From an uncultured Chloroflexia bacterium (GTDB taxonomy: Bacteria > Chloroflexota > Limnocylindria > Limnocylindrales > CSP1-4): DNA of 64,000 bases. Where the stretch lies: assembly GCA_963752475.1 (NCBI GenBank), contig CAVVYR010000007.1, forward strand, positions 320,001 to 384,000, in the 5' to 3' direction. The position numbers and the translations under genes are program-made. Each line of letters begins with the position of its first letter. Positions within the stretch are counted from its first letter, which is position 1. The notes beneath the pieces were generated by a model. It searched no databases. It had not been told where the DNA came from and saw only the letters and a list, made by a program, of their open reading frames with translations. Of this stretch, positions 1-64,000 are shown one piece after another.

Positions 1-2
1 CT

Positions 3-1587
3 GGCACATATCTCACCCCCGTCGAGACGTCGGCCATCGCCGACGCCGACGCCTTGCCCGGCGGGGCCCTCATCGTGGTCCGAGGGTGGCTCTCCAGTCT
101 TCCATCGAGCGAGGCCTGCCCGGAAGTCCCCAGCGCGCTCGACCCGCACGACACCGGTGGTCGTGACTCGCCCTTCGTGCGCTGTCCCGGCGGCTGGCTG
201 ACCGCCGGCGAGGTGGTCGAGCTCGACCCCGACGACCCGACCAGTCCGCTCGCCTTCGGCATCCCGGTCCAATCCGGCGCGCTCGAGCGGTATGGGCGTC
301 AGAAGGACGAGCAGCCGGTCCCGGGGCCGGCGAGTTTCCTGCTGCGCCACGTGGTGAACCCGATCGACGGTGCCACCTCGGCACGCGCGTGGCTGGTCAT
401 CGGGCGCCTCGGGCCGATCAACGTCCCGGACGTCACCCCGCCGGCCGATCGTGCCGACATCGCCCGCCCGGGCGGGCTCGACTGGCAGCCGGGCATGGAC
501 CGGCAACCGCCGGCCGACGGCTGGTCGCTCGACTCGACGGCCTGGGACGGCGGTTTCGCATCGGTCCATCTGGGTCGCGACCGCGTGATGTCGTCGTGGG
601 TCTCGTCCGACGGCCGCAGCTGGGAAGGCACCGAGCTGCCGACCGGCATCGCGACGGTCTCGGCGCTGCTGCCGCTACGTGATGGCCTCGTGCTCATCGC
701 CAACGAGCTGCGCTTCGACGAGCCCTGGACCTACGAGGTCTGGGAGATCCTCCGACGGCCTGTCCTGGCGTCGCGTGTCGCGCCAGCGGGTCCCGCAGCC
801 GGACCGCTTCGACGGCTACCGGCGGAACGTCCAGGGCTTCTGGTCATTGGGCGACCGGATCGTGGCGCTCGCGACGTACACGACCACACCTTGCTGTGGC
901 CGATCGTCCGGTTGGACCGTCGTCGCGAACGACCGACGCGCGTCCGACGTCACCTTCGCCTGGACCAGCTCGAACGGCAAGCGCTGGAAGCGGCAGCGCA
1001 CGCGAGGCATTCCCAAGGACACGGTGGACTCGTTCGGTTATCTCGTCACCCAGGGCGACGGCGAACTGCTCGGGCGCTGGGGCGGGGCGGACCGGACGAT
1101 CGGGCGCACGACCGACGGGGCCCGCTGGCGGACGATCGGCGCTCTTCCCGACGGGTTCGACGTCTACTCGCCGTCACTGCTGGTCCGGACCGATGACGGC
1201 TTCGTGCTCGGTGACCGCGTCGAGGTGGAGGGACGCGCACGGGCACGCATGACCCTCTGGCGAAGTAGCGACGCGGAGCGATGGCAGCAGACGTTCGCAC
1301 GGTTCGGCGGCCGAGCCACGTCGATCGTGTCGAGCGGCAGCTCGGTCATCGTCGCCGGCAACGACGGCTACTCGCGTGGCACGGGCCACGAGCTCCCGTG
1401 GCTGCTGGTCTCGGACGACGGCGGCCGGACGTGGGACGAGAACGACACCTGGGTCGGTGACTCCGAGTGGTGCTTCGAGTCGCTCACCGCCAACGGTCCG
1501 ACCGTGACGCTCGACGCTGCCTGTGCCACGCCGGATGCAGCCTCGACATACGTGACCACGCTCGAGACCCAGGCCGGGGGTACCTGA
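3..1587 (+). CDS. Hypothetical protein with Asp-box/BNR-like repeats, 5'-truncated by window edge, frameshift near 743
   Basis: Frame open from the window start. ORF 54..1196 joins ORF 679..1587 at gtctgggagatcctccgac (VW-R-SSDGLSW after removing one g). Repeated WxSxDGxxW motifs (WVSSDGRSW, WTSSNGKRW, LVSDDGGRTW). Confidence 0.7.
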
Positions 1588-1589
1588 GG

Positions 1590-3072
1590 ATGGCGGTTCG
1601 TTCGATGGACAGACCCCTCCACTCGGGCGTGCTGCGCTCGGTGGCCGTGGTGCTCGCCCTCGTCACGCTCAGCGCATACGCGTCGATGGGGGCCGCCGGA
1701 GCCGATGCCGATGAGATACCGGCCTGGCGCGGCCGCTGGAACACCGAGGCCGAGCTCACGATCGAGCCGCGGACCGACGGATCCGTGGCGGTGGCAGCCG
1801 GCACCCCACATGGCGTGGTGGTGTGGGGCGGAGTCGCGCAGGACGGGCGGCTCTTGAACGATGGCCTGCTCATCGACTCGGCCGACCCATCCCACTGGCG
1901 GGTCATGCCCGAGTCCCCGCTCGCCCCGCGCCGCGACTACGGTTGGGCCTCGGTCGGCGACCGCGTCCTCGTCTGGGGCGGCGTCGACGAGGACGGTCGA
2001 CCACTCGATGACGGGGCGCTGTTCCAGCACGGCTGGATGTCGCTGCCACAGAGCCGAATGCCGGGCGGCCCAGCTTCGATGGCCGTCGCGGACTATCGAC
2101 TGTGGGTCGTCGCGACGGACCCTGACACCGGGCTCGCCAAGATCGAATCCATGGGCGTGGGTATCGAGGACGGCGCGAGCTGGGGCCTGGTGGCGGACGT
2201 GCCGCTGCCTTCGGGTGAGCGCTACGAGGTCGCCGGCTGCTGTGGCGACGAGGTCAACGAGCTCATCGTCTTCAGCATCATGCCCGATGGCTCCGCGGTG
2301 GCTGCGAGCTGGAACATCGGCGCCGCCCGGGCTCCCGACTTCATCGGCGGGGAGTGGACGCAGCTGGGCACGATCCCGGCTCCGGTCGGCGCGCCGGTCG
2401 TGGGTCGCGCCATCGAACAGCAGCTCGCGGCATGGGTGAGCCCCGTGGACCCCGCACCGGCGGACGCCGGCGATGGATCGGTCGCGGTCCTGCGGCAGGT
2501 CGGCTACGGCCAAGAGGAGCAATGGCGAACCGCGCCGTCGCCGGGTCGGCTCGGCGTCGCCTCGGGCCTGGTGCTCTCGCCGCGGCACCTCATCAGCCTC
2601 AGCGACCGGGCCGTCTACGATCTCGCCGACGAGCGCTGGCTACGGCTGCCCGAGCTCCACCGCCGGGCGAGCTTCGCCACGCCGACCGGTGCGGCGACGT
2701 GGTGGGATCGTGGCCGGCTCTGGGTCCTCGGCGGCGTGGCCCCCGACGGCACGATGCGCTCCGACTCTCCGCTCGTTCACGCCGCGGCTGCCCAAGGGCA
2801 CGTACACCCTGCCCATCGGCCCGATGCCGCTGTGGAAGACGGATGCGGGCACCTGCTACTACGTGGGCGAGCCGGGCACCTGGACGCTCCGGGGCGATCC
2901 CCGGTCCCGGCCGCGCGTGTGGATGCAGCAGGGCGCTCGCACCGAGCCGCTCCGGCTCCCCGATGGCTGGCACGCTCGGTTCGGACCGAAGCTCTCGATC
3001 ACCGACTCCACCGGCGCGGTGCGCTTCCGCGGAGGCGAGACGTGCGAGGGCAACACGGGTACCGGTGGATGA
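1590..3072 (+). CDS. Secreted Kelch-like beta-propeller protein, frameshift near 2765
   Basis: Hydrophobic N-terminal signal; repeated VWGG/VLGG motifs. C-terminus continues in the frame of ORF 2473..3072. Confidence 0.65.
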
Positions 3073-3193
3073 AGCACACACGGAAGCGCCTGAGACACCC
3101 GGACGACCCGGCTGGGAACCGGACGGTCACGTCGAGCGTCTCCCCAGGTTGCCCGAGGACGGAGTCCGTCGTGGTCCGCGAGGAGTCTGGCCC

Positions 3194-4595
3194 ATGACCG
3201 ACCGACGACGTATCGTCGCGGCTCTGTCCCTCGTCGCGTTGCTCGCGCTGCCGGCCGCTGTCATGGCCCAGTCGCCGTCGCCCTCGGACCCGGACGCCGG
3301 GTTCGTCGAGATCGTCGGGCCCGACCCACGCGGTCCTGCCCCGTCGCCACCGATCGGCCCAGCCTGGCAGGTCGGCCTCGAGCGCTCGTTCTGGAACGTG
3401 GGCGACGTCGACCTCGTCGCCTGCGAGGGTGGCTTCACGCTGCTGGGCTGCGTGCACGACAAGCTCGCCGGGCAACGGTACCGGTCGCGTGGACTCGTGT
3501 GGACCTCGTCCGATGGCTTCGAGTGGTCGCGTGCCGGGACCCTCCGACCGAGCAACGACCCCATCGAGGACGAGTGGGCGGTCTTCGACCTCGTGGAGTA
3601 CGGGGGTGAGCTTCTTGCGCTCGGTGCTGAGGGTCGGCGCCTCGTGGTGTGGCGTTCGCGCGACTGCGGCGAGACGTGGGGGCGCCTGCGCGACCGCCCG
3701 GTGTTCTCGGTCGGTCGGAAGGCCCTCTCGCTCGACTTCGTGCGTGGTGTGGCCACCGACGACACGTTGCTCGTGCTCGGGACCCAGGCCGGCGAGATGA
3801 TCCCGTACCGGCGGTGGGCCTGGACCCTCGACGAGCGCGGCTGGCGTCGCATCCGCGGTGGCCTCGAGGGCGTGGTCGACTTCGGCCTCGTCTCGGATGG
3901 CCGGCGGTTCCTGGCCAACCGCGAGGAACACATCTCCGGAGCCCGGCGGGCGGGCCGACTCATCACCTCGACAGACGGTCGCCGCTGGCAGGAGCTCGGC
4001 GTTCTTCCCGACGACAGCCGGTCGGTGGTCCCTGACCCTGTCCGTGATCGCGTGTTGGCCCAATCCAGTGTCTACGGCGATGGCTGGATCAGCCGCGAGT
4101 TCCAGGCCTCCACCGATGACGAGACATGGAGCCCCGCGGTTCGCGTGGCTCCTGCCCCCGAGGCACCCGTCGGGCACGCTCTTCGAGGTTGACGGCGCGC
4201 TGGTCTGGATCTTCGATGTGTGGGACGACACCGACAGCAACGCCTGGAGCTGGATCGCGCTCTCCGAGGACGGCGGCTCGACCTGGACCGTGAGCGTGGG
4301 CCACCCGGACATGCGACTGGCCGGGCTACGGTCGGTCGCGGCCACCGACGAGGCGATCGTCCTCGCCTTCACGGGCGAGGGCTTCGATGCCATCAAGACC
4401 TGGACCCTGCCGCGACATCTCGTGCCCACGGGGCGGATCAATGAGCGGTCCATCGGCCCCGACGCCTCCGATGACTGGGGGTTCGCCTGCCCGGTCGGCG
4501 ATGTCGTGCTCCTCCTCGTCGGCAGCGTCGCCGATCCGGCCACGATGCCGCGGCTGGTCCTTGAGGCGCTGCCCGGGGCCGCGAGCGAATCATGA
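3194..4595 (+). CDS. Secreted Asp-box repeat protein, frameshift near 4150-4190
   Basis: AGGAG RBS upstream of ATG 3194; signal peptide ending AVMA-Q; WTSSDGFEW, TSTDGRRW and LSEDGGSTW motifs. Continues in the frame of ORF 3858..4595. Confidence 0.7.
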
Positions 4596-6654
4596 AGACG
4601 CGACAGCGGACTGCGTGGGTCCCTCGAGTGCTGGCCGCCGCGCTGGTCCTGGCCATGATGGCGATACCCCTGTCGTCCGTTCCGGCGGTCGAGGACCGCG
4701 GCGATGACATGGCCGTGGAAGCTGCTGCGGAGATCTGGCAACGCGCCGAGTCGACGGACGGGACCAGACTCGGGTTCAGCGGTCTCACGACCTGGGGCGA
4801 TGGGTTCGCCGCGCTCGGCTGGCCTCAGGGCTCCCGCTGGCGGGGGGAGGCTGTCACGGTGCCGGTGTGGCTGACGGACGACGGGGCCGAATGGCGGGAG
4901 ACCGGGTCCATCACGTTGCCCCGGAAGCGGACACGCGCGAGTCATATCGTCGAGCTCGACGGCAAGCTCTTCGTCATCGGCACCGAGGGTCGACGCTTGG
5001 TCGTCTGGCGATCACCCGACGGCGAGTGGTGGCGTCGCCTGAACGGTCGAGCGTCGTTCGAGGCGAACCCGCCAGGGACCGGCAACCGGTTCTTCATCGA
5101 CATCAGCGACGTGGCCACCGGGCTCGGCCAACTCGTCGTCTCGGGGGACTACTGGACACGTGACCCGGATCCGGCGGTCGAGCCGGTCATCTGGACGTAC
5201 GACGGCGAACGCCGCTGGCGGCGAACCTACCCAACCCTGCCACCACCGGACAACGCGGTCTGGAACCTCGCCGTGCTGCCGCGGTCCTTCATCGGCATCG
5301 TCGACACGAACAGGCCGATCGACTGCCTCTACGGCGACTCGGCCAACCGGCTCCTCGGCTCCGCTGACGGTCGCGAGTGGACGCGGGTCAAGGGCGCCAG
5401 GCCGATGTGCGGCCTGCAGGACATCACCTTCGATGTCCTGAGCGCGCGCTACTACGCGCTCGCCAACGCAGCCGTCGACGACGCCACCGATGTCGTGCTC
5501 GCGAGCGACGACCTGCGCACCTGGGAGGAGGTCTATCGACTGCCCGAGACGTGGGATGGCGAGGGCTGGGCGCCCGGCGCCATGGGTATCGAGAGCGCGG
5601 GCGGCGGCATCGTCGTCGTGGGTGAGGCCGAGTGGGACGACCGCGACGGCGGCACCGTCTGGGTCGCGACTTCGCCCGATGGAGAGGAGTGGGAGCTTCA
5701 CGCCGACTGGATGGCCGAACGGGAGAGGCTCGGAGATCAGGGCATGGGGCGTCGGCGACGAGCGAGTCGTCGTCAGCCTGGAACGGATCGACGTGGTATG
5801 CCGACCTTGACGAACTGGGGATCCGGTCGATCGAGCCACTGGGCAAGCGGGAGCAGAACCGGGCCGACCGAGCCAGCGGCACGATCAACGGCATCCTCGC
5901 CGACGAGCGGCCGGACATCTACATCGGCGGCGCGGTCTCGAGCGCGCCCGGTGGCGCGCCGTCGGTCTACGTCAAGGGTCCCGCTCCGCGGATGCTGCAC
6001 GACCTCATCGCGGACACCGGCTACCCCATCGACATCGTTGACGAGCAGCCGTACGACCGGGCGGAGCTCGAGGAGCGCGCCGAGCGCGTCCATCAGGCAC
6101 TCGTCGACGCGGGCTATCCGAACGTGGCCACCGCGACCGACATCATCGGCGGCGGGGTCATCCCGGTGTGGGTCCAGCAGATGGGCGATCTCCCGGCCGA
6201 TCGCGACGGCATCCTCGCCTTCGTGCCAGAGGACCTGCGAGCCGACGTCGCCCTCGATGTCACCGTGGCCCCGCCCCGCCCATCGGCCGAGCCCGAGGCG
6301 TGGGGTCCGCTCGCGGTCGTCTACCGCCCGCAGGGCTTCGGTCCGGGTGTCGGGCTGGGACCGGTGACGCTGCGGATCAGCGACCGGTGTGTCACCGCGA
6401 AGTCGATCAGGGGCGGGCGGGCGATGACGCTCGTGTGGGAGGGCAACCACGTCGACTGGCGCCCGGGGCAGGAGCGGATCGTCTTCACGGACCGCAAGGG
6501 TCGGACCGCCCGCCTCTCCGACGGCCATCGCATCGAGGGCGGTGGCGTGAGCATCTGGTGGACAGCCGTGAACGAGGACGACTGGCTGCAGGAGCCACAT
6601 CGCTCCTGCCCTGGGCAGCTGTTCTTCCTGACCGAAGTGAACGTGAGGAAGTGA
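4592..6654 (+). CDS. Secreted multidomain Asp-box repeat protein, frameshifts near 5725-5790
   Basis: ATGA overlap with the previous gene; signal peptide; WLTDDGAEW, WRSPDGEW and ATSPDGEEW motifs. C-terminal half is in ORF 5632..6654. Confidence 0.65.
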
Positions 6655-7635
6655 CCGAGATGATGCGATCCATGGCCGCGGCCCTGGCCGTGGCACTGCT
6701 GCTGCCAGGCGGAGTCGCAGGACAGGACGACGAGCCCGAGCGATGCCCTCGGGGTGAGCTGACGAATGCCGACCGCCTCGAGCTGACCCGTCCCTGGGTC
6801 GAGGGCCTCTCATCCTTCTACGCGACCGGCGATGCCTCCGCGCTCGAGGCGCTGAGTACACCCAACGGGCTCGAACGACTCGACGCATTCGATTGGCGCT
6901 TCCGAGCGGTGCGTGACGGTCGCGTTCAATTCGAGGAGTCGGCCGAGATCGTCGAGTTCGACGATTGGCACGAGTGGTGCGTAGATCGCAGGAAGCGCGT
7001 GCAGCTGGATATCGCACCGGTCTACGACATCGCACCCGGTGCACGAACACCCTCGACCTCGAGCGGCAGGGTCGTGGAAGCGGTCGAGGGTGGTCAACGA
7101 CGAACCCTCAGCCTCACGTTCGTTCGGGAGCCCGAGACGCAGGCATGGCTGGTCGATGATGTGTCAGAAGGCCTTCACTGGCCTCGGTATGTCCAGCCGC
7201 GTCCGGCCAAACCCTGTCCGGGACTGAAGAACACGGCACGTGCGGCTGACCCATGGAACCTGGAGCCCTGGTGCACAGCCAACGGCGACGGTCGTAAGGT
7301 CTTCGAGTGGCGAGGCAAGCCCGGTGGCGAACTCGCCATCGGCAAGGTGACATGCTGGGCCGGAGCACACTCGATCATGCTCGGCCTGCCACCCGGGACA
7401 CCGATCGGCTTCGGCAACGTCCGCGAGTACGTCCGGGACCCAACGCGGAACGTCTCCAGACGGAGATCGCTACCGGCGCGACTTCCGCCCGCCCAAGGAC
7501 GCGATCTCGACCGGCATCACCAACGGCCACGGCACGATCTGGACGAGCGAGAAGCTCGGCGACGAATGGCTCATCGTGCAGGTCGGAGACCGTTTCGAAC
7601 GCTGGCCAGCCACGGTCGCCTGCCCAGCGAACTAG
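6651..7635 (+). CDS. Secreted hypothetical protein, frameshift near 7465
   Basis: GTGA overlap (alternative start ATG 6660); signal peptide ending VAG-Q. The C-terminus ...VQVGDRFERWPATVACPAN* ends in TAG 7633-7635, which is the IS target site. Confidence 0.65.
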
Positions 7636-8808
7636 TGCCTCATGCCGCAATGGCGGGGAGCGAATGATGGACCTCGGCCTTGATGCGCCAGGGCTTGGCT
7701 GGGCGGCAGTTCCGGTTGTGCCAGCGGAGGTAGGCATGGATGGCCGCACCCTGCTCGTCGTGGCTGGCGTGGTCGCTGCCGTTGAGCGCGAAGCGCCGGA
7801 GGGCCTGGAACTGGCACTCGATGAGGTTGAGCCAGCTCGCGTAGGTGGGCAGGTACACGAGTTCGATGTCGTGCGCGTCGGCCCACTCGCGGAGTTCCTT
7901 CTTGAGATGCGGGCTGAAGTTGTCGAGCACCACGATGAGGTGCTCGTCGAAGCGGGCCCGCAGCGAGCGCAGCAGCTCGCGCACCTCGCGCCAGGTCTTG
8001 GTCGCGCGGATGTGGCCGTAGAGCTTGCCGCTCGCGGGATCGTAGGCCGCGAGCAGCTGGCGCACGCCCGCGGTGCGCGTGTAGGTGGCCCGGAGGCGGG
8101 CCGGGTGCTTGCTCGGATGCCAGCCCGCTCCGAGGCGTGGCTGCAGGTTCAAGGGGCCGAACTCGTCGAGGCAGAGCACCCGGCTGCCCGCGGGCGGATG
8201 GGCGTAGAGGTCGAGCACGCGGTTCTTCTTGGCCTCGAAGTCCGGATCGGGCGAGGCCTTCCAGGTCTTGTGGTGCAGGAAGCGGATGCCATGCTCACGC
8301 AGGATGCGCCGGAGCTGGCTCCCGCTGATGGTCGGCACCACTCGCGTCCGGAGCAGGTGGTCGCGCAGCTTGGTCAGACTCCAGTCGGTGAAGGGCTCAC
8401 CGAGGTCTCGGGGACGGGCGAGAGCCACCTTCACGATGGCCGCGCGCTGGGCCTCATCGATCCGGCGTGGTCGGCCCCCGCCCTTCCGAGGGTCCAGGGC
8501 CGCGAAGCCCCGCTCGTCGAAGGCGTGGATGAGTTCGGCCACGTGCGTCGCGCTGGCGCGGTGCAGCCGCGCGATCTCGGGCACGCTCTGGCCCTGGAAC
8601 GAGGCGAAGAGGAGCATCGCCCGGTGCTGCGTGGTCGGGTTCGTACTGCGACGAGCGAGCCTGAGCAGGTGCATCGCCTCCCCATCGCTGAGCTCACGGA
8701 TGAACAACTCGGGCCGGCGGGCCATCTGCACCTCCCTGCGACGACGGGCCGAGGATCGACCCTTGCGACAGTGCGATTACCTACCGGACATTATGAATCG
8801 AGGCACTA
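7633..8808 (-). mobile_element. IS630-family insertion sequence, apparently complete
   Basis: Terminal inverted repeats ctagtgcctc (7632-7641) and gaggcactag (8800-8809), extending imperfectly to about 29 bp; TA duplication within CTAG; encloses the transposase. Confidence 0.92.
7640..8731 (-). CDS. IS630-family DDE transposase
   Basis: N-terminal HTH region; catalytic motifs LCLDEFGP, VVLDNFSPH and YLPTYASWLNLIE. Confidence 0.95.
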   Translation of the reverse strand: MQMARRPELFIRELSDGEAMHLLRLARRSTNPTTQHRAMLLFASFQGQSVPEIARLHRASATHVAELIHAFDERGFAALDPRKGGGRPRRIDEAQRAAIVKVALARPRDLGEPFTDWSLTKLRDHLLRTRVVPTISGSQLRRILREHGIRFLHHKTWKASPDPDFEAKKNRVLDLYAHPPAGSRVLCLDEFGPLNLQPRLGAGWHPSKHPARLRATYTRTAGVRQLLAAYDPASGKLYGHIRATKTWREVRELLRSLRARFDEHLIVVLDNFSPHLKKELREWADAHDIELVYLPTYASWLNLIECQFQALRRFALNGSDHASHDEQGAAIHAYLRWHNRNCRPAKPWRIKAEVHHSLPAIAA

Positions 8809-8890
8809 GCCAGCCGGCAGTCGCAGATCGAAGCGCGGCGTACGGCTCCAGCCGATCTGACGGCTCGGAGGCGCGAGTGACCCCAAGACC

Positions 8891-8919
8891 GAAGCGGAGT
8901 CCATGACGGCTCCGCTTTC
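8891..8919. terminator. Stem-loop, possible intrinsic terminator
   Basis: gaagcggag...ctccgcttt inverted repeat downstream of the secreted-protein run. Confidence 0.45.
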
Positions 8920-9014
8920 GTGATTCCTGGTGAGGTTTCCTTCACTTCCCTTGCCCGGAGCTCGCGACATGCGGGAGGCTGTGTGGGCACCACTGGTGCG
9001 ATAGGGGGAACACG

Positions 9015-10211
9015 ATGAGACGAGTGGCGACCGGCATCACGCTCGCGGCACTGGTCGGGGCCATGCTGGCCGGACCGGCGACCGCTGCTGACACGGAGAA
9101 CTGGGTCTTCGATGCCTGCCTCACGGTCGAGGGACAGCAGGATGCCCTGTACGCCTTCGGCGACACCGACGAGGCCGTAGCCGAGGAGGTGATGGCCGGC
9201 AACGCCGACGTCATCGGCGCCGGCGGATCGTGCGGTCGGCAACGCAAGCCGACGGTGGCGGTGCCGGTCGAAGGCCTCGTCGACATCGGCCGGGCGAGAT
9301 GGTCCGAACTGGTCTTTCGCGACGGCGGTCGGAAGCTGGACGTGTACTTCAGCGCCGGCGTGCCCAGTTGCAAGGCGCTCGACCGAGTCGAAGTCACGGT
9401 CGGCGAGGCGGGACTCGACGTCGGCGTATTCGTCGGCTCATACCCGCCCGCAGAGGGTATGGCCTGCCCCGCGGTGCTGCACAGCTGGGTCACGACGGTC
9501 GACCTCACCGACCCCATCGCCTTCGGCAGCAGCAGGGAACGCGATGAGGCCTGGCGCGAGTGGCAGGACGAGGTCCGCGAGATCAAGCTGGCCGCCATCC
9601 ACCAGTTGGCTGACGTGATGCCGGGCACCATCCGATTCGTCACCGACGAGCTGGGCCGAGAGGACTTCCGCTTCACCTCAGAAGGCCGGGCATATGCCCT
9701 GCAGTACTTCGACGACCCCGAGACCACGCGGGACACCCTCGTGAACTACCTCCTCGAGCGCGAGGGGCTGAAGCCACGGTATCCGGCCACGCCCGGTCAG
9801 GAGCCGTTTTCAGAGGAATGGCTCGAGCTCGGCCAGGTCACGGTCGAGGATGGGGGTGACTCGTGGGTCGCGGACTGCGACTTCGTGAAGGAGGACAAGT
9901 GCCGCGGCGCGGCGGAGACCTTCGTGGACAACCTCTCGAGATCGAATCGGGCCGTGCGGGAGTCGAGTGGGGGCGAGATCTCGATCGAGCGTCGCTCTGC
10001 CTGTCCGAAGATGCCCAGGGGCTTCATCCGCTCAGCTTGCTGGCAGGCGACCGCGGAGGGGCCGGATGGTCCGGTCTGCATGGTCCTGGCCAAGATGTCG
10101 AAGGGCTTCATCGAGAAGAGCGGGTCGGAGCTCGGCTTCGGCCAGGTCGGCGGAGATCTTCTGGCTGGTCTGGCCGGCGATCCGCCCAAGGGCTGGCCGA
10201 CCTGCGAGTGA
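9015..10211 (+). CDS. Secreted Cys-containing hypothetical protein
   Basis: GGGGG RBS-like run; signal peptide ending ATAA-D; several Cys pairs; GC3-rich codon usage. Confidence 0.75.
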   Translation: MRRVATGITLAALVGAMLAGPATAADTENWVFDACLTVEGQQDALYAFGDTDEAVAEEVMAGNADVIGAGGSCGRQRKPTVAVPVEGLVDIGRARWSELVFRDGGRKLDVYFSAGVPSCKALDRVEVTVGEAGLDVGVFVGSYPPAEGMACPAVLHSWVTTVDLTDPIAFGSSRERDEAWREWQDEVREIKLAAIHQLADVMPGTIRFVTDELGREDFRFTSEGRAYALQYFDDPETTRDTLVNYLLEREGLKPRYPATPGQEPFSEEWLELGQVTVEDGGDSWVADCDFVKEDKCRGAAETFVDNLSRSNRAVRESSGGEISIERRSACPKMPRGFIRSACWQATAEGPDGPVCMVLAKMSKGFIEKSGSELGFGQVGGDLLAGLAGDPPKGWPTCE

Positions 10212-10214
10212 CCC

Positions 10215-11214
10215 TCAGCTCGCGTCCGAGCGTGCCCAGAAGTTCCTGACCATGTCGGCGAGACGACGCTTCGTGTCCTCGTCGGCGAAGGAGGCGGCGA
10301 TGGCGTAGCGGGTGTGGCGCTCGACGTCGAGTTCGATGAGCGCTGCCACCTGGCGCAGGTCGCCGGCGACCGAACACCCGAAGTACGTCGGGTCGTCGCT
10401 GTTGATGGTCACGCGGGCGCCACGCTCGATGAGCTCGACCACCGGATGCTCGGCCCACGATGAGACCACGCCGGTGCGGATATTGGAGGTGGGGCAGACC
10501 TCCAGCGGTACCTGCTCGGCCACGAGGTGCTCCACCAGCTTCGGATCCTCCACCGCGCGCACGCCATGGCCGATGCGATCGACGCCCAGCTCACGCAACG
10601 CCGTCCACACGTTCTCAGGGCCGCCGGCCTCGCCGGCATGCACGGTTCGCCCCAGGCCAGCCTCGCCTGCACGGCGGTAGACCTCGGCATACGGCCCGGG
10701 TGGGAAGTCGTGCTCGGAGCCGCCGATGGTGATGCCCACGATGCCCGCCTCATCGGCGACCTCGATGATCTCTTCGAGCGTCCGCGCGCACCAGGCGGGC
10801 CCGGTGTCACGCACAAGGTCCACCAGCAGGTTCACCTGCGTGCCCTCGACGCGATCGAGCCCGCGCCGGACGGCCACGGCGATCTCAGCCACCGGCAGCT
10901 CGTGCTGGCGGAAGTCGGTGGGCGAGATCGAGGCCTCGGCATAGACGATGTGCTGCGCGGCCAGCGAGCGCGCGACCGCCTCGGCGACCGCGGTCCAGTC
11001 GTCGGCCGTCCTGATGAACGGCAGCATCCACTGCCAGGTCTCGATGAAGTGGGGGAAGTCGCGGTACTCGAAGCGCGACGTCATGGCTTCGAGCGTGGGT
11101 GTCTCGGGATCGCCGTACGCCTGCACCAGCTCGCCACAGCGCCTCGGGCGGGATCGCGCCCTCGAGATGGAGGTGGAGCTCGACCTTGGGTGCGAGATCC
11201 AGGTCATCGGGCAT
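10215..11214 (-). CDS. add: Adenosine deaminase, frameshift near 11130
   Basis: N-terminus MPDDLDLAPKVELHLHLEGAI in one frame; HAGE, RIGHG, EVCPTSN and INSDDP motifs in ORF 10215..11207. Confidence 0.92.
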
Positions 11215-11269
11215 GAACCGAGGGTAGCGAATACACCGGACGAGTGGCATCGGCGGTACGCTGTCTGGC

Positions 11270-12100
11270 GTGTCCGTGACCATCACCACGCGTGGCCTGC
11301 TCGCCATCGCCCTCACCTGCGCCCTCGCGCTGGCTCCTGGTGCCAGCCTGGCCCAGGACGAGACCCCCGGGCCGTCGCCCTCGGCCGAGCCGATCACGAG
11401 TCCGGCGGGCGATTGGGTGGTGACGGCGTTCGACGCCTGGGAGCAGGGGCTGGCCGAGCCATTGCCCGGCAGCACACTGCGCCTCAGCCTGCTCGACGAC
11501 GGGACGCTCGACGGCGAGACCGCTTGCGGCCGCTTCACGGGTGGCTGGTCGGCCGAAGGCGCTGAGCTGTTCATGGGCGTCGCCCCCACCGGCAACCTCG
11601 GCTGTGCCCAGGAGCCGACCGCCGAGGCCATCGGGCTGTCGACCGCGCTGGCTGCCGTCGCGACCTGGGAGGCGATCGACGACGCGATCGAGCTCCGCGA
11701 TGCGTTCGGGGCCACCCGCGTGGTGCTCGGGACCGACAGCGCTGGCGATCCGATCGGGGAGTGGGACATCGTCCGCTTCCAGCGACCGAACGGCGAGATG
11801 CGCGAACCGCGCGCCGATGGCCCCATGACCGTGACGCTCGGCGACGACGTCATCGGCGGCGACACCGGCTGCCGGCCGCTCGTAGGGGCCTATGCCCTCG
11901 ATGGCGCCGGAATCACGCTGGGCCCGCTCGAGGCCGACGGGGAGGCGTGCGACGGTCCTCTTGCCAGGGCGGAGCGTCAACTGCTACGGGCGCTTGGCGA
12001 GGTCGTGTACTGGCGACAAACGGGCGCTGCGCTGACGCTCCTTGACGGCTTCGATGAGCCGCTCGTGGACCTCATCCGCGTGCCCGAAGCGGAGGAGTGA
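11270..12100 (+). CDS. Secreted META/HslJ-domain protein with two domains
   Basis: Signal peptide; two G-x-T-x-C...C repeats typical of META domains; TACGCT 7 nt before GTG. Confidence 0.8.
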   Translation: MSVTITTRGLLAIALTCALALAPGASLAQDETPGPSPSAEPITSPAGDWVVTAFDAWEQGLAEPLPGSTLRLSLLDDGTLDGETACGRFTGGWSAEGAELFMGVAPTGNLGCAQEPTAEAIGLSTALAAVATWEAIDDAIELRDAFGATRVVLGTDSAGDPIGEWDIVRFQRPNGEMREPRADGPMTVTLGDDVIGGDTGCRPLVGAYALDGAGITLGPLEADGEACDGPLARAERQLLRALGEVVYWRQTGAALTLLDGFDEPLVDLIRVPEAEE

Positions 12101-13326
12101 CCCGGCAGAAGCGGACCGTCGGCTCGGGCGTCGTCTTCAACATCGCCATCATCGTCCTCGGCATCGCCGGCATCATCATTCTGCTCATCGGTCGGACGTT
12201 CCTGGGGGAGGAGGAAGCCGCAGGCCCCATCGACCTGTCGGTCGAGCTCACGGCCGTGGCCTCTGGGCTCGAGTCGCCGGTCTTCCTGACCGGCGCCGGC
12301 GATGGCTCGGGCGTGCGCTATGTCGTCGAGCAGCGTGGCACCATCCGCACCCTGGCCGACGACGGGGGCATCGAAGCCGACCCGTTCCTCGACATCCGCG
12401 ACCGCGTGCTCCACCACCACGAGCGCGGTCTGCTGGGGCTGGCCTTCCATCCCCGGTTCGAGGAGAACGGCAGCTTCTACGTGCTCTACTCACAGAAGGA
12501 CGCCGACGGCGCGACGTCGATCAGCGAGTTCACCGTCACCGAGGACACCCTCGTCGAGTCGACCGAGCGGTCGCTGCTGACGATCCCCTCGTTCAGCACG
12601 ATGCACAAGGGCGGCATGCTGGCCTTCGATACCGAGGGCATGCTCCTCGCGGGTATCGGCGATGGCAGCACCGGCAACGACACCGAGGGCAACGGCCAGG
12701 ACCGCGCCTCGCTGCTCTCGACGCTGCTACGCCTCGACGTCGATCGTGGCTTCCCGTATGCCGTCCCGCCGGACAACGGCTTCGCCGGCGACCGTGAGGC
12801 GCGCGGCGAGATCCACGCCATCGGCCTGCGCAACCCGTGGCGCTTCAGCGTCGACAGCGAGACCGGCCACGTCTACATCGGCGACGTCGGGCAGAGCGAG
12901 TGGGAGGAGATCGACGTGCTCGCTCCCGACACGCGTGGCCCCTCGTTCGGTTGGTCGGTGATGGAAGGCGATGACTGCTTCTTCGGTCGCGACTGCGACC
13001 CGGCCGACCACATCGCGCCGGCCATCGCCTATCCACACGTGGATGGCGACGTGGGCCACTGCAGCGTCATCGGCGGCTACAGCTACCGTGGGGCGGCTGG
13101 CACGCTGCCGGAGGACACGTACCTCTACACCGACTACTGCAGCGGCACGATCTGGGGCGTGGACGGAGCGCAGCTGCGAAACGGACGACCGGAGCCAGCC
13201 GTAGTCGGACAGGTACCGGCCAAGCTGGGTCAGCCCCAATCATTCGGGATCGACGACGACGGCGAGCTCTACCTGCTCACCAACGCCGGCTATGTCGTGG
13301 GCATCACCGAGGCCGGCCCTGGCTGA
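12097..13326 (+). CDS. PQQ-dependent glucose/sorbosone dehydrogenase family protein, membrane anchored
   Basis: ERGLLGLAFHP, GLRNPWRFSVD, GDVGQSEWEEID and SFGIDDDGELY motifs; N-terminal TM helix. Confidence 0.9.
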   Translation: MTRQKRTVGSGVVFNIAIIVLGIAGIIILLIGRTFLGEEEAAGPIDLSVELTAVASGLESPVFLTGAGDGSGVRYVVEQRGTIRTLADDGGIEADPFLDIRDRVLHHHERGLLGLAFHPRFEENGSFYVLYSQKDADGATSISEFTVTEDTLVESTERSLLTIPSFSTMHKGGMLAFDTEGMLLAGIGDGSTGNDTEGNGQDRASLLSTLLRLDVDRGFPYAVPPDNGFAGDREARGEIHAIGLRNPWRFSVDSETGHVYIGDVGQSEWEEIDVLAPDTRGPSFGWSVMEGDDCFFGRDCDPADHIAPAIAYPHVDGDVGHCSVIGGYSYRGAAGTLPEDTYLYTDYCSGTIWGVDGAQLRNGRPEPAVVGQVPAKLGQPQSFGIDDDGELYLLTNAGYVVGITEAGPG

Positions 13327-13381
13327 TCGCGGCTCCGTCGCCGGGTGTCGCCCACGCCGATGCTATCGGCGGCCAGCCGGC

Positions 13382-13451
13382 GGCCAGGCGATGCAGCACC
13401 GTCGGCAGGATGCCGCCGTTGCGGTAGTAGTCGACCTCGATGCCGCCGTCG
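13382..13451 (-). repeat. Direct duplicate of the acnA 3' end
   Basis: 68/70 identity to 14064-14133, with 59 bp perfect. Confidence 0.92.
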
Positions 13452-13502
13452 GTCCGGGTGTCGCCCCTGTCGCTCCCGGGGTGTCGCCTCCGCCGGGCGC
13501 GT

Positions 13503-13710
13503 CCACCGACGTTATCAGCGCTCCAGGCCGCCTGCTGTAGCCCTGTCGCCCCCACCGACGTTATCGGCGCTCCAGGCCGCCTGCTGTAGCCCGCGTCGCC
13601 CCCACCGACGTTATCAGCGCTCCAGGCCGCCTGCTGTAGCCCCCGTCGCCCCCACCGACGTTATCGGCGCTCGAGGCCGCCTGATGTGGACATCCGTCGC
13701 CCGGGTCGAC
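13503..13710. repeat. Tandem array, 4 x 49-50 bp REP-like units
   Basis: Unit ccaccgacgttatc(a/g)gcgctccaggccgcctgctgtagccc..gtcgccc starting at 13503, 13552, 13602 and 13652. Confidence 0.92.
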
Positions 13711-13905
13711 GGTAGGCCCACAGATGGTCCGCCATGCCGAGGGTTCGTGACACTGAGTGTCGGCGGATATGCCCGGACACGCTCGTCGCCGCGCGGAGCG
13801 CGCTCGGGTGCGATCGTTCGAGCGACTACGACCAGGACTATGGTCGACCCAGGCGACACGTGACTACATCGGCAGCCAGACGGCACTCGGATATGCCCTT
13901 GATGA

Positions 13906-14054
13906 CTAGCCGGCGGCCAGGCGGGCGTGAGTGCCGCTATCCGGCGGCCACGCGGTGCGCGCCCCTAGCCGGCGGCCAGGCGGGCGTGAGCGCCGCTAGC
14001 CGGCAGCCAGGCGGGCGTGAGTGCCGCTAGCCGACAGCCAGGCGGTGCGCGCCG

Positions 14055-14073
<19 letters not shown>
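13906..14073. repeat. Tandem 28-31 bp array derived from the acnA stop-codon region
   Basis: cta(g/t)ccg(g/a)(c/t)(g/a)gcca(g/c)gcgg units at 13906, 13937, 13965, 13996, 14027 and 14055; the last is the real acnA end. Confidence 0.88.
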
Positions 14074-16730
<2,657 letters not shown>

Positions 16731-16859
16731 GAGGCGGTCTCCGATAGGGCGCGGCGGGCGCGCTCGTGATGTCGGCACCTGACGGGAGTGCCCGCCTCGG
16801 GTCGTTCGAGTTGCGGACCCAAGTATACGTGCGACGCCTGGGGCCGATACGCTTGGACC

Positions 16860-17786
16860 ATGAACGAGGACCACGGCGGCGCACCGGGCCACCGACACCC
16901 GCACCCGCCGGAAGATCCCAGCGGCCACCCCCGCATCGGGTTCGTAGGAGCCGGCCGCGTGGCCAAGGCCCTGGGCGTCGTCTTCACCCGGGCCGGCTGG
17001 CCGGTGGCCGCGGTCGCCACCCGAGATGAGGCCAACGCGGCGCGCTTCCTCGAGCTCGTGCCGAGCGCCCACGCGGTCTCCTCGATCGCGGCCGCCACCG
17101 ACGACGTCGATCTCATCTTCGTGACCGTGCCCGATGACGCCATCGCCGACGTGGCCGCCGAGCTGCGCCTCTACGCCGGCCAGGCCGCCGTCCATACCTC
17201 CGGAGCGCTGGACGTGACGGTGCTGGAGCCGGCACGCGCAGCGGGGACCCAGCTGGGTTCGTTCCATCCGATGGTCGCCTTCGCCAACCAGGAGGCCGCC
17301 GTGCGCGCGCTACCGAACAGCACCATCGCGCTCGAGGGCGACGACGAGCTCGTGGCCCTGCTGGGTCAGCTCGCGACGGACATCGGCGCTCAGCCCGTGC
17401 GCCTGCCGCCCACCGGCAAGACCGCCTACCACGCCGCAGCGGTGCTCGCGGGCGGCGGCGTCATCGGCCTGCTCGATGGCGTGGCCGAGGTCGCACGCGC
17501 TGCCGGTCTTGACGAAGCCGGCGCGTTGGCCATCTACGTGCCGCTCATCCGACAGGCGCTGACCAACGCCGAGGCCATGGGCATCGGTGATGCCCTCACC
17601 GGCCCGTTCGTGCGTGGCGACGTCGGCACCATCCGCAACCACCTCGAGACCATGCGCCGCCTGGCGCCCGGCGCCGTCGAGATGTACCGCGCCACGGCCG
17701 CTCGCGAGCTGGACCTGGCCGTCGCCAGAGGCGCCATCAGCGAGGAGCAGGCGCTGCCACTGCGGCGACTGCTGGAAGAGGAATAG
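16860..17786 (+). CDS. Rossmann-like and DUF2520 domain protein (PanG-like oxidoreductase)
   Basis: IGFVGAGRVA, VHTSGA, SFHP, YHAAAV and LTGPFVRGD motifs; TACGCT 6 nt before ATG. Confidence 0.88.
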   Translation: MNEDHGGAPGHRHPHPPEDPSGHPRIGFVGAGRVAKALGVVFTRAGWPVAAVATRDEANAARFLELVPSAHAVSSIAAATDDVDLIFVTVPDDAIADVAAELRLYAGQAAVHTSGALDVTVLEPARAAGTQLGSFHPMVAFANQEAAVRALPNSTIALEGDDELVALLGQLATDIGAQPVRLPPTGKTAYHAAAVLAGGGVIGLLDGVAEVARAAGLDEAGALAIYVPLIRQALTNAEAMGIGDALTGPFVRGDVGTIRNHLETMRRLAPGAVEMYRATAARELDLAVARGAISEEQALPLRRLLEEE

Positions 17787-17802
17787 GCGGTACCATCGGC
17801 AC

Positions 17803-18120
17803 ATGCAGCGAGGCGTCGGCTCCATCCGCGTGACACACCGAGGGACGAGGTTCGTGTCGCGGTCCGGCTCCGCTCGTGCACCGCATCCGCTCTCGCGCAG
17901 CCACTCGCGCATCACCCCGCGGGTGCCCTCGGCCATCCGCGCCGCGGTCGTGCGCGATCCGGTCGGGGCCATCCGTCGCTCGGCACGCAGTCTGACGCCT
18001 GAGCGCGCAACCGCCTCGACCCCGGCGGCCACCATCCGGCCCGCATCGATCCACTGGTCTTCCCCCCACCGGGCGCTCCGCGACCCGCGTTCGTTCCGCG
18101 CGGTGACCCGGCCCCGCTGA
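17803..18120 (+). CDS. Small Arg-rich hypothetical protein
   Basis: Fills the gap between two genes; TACCAT (17791-17796) lies 6 nt before ATG; stop abuts the NUDIX start. Confidence 0.5.
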   Translation: MQRGVGSIRVTHRGTRFVSRSGSARAPHPLSRSHSRITPRVPSAIRAAVVRDPVGAIRRSARSLTPERATASTPAATIRPASIHWSSPHRALRDPRSFRAVTRPR

Positions 18121-18121
18121 C

Positions 18122-18580
18122 GTGGGCAGATCGAGGCCCGATGCCGGTCTTCCCATCGAGCACGCCTTCAGTGCTGGAGGCGTGGTCATCCGCCACGGGC
18201 ACGACGGTCCGGAGCTCGTGCTCGGCCTGCGTCGCCATGATGGCCGCCGAGCCATCTGGTCGCTGCCCAAGGGCACACCCGACGGGGACGAGACGCCCGA
18301 GCAGACGGCCCTGCGCGAGGTCAACGAGGAGACCGGCCTCCAGGTCCGCATCCTCGACACCATCGGCGACATCCACTACCGCTTCGTGCGCGACGGTCGG
18401 CGTATCGACAAGACCGTCCACTACTACCTGATGGAGGCCACCGGCGGCGATCTGGCGGACCACGACCACGAGTTCGAGGACGTGCGCTGGGTCGAGGTCG
18501 CCGAAGCCGAGACGCTCATGCGCTTCCCGACCGAGCGCGACATCCTGGCCCGGGCCCTACCGGTGGCCGGCCTTGCCTGA
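18122..18580 (+). CDS. NUDIX hydrolase (Ap4A hydrolase-like)
   Basis: Nudix box LPKGTPDGDETPEQTALREVNEETG. Confidence 0.92.
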   Translation: MGRSRPDAGLPIEHAFSAGGVVIRHGHDGPELVLGLRRHDGRRAIWSLPKGTPDGDETPEQTALREVNEETGLQVRILDTIGDIHYRFVRDGRRIDKTVHYYLMEATGGDLADHDHEFEDVRWVEVAEAETLMRFPTERDILARALPVAGLA

Positions 18581-19680
18581 GGACGAGCTCCGTCGCACCG
18601 CGCTCCATGAGGTCCATGCCGGGCTGGGCGCCCGCTTCACCGAGTTCGGCGGCTGGGACATGCCCGTGCGCTACGGCTCGATCATCGACGAGCACGTGGC
18701 CGTGCGAACCGCGGCCGGGCTCTTCGACCTCTCGCACATGGGTGAGCTGCGCGTTGAGGGGCGTGGAGCGGGAGAAGGGCTCGCTGCCGCGCTGGTCAAC
18801 GACCCCTCGCGGTTGGCTGTCGGGCGGGCGGGCTACTCGCTGCTGTGCCAGCCCGATGGTGGGGTCATCGACGATCTGATCGTCTATCGGCTCGCCGACG
18901 AGCGCTACCTGGTCGTACCCAACGCCTCCAACCGTGAGGTCGTGGCAGCGGAGCTGGCCCACCGGCTGGCGGGCCACGACGCGCGACTGACCGACGAGAC
19001 ACTGGAGACCTCGCTGGTCGCCATCCAGGGTCCGGCAGCGTCGGGTGTCCTGGCCCGCGTCACCGACCAGCCGCTCGACTGCTATCCGCAACTACGGCGC
19101 GGCCGCGGCGGTCGTCGCCGGGCTTGACGTGTTCCTGGCCCGCACCGGCTACACCGGCGAAGACGGCTTCGAGCTCTTCTGCGCCTGGGGCGATGCGCCC
19201 GCGCTCTGGGCGGCACTCGCGGATGCCGGCGACGGGGCCGGCGTGAGGCCCTGTGGCCTCGGTGCCCGCGACACGCTGCGCCTCGAGGCCGGCATGCCGC
19301 TGTACGGCAACGAACTCGATCGCGAGACCACGCCGTTCGAGGCTGGCCTCGGCTGGGCCGTCACGCTCGAGCGCGACTTCATCGGCCGGGAGTCCCTCGC
19401 CAAGAGCGCCGAGCACCCACGCAAGCGGCTCGTCGGGCTCATGCTGCGGGCACGAGGCATCGCCCGCCATGGCTATCCGGTGACATGCGCCGGCGGCTCG
19501 GAGTTCATCGGTGTCGTCACCAGCGGCAGCCAGTCGCCCACGCTCGGCCAGGCTATCGCCATGGCCTACGTTCCGCCCGAAGACGCGGCCGCGGGTACCA
19601 TGCTCGACATCGCCGTTCGCGGAGCTGCCGTACCCGCGGAGGTGGTGCCGCTGCCGTTCTATCGCCGACCGGGCCGTTGA
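18573..19680 (+). CDS. gcvT: Glycine cleavage T protein, frameshift near 19080
   Basis: FGGWDMPVRY and FDLSHMG in the first frame; RTGYTGEDGFE and GLGARDTLRLEAG in the second. Confidence 0.95.
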
Positions 19681-19743
19681 GCCCGGCCTGTGAGGCCCGC
19701 CGGGCGAACGTCGGGCTGTCGTTGATCGTTGGAGGACCGTGAC

Positions 19744-20124
19744 GTGGATGTACCCGAGAGCCTGCGCTACAGCAAGGATCACGAGTGGCTGCGGACCGAG
19801 GGCCACGAAGCCGTGGTCGGCATCACCGCCTATGCCGCCGAGGAGCTGGGCGATATCGTCTTCGTCGAGCTGCCAGAGGTCGGCCGGGTGCTGACCAAGG
19901 ATGAGACGCTCGGCGTCATCGAATTGGTCAAGACCGCGAGCGACCTCTTCGCGCCCGTGGCCGGCGAGGTCGTGGCCGTCAACGAGGCCCTCGCTGACGC
20001 GCCCGAGCTGGTCAACAGCGAGCCCTACGAAGGCGGCTGGATGGTCCGCCTCAAGCTCGACGATGTGTCCGCCGCCGAGTCCTTGATGGACGCCGCTGCC
20101 TACCGCGAGAGCCTCGCCGGCTAA
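19744..20124 (+). CDS. gcvH: Glycine cleavage H protein
   Basis: YSKDHEW, GDIVFVELP, lipoyl-Lys region IELVKTASD and PYEGGW; GGAGG RBS. Confidence 0.95.
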   Translation: MDVPESLRYSKDHEWLRTEGHEAVVGITAYAAEELGDIVFVELPEVGRVLTKDETLGVIELVKTASDLFAPVAGEVVAVNEALADAPELVNSEPYEGGWMVRLKLDDVSAAESLMDAAAYRESLAG

Positions 20125-20129
20125 GCATC

Positions 20130-21479
20130 ATGGTCTACGGCCCCCATACCCCCGAGACCCGCGCGCAGATGCTGGCCACGCTCGGCCTTGATGCGGTGGA
20201 GCGGCTGTTCGACGACATCCCCGGACCCGTCCGAGCGGACGGCCTGGCGCTGCCCGAGCCGATCTCCGAGCTCGATCTCAGCCGCGAGCTGGCGGCGCTG
20301 GCCGGCGCCAACCGCGTCGACCTGGCCTCCTTCCTCGGCGCCGGCGTGTACCAGCACCACATCCCCTCGGCCGTGGACGCCGTGCTCTCGCGGGGCGAGT
20401 TCTACACCGCCTACACGCCCTACCAGCCCGAGATCAGCCAGGGCACGCTTCAGACGATCTACGAGTTCCAGTCGTTGCTGGGCCAGCTGACGGGCCTGCC
20501 CGTCGTCTCGGCCTCGCACTACGACGGGGCAACTGCCACCGCGGAGGCGGCACTGATGACCGTGCGCGCCACGCGACGTGATCGCGTGCTCGTGAGCCGT
20601 GCTCTCCATCGCCACTACATCGAGACCGCGCGCACGTACTTCGCGGCCGGCACCCGCGAGCTCGAGGAGCTGCCCACGACGCCCGATGGCCTCACCGATC
20701 TCGAAGCCCTAGAAGCGGCCCTGGCGGACCCTGACCGGCCGGTCGCCGGCGTCATCCTGGGTCAGCCCAACGCCTTCGGGCTGCTGGAACCGATGGCACG
20801 GGCGGCTCAGCTGGCACACACGGCCGGCGCGCTCTTCGTGGCCGTGGTCGAGCCCACGTCGCTGGCCGTGCTGGCACCGCCCTCGGACTACGGCGCCGAC
20901 ATCGCCGCGGGGGAGGGGCAACCGCTGGGCATCGCGCCCCAGTACGGCGGTCCCTACCTGGGCCTGCTCGCCTGCACCAAGGAGTTGATGCGTCAGATCC
21001 CCGGCCGGCTCGTGGGCAAGACCACCGACATCGAGGGCCGCCGCGCCTTCGTCATGACGTTGCGCGCGCGAGAGCAGGACATCCGCCGTGACAAGGCCGC
21101 CTCCAACATCTGCACCAACCAGGCGCTCTGTGCGCTGGCGGCGACGACGTACCTGGCCACGCTCGGCCCCCACGGGTTGCGTGATGTAGCCGCGGCCGGT
21201 GCGGCCGCCGCCCACCGGCTCGAAGCGGCCCTGTCTACGGCCGGCTTCGAGCGCGTCCACTCGGCGTCATACCTCAACGAGTTCGCCGTGCGCGTGCCTG
21301 ACGCTGCCTCGACCCATGCCCGGTTGCTCGAACGCGATGTGCTCGCGGGTCTGCCGCTGAGCACCTGGTATCCCGATGACCCCGCGCTGACCGATGCGCT
21401 GCTGCTGTGCACCACGGAGTTGACCACCGACGACGACATCGAGCGCCTCGTGGCGGGACTGACGGAGGTGGCGGCATGA
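20130..21479 (+). CDS. gcvPA: Glycine dehydrogenase subunit 1
   Basis: EFYTAYTPYQPEISQG and REQDIRRDKAASNICTNQAL motifs. Confidence 0.96.
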   Translation: MVYGPHTPETRAQMLATLGLDAVERLFDDIPGPVRADGLALPEPISELDLSRELAALAGANRVDLASFLGAGVYQHHIPSAVDAVLSRGEFYTAYTPYQPEISQGTLQTIYEFQSLLGQLTGLPVVSASHYDGATATAEAALMTVRATRRDRVLVSRALHRHYIETARTYFAAGTRELEELPTTPDGLTDLEALEAALADPDRPVAGVILGQPNAFGLLEPMARAAQLAHTAGALFVAVVEPTSLAVLAPPSDYGADIAAGEGQPLGIAPQYGGPYLGLLACTKELMRQIPGRLVGKTTDIEGRRAFVMTLRAREQDIRRDKAASNICTNQALCALAATTYLATLGPHGLRDVAAAGAAAAHRLEAALSTAGFERVHSASYLNEFAVRVPDAASTHARLLERDVLAGLPLSTWYPDDPALTDALLLCTTELTTDDDIERLVAGLTEVAA

Positions 21480-23038
21480 CCGAGCCGAACCTCGCCACCA
21501 ACCGACCGCGCCCTATCCTGCAGCCGGAGAACACCCGGCGTTCGGCCGTGGGTCCGGACCTGCAGCCGCTGCTCTCCGAGCTCCACGCCCCGGGTCGCTC
21601 CTCGTTCAAGGTGCCTCACACCCCGGCCGACGCGCTGGAGGGTGTGCCTCCGGAGCATGTGCGCACCTCACCGCTGGCACTGCCGGAGATCGACGAGCCC
21701 ACGGTCGTGCACCACTTCGTGCGCCTCTCGCACCTCAACTACTCGGTCGACAGCGGCCTCTATCCGCTGGGCTCGTGCACCATGAAGTACAACCCCAAGA
21801 TCAACGAGCAGGCTGCCCGCCTGCCCGGTTTCGCCGGCCTCCACCCGCTGGCCCCAGACGCCCTGGCGCAGGGCAGCCTGGAGCTGATGTGGACGCTGCA
21901 GCGGCAGCTGGCCGAGATCGGCGGCTTCGACGCGGTCTCCCTGCAGCCGGCGGCCGGGGCCCACGGTGAGCTCGCGGGCATCCTCGTCATCCGCGCCTAC
22001 CATCTCGAGCGCGGCGAGGTCGAGCGTGACGAGGTCATCGTGCCCGACTCCTCGCATGGCACCAACCCAGCCACGGCCTCGATGGCCGGGTTCAAGACCG
22101 TGACCATCAAGTCCACCGCTGACGGGCTCGTCGACATCGAGGCCCTGCGTGAGGCGCTGGGTCCCAGCACGGCCGCGGTGATGCTCACGAACCCATCCAC
22201 GCTCGGGCTCTTCGAGCACCACGTGGTCGAGCTGCTCGACGCGGTCCACGAGGCCGGCGCGCTGGCCTACATGGACGGCGCCAACATGAACGCGGTGCTG
22301 GGCCACTTCCGTCCGGGTGAGGCCGGCTTCGACGTCATGCACTTCAACCTGCACAAGACGTTCTCGACGCCCCACGGCGGTGGCGGTCCGGGTGCCGGCC
22401 CCATCGCGGTCGCGGAACACCTGCTGCCCTACCTGCCCGAGCCTCTCGTGGTCCGTGAAGACGACGGTTCGTTCCGGCTCGAGGCGCCAGGGGAGCGCCC
22501 CGGCTCGATCGGCCGCATGCGCGCCTACGGGGGCAGCGTCGGCGTGCTGGTCCGTGCCTATGCCTACATCCGGGCCCACGGCGGATCGGGCCTGCGCGAG
22601 GTGAGTGAGGACGCGGTGCTGGCGGCCAACTACCTGCGCGCTCGCGTCGGTGAGGCCTACGTCCTGCCCGTCGATGGTCTCTGCAAGCACGAGTTCGTGG
22701 CCAGCGCCAGCACCATCAAGGAGGAGACGGGCGTGCGCACGCTCGACATCGCCAAGCGCCTCATCGACCACGGCTATCACCCACCTACGATCTACTTCCC
22801 GCTCATCGTCGACGAGTGCCTGCTCATCGAGCCGACCGAGACCGAGTCGCTCGAGACGCTGGACGCTTTCGCCGACGCCCTCATCGCCGTCGCTCGTGAG
22901 GCCTACGAGGACCCCGAGCTGCTGACCTCCGCGCCCCATGATGCACCGGTGCGACGGCTCGATGAGACCACCGCGGCCCGCAAGCCGGACCTGCATTGGC
23001 AGCCGATGACCGGATCGGAGCGTCCATGCCCCCAGTGA
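21476..23038 (+). CDS. gcvPB: Glycine dehydrogenase subunit 2
   Basis: YPLGSCTMKYNPK, HGTNPA and NLHKTFSTPHGGGGPG motifs; ATGA overlap. Confidence 0.96.
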   Translation: MTEPNLATNRPRPILQPENTRRSAVGPDLQPLLSELHAPGRSSFKVPHTPADALEGVPPEHVRTSPLALPEIDEPTVVHHFVRLSHLNYSVDSGLYPLGSCTMKYNPKINEQAARLPGFAGLHPLAPDALAQGSLELMWTLQRQLAEIGGFDAVSLQPAAGAHGELAGILVIRAYHLERGEVERDEVIVPDSSHGTNPATASMAGFKTVTIKSTADGLVDIEALREALGPSTAAVMLTNPSTLGLFEHHVVELLDAVHEAGALAYMDGANMNAVLGHFRPGEAGFDVMHFNLHKTFSTPHGGGGPGAGPIAVAEHLLPYLPEPLVVREDDGSFRLEAPGERPGSIGRMRAYGGSVGVLVRAYAYIRAHGGSGLREVSEDAVLAANYLRARVGEAYVLPVDGLCKHEFVASASTIKEETGVRTLDIAKRLIDHGYHPPTIYFPLIVDECLLIEPTETESLETLDAFADALIAVAREAYEDPELLTSAPHDAPVRRLDETTAARKPDLHWQPMTGSERPCPQ

Positions 23039-25110
23039 ACCCATCGCGCCTGAAGCTGCCTGCGGCCGCGCTCGCGGGCCTCTTCGTGGTCAGCGCCTGC
23101 CTGACCGACCCCGCCACGCCCCCACCGGAGGAGACGGCGACGGCGGGCCCCACCGAAGTGGCCGCGAGCACCGAGGAGGGCGGCGAGGAGACGACCGAAC
23201 CCACCGCTACGCCGGCGCCGACGCCGGCGCCGACGATCCGACCGACCACCGACGACAGGCTCGTCGTCATCGCGCCCGAGCACCCCACGCGCCTGCTGCC
23301 GGGCGACAACCTCAACGCCACCGAGCAGCTCCTCGTCGACGTGCTCTACGACCCGCTGTACCGGCTGGACAAGGACATGCGGCCGGTGCCGGAGCTGGCC
23401 AAGGACTTCCCCCAGATCAAGAAGACCGACGACGGCTACGAGTGGACGATCCCCATCAAGATCGATGCCCGCTTCCACAGCGGCCAGAAGCTCAAGGCCA
23501 GCGATGTGCTGTTCTCGTTGCGCATGGCCGCCTCGCACTCCTGTCCGCTGGGCCGAAACCTGTGTGAGACCGTGCGCACTTACATGACCGAGGACCCCGT
23601 CCGCGACGACAACGTCGTGACCTTCACGCTCTCGGAGCCGTACGCACCGTTCCTGACCGAGGTCCTCGCGCAGCTACCGATCCTCTCGCAGGAGGACGTC
23701 AAGGACGCCACGCGCGACCTCATCAGCGCCGCCGACCGGCTCAACGAGAACCGGCCGGACAAGCTCATCGCCGATATCTACGACGCCGTCCTCAGCGACG
23801 AGTGCTCCGAGGCCGATCCGCCCAGGGGCTGCCGCCTGACCGACTACCGCAGGCAGCTTGAGCAGGTCTTCCGGCGTGCCGAGATCGAGCTACCCGCGGA
23901 GGCGCCCTATACCGACAGCACGGGCTACTTCGACGAGGACACCTACCTCGGCGATCTGCTCGACCGCCTGGCCGCGCTGGCGCAGGTCTTCGACAGCGAG
24001 GACCAGGACAAGAACTCGGCCGCGCTGGGTCTGCTCGACGCCTCGGTCACGCCCTTCGGTGGCGGCCCCTACGAGCTCGTGAACATCCGCAGGGACGGGA
24101 CCTACGTGCTCAAGGCCAATCAGAAACACACCCGCAACGTGGCCAACATCGGGCGCATGGAGGTGCGCATCGAGCAGGATCCGGAGGTGGCCACCGCGCA
24201 GCTGCTCAACGGTGCCGCGGACTGGGTGCTCGAAGTGCGCGACGACCAGGCTGACATCATCGAGGCGGCCGAGGGCTACCGTGCTGCCGCCCGCCCCACC
24301 GACGTCCAGTACGGCGTGCTCTTCAACGTTCGACCGGACAAGGTCTACTTCGACATCCAGACCCGTCGCGCCTTCGTCGAGTGCATCGACCACGAAGGTC
24401 TGGCCACCGTCCTCGAGGAGGATCAGCCGCTGGCGACCACGCCCTACACGGCCACGTCGTGGGCCATACCCGAAGGCGTGGAGCTGACCCCTCGCAACGT
24501 CGAGTCTGCCAACCAGTGGCTGGACATGGCCGGCTGGCAGATGGCGGCCGATGGGGTGCGCGTGCGGGAGGACGGCACCCGGTTGTCGACCTCGATCGCG
24601 GTGCGTCCCACCAACGTGGAGCTGTTCAGGTTCGCCACCGCTGCCACCGAGCAGCTGGCCGAGTGCGGCATCGAGCTGGTCGTCGACGAGCTCGATCTCA
24701 CCGGCGGCGACATGCTCAACCAGCTGCGCTATCCGAACGACTTCGACACCCTGATGTGGACGCGCTGGCTCGGAGCCGATCCGGACACGGCCGTGCGCGC
24801 CTTCGAGTCGTCGCGCATCACGACCGAGGACCATGTCGCCGACGAGAACGCCAGCGGCTTCACCTCGGAGCTGGTCGACCTGCACGTGGCCAACGCGCGC
24901 GAGACCATGTCGGAGGAAGAGCGAGCCGCGTCGTACGCCTCGGTCAACGAGGAGATCGAGAAGCTCATCCCGTACTGGCCGCTCTGGTACGAGTCCCAGA
25001 CCAGCGCCGTCTCGGCTCGCCTGAAGGACAGGGAGGGTCCAGTGGACCCCGCGGTCTCACGCTACCACTGGGACGTCTCGAGCTGGTCGTTCACCGGCGA
25101 GGCTGAGTGA
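23035..25110 (+). CDS. ABC transporter family-5 substrate-binding lipoprotein with internal insertion
   Basis: Lipobox VSAC; LYDPL...PELA, ARFHSG and PFGGGPY motifs; GTGA overlap with gcvPB. Confidence 0.88.
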   Translation: MNPSRLKLPAAALAGLFVVSACLTDPATPPPEETATAGPTEVAASTEEGGEETTEPTATPAPTPAPTIRPTTDDRLVVIAPEHPTRLLPGDNLNATEQLLVDVLYDPLYRLDKDMRPVPELAKDFPQIKKTDDGYEWTIPIKIDARFHSGQKLKASDVLFSLRMAASHSCPLGRNLCETVRTYMTEDPVRDDNVVTFTLSEPYAPFLTEVLAQLPILSQEDVKDATRDLISAADRLNENRPDKLIADIYDAVLSDECSEADPPRGCRLTDYRRQLEQVFRRAEIELPAEAPYTDSTGYFDEDTYLGDLLDRLAALAQVFDSEDQDKNSAALGLLDASVTPFGGGPYELVNIRRDGTYVLKANQKHTRNVANIGRMEVRIEQDPEVATAQLLNGAADWVLEVRDDQADIIEAAEGYRAAARPTDVQYGVLFNVRPDKVYFDIQTRRAFVECIDHEGLATVLEEDQPLATTPYTATSWAIPEGVELTPRNVESANQWLDMAGWQMAADGVRVREDGTRLSTSIAVRPTNVELFRFATAATEQLAECGIELVVDELDLTGGDMLNQLRYPNDFDTLMWTRWLGADPDTAVRAFESSRITTEDHVADENASGFTSELVDLHVANARETMSEEERAASYASVNEEIEKLIPYWPLWYESQTSAVSARLKDREGPVDPAVSRYHWDVSSWSFTGEAE

Positions 25111-25199
25111 GCCGCGGGTGCGCTGAGTCAGCCGCGGGTACAAGGTCGTCCGTCCCAAGGACCTCTGGCTCTGTGGTCGACGCTTTCGTAGAGGCTCTA

Positions 25200-25340
25200 T
25201 ACAATCCAACGATGCCTGCGACCCTCCATGGGAGACGTGCGCCTGCGTGCACGGATAGGGATGGTCCGCAGTCGAGAGCCCCAATCGCGATCCCTCGGCC
25301 ATCTAGGCCAGGGACGCGCCAAAGAGGAGGAACCTCTCTG
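25200..25340 (+). promoter_or_regulatory. -10 box and long structured 5' leader of the first peptide ABC operon
   Basis: TACAAT at 25200-25205; several hairpins, including agagg-aggaa-cctct covering the RBS. Confidence 0.5.
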
Positions 25341-27299
25341 ATGAGTCATCGGACTCGCACCGGGATCGCCTTTGGTGCGGCCGCGGCCCTGACAGCCACT
25401 GCGCTGCTCTCCGGCCCCGTCGCCGCCCAGGACGAGACCGCGCTCGTCTACGCCATCGACGGTGAGATCAGCGCGCTGAACAATGGCGCTGACGACGTCC
25501 CCACCGACGAGGCGAACACCTGGCTGCACAACGGCCTGTACACGCTCGATGAGAGCCTGACGCCCGTCCCCGACATCGCCGCCGATCTCGCTGAGATCAG
25601 CGAGGATGGCCTGACCTGGACCATCAAGCTCCGCGAGGATGTCTACTTCCAGCCGACCGGCGAGCAGGTCACCGCTGAGGACGTCGTCTTCACGTACGAG
25701 CTCGCCAACAGCGACAACTGCACGTTCAACCCGGACAGCTGTCTGGCCTTCGTGACCGTCACCCCCGAGGGTGCCGAGGAGCCCATGAAGGTGCTGCAGA
25801 GCGCCACCGCGCTCGACGACTTCACCGTCGAGTTCGTGCTGGCCGACAAGTACGCACCCTTCACCACCGTCTCGCTGCCGGGCCTGGCCATCGACAGCAA
25901 GACCGCCACCGAGGCTGCCTTCGCCGACTTCCAGGAGGGCCTGGGTGCGGTCACCGCGGCTGACGTGGACGGCCTTCTCGCCGCCACCGATTCCGAGACC
26001 TTCATCGCCGACGCCGAGGCACTGCTGAGCTCCGCCGAGTTCGCGATCCCCGACCAGGCCCTGCACCAGAGCGAGGATGGCTCCCTCAACGAGGAGAGCT
26101 ACGCCACCGCGCTGCAGACCGAGCTGACCAGCCTGAGCACGATCCTCAACGCCAGCGAGATCGACCAGATCGCCGCGGCCTACAAGCTCATCGATACGGC
26201 CCGCATGCCCGTCGGCACCGGCCCGTTCTACGTCACCGAGTTCCGCCCCGGCCAGGACATCACGGCCCAGCGCAACCCGACCTACCACTGGGGCCCCAGC
26301 GCTTTCGAGACGCTGTACATGCCCATCATCAAGGACGACGTCGCTGCGTCCGCCGCTCTCGCCGGTGGCGACATCGACTGGAAGTACAGCCTGACCGCCG
26401 ACGGCTACGAGCAGCTGAGGGACAACGCCGGCGTCAAGTTCGCCCTCTACCCCGACTTCGGCTACTTCAACCTGCAGTTCAACCTGCGTGAAGGCAACAT
26501 GTTCGCCGACAAGAACGTGCGCCAGGCGCTGGCCCACTGCATCGACAAGGAAGCCACCGTCGAGGCCGCGACCGACGGCCAGGGCGTGCCCATCTACGCC
26601 GACATCCCGCCCGCGAGCTGGGCCTACAACCCCGACGTCAAGCGCTACGAGCTCGACGTCGACAAGGCCATCTCCCTTCTCGAGGAGGCCGGCTGGACCG
26701 AGGTCGCTGACGACGGCGTTCGCATGAACGTGGACGGCGATCGCCTCGAGACCCACATCCTCCTGCGCGCCGGCAAGCCCGACCGCAGCAAGTTCATGCA
26801 GCTCACCGCCAGCCAGGCCAAGGAGTGTGGCTTCAACCTGACCCTCGAAGAGGCCGACTTCGGTACGGTCCTCCTGCCGGGTCTCGAGTGGCCGCTCGTC
26901 ATGGCCGGCCAGGACGAGCAGTGGCAGGCCTACTTCGGCGGCTGGGGCACCAGCTACGATCCCGATCCCTACAGCCTGTATCACAGCAACAACATCGTGA
27001 CCGAGGATCTGCCTGACGCCTACAACTACATCGGCTTCAGCAACGAGCGTGCCGATGAGCTGATCGAGGCTGGCCTGGCCGAGCTCGATCAGGCCAAGCG
27101 TGCCGAGATCTACCAGGAGTTCGAGGCCATCATGGCTGAGGAGCTCCCGGCCCTGTGGGCCTGGTCCGACGAGGCCCGCGAGGGCCTGACCGCCACCGTG
27201 ACCGGCGACGTCGAGTGGGACGAGTCCGTCATGAGCACCCCGACCTGGTTCTGGGAGCTCGAGAAGATCTCCAAGGGCGGCGCGACCGTCCAGGACTAG
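25341..27299 (+). CDS. Peptide ABC transporter substrate-binding protein (DppA/OppA family)
   Basis: GAGGAGG RBS; signal peptide ending VAA-Q; SEDGLTWTIKLRE, PVGTGPF and VRQALAHCID motifs. Confidence 0.92.
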   Translation: MSHRTRTGIAFGAAAALTATALLSGPVAAQDETALVYAIDGEISALNNGADDVPTDEANTWLHNGLYTLDESLTPVPDIAADLAEISEDGLTWTIKLREDVYFQPTGEQVTAEDVVFTYELANSDNCTFNPDSCLAFVTVTPEGAEEPMKVLQSATALDDFTVEFVLADKYAPFTTVSLPGLAIDSKTATEAAFADFQEGLGAVTAADVDGLLAATDSETFIADAEALLSSAEFAIPDQALHQSEDGSLNEESYATALQTELTSLSTILNASEIDQIAAAYKLIDTARMPVGTGPFYVTEFRPGQDITAQRNPTYHWGPSAFETLYMPIIKDDVAASAALAGGDIDWKYSLTADGYEQLRDNAGVKFALYPDFGYFNLQFNLREGNMFADKNVRQALAHCIDKEATVEAATDGQGVPIYADIPPASWAYNPDVKRYELDVDKAISLLEEAGWTEVADDGVRMNVDGDRLETHILLRAGKPDRSKFMQLTASQAKECGFNLTLEEADFGTVLLPGLEWPLVMAGQDEQWQAYFGGWGTSYDPDPYSLYHSNNIVTEDLPDAYNYIGFSNERADELIEAGLAELDQAKRAEIYQEFEAIMAEELPALWAWSDEAREGLTATVTGDVEWDESVMSTPTWFWELEKISKGGATVQD

Positions 27300-27323
27300 C
27301 TTCGACCGTACCTAGTGCATCGA

Positions 27324-27377
27324 ACGTGGCCTAGGCCACGTCAGGGGGCCGCTCCGCGCCAGACGCCGGGCGGCCCC
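27324..27377. other. Intercistronic stem-loops after the substrate-binding gene
   Basis: Perfect palindrome acgtggcctaggccacgt, then a gggggccgc...gcggccccc hairpin. Confidence 0.6.
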
Positions 27378-27457
27378 CAGAGCACCCCCTCCCGCATCAC
27401 CGGTTCCACGTGCGTGTACCCTCCTTCACCTGTATGCCCCGCCAGGTAGTGCGCTAG

Positions 27458-28477
27458 ATGGCGCAGTACCTGCTTCGCCGGGTCATCCAGGCGATCCCCA
27501 TCCTCATCGGCGTCTCGATGATCGTGTTCCTGATCGTCTATGCCTCCCCGGGTGACCCCACCGACCGCTTCCGCACGCCGCGCGTGCCCCCGGAGCAGAT
27601 CGAGGCGCTCATCCGCCAGTACGGCCTCGACCGCCCGCTGCCCGAGCAGTACCTCTCGTGGGCGTCCACGTTCTTCAGGATCATCGACTTCAACGCCAGC
27701 TTCGACCCGCGGGTGTGGACCATGAACTGGGACGCCTGGGGCTATAGCTTCACCGACGGACGCGAGGTGATGGAGAAGGTCTTCTTGCGCCTGCCCCCGA
27801 CGATCCTGCTCATGGGCACGGCGCTGATCGTCACCATCATCTTCGCCATCCCCATCGGCATCCTCGCTGCCGTTCGCCAGTACAGCTGGACGGACAAGAT
27901 CATCACCACCGCGGCCACGTTCGGCTACGCCATCCCCTCGTTCCTGCTGGGCACGTACATCCTCTATCTCGGAGGCGTGCTCCTCAAGACGTGGACCGAC
28001 GGCGCGCTGGGCTTCCCGACCTTCGGCATGGAGAGCCTTGGCAAACGCGGCGACCCGGTGGACATCGCGATGCACATGATCCTGCCGGTGACCTCGCTGG
28101 CGATCCTGAGCATCGCTGCCTGGAGCCGCTACACGCGTTCGGCGATGCTCGACGTGCTGCACCAGGACTACGTGCGCACGGCCAAGGCCAAGGGCCTGCC
28201 GCGCCGCACGGTCATCTTCAAGCACGCCCTGCGCAACGCGCTCATCCCCATCGTGACCCTGCTGGGCCTGTCGATCCCCACGCTCATCGCGGGTGCGGCC
28301 ATCACCGAGACCATCTTCAGTTGGCCCGGCATCGGTTCGCTGTTCATCGACGCCGTGGGCGCCAAGGACTACCCGGTGATCATGGCCGTGGCCATGCTCT
28401 CGGGCATCGCCGTCATCGTGGGCAACCTCGTTGCCGACGGGCTCTACGGCGTGGTCGATCCGCGCATCAAGTACTAG
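27458..28477 (+). CDS. Peptide ABC permease (DppB/OppB)
   Basis: YLLRRVIQ, DYVRTAKAKG, KHALRNALIP and DPRIKY motifs. Confidence 0.95.
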   Translation: MAQYLLRRVIQAIPILIGVSMIVFLIVYASPGDPTDRFRTPRVPPEQIEALIRQYGLDRPLPEQYLSWASTFFRIIDFNASFDPRVWTMNWDAWGYSFTDGREVMEKVFLRLPPTILLMGTALIVTIIFAIPIGILAAVRQYSWTDKIITTAATFGYAIPSFLLGTYILYLGGVLLKTWTDGALGFPTFGMESLGKRGDPVDIAMHMILPVTSLAILSIAAWSRYTRSAMLDVLHQDYVRTAKAKGLPRRTVIFKHALRNALIPIVTLLGLSIPTLIAGAAITETIFSWPGIGSLFIDAVGAKDYPVIMAVAMLSGIAVIVGNLVADGLYGVVDPRIKY

Positions 28478-28487
28478 GAGTGACGTC

Positions 28488-29441
28488 ATAGCTACGGCAA
28501 AGCCCCAGGAGACCGCGAGCCCCATCGCGGCGACGCCTGCCAGTGGCGGAGGGGCGGACGAGTTCGACGAGATCGACAAGACGCCCGTCCGGACCTACTG
28601 GCAGCTCGTCCGACAGCGTTTCCTGCGCCATCGCCTGGCGGTGCTCTCACTCATCGTCCTGTCCGTCCTCATCGCCTACGGCTTCATCGTGCCCTGGCTC
28701 ACGGGCGACCTCTACAAGACCGCCAGCCTGCAGAACATCTGGGGTGAGCCGTCCTTCCCGGAAGCGCCGCTGGGCTACGACGAGATCGGCCAGAACGTCT
28801 TCGTGCGCCTGGCCAAGGCCACGCAGACGTCGCTGGTCATCGGCTTCGCGGCCGTGCTCATCATCGTGGGCATCGGCAGCTTCGTCGGCTCCATCGCCGG
28901 ATACGTCGGCGGCTGGGTCGACAACGCCCTGATGCGCTTCGTCGACATCGTGCTGACGCTGCCCATCCTCTTCATCATCCTCATGATCGTGGGCTTCTTC
29001 GGCCAGGGCAACCGCGCAGTGGTCATCATCGCCATCGGCATCACGGGCTGGACGCTGGCCGCGAGGTTGATCCGCGGTGAGTTCCTGATGCTGCGAGAGA
29101 TGGACTTCGTCCACGCCGCCAAGGCGCTGGGCGCAGGCCATCGCCGCATCATCGGGCGACACATGCTGCCGCCGGCCATGAGCCCGCTCATCGTGGCCGC
29201 CGCCATCGGCGTGGCCGACGCGGTCGTGGTCGAGGCTGCACTCTCGTTCCTCGGGTTCGGCATCAGCCGGCCGGAGGCCAGCCTGGGCAACATGCTCACC
29301 AATGCGCAGGACTACTTCATCCGCGCGCCCCTGATGGTGGTCTGGCCGGGCCTCATCCTCATCCTCATGGTCCTCTCGGCGAGCTTCCTCGGCGACGGCC
29401 TCCGTGACGCGCTCGACCCGCGCCAGAAGCTCGACGCCTGA
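28488..29441 (+). CDS. Peptide ABC permease (DppC/OppC); start codon appears to be ATA
   Basis: AAKALGA...RHMLP, EAALSFLGFG and GDGLRDALDPR motifs; AGGAG lies 7 nt before ATA 28488. Confidence 0.92.
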   Translation: MATAKPQETASPIAATPASGGGADEFDEIDKTPVRTYWQLVRQRFLRHRLAVLSLIVLSVLIAYGFIVPWLTGDLYKTASLQNIWGEPSFPEAPLGYDEIGQNVFVRLAKATQTSLVIGFAAVLIIVGIGSFVGSIAGYVGGWVDNALMRFVDIVLTLPILFIILMIVGFFGQGNRAVVIIAIGITGWTLAARLIRGEFLMLREMDFVHAAKALGAGHRRIIGRHMLPPAMSPLIVAAAIGVADAVVVEAALSFLGFGISRPEASLGNMLTNAQDYFIRAPLMVVWPGLILILMVLSASFLGDGLRDALDPRQKLDA

Positions 29442-30592
29442 TGACGACCCAGACCGAGTCCCGTACCCCGGACCCGACCAGGACGGCTGTGAGCACGGAG
29501 AACGTCCTCGAGATCAAGGGCCTGCGCACGCACTTCGGCACCATCGACGGGACGGTCAAGGCCGTCGATGGCGTGAGCTTCGAGATCAAGCGCGGGCAGA
29601 CGCTCGGCGTGGTCGGTGAGTCCGGCTGCGGCAAGAGCGTCACGGCCATGTCGGTCATGCGCCTCATCGAGCGACCCGGCCGGATCGTGTCTGGCTCGGT
29701 CACGCTCAGTGGCACGGACCTGCTGGCGCTGAGCGATCGCGAGATGGAGTCCACGCGCGGTGACCGAATGGCCATGATCTTCCAGGAGCCCATGACCTCG
29801 CTGAACCCGGTCTACACCTGCGGCGACCAGATCGCGGAGGCGCTGACACTGCACATGGGCATGGGTCGCGGAGCCGCGCGTGAGCGGGCCATCGAGATGC
29901 TTGCGAGGGTCGGGATCCCTGAGCCGAAGCAGCGGGCCAAACAGTATCCGCACGAGCTCTCCGGTGGCATGCGCCAGCGCGTGATGATCGCGATGGCGCT
30001 GTCGACCGAGCCAGAGCTGCTCATCGCTGATGAGCCCACCACCGCGCTCGACGTCACCATCCAGGCGCAGATCCTGGAGCTGATGAAGGGCCTGCGCGAG
30101 CAGAACGACATGGCCATCATGCTCATCACCCACGACCTTGGCGTCGTGGCCGAGATGGCGGACGAGGTCGTGGTCATGTACGGCGGCAAGGTCGTCGAGC
30201 GTGCTGACGCGATGACCATCTACGAGCGGCCGCACCACCCCTACACCAAGGGCCTCCTGGCCTCGATCCCGAAGCTCGGCGAGCGGCGCAAGCGGCTCGA
30301 TGTCATCAAGGGTGTCGTGCCCAACCCGCTCAACCTGCCCGCCGGCTGCATGTTCAAGCGCCGCTGTGCCGCGGCCATGCCCGTGTGCGACTCGATGCCG
30401 CCGATGCGTCAGCTCGAGGACGGCCACATCTCGCGCTGCTGGTTGGAGCCGGATGGCTCGGTGCCCGCGATCGGTGCCGATGCCGGACCGGCGCAGGCCC
30501 AGCGCGCGGCGGAGGAGATCTCCATCGAGCCCATCGCCCTGCCCGACCCGCGCACCGATGGCGACGAGCCGCGCGAGGAGCTCGGCTCGTGA
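29441..30592 (+). CDS. Peptide ABC ATP-binding protein (DppD/OppD)
   Basis: [20 protein letters not shown] and HPYT motifs. Confidence 0.95.
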
Positions 30593-31821
30593 CGGACCAG
30601 CAGGCAAAGGACCGCGCCCCCAGGTCGTCGAACGGCAAGCCCGAGGTACTCCTGAAGGTCGAGGACCTCTACAAGTACTTCCCTGTCAAGGGCGGCCTAC
30701 TGGGCCTCCAGACGGTGGCCCATGTGCATGCCGTCGATGGCGTCTCCTTCGAAGTGCGCCAGGGGGAGACCCTTGGTCTGGTGGGCGAGTCCGGTTGCGG
30801 CAAGACCACGCTGGGCAAGGTCATCCTCCAGCTCCTGGAGGCCACCGAAGGCGACGTCGAGCTCCACGGCAAGAACATCGCCACCATGACCAAGGCGGAG
30901 CGCGCGGAGATCCCCAAGCAGATGCAGGTGGTCTTCCAGGACCCTTACGCCAGCCTCAATCCCCGCATGACCGTGGGCGAGATCGTGGGCGAGGGCCCCA
31001 TGGTCAACGGTCAGTCCGACAAGAAGGAGCGCGAGCAGAACGTTCGGGAGCTGCTGGCCAAGGTCGGCCTCAACCAGAGCCACGCCGGTCGCTACCCTCA
31101 CGAGTTCTCCGGCGGCCAGCGCCAGCGCATCGGCATCGCCCGCGCCCTCGCGCTGAACCCGGACTTCATCGTGCTCGACGAGCCGGTCTCCGCGCTCGAC
31201 GTGTCGATCCAGAGTCAGGTGCTCAACCTCCTCGCGGACCTGCAGGAGGAGTTCGGGCTGACCTACCTCTTCATCGCCCACAACCTCGCGGTCGTACAGC
31301 ACATCAGTGACCGCGTGGGCGTGATGTACCTGGGCAAGCTCGTCGAGCTGGCCGAGGTGGACAGCCTGTATCGGCAGGCGCGCCACCCGTACTCGGTCGC
31401 GCTGCTCTCAGCGGTGCCGGAAGCCGATCCGCGCCGACGCAAGAAGCGCCTGGTGCTCAAGGGCGACGTGCCCAGCCCCGTGGCGCCGCCACCCGGCTGT
31501 CGCTTCAACACACGTTGCTGGCTCAAGGAGCAGCTGGGCGATCCGGAGCGCTGCGAGACGGAGGTCCCGGAGCTGCGTGACATCGGCAGCGGGCACATGA
31601 GCGCCTGTCACTTCGCCGAGGACGTCACGCCCGAGACGGTGGCCAAGGCCGCCGAGGCGCAGCAGCGGGCGCACGATGCCGCGATCGCGGCCGTGGCCAG
31701 CTCGGACCCGGCTGATGGGTCGGACGATGCTGGTGACGCCGGCGCCGGCAGCTCCGGCAAGCGTCGTCTCCCGCTCGGCGCCGGAACCCTGCTCCGCGGC
31801 GGCCGCTCGAAGAAGGACTGA
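30589..31821 (+). CDS. Peptide ABC ATP-binding protein (DppF/OppF)
   Basis: [21 protein letters not shown] and GDVPSP...GCRF motifs; GTGA overlap. Confidence 0.95.
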
Positions 31822-31897
31822 TTCAGGGAACGACGAAAGTGCCTCAGCCGAGCGGGCCGAGGCGCTTCCTCGTGTCTGACGCGGCGTCGAGGCTAGC

Positions 31898-32368
31898 CTA
31901 GGCCGACATCCGGTCGATGCGCACGGACCACGTGCCGCAGCTGTCGTCGAGCTGCTCGATGGTGTACATCCCTTCCGGCACGTCGTTGATGGTGGCTGAG
32001 GCGAACGATGCGGTCGACGGCCTGGGGTATTCGAAGTCACCGTCGACCTGCTTGATCAGGAGGTCGATGGCCTCGCAGTCGGTCGTGGACCACTGCATGC
32101 GGTAGCGGCCGCTCGCGAGTGCGTAGGTGGCCTCGGGGTCGGCGTCCTGGTCGACCTGCGCCTTGGTCAGGAACTCCGAGACGGCGGCCTCTTCCTCAGA
32201 TGCCTCCTCTTCCTCGGCAGGGGCTTCGGTGGCCTCCTCAACCGTCTCCTCGGTAGCCGGGGCCGTGGTGGCCTCGTCGGCGGGCTCGGGCGTGGCATCG
32301 TCTCCGCCGCAGGCAGCGGCGACGAGACCGATGGCGAGGATCGATGCAGCGGCTGCGGAAAGCCTCAT
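31898..32368 (-). CDS. Acidic lipoprotein of unknown function
   Basis: GGAGG RBS; lipobox VAAAC; Glu/Ala-rich linker followed by a beta-rich domain. Confidence 0.82.
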   Translation of the reverse strand: MRLSAAAASILAIGLVAAACGGDDATPEPADEATTAPATEETVEEATEAPAEEEEASEEEAAVSEFLTKAQVDQDADPEATYALASGRYRMQWSTTDCEAIDLLIKQVDGDFEYPRPSTASFASATINDVPEGMYTIEQLDDSCGTWSVRIDRMSA

Positions 32369-32525
32369 ATCCCCCTCCAGTGCGGATGATCAGTGAGCGG
32401 CAGCCTAGCACCTCTCCGCATGCGACTCAGCGCCCGCGCGGTCGCATCTGAGGTACGGCCGGCTATGGAGCTGGCTCGTCGTCTTCTGGCTCCTGTGTGG
32501 GCGCCACGCTCAGCGACTCGACGAT

Positions 32526-33626
32526 CTAGCTGACGACGACGCCCTCTTCCTTGGTGGCCTTGTCGAGCTCGATGGCGCTCGACTCGCGGAAGTGGCAGGC
32601 CACCAGCTGGTCCTTGCCATCGTTCGGCGTGGGGTCGATGAGCTGCGGCAGTTCGGTCGCGCAGATCTCCGGCTGGCCGAGGTGATCCCGGAGCCAGCAG
32701 CGCGGATGGAAGTTGCAGCCTTCTGGCGGGTTGACCGGGCTGGGCACGTCACCGGTGAGGATGATGCGCTTGCGCTCGAGCGTTGGGTCGGGGAGGGGGA
32801 TCGCGCTCATCAGCGCCATCGTGTACGGATGACGTGGGTCTCGGTATAGCTGCTCGCGGTTGGTCAGCTCGGCCACGCGGCCCAGGTACATCACGGCCAC
32901 GCGATCGCTGATGTGCTCGACCACACCGAGGTTGTGGGCGATGAAGAGGTAGGTCAGCCCGAACTCTTCCTGGAGCGACTTGAGCAGGTTCAGCACCTGC
33001 GCCTGGATCGACACATCGAGCGCGGAGACCGGCTCATCGCAGACGATGATGTCCGGCTCCATCACCAGGGCGCGGGCGATGCCGATGCGCTGGCGCTGGC
33101 CACCGGAGAACTCGTGTGGGTAGCGGTCCGCGTGATACGGCTGCAGGCCCACGAGGTCCATCATGTCGGCGACCTTCTTGCGCCGCTCGGAGGTGGTCCC
33201 GAGGCCGTGGATGCGCAGGCCCTCGCCGATGCTGTCGCCCACGAGCTGGCGGGGATCGAGCGAGGCGAACGGGTCCTGGAACACGATCTGCATGCGCTTG
33301 CGATAGGGCTGCAGGTCCTTGCCCGAGAGGCTCGTGATGTCCACCCCGTCGAAGGTGATCCTGCCGCCAGTGGGGTCGATGAGCCGCAGCACCAGCCGCC
33401 CGATGGTCGTCTTGCCACAGCCCGACTCACCCACGAGACCGAGCGTCTCGCCCCGGCCGATGTCGAGGTCGACGCCGTCCACGGCCCGCACCTCGGCCAC
33501 CGTGCGCTGGAGCACGCCAGCCTTGATGGGAAAGGCCTTCTTCAGCCCTTCGAGGCGGATGAGTGGGTCGTCCAGCCGAGTCGTGACGCCCGGCGTCTCG
33601 GGCGTCGTGGTGGTCGTGTCGGTCAT
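32526..33626 (-). CDS. Peptide ABC ATP-binding protein (DppF)
   Basis: GESGCGKTT and [12 protein letters not shown] motifs. Confidence 0.95.
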
Positions 33627-34693
33627 GTGCCCGCCTCCGGCCAGGTGTCAGGGTCCGGTCGTGGTGAGCCGTCCTCGTGGTGGTACAGCCAGCAGCGCAC
33701 CAGGTGATCGCCGCCGGCCGCGAGCAGCTCGGGGTGGGCCCTCTCGGCGAGCACGTTGCCATGCTCCTCGCGGGCCGTGCAACGTGGAGCGAAACGGCAG
33801 CCATCGGGCAGCTCGATGAGGTTCGGCACCGAGCCCGGGATGGTGGCCAGCTCGTCGAGGATCTCGCCGGGCACCGGGACCGCGCCGATGAGGCCGCGGG
33901 TGTAGGGGTGCTTGGGCTCGGCGAAGAGCGTGCGCACATCGGTCTGCTCGACGATCTCGCCGGCGTACATCACCGCGGCCCGGTCGCACATCTCGGCCAC
34001 GACGCCGAGGTCGTGCGTGATGAGGATGATGGCTGTGCCGGTCTCCTTCTGGAGCACGCGCATGAGGTCCAGGATCTGGGCCTGGATGGTCACGTCCAGC
34101 GCGGTCGTGGGCTCGTCCGCGATGAGTAGCTCCGGCTCGCAGGAGAGGGCGATGGCGATCATCACGCGCTGGGCCATGCCGCCCGACATCTCGTGCGGGT
34201 AGGCCTCGTAGCGTCGCTTGGCGTCGGGGATACCGACCATGTCCATCAGCTCGAGGCTGCGAACGCGCGCGGCCTTCTCGTCCATGTCTCGGTGGATCTG
34301 AAGTGATTCCGCGATCTGTGGCCCGACCTTCATCACCGGGTTGAGCGAAGACTGCGGCTGCTGGAAGATCATGGCGATGCGGTCGCCGCGGATCTTGCGC
34401 ATCTCATCGTTCGAGATCTGCAGCAGGTCCTGCCCGCCGAAGAGGACCTCGCCGCCCTCGACCTTGCCAGGCTCGCCCACGAGTCCGAGGATCGTGAGCG
34501 ACGTCACCGACTTGCCGCAGCCCGACTCGCCCACGATGCCCAGGATCTCACCCTTGTTGACGTGGAAGTCGACGCCGGTGACGGCCTTGATGACACCAGC
34601 GCGCGTGTAGAAGGACGTGCGCAGGCCCTTGACCTCGAGCACATGCTGCTGGGTCTCGTCGCTAGTGACGGGAGTGATCACGGTATCGGTCAC
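33623..34693 (-). CDS. Peptide ABC ATP-binding protein (DppD)
   Basis: GESGCGKS and [12 protein letters not shown] motifs. Confidence 0.95.
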
Positions 34694-35709
34694 CTGTTGA
34701 GCCTCGGGTCGAGGGCGTCACGGATGCCGTCGCCGAGCAGGTTGAAGCCCAGCACCAGCACGGTCAGCATGAAGGCTGGCGACAGCACCAGCAGCGGACG
34801 CGAGAAGATCGAGTTGAAGTCGCGTCCGATCATCGCGCCCCACTCTGGCCAGGGTTCGCTCAGGCCGAGGCCGAGGAACGACAGAGCGGCCACCTCCAGC
34901 ACGGCCGTGGCGATGCCCAGCGAGCCGGCCACGATGAGAGGCGTCAGCGAGTTCGGAAGGATGCGCCGGCGCAGGATGCCGGCGCCCGACTCACCCAAGG
35001 CGCGCGAGGCCGTGACGTAGTCACTCTCACGGGTGGTGAGCACAGCCGACCGGGTCAGGCGCGCGTACAACGGGATGGACACGATGACGACAGCGGCGAC
35101 CGGCCATAGCAGGTTCCACACCCCCGGCAGCGAGAGGTCGAGGGAACGCAGTCCGGTCACGATGGCGATGGCCAGGACGAGTGCCGGGAAGGAGAGGACG
35201 ATATCCATGATGCGCATGAGGCCCATGTCCGGCCAGCCACCCGCGTAGCCAGCGATGGCCCCGATGATGGCCCCGATGAGGATGGCGATGCCGACCACGG
35301 CAGGCCCGATGGGCAGCGAGATGCGAGCTCCGTAGACGACGCGGCTGAAGATGTCACGGCTGTTGCCGTCGGTGCCGAGGTACGTCTGCGGCTGGTCTTC
35401 CGGGCATCCCCACGCCCCCAGGACGGGCAGCTCGTAGAAGGCATGGATGCAGGGCTCGGCTCGTCGCCCTGGCTCGCCGGGCCCGTTGAGGTTGTCGAAC
35501 GCGCCATACGGAGCGATGAAGTCGGCGAAGATGGCCGTGAAGGCCAGCACGCCGAGGAGGATGAGACCCACCACTGCGCTTCGTTGCGCGAGGATGTTGC
35601 GGAGCGTCTCCTTGATGCGTGCGCCGCGCGCAGAGCCGGAGGTCTGCGCGCTCTTGCCCGCGACGACATCTGCCTCGCCCTTGCGGTTACCACTCATCTG
35701 CATCTTCAT
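34690..35709 (-). CDS. Peptide ABC permease (DppC)
   Basis: LGTDGNSRDIFSRVVYGARISL and GDGIRDALDPR motifs. Confidence 0.95.
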   Translation of the reverse strand: MKMQMSGNRKGEADVVAGKSAQTSGSARGARIKETLRNILAQRSAVVGLILLGVLAFTAIFADFIAPYGAFDNLNGPGEPGRRAEPCIHAFYELPVLGAWGCPEDQPQTYLGTDGNSRDIFSRVVYGARISLPIGPAVVGIAILIGAIIGAIAGYAGGWPDMGLMRIMDIVLSFPALVLAIAIVTGLRSLDLSLPGVWNLLWPVAAVVIVSIPLYARLTRSAVLTTRESDYVTASRALGESGAGILRRRILPNSLTPLIVAGSLGIATAVLEVAALSFLGLGLSEPWPEWGAMIGRDFNSIFSRPLLVLSPAFMLTVLVLGFNLLGDGIRDALDPRLNR

Positions 35710-35719
35710 CTAGCGCCTC

Positions 35720-36817
35720 TCACTTGAGTCGGATCCGCGGATCGAGGAAGGCATACGAGATGTCCACGATGAGGTTCACCGTCAGGTAGATGAGCGCGAT
35801 GATCAGGGTGAAGGCCTGGACCACGATGTAGTCGCGGCCCACGATGGAGTCGTACATCGTGCGGCCCACGCCGGTCAGGTTGAAGACGGTCTCGGTGAGC
35901 ACCGCTCCCGCGAGCAGCAGGCCCAGCTGCAGGCCGATGATCGTGACCACCGGCAGCATGGCGTTGCGGAACGCATGCTTGCGCAGGACGCTCCGGTCGC
36001 TCACGCCCTTGGCTCGGGCGGTGCGGATGTAGTCGAGGCCGAGGACCTCCAGCAGCGACGAGCGCGTGATGCGCGCGATGATGGCCAGGCTGATCGTGCC
36101 CAGCGCGATGACCGGCAGGATGAGGTGCTTGACCGCGTCGAGCCACTGCTCGAACTGGAACGTCACCAGGAAGCTGAAGGTGTACAGGCCACTGACGAAG
36201 TCCAGCATCGCGCGTGGCAGTCCACCGAGGTTCTCCAGGCCCCAGGCCTCGACGAGCGTGTCGAACTGCAGGCCCGGCGAGAGCCGGCCTGATGGTGGTA
36301 ACCCGATACGCACGCCGAATATGTCCTCGGTCAAGCCCGGCAGCCACACCGCGAAGGCGAACTGCAGCATCAGGGCCAGCACGAAGATGGGGATGGACAC
36401 GCCGAGGATGGCCACGAACATCGTGGTCACGTCGGTCTTGGAGTTTCGGCGAAGCGCTGCCAGCAGGCCCAGCAGCACGCCGCTCACGGAGGCGAAGAGG
36501 AGTGCGTAGACGGCCAGCTCGACGGTCGTGGGCAGGCGCTCGATGAGGATGTCGGTGACAGGACGCCCGTATCGGATGGACTCACCCAGATCGCCCCGGA
36601 GCAGCTGTCCGATGTAGAGGAAGAACTGGACGATGATGGGCTCGTTGAGCCCGAAGCGCTCGTTGAACGCGTCGCAGATCTCCGCGGTCGCGCGCTCACC
36701 CAGGGCCGACAGGCAGGGGTCGCCGGGGAGCAGGCGGGCGATGACGAAGACGATGAAGATGATGCCGAGCAGCGTGGGGATACTCAGCAGCAGCCGCCGG
36801 ATGATGTACTGGGTCAA
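35720..36817 (-). CDS. Peptide ABC permease (DppB)
   Basis: YIIRRLL, DYIRTARAKG and DPRIR motifs. Confidence 0.95.
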   Translation of the reverse strand: MTQYIIRRLLLSIPTLLGIIFIVFVIARLLPGDPCLSALGERATAEICDAFNERFGLNEPIIVQFFLYIGQLLRGDLGESIRYGRPVTDILIERLPTTVELAVYALLFASVSGVLLGLLAALRRNSKTDVTTMFVAILGVSIPIFVLALMLQFAFAVWLPGLTEDIFGVRIGLPPSGRLSPGLQFDTLVEAWGLENLGGLPRAMLDFVSGLYTFSFLVTFQFEQWLDAVKHLILPVIALGTISLAIIARITRSSLLEVLGLDYIRTARAKGVSDRSVLRKHAFRNAMLPVVTIIGLQLGLLLAGAVLTETVFNLTGVGRTMYDSIVGRDYIVVQAFTLIIALIYLTVNLIVDISYAFLDPRIRLK

Positions 36818-36922
36818 GTCGAGCTGCTAGTGCGGATTCGGATGCTGGGCCGGGGGAGATAGTAGATGAAGGGCGCCACCTCCGCGGTGACGCCCCTCAC
36901 CCTTACGCTTCGAGGTCGAGGC

Positions 36923-38641
36923 CTATTCGGCCGGGACGTTGTTCAGGAAACCACCCCAGAGACCGGGGAAGTACGTGAAGCTGCCGTCACGTCCGATGTG
37001 GAGCGGGTTCAGCAGGTCCCACTGGACCGCGTACGAGGACACGATGTCGCTGGCGGTGAGGTCAGCGCCGTCGTGGAACTTGATGCCCTCGCGGAGGCTG
37101 CAGGTCCACTCGGTCAGGTCCTCGTTCGAGGTGCACTCGGTGGCCAGCCGCGGGTAGGCTTCGGCGCCGCCGATCTCGTAGCCGTAGAGCGACTCGTTGA
37201 TCTGCTCGCAGGCGCGCAGGGACTCGCCGTCGGTCTCGTCGGCGCAGTACAGGCCGATGGGCTCGGCGTTCTGCATCCACACGAGGACGTCGTCAGCGCC
37301 CGGGGTGATGACACGGAACTCCTCGTTGCCGAGGGGCGACGAGTGCGCACCCTCGATGTCTGCCGCCCAGGCGGTGGCGGAACCACCGGCCGCGATCGGC
37401 ACCATCGGGATGTTGGCCTTGACGGCGTTGTTGGCATCGGCATAGGCCGCAGCACGAACCTCGGCGTCCGAGTTGGTCGCGCCCACACCGAGGGCGTCCC
37501 AGATGTCCTGGAAGCCATCGCCGAACTGGGCGGAGGCGCCGGGGCCGAAGTGGAAGTCGAGGAAGTTGGTCGGATCGGGGTAGTCAGCGCCCCAACCGAG
37601 GAGGTGCAGGCCGCTCAGCGCACCGGCGTCGGCGTTGTCGATGAACGTGCCCGACTCCTGGACGTCGATGGTGGCGGTGATGCCGAGGTTCTCGGCCAGC
37701 TGATCCTGGATGTCGACAGCGACCTGCTCCGGGAAGGGCAGGTACGTGCGGTCGACGACGCGCAGCGAGATCGGGATCTCGGGCATCTCGTCCATGCCGA
37801 CCTCGGCCAGGCCCTCGGCCAGCAGCGCAGCCGCGGCCTCGGGATCGTACTCGTACCAGTCCTCGCCCTCACAGGCGAAGGGGATCGAGCACGGCGTGAA
37901 GTGGCTGGCCACATTGGAGCCGGCCGGGTAGAAGTTGTTCAGGATGCGCTCGCGGTCGATGCCCTGAGCGATGGCCTGGCGAACCTTCTGGTTGCCGAAG
38001 GGCTCGTAGGTGTTGTTCATGCCCACGTAGAAGACGTTCATGCCTTCGCGCGGGAGCACCTGGAAGTTCGGGTCCGCTTCCAGCGTCTCGATGTCGTCGA
38101 CGCTGGGGTTGTCGATACCGTCGACGGTGCCGGACTGAAGCTCGAGCAGCTTCTGGCCGGGCTCGCTGGACCAGCGCATGACCACGGTCTCGGACAGGAC
38201 GGGCTCGCCCCAGTAGTCCGGGTTGGCCTCGAGGATGATCTCGGAGCCGCGGCGCCACTCACCGAGCATGTACGGGCCGGTGCCGTTGGGCTCGGCCACG
38301 ATGGTGCCGTCGGTGCCGGCAGACGCGAGGTAGTCCGAATCCTGCGCCGCGAACGCCGAGAAGGCGACCTTCGACAGGAACGCCGGGTCCGGCGCGCAGA
38401 GGTTGAACTTGACGGTCAGATCATCGACCGCCTCGATGCTGGCAAGGCTGCCGGTGTAGGGCAGGCCTGCGAACGTGCCGGCTTCACAGTCGACAGCTTC
38501 GGTCACGGGATACGACGTCCAGCCACCCTCGGGCATCTCGCCCTGCTCCGCCTGTGCGAAGACGGGAGCTGCTGAGGTGGCCAGGAGCGCCATCGCGCCG
38601 CCAACGGCGGCCGCGGACAACCAAGTAGGTCGTCGGGTCAT
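36923..38641 (-). CDS. Peptide ABC substrate-binding protein (DppA family), circularly permuted
   Basis: AAGGAG RBS; signal peptide ending VFA-Q; PNGTGPY near the N-terminus and LREGIKFHDG near the C-terminus. Confidence 0.9.
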   Translation of the reverse strand: MTRRPTWLSAAAVGGAMALLATSAAPVFAQAEQGEMPEGGWTSYPVTEAVDCEAGTFAGLPYTGSLASIEAVDDLTVKFNLCAPDPAFLSKVAFSAFAAQDSDYLASAGTDGTIVAEPNGTGPYMLGEWRRGSEIILEANPDYWGEPVLSETVVMRWSSEPGQKLLELQSGTVDGIDNPSVDDIETLEADPNFQVLPREGMNVFYVGMNNTYEPFGNQKVRQAIAQGIDRERILNNFYPAGSNVASHFTPCSIPFACEGEDWYEYDPEAAAALLAEGLAEVGMDEMPEIPISLRVVDRTYLPFPEQVAVDIQDQLAENLGITATIDVQESGTFIDNADAGALSGLHLLGWGADYPDPTNFLDFHFGPGASAQFGDGFQDIWDALGVGATNSDAEVRAAAYADANNAVKANIPMVPIAAGGSATAWAADIEGAHSSPLGNEEFRVITPGADDVLVWMQNAEPIGLYCADETDGESLRACEQINESLYGYEIGGAEAYPRLATECTSNEDLTEWTCSLREGIKFHDGADLTASDIVSSYAVQWDLLNPLHIGRDGSFTYFPGLWGGFLNNVPAE

Positions 38642-38888
38642 CCGGTTCTCCTTCTTTCTCTCCGCGACGGATTCGGGCGGCCGCTCTCTCACAGAGGGAC
38701 CGTTGGGTCTGGACTCCTCCTCAGCCAACCCGTGGGTGCACAGCGCGGCACAGCGCTCGCACCCTTCGCGGCGTCCGTACACCCTAGCACCGCCGCACAA
38801 CCGTCGTCCGGCATCCGGGTTTCGGTTCGAGTCGAGTATCGAGGCCCTGCGCCTTGGTATGCGTAGGTCTATGCGCTAAGATATGCGC

Positions 38889-39218
38889 ATGGCTGTGCGC
38901 AGGAAGACGACCCGCTACCCCATCGACCGGACCTATGAGCCCGCGCCGGAGCCCCAGCGGATCCCCGTCAATCTGAGCCTCCCGGAAGATCTCGTGGCCG
39001 ATCTCGACAAGGTCGCCGGCCCACGCAAGCGCAGCGCCTTCGCGGAGGAGGCGCTGCGTCGAGCCATCAAGCGCGAGCAGTTCCGCATCGTCGCCGAGGA
39101 GGTCGCGGGCTCGCTCGATCCTGAGGACTACCCGTACTGGCAGACCTCAGAGGATGTCGTCGAGTGGGTGCGCATGATGCGAGCCGAGGAGACGTCCACG
39201 GAGCCGGACAAGACGTGA
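38889..39218 (+). CDS. Antitoxin, ribbon-helix-helix/CopG type (VapB-like)
   Basis: VNLSLPEDLVADLDKVAGPRKRSAFAEEALRR; overlaps the PIN gene; TAAGAT 6 nt before ATG. Confidence 0.8.
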   Translation: MAVRRKTTRYPIDRTYEPAPEPQRIPVNLSLPEDLVADLDKVAGPRKRSAFAEEALRRAIKREQFRIVAEEVAGSLDPEDYPYWQTSEDVVEWVRMMRAEETSTEPDKT

Positions 39219-39595
39219 GGCTGCTGCTGGACTCAGCATTCGTCATCGACCTGATGAACGGCTTGCCCGAGGCCATCGCCCGGCAGGCGCGCATGTACGA
39301 GGTCGGAGACGATCTGATGGTCAACGAGATCGTCGTGTGCGAGGTGCGCGCGGGGCTGCGTGGCGAGGGTGTGAAGCGGTTCGAGCGGCTACTCGAACCG
39401 GTCGAGTTCATCCAGCCCGGCCCCGAGACCGCACTGGTAGCAGGGAGTTGGCGCGAGGCGGCACACGGCCGCGGGCGCCGACTGAGTCTCGCTGACTCGC
39501 TCATCGCGGCTGCAGCCGACGCGGTCGATGCCGCGGTGCTGACCCGCAACGTCAAGGACTTCGCACTCACGCCGGTCCGCGTCGAGACGTACTGA
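39215..39595 (+). CDS. vapC: PIN-domain toxin (VapC)
   Basis: LLLDSAFVID, LSLADSLIAAAA and VLTRNVKDF motifs. Confidence 0.9.
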   Translation: MRLLLDSAFVIDLMNGLPEAIARQARMYEVGDDLMVNEIVVCEVRAGLRGEGVKRFERLLEPVEFIQPGPETALVAGSWREAAHGRGRRLSLADSLIAAAADAVDAAVLTRNVKDFALTPVRVETY

Positions 39596-39637
39596 CCGGG
39601 CGCGACCGCGTGACGGACAGCGCATACACTCACGGCC

Positions 39638-40531
39638 ATGGCATCACTCCGCGTCGCGCTGGCCCAGATCGCACCACGTCTCGGTGCGCTCGACGACAAC
39701 CTCGCGCGCCATCACGAGCTCATCGCCGAGGCCGAGTCGCACGGGGCTGATCTCGTGGTCTTCCCCGAGCTGGGGCTGACCGGCTACCTGCTGCAGGACC
39801 TCAACGCCGAAGTGGCCATGCGCCGCAACGACCCGCGCATCCTCGAGCTGGCACGGGCCGCGGGCGAGATGAGCGTCGTGGTCTCGTTCGTGGAGGAGTC
39901 GTCGGACCACAAGCTCTTCATCAGCGCCGCGCTGCTCGAGAACCAGGCTGTGCGCCACGTCCACCGCAAGGTCTTCCTGCCCACCTACGGCCTCTTCGAC
40001 GAGCGACGCTTCTTCGCCCCCGGCTCGACCATCCGTGCAGCCAGTTCGGAGCGGCTGGACCTTCGGCTGGGCATCAGCGTGTGCGAGGACTTCTGGCACC
40101 TGGCCACGCCCCAGCTGCTGGCCCTCGATGGCGCGCAGCTGCTCATCAACGTCTCCTCCTCGCCGGGTCGAGATGTGGCCGCGGTCAAGGAGCACGGCTT
40201 GGGCACGGCCGAGTCGTGGCGCTCGCTCAACCGCACCTACGCCCAGCTGACGACGAGTTACGTCATCTTCGTCAACCGTGTCGGTGTCGACGAGTCGATC
40301 ACCTTCTGGGGCGGCTCCGAAGTCGTCGGCCCGGACGGCGGCAGCATCTTCCGGGCACCCACCCACGACGAGGGCCTGTACGTGACCCAGATCGACCCGG
40401 CTCAGCTGCGACGTGAGCGCATCGCCTCACCGTTGCTCCGCGATGAGCGCCCGGAGGTCGTCATCCGCCAGCTCGACCAGATCATCGGCGAGCGCCTCGA
40501 GCGCAACGCCCGCAGCGCCAAGCGACCGTGA
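39638..40531 (+). CDS. Nitrilase-family protein, likely glutaminase subunit of NAD synthetase
   Basis: E-K-C triad FPELG, HRKVFLPTYGLFDERRFF and VCEDFW; overlaps nadE. Confidence 0.9.
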   Translation: MASLRVALAQIAPRLGALDDNLARHHELIAEAESHGADLVVFPELGLTGYLLQDLNAEVAMRRNDPRILELARAAGEMSVVVSFVEESSDHKLFISAALLENQAVRHVHRKVFLPTYGLFDERRFFAPGSTIRAASSERLDLRLGISVCEDFWHLATPQLLALDGAQLLINVSSSPGRDVAAVKEHGLGTAESWRSLNRTYAQLTTSYVIFVNRVGVDESITFWGGSEVVGPDGGSIFRAPTHDEGLYVTQIDPAQLRRERIASPLLRDERPEVVIRQLDQIIGERLERNARSAKRP

Positions 40532-41403
40532 CCAGGACCGATCCGGCGACGCCCGCGTTCGAACTCCCTGAGGAGCTCAGCATCGACACCGACGCCGCGC
40601 GTCGCATCATCGGTGAGTTCATCCGCGCGCAGCTGTCGCAGGCCGGCTTCGGCAAGGTCCTGCTGGGGTTGTCGGGCGGCATCGACTCGGGGCTCGTGGC
40701 CTACCTCGCCGCCGAGGCCATCGGGCCGCAGAACGTGCTCGCGATCCTGATGCCGTACAAGACGTCCTCGCCGGAGTCCCGGGGCGATGCCGAGACCATC
40801 GTCGCTGACCTGGGTCTGCCCCACGAGCTGGTCGACATCAGCCCCATCGTCGACGGCTACTTCGACGAGACGCGGCAGGACGCGGCCCCGCTGCGCCGAG
40901 GCAACTTCATGGCCCGGGCGCGCATGTGCGTGCTCTACGACCACTCGGTGACCTGGGGCGGTCTCGTCATCGGTACTGGCAACAAGACCGAGGCGCTCAT
41001 CGGCTACTCCACGCTGTGGGGTGATAGCGCCAGCGCATTCAACCCCATCGGGGACATCTACAAGTCGCAGGTGCGCCAGCTCTCGGCGGCCCTCGGTGTG
41101 CCGGAGGCCGTCATCAACAAGGCGCCTTCGGCCGACCTCTGGCCGGGCCAGACCGACGAGGACGAGGTCGGCTTCAGCTACGCCGAGGTCGATCGCATCC
41201 TGTTCCGGCTGGTGGACCGGCGCCTGAGCCTCGACGAGGTCGTGGCCGATGGCTTCGAGCGCGAGCTGGTCGAACGCGTCGACCGCATGGTCGCCGGTTC
41301 CGAGTTCAAGCGCCAGGTCCCGCCCATCGCCAAGATCGGGCCGCGCACCGCCGGCATCGACTACCTCTACCCGCGCCGCCGACCGCGCTCGGCGCGTGAC
41401 TGA
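40528..41403 (+). CDS. nadE: NAD+ synthetase
   Basis: GLSGGIDS, GNFMARARM, GTGNKTE and KAPSADLWPGQTDEDE motifs. Confidence 0.96.
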   Translation: MTRTDPATPAFELPEELSIDTDAARRIIGEFIRAQLSQAGFGKVLLGLSGGIDSGLVAYLAAEAIGPQNVLAILMPYKTSSPESRGDAETIVADLGLPHELVDISPIVDGYFDETRQDAAPLRRGNFMARARMCVLYDHSVTWGGLVIGTGNKTEALIGYSTLWGDSASAFNPIGDIYKSQVRQLSAALGVPEAVINKAPSADLWPGQTDEDEVGFSYAEVDRILFRLVDRRLSLDEVVADGFERELVERVDRMVAGSEFKRQVPPIAKIGPRTAGIDYLYPRRRPRSARD

Positions 41404-42244
41404 CGTGGTCACCGAGTGCGGCCGCGGCACGCTCTACGTCGTGGCTACGCCCATCGGCAACCTCGGCGACATCACCCTGCGTGCGCTCGAGGTGCTGCGT
41501 GCCGTCGCCGTGGTGGCCGCGGAGGACACGCGCGTGACCCGCAAGCTGTGGTCCCGCTTCGACATCGAGACGCCGCTCGTGAGCTACCACGCCCACAGCG
41601 ACGACCGCCGCACCGCGCAGCTCATCGAGCGGCTCGAAGGGGGCGAGGACGTGGCCCTCGTGACCGACGCCGGCACTCCGCTGGTCAGCGACCCCGGCGA
41701 GATCCTCGTGAGCGCTTGGGCCGAGCGTGGCGGAACGGTCGTGCCCATCCCGGGTGCCTCGGCCGTCCTGGCGGCGCTGGTGGCCAGTGCCCTCCCTGCC
41801 GCGCGCTGGGGGTTCGAGGGCTTCCTGCCGCGCAAGGGCCGGGAGCGCAAGGAGCGCATCGCCCGGATCGCGGCCGATGATCGGGCCACCGTCATCTACG
41901 AGGCCCATGGACGGACGGCGGCCACCCTGCGGGACCTCGCTGCTGCCTGCGGTGCCGAGCGCCCCGCCGCCGTTGCCCGCGAGCTGACCAAGCTCCACGA
42001 AGAGGTTCGCCGGGGCACGCTCGAGGAGCTGGCCGCCACGGCCGAGGCGTCGCCGCTCAAGGGCGAGGTCGTCATCGTCGTCGCCGGCGCCACGCCCGAG
42101 GATGTGGCGGAGGTCAGCCTCGAAGCCGGCCGTGCGCGCGTCGATCGTCTGGCGGCCGAAGGCGTCAGGCGTTCCGCGGCCGCGAAGATCGTGGCCGAGG
42201 AGACCGGCCTGCCTCGACGGGAGCTGTTCGCGACCGAGGGCTGA
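41396..42244 (+). CDS. rsmI: 16S rRNA C1402 2'-O-methyltransferase
   Basis: LYVVATPIGNLGDIT, AEDTR, DAGTPLVSDPG and RELTKLHEE motifs. Confidence 0.95.
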   Translation: MTDVVTECGRGTLYVVATPIGNLGDITLRALEVLRAVAVVAAEDTRVTRKLWSRFDIETPLVSYHAHSDDRRTAQLIERLEGGEDVALVTDAGTPLVSDPGEILVSAWAERGGTVVPIPGASAVLAALVASALPAARWGFEGFLPRKGRERKERIARIAADDRATVIYEAHGRTAATLRDLAAACGAERPAAVARELTKLHEEVRRGTLEELAATAEASPLKGEVVIVVAGATPEDVAEVSLEAGRARVDRLAAEGVRRSAAAKIVAEETGLPRRELFATEG

Positions 42245-42250
42245 GATGGC

Positions 42251-42967
42251 TCAGCGGGTCGGGTCCGCGTCGACCCCTGCCAGCAAGTCCCGTCCCCGGG
42301 CCATCGCCTCCGAGACGTCGGCGTCTGGGTTCGCGCGCTCGATCCACATCCGGAACCACGGGCCCGGGTCGTCCGACCAGGTGGCCGTGGCCAGGCCGGG
42401 GAGGAGCACGCCGTCGATCGTCGTGCGCCAGTCCGAGTACCCGACCGACCACTCGACCGGCCGGCCGCCGGGGCCCTTGTGGCGCTCGGCGGTGAAGTCC
42501 GTCGGATAGCCGCTCTCGGGGTCGAAGGCCAGGCGGGCCGACACACGCTCGTGGCCATAGGGCAGGGCCACGTCCGTGGTCTCGTCATCGACCGTCGACC
42601 ACTCGACCTCTTCGCGTTCGCGCCAGGCCGCGGGGAAGAGGATCGCCTCGGCCCACATGAAGAGCGCCGCCGCCTGGTCGATCTCGGGCCCGATGTCGAG
42701 CGTGTGGCTGATGCGGCTGAAGCCGCGCCCGTCGACGTAGCCGTCCATGCCACGGATGAAGGTGAGCGGCCCGATACCCACGCGCAGGTCCGCGAGGTGG
42801 TGCTGCCCCAGCTCGTGCCACATCACAGCCTCGATGGGCAGCCAGAAGCCGCGGCCGTCTCGGCGGAAGCGCGTTCGCCCCTCGATCACCGCGCTGTTGG
42901 TCGGCTGCATGGTGCCTTCGAGTGCCTGGAGCCAGCGTTCGACCGGGCCGGGCAGTGTCTCGCTCAT
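42251..42967 (-). CDS. Hypothetical protein (DUF6544-like)
   Basis: LPGPVERWL and GPEIDQAAALFMWAEAILFP resemble DUF6544 proteins; codon usage is coding-like. Confidence 0.7.
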   Translation of the reverse strand: MSETLPGPVERWLQALEGTMQPTNSAVIEGRTRFRRDGRGFWLPIEAVMWHELGQHHLADLRVGIGPLTFIRGMDGYVDGRGFSRISHTLDIGPEIDQAAALFMWAEAILFPAAWREREEVEWSTVDDETTDVALPYGHERVSARLAFDPESGYPTDFTAERHKGPGGRPVEWSVGYSDWRTTIDGVLLPGLATATWSDDPGPWFRMWIERANPDADVSEAMARGRDLLAGVDADPTR

Positions 42968-43006
42968 GGGGGGCATCGTCTCACCCTCGCCCGGGGTCGG
43001 TGGTCG

Positions 43007-44815
43007 CTAGCGCGCGAGGCCGTGGCCGAAGGGGTAGAGGGTGCCGCCGCCCAGCTTCGGGATCCGTACCGGGAGAGAGCCGCCCACGGGTGCGTTGCCG
43101 GTGATGGCGCGAGCGAGACCGCGCATCGAGACCGGCACATCCGAGTAGGTCGCGACCTGCGCGGGCGCTGACGGGAACCAGGCCGCGTCATAGGGTGAGC
43201 CGGCATACACGACCAGCACGCGCCCCCTTGAATCGACCAGCCGCTTCACGAGCGAGCGCTGTCGCGGAAACGCGCCGAGGTGCTCGGTGATCACGATGGT
43301 GAGATCGCCGGAGTCCGCGAGGCGCTGTGCCTTGCGGGCCTCCTTCGCACCCGGGTCGCTGCCGGTCCAGGCAGTGGTCACCTTCCGGCCGGTGTCCTCC
43401 AGCGTCCGCTCGAGCGCGCCCGCGCCTTCTGGTCGGACACCCGTCAGGGCGATGTCCCAGCTCGCTTCGAGTGGCAGCCACCGTTGGCGGTCGCGCAGCA
43501 CCGTCACGGCCGATCCGCCCACGGCTCGTGCGACCTCGACATCTTCGGGCGTGCCCAGGGCGGCCTCGACCGCATCGACATCGACGTAGGGGTCGTCGAG
43601 CAGACCCAGGCGTTCCTTCAGGCGGAGGATGCGCTCGACCGATCGATCGAGCCGCTTCTCACTGATCTCGCCGGCCTCGACGGCCCGCAGGACACCCTGG
43701 AAGGCGGTCGGCAGGTGCGGTGGGTCGGCCAGGATGTCGGCCCCGGCCTTGAGCGCCAACACCGGCGCGCGGGCATCCCCGTAGCCGTCCCGGATGGCCG
43801 CCATCGTCAGGGAGTCGGTCATGACCACGCCGTCGTAGCCCAGCTGCTCGCGCAGGACACCGGTCAGGATCGGCCGCGAGAGCGTCGCGGGGCGCCCGCC
43901 GGGATCGAGCGAAGGCACGCGCACATGGGCCGTCATGATCACGTCCGCACCAGCCTCGATGGCCGCCTCGAACGGCGGCGCGTCGAGCTCCCACCAGGTG
44001 GCCTTGCTGTGGCGGATGGTGGGCAGGCCGTCGTGGCTGTCGATGCTGGTGTCGCCGTGACCCGGGAAGTGCTTGACCGTGGCGGCGACCGCCGCATCCT
44101 CCTCGAATCCGGCGACCTGGGCCGCCGTCATCCTCGAGACGAGCGCGGGCTTGGAGCCGAGCGAGCGGACCCCGATGACGGGGTTGAGCGGGTTGTTGTT
44201 GACGTCGGCGACGGGCGCCAGCTGCTGATTGATGCCGACCGCGCGCAGGTCCTCGCCGGTGACACGGGCGGCCTCGCGCGCGAGCGTCTCGTCACGGGTC
44301 GCGCCCAGCGCCATCGCGCCCGGGAAGCGGGCTGCCGGTGGCCCCAGCCGCTCGACGACCCCGTGCTCCTGGTCGGTGCTGATGAGGACGGGCACGGTCC
44401 CGGCGTCGATGGCTGCCCGTTGGATGCCGTTCGAGAGCCGGGCGATCTGCCGCGGGTTCTGGAGGTTGCCGGCGTATTCGAAGTAGACGATGGCTCCGAC
44501 CGGGAACCGCTCGAACAGCTCGCGCGCGTCCGCGACGCCGAGGTGCGCCTCGTTGTTGCCGACCGCTCCCGGGGCCGGGGACTTCGCCCGGAAGCCATAG
44601 ACGCGGCTCATGAACAGCTGCCCCACCTTCTGTCGGCGGGACATGCCGGCCATGATCTCGGCCACGCGGTCGGTCTCGCCGGCGTCTTGGAGCACAGGGA
44701 TGGGCTCTGCCGAAGCTGGGGGTTCCGGACTCGGGGCCTGGGCAGCGGCGCCCGGGGTCGGGAGCATGACCAGCAGGGCCATCAACGCCACGATCACAGG
44801 GGTTCGGCGTGTCAT
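43007..44815 (-). CDS. Secreted GH3 beta-N-acetylhexosaminidase (NagZ-like)
   Basis: STDQEHGVV, KHFPGHGDTSIDSH and VMTDSL motifs; signal peptide. Confidence 0.92.
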   Translation of the reverse strand: MTRRTPVIVALMALLVMLPTPGAAAQAPSPEPPASAEPIPVLQDAGETDRVAEIMAGMSRRQKVGQLFMSRVYGFRAKSPAPGAVGNNEAHLGVADARELFERFPVGAIVYFEYAGNLQNPRQIARLSNGIQRAAIDAGTVPVLISTDQEHGVVERLGPPAARFPGAMALGATRDETLAREAARVTGEDLRAVGINQQLAPVADVNNNPLNPVIGVRSLGSKPALVSRMTAAQVAGFEEDAAVAATVKHFPGHGDTSIDSHDGLPTIRHSKATWWELDAPPFEAAIEAGADVIMTAHVRVPSLDPGGRPATLSRPILTGVLREQLGYDGVVMTDSLTMAAIRDGYGDARAPVLALKAGADILADPPHLPTAFQGVLRAVEAGEISEKRLDRSVERILRLKERLGLLDDPYVDVDAVEAALGTPEDVEVARAVGGSAVTVLRDRQRWLPLEASWDIALTGVRPEGAGALERTLEDTGRKVTTAWTGSDPGAKEARKAQRLADSGDLTIVITEHLGAFPRQRSLVKRLVDSRGRVLVVYAGSPYDAAWFPSAPAQVATYSDVPVSMRGLARAITGNAPVGGSLPVRIPKLGGGTLYPFGHGLAR

Positions 44816-44859
44816 CGGACCGCCCATTCTGGCACCGCTCGGCGTTCTATCCTCTGCCC

Positions 44860-44943
44860 AAGTCTCGAACCGTCTTCAGCGGGGCCAGGGTCTTCGACGG
44901 GACCGGAGCTGATCCCCATCCCGCGGACGTCGTCATCGAGGGC
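44860..44943 (+). pseudogene. N-terminal remnant of an amidohydrolase-family gene
   Basis: (K)SRTVFSGARVFDGTGADPHPADVVIEG matches the typical amidohydrolase N-terminal strands. TATCCT sits 6 nt before AAG where ATG is expected. The frame runs into the repeat array. Confidence 0.7.
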
Positions 44944-45177
44944 CCCGCGCTCGTAGCCAGTCGTCGCCCCCACCGACGCTCGCCCGCGGCCGTAGTCACT
45001 CGTCGCCCCCATCGACGCGAGCCCGCGCTCGTAGCCGCTCGTCGCCCCCACCGACGCGAGCCCGCGCTTGTAGCCGCTCGTCGCCCCCATCGACGCTAGC
45101 CCGCGCTTGTAGCCACTCGTCGCCCCCACCGACGCTAGCCCGTGCTTGTAGCCACTCGTCGCCCCCACCGACGCTAT
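44944..45177. repeat. Tandem array, 6 x 39 bp REP-like units
   Basis: cccgcgct(c/t)gtagcc(a/g)ctcgtcgccccca(c/t)cgacgc(g/t)ag starting at 44944, 44983, 45022, 45061, 45100 and 45139. Confidence 0.93.
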
Positions 45178-45443
45178 GGAGCCACTCGGCGGGTTTCGAT
45201 GGTCATGTGTCGCTCGAACCGACGCTAGCCCCACGAATCGGTCGAGCAGGGCGCCATCCGCGATGCTGGGCGCTCGCCGGTATGCCCCGCCACGCTCAGC
45301 GCAGGTGCCCCTGGTTCGACTCCGACGGGATCCGCTGACTACGAGTGTGACTTGCGTCGACTGGAGCGACGGATGTCCACATCGACAGGCGGGGTACCCA
45401 CCCCGGGGGTCACCGGGCCAGGGGAGTGGACTCCACCCAAGGC

Positions 45444-46451
45444 CTAGTCTGCTTCGCGGATCTGCGAGCGCGCGGGCACCGGCTCGGCCGACTCGCCAGG
45501 CAGGAAGACCCGGTCGAACCACTCTCGGACCGCCGGCGGCGTGTGGACCACGATGTAGTAGGCGACGTAGGCGTAGGCCGCGCCGGCGATGCAGTCGTGC
45601 AGCCAGTGGTCGCCGGTGTAGACGACCGAAAGGGCCACCACGGCTGCGTAGCCGGCCACGATCCAGGCCACGCGCCCGAACGCGCGCCGCAGCACCAGGA
45701 AGGCCAGGAATGGGTAGGCCACGTGGAGCGACGGCCAAGCGGCCACATCGTTGGGACCGGCCGCGTAGAAGATGTTCTCGTAGACGTTGTTGCCGTCGAG
45801 GCCCATCGCGGCGCCGAGGTCGGCGAACGTCTCCGGCTTCAGATAGGCGATGACCGGCAGGCCGTCGGGACCGTTCAGCAGGCCCTCGTTGGCCGCGTAC
45901 CAGGGCGGGGCGGCCGGCATGAGCAGGTACGTCGTGAAGGCGGCCATGCTGAGCACGATGAGCGCGGCCATGTAGTCGTGGAACTGCTCACGGCGCCACT
46001 TCCACAGGAGTACGCCAGTGGCGATCGGGATGAGGAAGTGGAACATATAGACCGCGGTCGAAAGCAGGGCCACCCAGTCGAAGCCGGCGAGCGGGCGGAT
46101 CGCATCCTGGAGCACCTGCGTGGGCAGAGCTCCCAGTCCGAGCATGCGTTCGGCCTCGATGAGCGACGCCATCTGCAGCGGGAAGCCGGCGTCGTCGGCC
46201 AGGCCGCGCATCAGCTCGTACGCCAGGAGCAGGGCCACGATGGGCGTCCAGTCGGAGAGCCAGGTGCGTCCGCGCAGCATCAAGACACCACCCAGCGCGA
46301 CGGCCACGACGACGACGTCGGGGGTGATGGCGGCGGAGTTCTTGAAGATCAGGGCCCCGATGAGGAGCGCATAGCACGCCAGCCCCAACAGCAGCAGCCG
46401 CTCATTGCGCAGCCGCAATTCTCCCGATCTCGTCATGTCCAGGTCGGTCAC
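45444..46451 (-). CDS. PAP2-superfamily membrane protein (inositol phosphorylceramide synthase-like)
   Basis: PAAPPWY, AAWPSLHVA and VYTGDHWLHD motifs; multiple TM helices. Confidence 0.9.
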   Translation of the reverse strand: MTDLDMTRSGELRLRNERLLLLGLACYALLIGALIFKNSAAITPDVVVVAVALGGVLMLRGRTWLSDWTPIVALLLAYELMRGLADDAGFPLQMASLIEAERMLGLGALPTQVLQDAIRPLAGFDWVALLSTAVYMFHFLIPIATGVLLWKWRREQFHDYMAALIVLSMAAFTTYLLMPAAPPWYAANEGLLNGPDGLPVIAYLKPETFADLGAAMGLDGNNVYENIFYAAGPNDVAAWPSLHVAYPFLAFLVLRRAFGRVAWIVAGYAAVVALSVVYTGDHWLHDCIAGAAYAYVAYYIVVHTPPAVREWFDRVFLPGESAEPVPARSQIREAD

Positions 46452-46697
46452 ACGGCGTCCCTTGTCAAGGGTCTTCCGAACCGGAAGTCGGATCGTTCCG
46501 ATGAATCGTACCCTGAGGTGGTGCGTGGGGACAAGGGGTGCCGAGCCAGGTGAAGCGGGGATGCAAACCGGACGAAGGCTGAGCTAAGGGGCGCTCGCTA
46601 CTGTGCCCACATCCACCGCCGAGGACCCGCCGAAGCCGAACCCGCCGGTTCTGTAGATGGCCGGACGCTGTGTGCATTCGTCCGGCAAGGAGGTCCT

Positions 46698-47165
46698 ATG
46701 AACCGTGTCCTGTTGACCGGACGGTTGACGCGCGATCCCGAGATGCGCTCGCTGCCGAGTGGCAAGACCGTCACCAACTTCTCGGTAGCCACCAACGAGT
46801 ACCGCAAGGGAGAGGAGTACACCGAGTACCACTCCGTGGTCACGTGGGAGCGCCTCGCGGAGATCTGCGGCCAGTTCTTGGGCAAGGGCCAGATGGTGTC
46901 GCTCGAAGGGCGGCTCCAAACGCGTCGCTGGGAGGATGACCACAAGATCAAGCACTACCGCACCGAGATCGTGGCCAACACCGTGGAGATGCTCTCGGGC
47001 CGTCGCAAGAAGGACTATGCGGCGGAGTCCGCGGCCCAGGCGCTCGAGACCCAGGCGGAGGTCATGGGCCTCGACCCGGTCGGACCCGACGACTACATCG
47101 AGGCCGAGGACGTCGATGACTCCGACACCGTCGAGCCAGCAGAGCCCGAGGCCGTCGCTGCCTGA
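46698..47165 (+). CDS. ssb: Single-stranded DNA-binding protein
   Basis: MNRVLLTGRLTRDPEMR and EGRLQTRRW motifs; AAGGAGG RBS. Confidence 0.93.
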   Translation: MNRVLLTGRLTRDPEMRSLPSGKTVTNFSVATNEYRKGEEYTEYHSVVTWERLAEICGQFLGKGQMVSLEGRLQTRRWEDDHKIKHYRTEIVANTVEMLSGRRKKDYAAESAAQALETQAEVMGLDPVGPDDYIEAEDVDDSDTVEPAEPEAVAA

Positions 47166-47182
47166 CGCTCATCCCTGACCGA

Positions 47183-47217
47183 GCGGCCGGCGCCGTCCTC
47201 CCCTCCGGCGCCGGCCG
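47183..47217 (+). terminator. GC-rich hairpin after ssb
   Basis: ggccggcgccg ... cggcgccggcc inverted repeat. Confidence 0.6.
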
Positions 47218-47312
47218 TCCCGGCTTGCCATGCGTCCTAGACTGTCCGAGCGCGAGGCGGACAAGGACACGTCGCTTCGTGACCCACACCGGGGGGCACG
47301 AGGGAGAGAACC

Positions 47313-47681
47313 ATGCGCATCGCCGCCACCCTGCCAGCTTCCGACATCGAGCGTGCGAAGGACTGGTACGCCAGGATCTTCCAGATCGAACCGATCGAAC
47401 AGACCGAGGACGGTTCCTACTGGTTCGAGCTCGACGGTATCCGGTTCCTCGTCTACGCCTCACGGTTCGCCGGGACCAACCAGGCCACGGCTGCCGGCAT
47501 CGAGGTCGAGGACGTCGCGGCTGCTGTCGCCGAGTTCAGCTCTCGGGGCGCGAAGTTCCAGGACTACGACTTCGGCGATGACTTCCGTACGGTCGACCAC
47601 ATCCTCACCACGCCGACGGGAACGAAGCTGGCCTGGATGCAGGATTCGGAAGGCAACATCCTCGGCCTCTCCACGAGCTAG
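47313..47681 (+). CDS. VOC/glyoxalase family protein
   Basis: LPASDIERAKDWY and AWMQDSEGNILGL motifs. Confidence 0.9.
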   Translation: MRIAATLPASDIERAKDWYARIFQIEPIEQTEDGSYWFELDGIRFLVYASRFAGTNQATAAGIEVEDVAAAVAEFSSRGAKFQDYDFGDDFRTVDHILTTPTGTKLAWMQDSEGNILGLSTS

Positions 47682-47870
47682 CGACATCGTCGAGACCATC
47701 ACCAGCGGGCGCGAGGTACGAGCGTGCGCGTGTCCGTTCGATGGAAGTGGGATTCGACCCTTGGCGAGTATCCTTGTGTCGGCGGCACAGCCGCGAACGA
47801 CACGAGCATCGAGCGGACGATCCCCAGGGTCCGTCGATCACGATACTGGGGGTCCCGCGAAGGAGGGGTC

Positions 47871-48215
47871 ATGTTTCGTTTCATCATCGGCCTGGTCAGT
47901 GGTGTGGCCATCGGTGCCGCCGCCGCCAGCGTGAGTCAGGGCCAGTCCGGCCAGGACCTGCGCGCTGAGTTCGACCGCATCCGCAACGACCTGCAGGAGC
48001 GCAACTTCGACGCCCTCGGCGCCCATCTCGAGGAGCGCTTCAAGGAACTGCAGGTCAACCTCGAAGAGCGCTTCGCCGAGGTCCAGCAAGCTGCCGCCGA
48101 GAAGGCGGAAGAGTCTGCCGCGGCTGCGGAAGACGTCGCCGACGAACTCGTCGAGAAGGCTGACGAAGCAGTCGAGGAAGCCGAGGACGCCGCGGAGGAG
48201 GCCAAGGAGGCCTAG
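47871..48215 (+). CDS. YtxH-like membrane-anchored acidic coiled-coil protein
   Basis: AAGGAGG RBS; FIIGLVSGVAIGAAAA anchor; E/A-rich helical tail. Confidence 0.75.
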   Translation: MFRFIIGLVSGVAIGAAAASVSQGQSGQDLRAEFDRIRNDLQERNFDALGAHLEERFKELQVNLEERFAEVQQAAAEKAEESAAAAEDVADELVEKADEAVEEAEDAAEEAKEA

Positions 48216-48249
48216 CCTTTGGGCGCAACGCTCCCGCAACCACGACACA

Positions 48250-48285
48250 AGACGGCCGTGACCCCTCGCAGGGACACGGCCGTCT
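48250..48285 (+). terminator. Stem-loop terminator
   Basis: agacggccgtg ... cacggccgtct inverted repeat. Confidence 0.65.
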
Positions 48286-48447
48286 ATCATCTGTCGGTAA
48301 TCGCGCCGCGGGCCGCAGTCCGCCGCAAGGGAGAGGAGTCATCACCAGCATCGGAGTGGCCGTCCGGACCGGACGGCCATCGGCACCTGTCAACGTCCCC
48401 GCGGGGAACCAGGGGGCTGGTGTACCCATAGCGCGAGGGACCGCCTG

Positions 48448-49743
48448 ATGCCCGCCAGCGTGATCGTCGGCCTCCAATGGGGCGACGAGGGCAAGGGCAA
48501 GGCCGTCGACCTGCTCTCGGAGTCGGTCTCGATGGTCGTTCGCTTCCAGGGTGGGGATAACGCCGGCCACACGGTCATCGTGGGTGACGAGGTCTTCAAG
48601 CTGCACCTCGTACCGTCGGGTGTCCTGCATCCGCACATCACACCGGTCATCGGCAACGGCGTGGTGGTCAACCCCCGGACGCTCATCACCGAGATGGACA
48701 TGCTCGCCCAGCGCGGCATCGATGTCTCGCGTATCCGCGTGAGCCGCGCGGCGCACGTGATCATGCCGTATCACATCGCCCTCGACGAAGCCATCGAGGC
48801 CCATCTCTCGGGCAACGAGATCGGCACCACCCGGCGAGGCATCGGCCCCACGTACGCGGACCGCGCCTCACGCGCCGGCGTGCGCATGGAGGACCTGCTC
48901 GACCCGGATGCGCTGAAGCGGCGCCTGTCCCTGGTCCTGCCCGAGCGCAACGCCATCCTGCACGAGTCCTACGGCCAGCACGGATTCGAGATGGACGAGC
49001 TTCTCGCGCAAGCCGCGAGCTGGGCCGAACGGCTGGGTCCACATATCGTCGATACCACGAACCTCGTGCAGGACGCTCTTGCGAAGGGCGAGCACGTCAT
49101 CCTCGAGGGCGCCCAGGGCACGCTCCTGGACCTCGACCACGGCACCTATCCGTTCGTGACCTCGAGCAACCCCATCGCCGGTGGCGCCACCACTGGCGGC
49201 GGCGTCGGCCCGCTCCAGATCGACCACATCCTCGGCATCATCAAGGCCTATTCCACGCGCGTCGGTGCGGGCCCGTTCCCCACCGAGCTCGATGACGAAG
49301 CCGGCCGCTACCTGCTCGAGAAGGGTCACGAGTTCGGTACCACTACCGGCCGGCAGCGACGCTGCGGCTGGCTCGATGCGGTGCCGTTGCGCTACTCGGT
49401 CGCCGTCAACTCGGTCAGCGACCTGATGGTCAACAAGCTCGACATCCTCAGCGGCCTCGAAGAGCTGCGCATCGCCACGAGCTACGTGGTCAAGGGCGAG
49501 GAGCGTCGCTGGCCGCTCTCATTGGCCGATCTGGAGCACGCCGAACCGGTCTACGAGGTGCTCCCGGGCTGGGAGGAAGACATCTCCGGCGCGCGCTCGA
49601 TAGAGGAACTGCCGGCCAACGCGGTGGCCTTCGTCGATGCCATCGAGCAGGCCGCGGGCGCGCCGGTGGCCATCGTCAGCGTCGGGCCCGAGCGGACCCA
49701 GACGATCCACCGCCAGCCCTTCCACCAGCGACCGCGAGCGTAG
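48448..49743 (+). CDS. purA: Adenylosuccinate synthetase
   Basis: QWGDEGKGK, GGDNAGHT, GIGPTYAD and EFGTTTGRQRRCGWLD motifs. Confidence 0.97.
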   Translation: MPASVIVGLQWGDEGKGKAVDLLSESVSMVVRFQGGDNAGHTVIVGDEVFKLHLVPSGVLHPHITPVIGNGVVVNPRTLITEMDMLAQRGIDVSRIRVSRAAHVIMPYHIALDEAIEAHLSGNEIGTTRRGIGPTYADRASRAGVRMEDLLDPDALKRRLSLVLPERNAILHESYGQHGFEMDELLAQAASWAERLGPHIVDTTNLVQDALAKGEHVILEGAQGTLLDLDHGTYPFVTSSNPIAGGATTGGGVGPLQIDHILGIIKAYSTRVGAGPFPTELDDEAGRYLLEKGHEFGTTTGRQRRCGWLDAVPLRYSVAVNSVSDLMVNKLDILSGLEELRIATSYVVKGEERRWPLSLADLEHAEPVYEVLPGWEEDISGARSIEELPANAVAFVDAIEQAAGAPVAIVSVGPERTQTIHRQPFHQRPRA

Positions 49744-49745
49744 TC

Positions 49746-51047
49746 ATGATCGGGCGCTACACGACCCCCGAGATGGGGGCGCTGTGGTCGGATGCGGCTC
49801 GCTTCGAGCACATGCTGCAGGTGGAGATCGCCGTACTCGGGGCGCTCGCTGAGGAAGGCCAGGTGCCACCGGAAGCCGTGGCCGCGGTCGAGGCGCGTGC
49901 GGTCGTCGATATCGACCGCATCAACGAGATCGAGGCCACCACCGACCACGATGTCGTGGCCTTCGTCACGCAGGTCGCCGAGACCGTCGGTGAGGAGGGC
50001 CGCTGGATCCACTTCGGCCTGACCAGCAGCGACGTCGTCGACACCGCGCTCGCGCTGCAGTGTCGGGCCGCCGCCGACCTCATCCTGGCCGCGCTCGACG
50101 AGACCATCGCCGTGGTCGTGACCAAGGCGCGCGAGCATGCCGAGACGCTGCAGATGGGCCGCACCCATGGCGTCCACGCGGAGCCGCTGACGTTCGGGCT
50201 GAAGCTCACCACCTGGGCCTTCGAGCTCGACCGGGCGCGCACCCGTCTGCGTGCCGCCGCCGATGACCTCGCCACAGGCAAGATCTCCGGTCCGGTCGGG
50301 ACGTACTCACAGCTGCCGCCGTCGATCGAGGCCAGGGCGCTCGGCCGATTGGGCCTCAAGGCGGACGACGCCTCCACCCAGATCGTGCAGCGCGACCGGC
50401 ACGCGGCCTTCCTCGCGGCCATCGCCGTCACCGGCGGCTCCATCGAGCGATTCGCGGTCGAGATCCGCAACCTCCAGCACACCGAGCTGGCTGAGGTCGG
50501 CGAGCCCTTCAAGCGTGGCCAGACCGGCTCCTCGGCCATGCCCCACAAGCGCAATCCGATCCTCTCGGAACGTCTCACGGGCATGTCCCGCCTGCTCCGC
50601 GGCTATGCCGTCGCGGGCATGGAGGACCAAGCCCTATGGCACGAGCGCGACATCAGCCACTCATCGGTCGAGCGCGTGGCGCTGCCGGGTGCGACGACGC
50701 TGCTGCACTACATGCTCGGTCGTTTCCGCCGGCTCGTGGACGGACTCGTCGTGCGGCCGGAGCGCATGGCCCAGAACATCGAGCGCGGCCTGGGCCTGCA
50801 CTGCTCCTCGCGCGTGCTCACGTCGCTCGTCGATGCCGGTCTCGCCCGCACTGAGGCCTACCCGATCGTGCAGCGCAACGCTCTGCGCGCCTTCGATGAG
50901 CGGGTCAGCTTTCGCGAGCTCATCGAGGCCGACCCCGATGTCACCGCCACCCTCACACCCGAAGCCATCGAGCACTGCTTCGACGACCGCGCTTGGCTGA
51001 GCCACGTGCAGGGCGTCATCGCACGACTGGAGCGCCTGGACCCATGA
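49746..51047 (+). CDS. purB: Adenylosuccinate lyase
   Basis: HFGLTSSD, GRTHGVHAEP and GSSAMPHKRNP motifs. Confidence 0.97.
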   Translation: MIGRYTTPEMGALWSDAARFEHMLQVEIAVLGALAEEGQVPPEAVAAVEARAVVDIDRINEIEATTDHDVVAFVTQVAETVGEEGRWIHFGLTSSDVVDTALALQCRAAADLILAALDETIAVVVTKAREHAETLQMGRTHGVHAEPLTFGLKLTTWAFELDRARTRLRAAADDLATGKISGPVGTYSQLPPSIEARALGRLGLKADDASTQIVQRDRHAAFLAAIAVTGGSIERFAVEIRNLQHTELAEVGEPFKRGQTGSSAMPHKRNPILSERLTGMSRLLRGYAVAGMEDQALWHERDISHSSVERVALPGATTLLHYMLGRFRRLVDGLVVRPERMAQNIERGLGLHCSSRVLTSLVDAGLARTEAYPIVQRNALRAFDERVSFRELIEADPDVTATLTPEAIEHCFDDRAWLSHVQGVIARLERLDP

Positions 51048-52609
51048 CCGACACGCCCCGACCACGAGCGCTGCTTTCGGTCTCCGACAAGACCGGCCTC
51101 GTCGAGCTGGCCCGCGGACTGGCCGAGCGCGGCTTCGCGCTGGTGTCCACCGGCGGTACCGCGCGCACCATCCGCGATGCCGGCGTGGCGGTCACCGATG
51201 TGGCCGAGGTCACCGGCGCGCCGGAGATGCTCGACGGGCGCGTCAAGACGCTGCACCCGCGCATCCACGGCGGGGTGCTGGCCAACCTCAACGACCCCTC
51301 GCACCGTGAGCAGCTGGCCGATCAGGGCATCGAGCCGTTCTCGGTCGTGGTCGTGAACCTCTACCAGTTCGAGCAGGCCGCGGCCGCGGGGAACCTGTCG
51401 GATGACGAGCTCATCGAGGAGATCGACATCGGCGGACCTACGCTGGTGCGCGCGGGTGCCAAGAACCACGCCAACGTGGCCATCGTCACCGACCCGGCCG
51501 ACTACGACGCGATCCTCGCCGAGATCGACGAGCACGGGCAGGTCCCGCTACGTACGCGGCAGCTGCTCGCACTGAAGGCCTACCGACGGACCGCGGCCTA
51601 CGACGCAGCCATCGTCTCGGAGCTGGCGACGCGCTGGACGCCCGAGGACGCGACCCCCGAGGTCGTACCGCTGGCGCTCAAGCGATCGCTGGAGCTGCGC
51701 TATGGCGAGAATCCACATCAGCAGGCTGCGCTCTACTCGGTCGTCGGTGCCGATCCCGCGGTCGGGCCCTTCGTGGCCGGGGCAGAGCCGCTGCAGGGCA
51801 AGCCGCTGAGCTACAACAATCTGCTCGATGCCTCGGCTGCGGCGGCGATGGCTCGCGACCTCGTTGGCCAGGCGGTCGTCATCGTCAAGCACGGCAACCC
51901 CTGTGGCGCGGCCGAGGCCGACGACCTCCTGACCGCCTGGGACCGAGCGCTCGAAGCCGATCCGGTCAGCGCCTTCGGCGGCGTGGTCGGTGTCCGCGGC
52001 ATCGTCGACGAGACCCTCGCGGAACGCCTGACGAGCCTGTTCCTCGAGGTCGTCGTGGCCGAGGGCTTCGACGCTGGCGCTCGCAAGGTGCTCGCCGCCA
52101 AGCCCGACCTGCGGCTGCTCGAGGATCCCACCATCGCGCAGCCTACGACCGTGGCCCTCGAGGCTCGCGCGGCCGGTGGCGGCGTGCTGCTCATGACCTC
52201 GGACGTCGAGCCCGATGATGCGTCGACCTGGCGCACGGTCACCAAGCGAAAACCCAGCGAGTCCGAGATGGCCGACCTGGCCTTCGGCTGGCGCATCGCC
52301 CGGCACGTGAAGTCCAATGCCATCGTGCTCGCTCGTGGCGGCGCCATCGTCGGCGTCGGTGCCGGTCAGATGAATCGCGTCCAGAGCGCCCGGCTCGCGG
52401 TGGAGCAGGCAGGAGAGAAAGCGCGCGGCGCCGTCTGTGCCAGCGACGCCTTCTTCCCGTTCCCCGATGGTGTCGAGACCTGTCTCGCGGCGGGCGTCAC
52501 CGCGGTGGTGGAGCCCGGCGGTGCACGCAAGGATGACGACGTCATCGCCGCCGTCGACGCCGCCGGCGCCGCCATGGTCTTCACCGGCCGACGCCACTTC
52601 AAGCACTAG
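51044..52609 (+). CDS. purH: Bifunctional AICAR transformylase/IMP cyclohydrolase
   Basis: ALLSVSDKTG, GRVKTLHP, LRYGENPHQ, SDAFFPF and TGRRHFKH motifs. Confidence 0.97.
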   Translation: MTDTPRPRALLSVSDKTGLVELARGLAERGFALVSTGGTARTIRDAGVAVTDVAEVTGAPEMLDGRVKTLHPRIHGGVLANLNDPSHREQLADQGIEPFSVVVVNLYQFEQAAAAGNLSDDELIEEIDIGGPTLVRAGAKNHANVAIVTDPADYDAILAEIDEHGQVPLRTRQLLALKAYRRTAAYDAAIVSELATRWTPEDATPEVVPLALKRSLELRYGENPHQQAALYSVVGADPAVGPFVAGAEPLQGKPLSYNNLLDASAAAAMARDLVGQAVVIVKHGNPCGAAEADDLLTAWDRALEADPVSAFGGVVGVRGIVDETLAERLTSLFLEVVVAEGFDAGARKVLAAKPDLRLLEDPTIAQPTTVALEARAAGGGVLLMTSDVEPDDASTWRTVTKRKPSESEMADLAFGWRIARHVKSNAIVLARGGAIVGVGAGQMNRVQSARLAVEQAGEKARGAVCASDAFFPFPDGVETCLAAGVTAVVEPGGARKDDDVIAAVDAAGAAMVFTGRRHFKH

Positions 52610-52627
52610 GCCGGGCCGCTAGGCCCA

Positions 52628-52799
52628 GCCATGCCATCCCACGCTGGCTGAACTCGACCACTCGACGCGCCGACTGCATGATTCCAGCTCCGTCGAGACT
52701 CAGGTTGACGATCCGAGCCTCGCCACGGCTGAGATGCGACAGCCCGCCGGCCGTAGCGGTCGAGTTCAGCCCCGGCCGGATGATCCACCTGCCCATGGC
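52628..52799. ncRNA. Candidate structured RNA or foldback element
   Basis: Perfect 14-bp inverted repeat 52646-52659 / 52758-52771, plus nested outer and inner pairings, in an intergenic gap. Confidence 0.35.
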
Positions 52800-52819
52800 C
52801 ATGCACCAGCCGGACATAG

Positions 52820-52866
52820 AAGAACACCGGCCGGAGGCACCGCGACGGTGTCGCCGACCGGCGTCC
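52820..52866 (-). terminator. Terminator of the small DVEGH peptide gene
   Basis: Minus strand acgccggtcgg...ccggccggtgt stem followed by tcttct. Confidence 0.6.
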
Positions 52867-52878
52867 TGGGGATCCGAA

Positions 52879-53052
52879 CTAGCGCTTGGCTTCCTTGGCG
52901 CGATTGCGCTGCTGGGCCGCGCGGTCGACGTCCTTGCTGCGCACGCGGGCCACGTCGCTGGCCAGCGTGGGGTTGATCATCATGTGGCCTTCGACGTCAT
53001 CGTCGTCGGCCGGGCGGTTCTGAGGGCTCTCCTTGCCCTTGTTCTCAGTCAT
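52879..53052 (-). CDS. 57-aa peptide with acidic DDDDVEGH leader and basic helical core
   Basis: GGAG RBS, own terminator, upstream TACAGT -10 and palindromic box; divergent from the Crp gene. Confidence 0.8.
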   Translation of the reverse strand: MTENKGKESPQNRPADDDDVEGHMMINPTLASDVARVRSKDVDRAAQQRNRAKEAKR

Positions 53053-53164
53053 GTTTGTCGCTCCATCTCTTGACCGGTTCGGCGACTTGGACGCTGTCGT
53101 CGAAGCGTGACTGTAGCGTGCCCGTCGAGGCCCGGCCACACCCTCGGACTCGCGACACTGCGCT

Positions 53165-53180
53165 TGTCAAATGGCCGACA
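53165..53180. promoter_or_regulatory. Crp/CooA-type binding site, box 1
   Basis: TGTCA-aatggc-CGACA (TGTCG-N6-TGACA on the minus strand) between the divergent peptide and Crp genes. Confidence 0.72.
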
Positions 53181-53240
53181 CCCGGCATCCGACGTCGACT
53201 CGGCTTGACGTGGCGGATGTCGCCCCGCCATGGTTGCGAC

Positions 53241-53932
53241 GTGGACCAGCAGTTGATCATCACCAGCCTGCGTGACTCGTACCTCTTCGAGCGTGCCGAC
53301 GATGACGCTCTCACGGCCATCGCGCGCCACATGCGGCGGCGCCGCTTCCGGCGCAACGAGACCATCATGCATCAGGGTGATCCCGGCGACGCCCTTCACG
53401 TCGTGAGCTCGGGCGCGGTCAAGATCGTGCTGCCCAGCCTCGAGGGTGAGGAGGCCATCATCGCCACCCTGCGCAGCGGTGACTTCTTCGGCGAGCTGGC
53501 GCTGCTCGACGGGGCTCCGCGCTCGGCCACGGCCGTGGCCTTGGAAACGACCGAGACGCTGACGCTCCCGCGTGAGGCCTTCCTCGAGATGCTCGATCGC
53601 GACAAGTCTCTGCGGGAGTCGTTGCTGTCCGGCCTCGCGCGAGAGATCCGGCGCGTCACCGGACACGTGGAGGAGCTCCACTTCCTCGACCTCGCCGGAC
53701 GGCTGGCCAGCCGCCTGGCGCGGCTGGCGCGTGAGGCCGAGCCCGAGGCCAACGAGGTCCGCCTCGACTGGCCCTATACGCAGTCGGACCTGGCCTCGAT
53801 GATCGGCGGTACCCGGCAGTCCGTTAACAAGCTGCTGTCCGACCTCGTCGACTCGCGACCTCGTGATCATCGAGAAGGACACGCTCATCATCCCCGACGT
53901 CGCAGGCACTGGAGCTCGAGGCCGAGCGGTGA
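53241..53932 (+). CDS. Crp/Fnr-family cNMP-binding transcription regulator, frameshifts near 53853 and 53905
   Basis: Phosphate-binding cassette FFGELALLDGAPRSAT; HTH TQSDLASMIGGTRQSVNK. TTGACG/CATGGT leaderless promoter. Repaired end ...IIEKDTLIIPDVAALELEAER* overlaps the next GTG. Confidence 0.92.
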
Positions 53933-54714
53933 CCGAGGCGACCGACGCCGCCCTGCAGGTCCTCCTCCGCGCCGCCCGCGAGACGGCCACCGCGCGGCGC
54001 ATCGGCGGTGACACCGAGACTGCGTTGCTGCAGTCGGTGGTGGATGCGGCCGCGACCATCTTCGATGCCGAAGCGTCGTCGATCGCGCTCTTCGAACCCG
54101 ATCCTGACCGGCTCGTCTTCCGCGTCGCGGGCGGCGAACAGGGCGACGGCGTCGTCGGCATCTCGGTCGCGCCGACGCACGGCATCGTGGGCTACGTCTT
54201 CTCGACCGGCGAGCCCATCGCGCTCACCGACGTCGGCTCGGACCCGCGCTTCGACAAGGGCACGGCAGAGAAGACCGGCTACATGCCGCGCAGCATCGCC
54301 GCCGTGCCGCTCATCGATGCCGGAGCCACGGTCGGCGTGTTGCAGGTGCTCGACAAGCACTCCGAGGAGTCGTTCTCACTGCGCGACATGGACCTGCTGG
54401 GTGTCTTCGCCCGGCAGGCAGCGGCAGCCATCGAAGCCGCGCGCGTGGGCCGTGACTCCGAGCGGCTGCTGCGCAACGCGCTGGTGGCCATCGGTGGTGA
54501 GGCGCTCGACACGGAGGCGCTGGATGCGCTCATGGCCGCTGCGGCCGAGGAGCTCGACCGTGACGACGAGGCACCGTTCTGGCGGCTGGTGGACCAGGTG
54601 GCGCAGCTGCGCGACACCAACGACGTCGATCTCGAGTTGGTGGAAGAGATCCTCGAGGTCGTGTCCCGGCATCGCTCGCACCGCCTCGGTCGCTACGGTC
54701 GCCGGCCCCGGTGA
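53929..54714 (+). CDS. Stand-alone GAF domain protein
   Basis: EASSIALF, GIVGYVFSTGEP, DPRFD, SIAAVPL and VGVLQVLDK...FSLRDMDLL (NKFDE-like GAF); helical C-terminal extension. Confidence 0.9.
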   Translation: MTEATDAALQVLLRAARETATARRIGGDTETALLQSVVDAAATIFDAEASSIALFEPDPDRLVFRVAGGEQGDGVVGISVAPTHGIVGYVFSTGEPIALTDVGSDPRFDKGTAEKTGYMPRSIAAVPLIDAGATVGVLQVLDKHSEESFSLRDMDLLGVFARQAAAAIEAARVGRDSERLLRNALVAIGGEALDTEALDALMAAAAEELDRDDEAPFWRLVDQVAQLRDTNDVDLELVEEILEVVSRHRSHRLGRYGRRPR

Positions 54715-55538
54715 GCGAGGCCTCGACGCTACGGCCGGCCTGGTCTGAGCCGTTCGTCGGCGAGGCCGTGGCCGAGCTGGCGCGAGCAGCGCGCCTCGAC
54801 CGCATCGACCGCGAGTGGGCGTTCGAGGGCGCGACCGGCAAGGGTGTGACGGTGGCCATCATCGACAGCGGCATCGAGGCCGATCACCCGGCGGTCTCGG
54901 GCCGCGTGCGCCGACAGGTGGCGGTCGAGCTGCAGGACGGCGACCCGGTCGTGGTCGATGACGAGTGCGGCGATCTCTTCGGCCACGGCACCGCCTGTGG
55001 CGGGCTCATCACGGACCTCGCGCCCGACGTCGAGCTGGTCTCGGTGCGTGTCCTCGGCTCCGACCTGCGGGGCAGGGGAGCGGCGTTCCTCGGGGGGCTC
55101 GAGTGGGCCATCGAGCATGAGGTGGATGTGGTCAACCTCTCGCTCTCCTCCAAGAGCGAGGTCCTCTTCGCCGACTTCCATGAGGTCGTCGACCGGGCCT
55201 ACTTCGCCGGAGTGACGCTCGTGAGCGCGGCCAACAACGCACCCGGTGCCTCGTACCCCTCGCTCTTCTCGTCGGTCGTCTCGGTCGCGGCTCACGAGGA
55301 GCCCGACCGCTGGCGCTGGTACTACAACCCGCGTCCGCCCGTGGAGTTCGGGGCCTGGGGCGTGAACGTGCCCATCGCCTGGAAGGACGGCGGCTCGTCG
55401 GTGGCCACGGGCAACTCCTTCGCGGCACCGCAGATCGCCGCGCTCGCGGCCCTGCTGCGCTCGAAGCACCCGGGCCTCACCCCCTTCGAGGTCAAGGCCG
55501 TCCTCGCCGCCACAGCAGACCTGTCAGCACCCGATTGA
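54711..55538 (+). CDS. S8 subtilisin-like serine peptidase, cytoplasmic
   Basis: Triad motifs IIDSGI, HGTACG and GNSFAAP; no signal peptide or obvious prodomain. Confidence 0.93.
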   Translation: MSEASTLRPAWSEPFVGEAVAELARAARLDRIDREWAFEGATGKGVTVAIIDSGIEADHPAVSGRVRRQVAVELQDGDPVVVDDECGDLFGHGTACGGLITDLAPDVELVSVRVLGSDLRGRGAAFLGGLEWAIEHEVDVVNLSLSSKSEVLFADFHEVVDRAYFAGVTLVSAANNAPGASYPSLFSSVVSVAAHEEPDRWRWYYNPRPPVEFGAWGVNVPIAWKDGGSSVATGNSFAAPQIAALAALLRSKHPGLTPFEVKAVLAATADLSAPD

Positions 55539-55547
55539 CCCAGCCGT

Positions 55548-55590
55548 TGTCGGCTGTCTGACAGTCCTCGCGGGCGTCTCCGCCTACCTT
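55548..55590 (+). promoter_or_regulatory. Class II Crp-type promoter, box 2 plus -10
   Basis: TGTCG-gctgtc-TGACA centred at 55555.5; TACCTT begins 29.5 nt downstream. Confidence 0.8.
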
Positions 55591-55617
55591 GATGGCACGC
55601 AGCGCGAGGTCATGGAC

Positions 55618-55827
55618 ATGGGCGACATGCTTCAGCACCCGGAGTTCTACACCCAGGAGATCGAGCGGCACCAGCTCGAGTCCCGACGATGGGCCGAGGC
55701 GGGCATGCTGGGCCGGCTTGCCAGCAGCGTCCGCGAGCAGTCGCAGGAGCAACCGCGGCGCTCCGGCTTCATCGCCCTGGCCACGCCGGTGGCGCTGGTG
55801 CTGGGCATGCTCGCGATCATCATCTAG
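55618..55827 (+). CDS. Small protein A: MLQH...RRWAE motif plus C-terminal TM helix
   Basis: GAGG RBS; paralogous to 60611..60850; dedicated promoter and terminator. Confidence 0.82.
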   Translation: MGDMLQHPEFYTQEIERHQLESRRWAEAGMLGRLASSVREQSQEQPRRSGFIALATPVALVLGMLAIII

Positions 55828-55837
55828 GCCCACTCCC

Positions 55838-64000: not shown

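Follow-up and report, generated by a model that had tools for sequence, protein, structure and literature searches.

The 57-aa open reading frame on the minus strand at 52879-53052 of the window (the whole 64-kb stretch of DNA analysed here) is a genuine and conserved small-protein gene, and its basic core and two other small proteins of the window, A and B, very probably share ancestry as members of one helix family, judging from profile comparisons of the predicted peptides. The core does not give rise to the same product as A and B; it belongs to an Asn-Pro type of helix, and A and B belong to a Trp22 type. What is new is a helix family that appears in led and leaderless forms within an apparently shared regulon.

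A conserved small gene with an acidic leader and a basic core

The features of the peptide gene and of the two proteins compared with it are:

52879..53052, minus strand: DVEGH leader-core gene (Asn-Pro type core), 57 aa, 72 homologues
52984..52998, minus strand: DVEGH motif, residues 19-23, putative S8 recognition site with the cut predicted after His; D19, V20, E21 and H23 invariant
52882..52983, minus strand: basic core, residues 24-57, net charge +5, single helix predicted at 28-56 (AlphaFold2)
55618..55827, plus strand: protein A, 69 aa, leaderless Trp22-type helix with a hydrophobic C-terminal segment
60611..60850, plus strand: protein B, 79 aa, leaderless Trp22-type helix with a His-rich tail

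The reading frame is as quoted in the initial annotation, and the gene lies head to head with a run of crp, GAF and S8 genes. It was the sole ORF of the DVEGH leader-core kind found in a genome-wide search, and is of the single-motif form with a terminal helix; the window holds no repeat gene. Among the 72 close homologues, one of which comes from Candidatus Limnocylindrales, 67 were aligned and D19, V20, E21 and H23 are invariant in all of them, the N-terminus of the leader being kept as well. The leader carries a net charge of -4 and the core one of +5; AlphaFold2 leaves residues 1-27 unstructured and folds residues 28-56 into one helix (pLDDT 86-94 over residues 31-57). The 57-mer holds no Cys. 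It had no match in Pfam, NCBIfam or PADLOC, and the Atlas clusters that matched it were unnamed Chloroflexota clusters only. No description of the DVEGH motif or of the gene set was found in the literature covered, outside which lie subscription journals and supplements.

The DVEGH tag is kept at the protein level and recurs in tandem

A profile search returned 135 representatives, and 124 of these more distant homologues contain D-[VTA]-E-G-H or something close to it. The motif is conserved, and one of the refuting results listed in the initial annotation, its lack of conservation in homologues, did not occur. Tandem motifs, in 2-6 copies, were present in 57 of the 135, and most of the printed examples end in the same helix, as do the likewise tandem DVEGH motifs of loci L055-L069. 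When the last motif was read in the 121 representatives with full context, D was conserved in 98%, E in 100%, G in 99% and H in 95%; the three residues preceding it are mostly acidic and the residue following the His is variable (S33, N24, M13, G8). Distant homologues keep only the tag and the helix, and the remaining leader is free in length and in sequence.

Three types of gene were recognized in the relatives: (i) repeat-only genes, mostly located between crp and GAF, (ii) genes joining the tag to an Asn-Pro type helix, which is the type of the window gene and sometimes follows up to 13 repeats, and (iii) genes joining the tag to a Trp22 type helix. Codons at the motif vary synonymously, which places the conservation at the protein level. 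An internal translation start at Met24 was considered as the reason for the motif and rejected as a general cause, because in 14 of 32 leader-helix genes the four residues after the His include no Met, and because of the same synonymous variation. Two database entries do begin at Met24 (P0076, P0077) and may be short gene calls. Four matches that looked like a core without a leader (L089, L097, L099, L146) proved to be frameshifted or to have missed leaders, and are not naked genes. Larger multi-motif tagged proteins with a hydrophobic C-terminal segment adjoin an Asn-Pro gene at L060:2062 and L146:346, and L146 carries three operators in tandem.

These patterns bear on the reading in which cutting destroys the peptide, the full-length form being active, the exposed N-terminus leading to degradation and A and B being stable for want of a tag. 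The variable residue after the His and the leader N-terminus kept in close homologues would fit it; against it, distant homologues retain nothing but tag and helix while the rest of the leader varies freely, and the leaderless A and B show that the helix alone is viable, so that we consider such a destructive cut quite improbable.

A GAF-coupled S8 subtilase as the predicted processing enzyme

Two overlapping genes form the predicted processing unit:

53929..54714, plus strand: GAF-domain protein; its start overlaps the expected crp stop and its stop overlaps the S8 start
54711..55538, plus strand: S8 subtilase without signal peptide or prodomain match; triad D52/H92/S236, oxyanion Asn176

The predicted fold of S8 matches subtilisin BPN', and its catalytic residues are retained throughout 80 loci (D52 80/80, H92 80/80, S236 79/80, N176 80/80), which derive for the most part from Limnocylindria or Chloroflexota. 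The GAF domain is most like those of cyclic-nucleotide enzymes and its gene lies beside S8 in 79 of the 80. When the surroundings of relatives' S8 genes were searched by tblastn (18 loci), 14 gave the peptide, in positions that vary, and 6 gave A; the 80 further S8 loci, drawn partly from the same genomes, gave GAF in 79, a tagged gene in 63, again at varying positions, and crp in 55, these being automatic counts over contigs many of which are short. Most S8 loci lack the helix (a strict count finds it in 19/80), and it is therefore not required beside every cassette.

At the level of genomes, S8 was found in 27/27 peptide-positive genomes (tested from 37 other matching genomes, leaving out two already known to have S8 and eight with E > 0.001) vs 2/20 peptide-negative ones (listed as non-matching, completeness at least 91%), and in 34 of 301 sampled Chloroflexota. 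Twenty more Chloroflexota loci, 18 of them from other families, separated by residue 146 of S8: a DVEGH-type gene lay nearby in 8/9 loci with Ser146 and in 0/11 with Gly146, the latter being stretches of 4.8-15 kb. Both the co-occurrence and the Ser146 split follow clades and are therefore not independent events. Within the stretches read, the sister GAF-S8 subfamily with Gly146 (L219-L224, L226-L229, L235) showed no DVEGH gene, and it may use another tag.

Reading the cut after the His places D-V-E-G-H at P5-P1: Val then occupies P4 and Gly P2, and both P3 and P5 are acidic. Residue 120 of S8 is basic in 79/80 loci and residue 122 in 80/80; these align with subtilisin 101 and 103, where, in PMC7935941, basic residues were tested to raise activity on substrates with P3 Ser/P5 Glu and S101K was chosen. 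The same source states that natural subtilisins favour a hydrophobic P1; His is thus atypical at this position and the cut may lie elsewhere. From the tandem repeats, the co-occurrence and the subsite residues, we infer that S8 would cleave after the His of DVEGH.

The atypical P1 His (PMC7935941) could also be taken to mean that DVEGH is a docking or inhibitory tag on S8 or GAF that is cut slowly or never, in which case the whole 57-mer would be a Crp-induced feedback regulator of the protease and the helix would add affinity. S8 lacks a prodomain match and is acidic (net charge -17), so a basic helix could bind it, and QhpE, the second NCBIfam match of S8 (below the cut-off), is a single-turnover enzyme according to PMC7876137. 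Arrays of up to 13 motifs and the free residue after the His look instead like repeated cutting sites, and A and B keep the helix with no tag, which makes docking unlikely. Near the N-terminus of S8 (window 54735-54755), an extension modelled with low confidence contains a near-invariant PAWSEPF stretch, which is possibly a built-in inhibitor or a GAF contact.

The three small genes are preceded by a shared operator

The regulatory features of the window are the following:

53165..53180: operator TGTCA-N6-CGACA, located by a pattern search in the spacer that separates the divergently oriented peptide gene and crp
53110..53115, minus strand: TACAGT, the likely -10 hexamer for the peptide gene; distance to the operator 49 nt
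53241..53932, plus strand: Crp/Fnr regulator with a cNMP-binding domain and RQSVNK in its recognition helix; frame lost near 53850 in this assembly
55548..55563: operator preceding A, with TACCTT (55585-55590) at a distance of 21 nt
60541..60556: operator preceding B, with TACGGT (60578-60583) at a distance of 21 nt

The 16-bp palindrome TGTCR-N6-YGACA has three copies in the window, one each before the peptide gene, A and B; shuffling the window gave 0.49 expected operators, and three were reached in 1 of 100 shuffles. The genome as a whole shows no enrichment of the operator (11 copies against 16 expected). Across the 80 loci it was found upstream of 14/16 Asn-Pro, 4/5 Trp22, 23/39 repeat and 5/8 other genes, with a chance level of 0.014, and it is missing before 16 of the 39 repeat genes. 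Spacings from operator to a -10-like hexamer peak at 21 and at 44-45 nt in these loci, and a similar hexamer stands at the same place before the relatives' peptide genes as before that of the window. Only three operators in the genome have a spacing of 21-22 nt, namely those of A, of B and of a second STAND-type cyclase; we take the 21-nt spacing to be the position of a class II activator. All three small genes belong in all probability to one regulon with this operator in common. A perfect operator was also observed at G000:C7:102576; a 64-aa ORF whose start resembles a signal peptide follows about 107 nt later, with a -10 that is outside the strict pattern.

The recognition helix of the cassette Crp begins with Arg-Gln in 49/49 matches. 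A distant family carries RESVNK instead (read in L230, L231 and L236) and has TGTGA-N6-TCATA before the repeat gene in 5/6 loci, so that the operator changes with the Crp helix, RQ going with TGTC sites and RE with TGTGA sites, a comparison of two clades only. The operator fits the CooA consensus as given in PMC545781, and in PMC2677863 a CRP with Gln181/Thr185 activated a CooA-type operator at low expression. CooA-type regulons thus have the operator consensus in common with the locus (PMC545781), and the window's Crp has Gln at the position of CRP Glu181; its cNMP-binding domain is most like that of CRP, however, and it is predicted to control a cyclase and the small peptide genes, where CooA controls genes for CO oxidation. 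On these sequence correspondences the adjacent cAMP-type Crp is likely to bind the shared operator. The cNMP domain of the regulator is fused to a Crp helix-turn-helix. A Pycsar or other anti-phage system was considered and rejected, as the PADLOC matches cover only the cNMP, cyclase and subtilase domains, with no cNMP-gated TIR or membrane effector.

Just past the recognition helix, near 53850 (53840-53910), crp of the window departs from its relatives' reading frame. Several relatives' loci are also frameshifted, and an assembly error in crp is therefore possible; the break would be either such an error or a broken gene. Two RNA runs covered a small share of the stretch, in contigs of depth 2-5 holding parts of S8, GAF, A and a relative's peptide gene, and contigs are no proof of transcription.

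The likely source of the cyclic nucleotide is encoded between A and B:

55929..59525, plus strand: zinc ribbon-class III cyclase-AAA-TPR (STAND-type) protein

A second zinc ribbon-cyclase-AAA-TPR gene, 56% identical to it, lies outside the window (G000:C7:387208-390840, L239); it has the same operator and a likely leaderless start, and its operator possibly closes a positive feedback loop. Between A and the cyclase of the window we observed a GC-rich inverted repeat (55837-55878), and a -10-like TACCAT stands directly before the cyclase start; together they suggest that the cyclase is transcribed separately.

Direct comparison of the core with A and B

The initial annotation had aligned the core with A and B, without gaps and by eye, and had called the likeness weak. 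The positions it listed as common (M1, N/H4, R/H15, D/E18, R21, A23, Q/E24, K/R30) are indeed present in all three, but the starts it quoted for A and B needed correction: the real ones lie three codons earlier, at 55618 (MGD-MLQH) and 60611 (MSG-MLQH), as indicated by the spacing of the ribosome-binding sites and by the starts of homologues. By hand count the core is identical to A at 5/32 positions and to B at 5/32.

When the profile of 38 cores was set against 17 A/B rows, it scored 24.6 bits in the quoted register and 9.4 in the next best. Of 2000 column shuffles that kept the first column fixed, each scored at the best of 9 registers, one attained 24.6 bits, as did 2 of 3000 shuffles preserving helix phase. 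With hhalign the same comparison gave 0.4% for a narrow alignment (A1) of close homologues, 4.9% and 11% for wider core sets, and 15% with a reversed control of 0.2%, the register being the quoted one in every comparison from 4.9% upward. Two of 39 candidate cores, the second of L034 and the post-S8 one of L036, had been dropped as not alignable. The likeness is hence above chance and in the proposed ungapped register, although the direct comparison remains weak (0.4-15%).

On the A/B matrix the core came 7th of 72,914 Met-started 34-mers in the genome, and on the core matrix B came 11th of the same 34-mers and A only 2144th. Of 1,071,868 windows taken from the genome's putative real proteins, 25 outscored the core on the A/B matrix, and the direct match alone is therefore no proof of kinship. 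An A/B HMM run on 76,100 six-frame genome segments did not have the core among the better matches listed. Searches with A found only A itself (single-sequence search), no relative (metagenome scan) and no usable match (Atlas); Pfam, NCBIfam and PADLOC had no match for A, and for B one sub-threshold match to SecM.

DVEGH-led intermediates link the core to A and B

The stronger evidence comes from tagged genes in the relatives. The slot directly after S8, which A occupies in the window, holds tagged genes in L098, L099, L101, L103, L106 and L115 (L102 has such a gene farther away), and both A and those genes are preceded by the shared operator, which lies 21-22 nt from a -10. The Glu18-x3-Trp22 mark of A and B is present in 6/8 DVEGH genes of the post-S8 slot. 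A set of led Trp22 peptides matched A/B at 83% (E 8.7e-6, 34 ungapped columns) and the Asn-Pro type core at 43% (E 2.4e-4), its six seeds having been chosen partly by an Arg-Glu-Trp pattern, which favours A/B. Since the first seeds were picked partly by the A/B mark, a second set was taken, consisting of seven tagged peptides found later in other genera; these matched A/B at 75% (reversed control 16%) and the Asn-Pro core at 82% (control 1%), in the same register. Profile comparison thus links the core to A and B, mainly via the DVEGH-led intermediates. Tag-less matches (L176-L179, L181, L182, L184, L185, L187-L190, L192, L194, L196-L198) were treated as chance; L186 has the tag, yet was missed by the pattern that defined the seven-peptide set.

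The likeness to A and B might alternatively be a chance one between Arg/Glu/Ala-rich helices, A and B having merely taken over the promoter. Low direct scores speak for this, as do the charged helices of unrelated proteins that score as high, but both sets of led intermediates match the core as well as A/B in a single ungapped register and have the slot and the promoter layout in common, and we hold chance to be most improbable.

A and B occur at strong E-values in 3 of 201 genomes of the family, all of one genus. In the S8 tree (midpoint root only), a single starred clade of ten contains all six A-bearing rows, and the tagged Trp22 genes are placed on two other lineages, a placement that makes one loss of the leader the simpler reading. 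That A and B are tag-less forms of the Trp22 paralogue is well supported by these sequence relationships. The Asn-Pro and Trp22 types coexist in L098 and L099, which points to different roles.

The initial annotation had taken the 57-mer for a protease-gated pro-form of the same ligand as A and B. Common ancestry stood up; the identity of product did not, given that the types are different paralogues, that A has its hydrophobic segment (highest 19-residue hydropathy 2.67) and B its His-rich tail, and that A and B are confined to one subclade. The idea that the released core, A and B all act as the same exported peptide signal on a common receptor would draw on their ancestry and their common operator; it sits badly with the differing tails of A and B and the mere 5/32 residues in common, with the derivation of A and B from a paralogue that coexists with the Asn-Pro type (L098, L099), and with the neighbours examined, none of which is a transporter, and we rate it as very unlikely.

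B and its homologues end in the His-rich tail with a conserved segment rich in Arg, Met and His (window 60700-60850), which possibly binds metal. A tag-less, short helix-like segment scoring 15.7 bits on the A/B model was observed near 1600 on the minus strand of L082, a stretch with neither operator nor S8, and the terminal core of P0202 resembles it; the helix family may extend far beyond the cassette.

A model for the cassette and its relation to known systems

Tag, core and operator are demonstrably conserved, and so is the order of the genes. Taken as a whole, the reading in which a cut by S8 after the DVEGH His frees a basic helix, with all three genes under the predicted Crp operator, stands at roughly even chances. 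The STAND-type cyclases would make cAMP and so activate Crp, and activated Crp would induce the small genes and the second cyclase. The GAF-coupled S8 would then read D-V-E-G-H at P5-P1 and remove the leader, whose acidic charge (-4) may mask the basic helix (+5) until that point. Conceivably the helix, once released, acts on an intracellular protein that belongs to this circuit (the GAF-S8 pair, Crp or the TPR part of a cyclase), a target that we name with low confidence. A and B would be ungated paralogues, and A might be a protease-independent, probably membrane-tethered version.

A more far-reaching proposal, which we put forward as speculative and doubtful, is an intracellular "convertase" circuit of cAMP-induced 34-residue helical effectors, some gated (DVEGH-led) and some ungated (A membrane-tethered, B His-tailed), in which a nucleotide-sensing GAF-subtilase would time the release and the effectors would feed back on the STAND-type cyclases of the same regulon.

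Known leader-removing systems resemble the cassette in part. As described in PMC4663559, PatA/PatE of the cyanobactins combine a cytoplasmic S8 protease with a short recognition sequence before each core and with multi-core precursors. However, S8 scored 20.1 bits on the PatA/PatG model TIGR03895, far below its cut-off of 421; cyanobactin cores are flanked by N- and C-terminal recognition sequences, whereas here one type of motif occurs and the core runs to the stop codon; and the terminal core is a conserved 34-residue helix, unlike the hypervariable cyanobactin cores of 6-20 residues. The neighbours scanned include no heterocyclase, macrocyclase or prenyltransferase of the kind found in cyanobactin clusters, and a GAF partner and Crp control set the cassette apart from PatA/PatE. 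QhpE/QhpC is similar in that a small cytoplasmic subtilase, co-regulated with its substrate, removes a 28-residue leader (PMC7876137), and S8 reached 107 bits on the QhpE model NF049966 against a cut-off of 165. That system has a radical SAM enzyme, QhpA/B and a Cys-rich QhpC, in contrast to the locus described here, which lacks these among the neighbours scanned and whose 57-mer is devoid of Cys/Trp cofactor residues.

The analysis gives the DVEGH cassette a candidate product in the conserved helix, a defined operator and, in A and B, a natural "pre-cut" control. If the model is true, it would be a leader-core system without modifying enzymes, doubly gated by cyclic nucleotide, in an uncultured class, and tag removal could be one use of a subtilase with specificity for an acidic motif whose last residue is His.

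Other neighbours

By domain scan, the neighbours comprise Crp, GAF, S8, the cyclase and an M19 dipeptidase, and three more are presumably purB, purH and metG, as named from their sequences. On the minus strand at 45176-45400 of the window an ORF was observed with tandem GLASxGATSGY[KE]R units, unrelated to the peptide gene.
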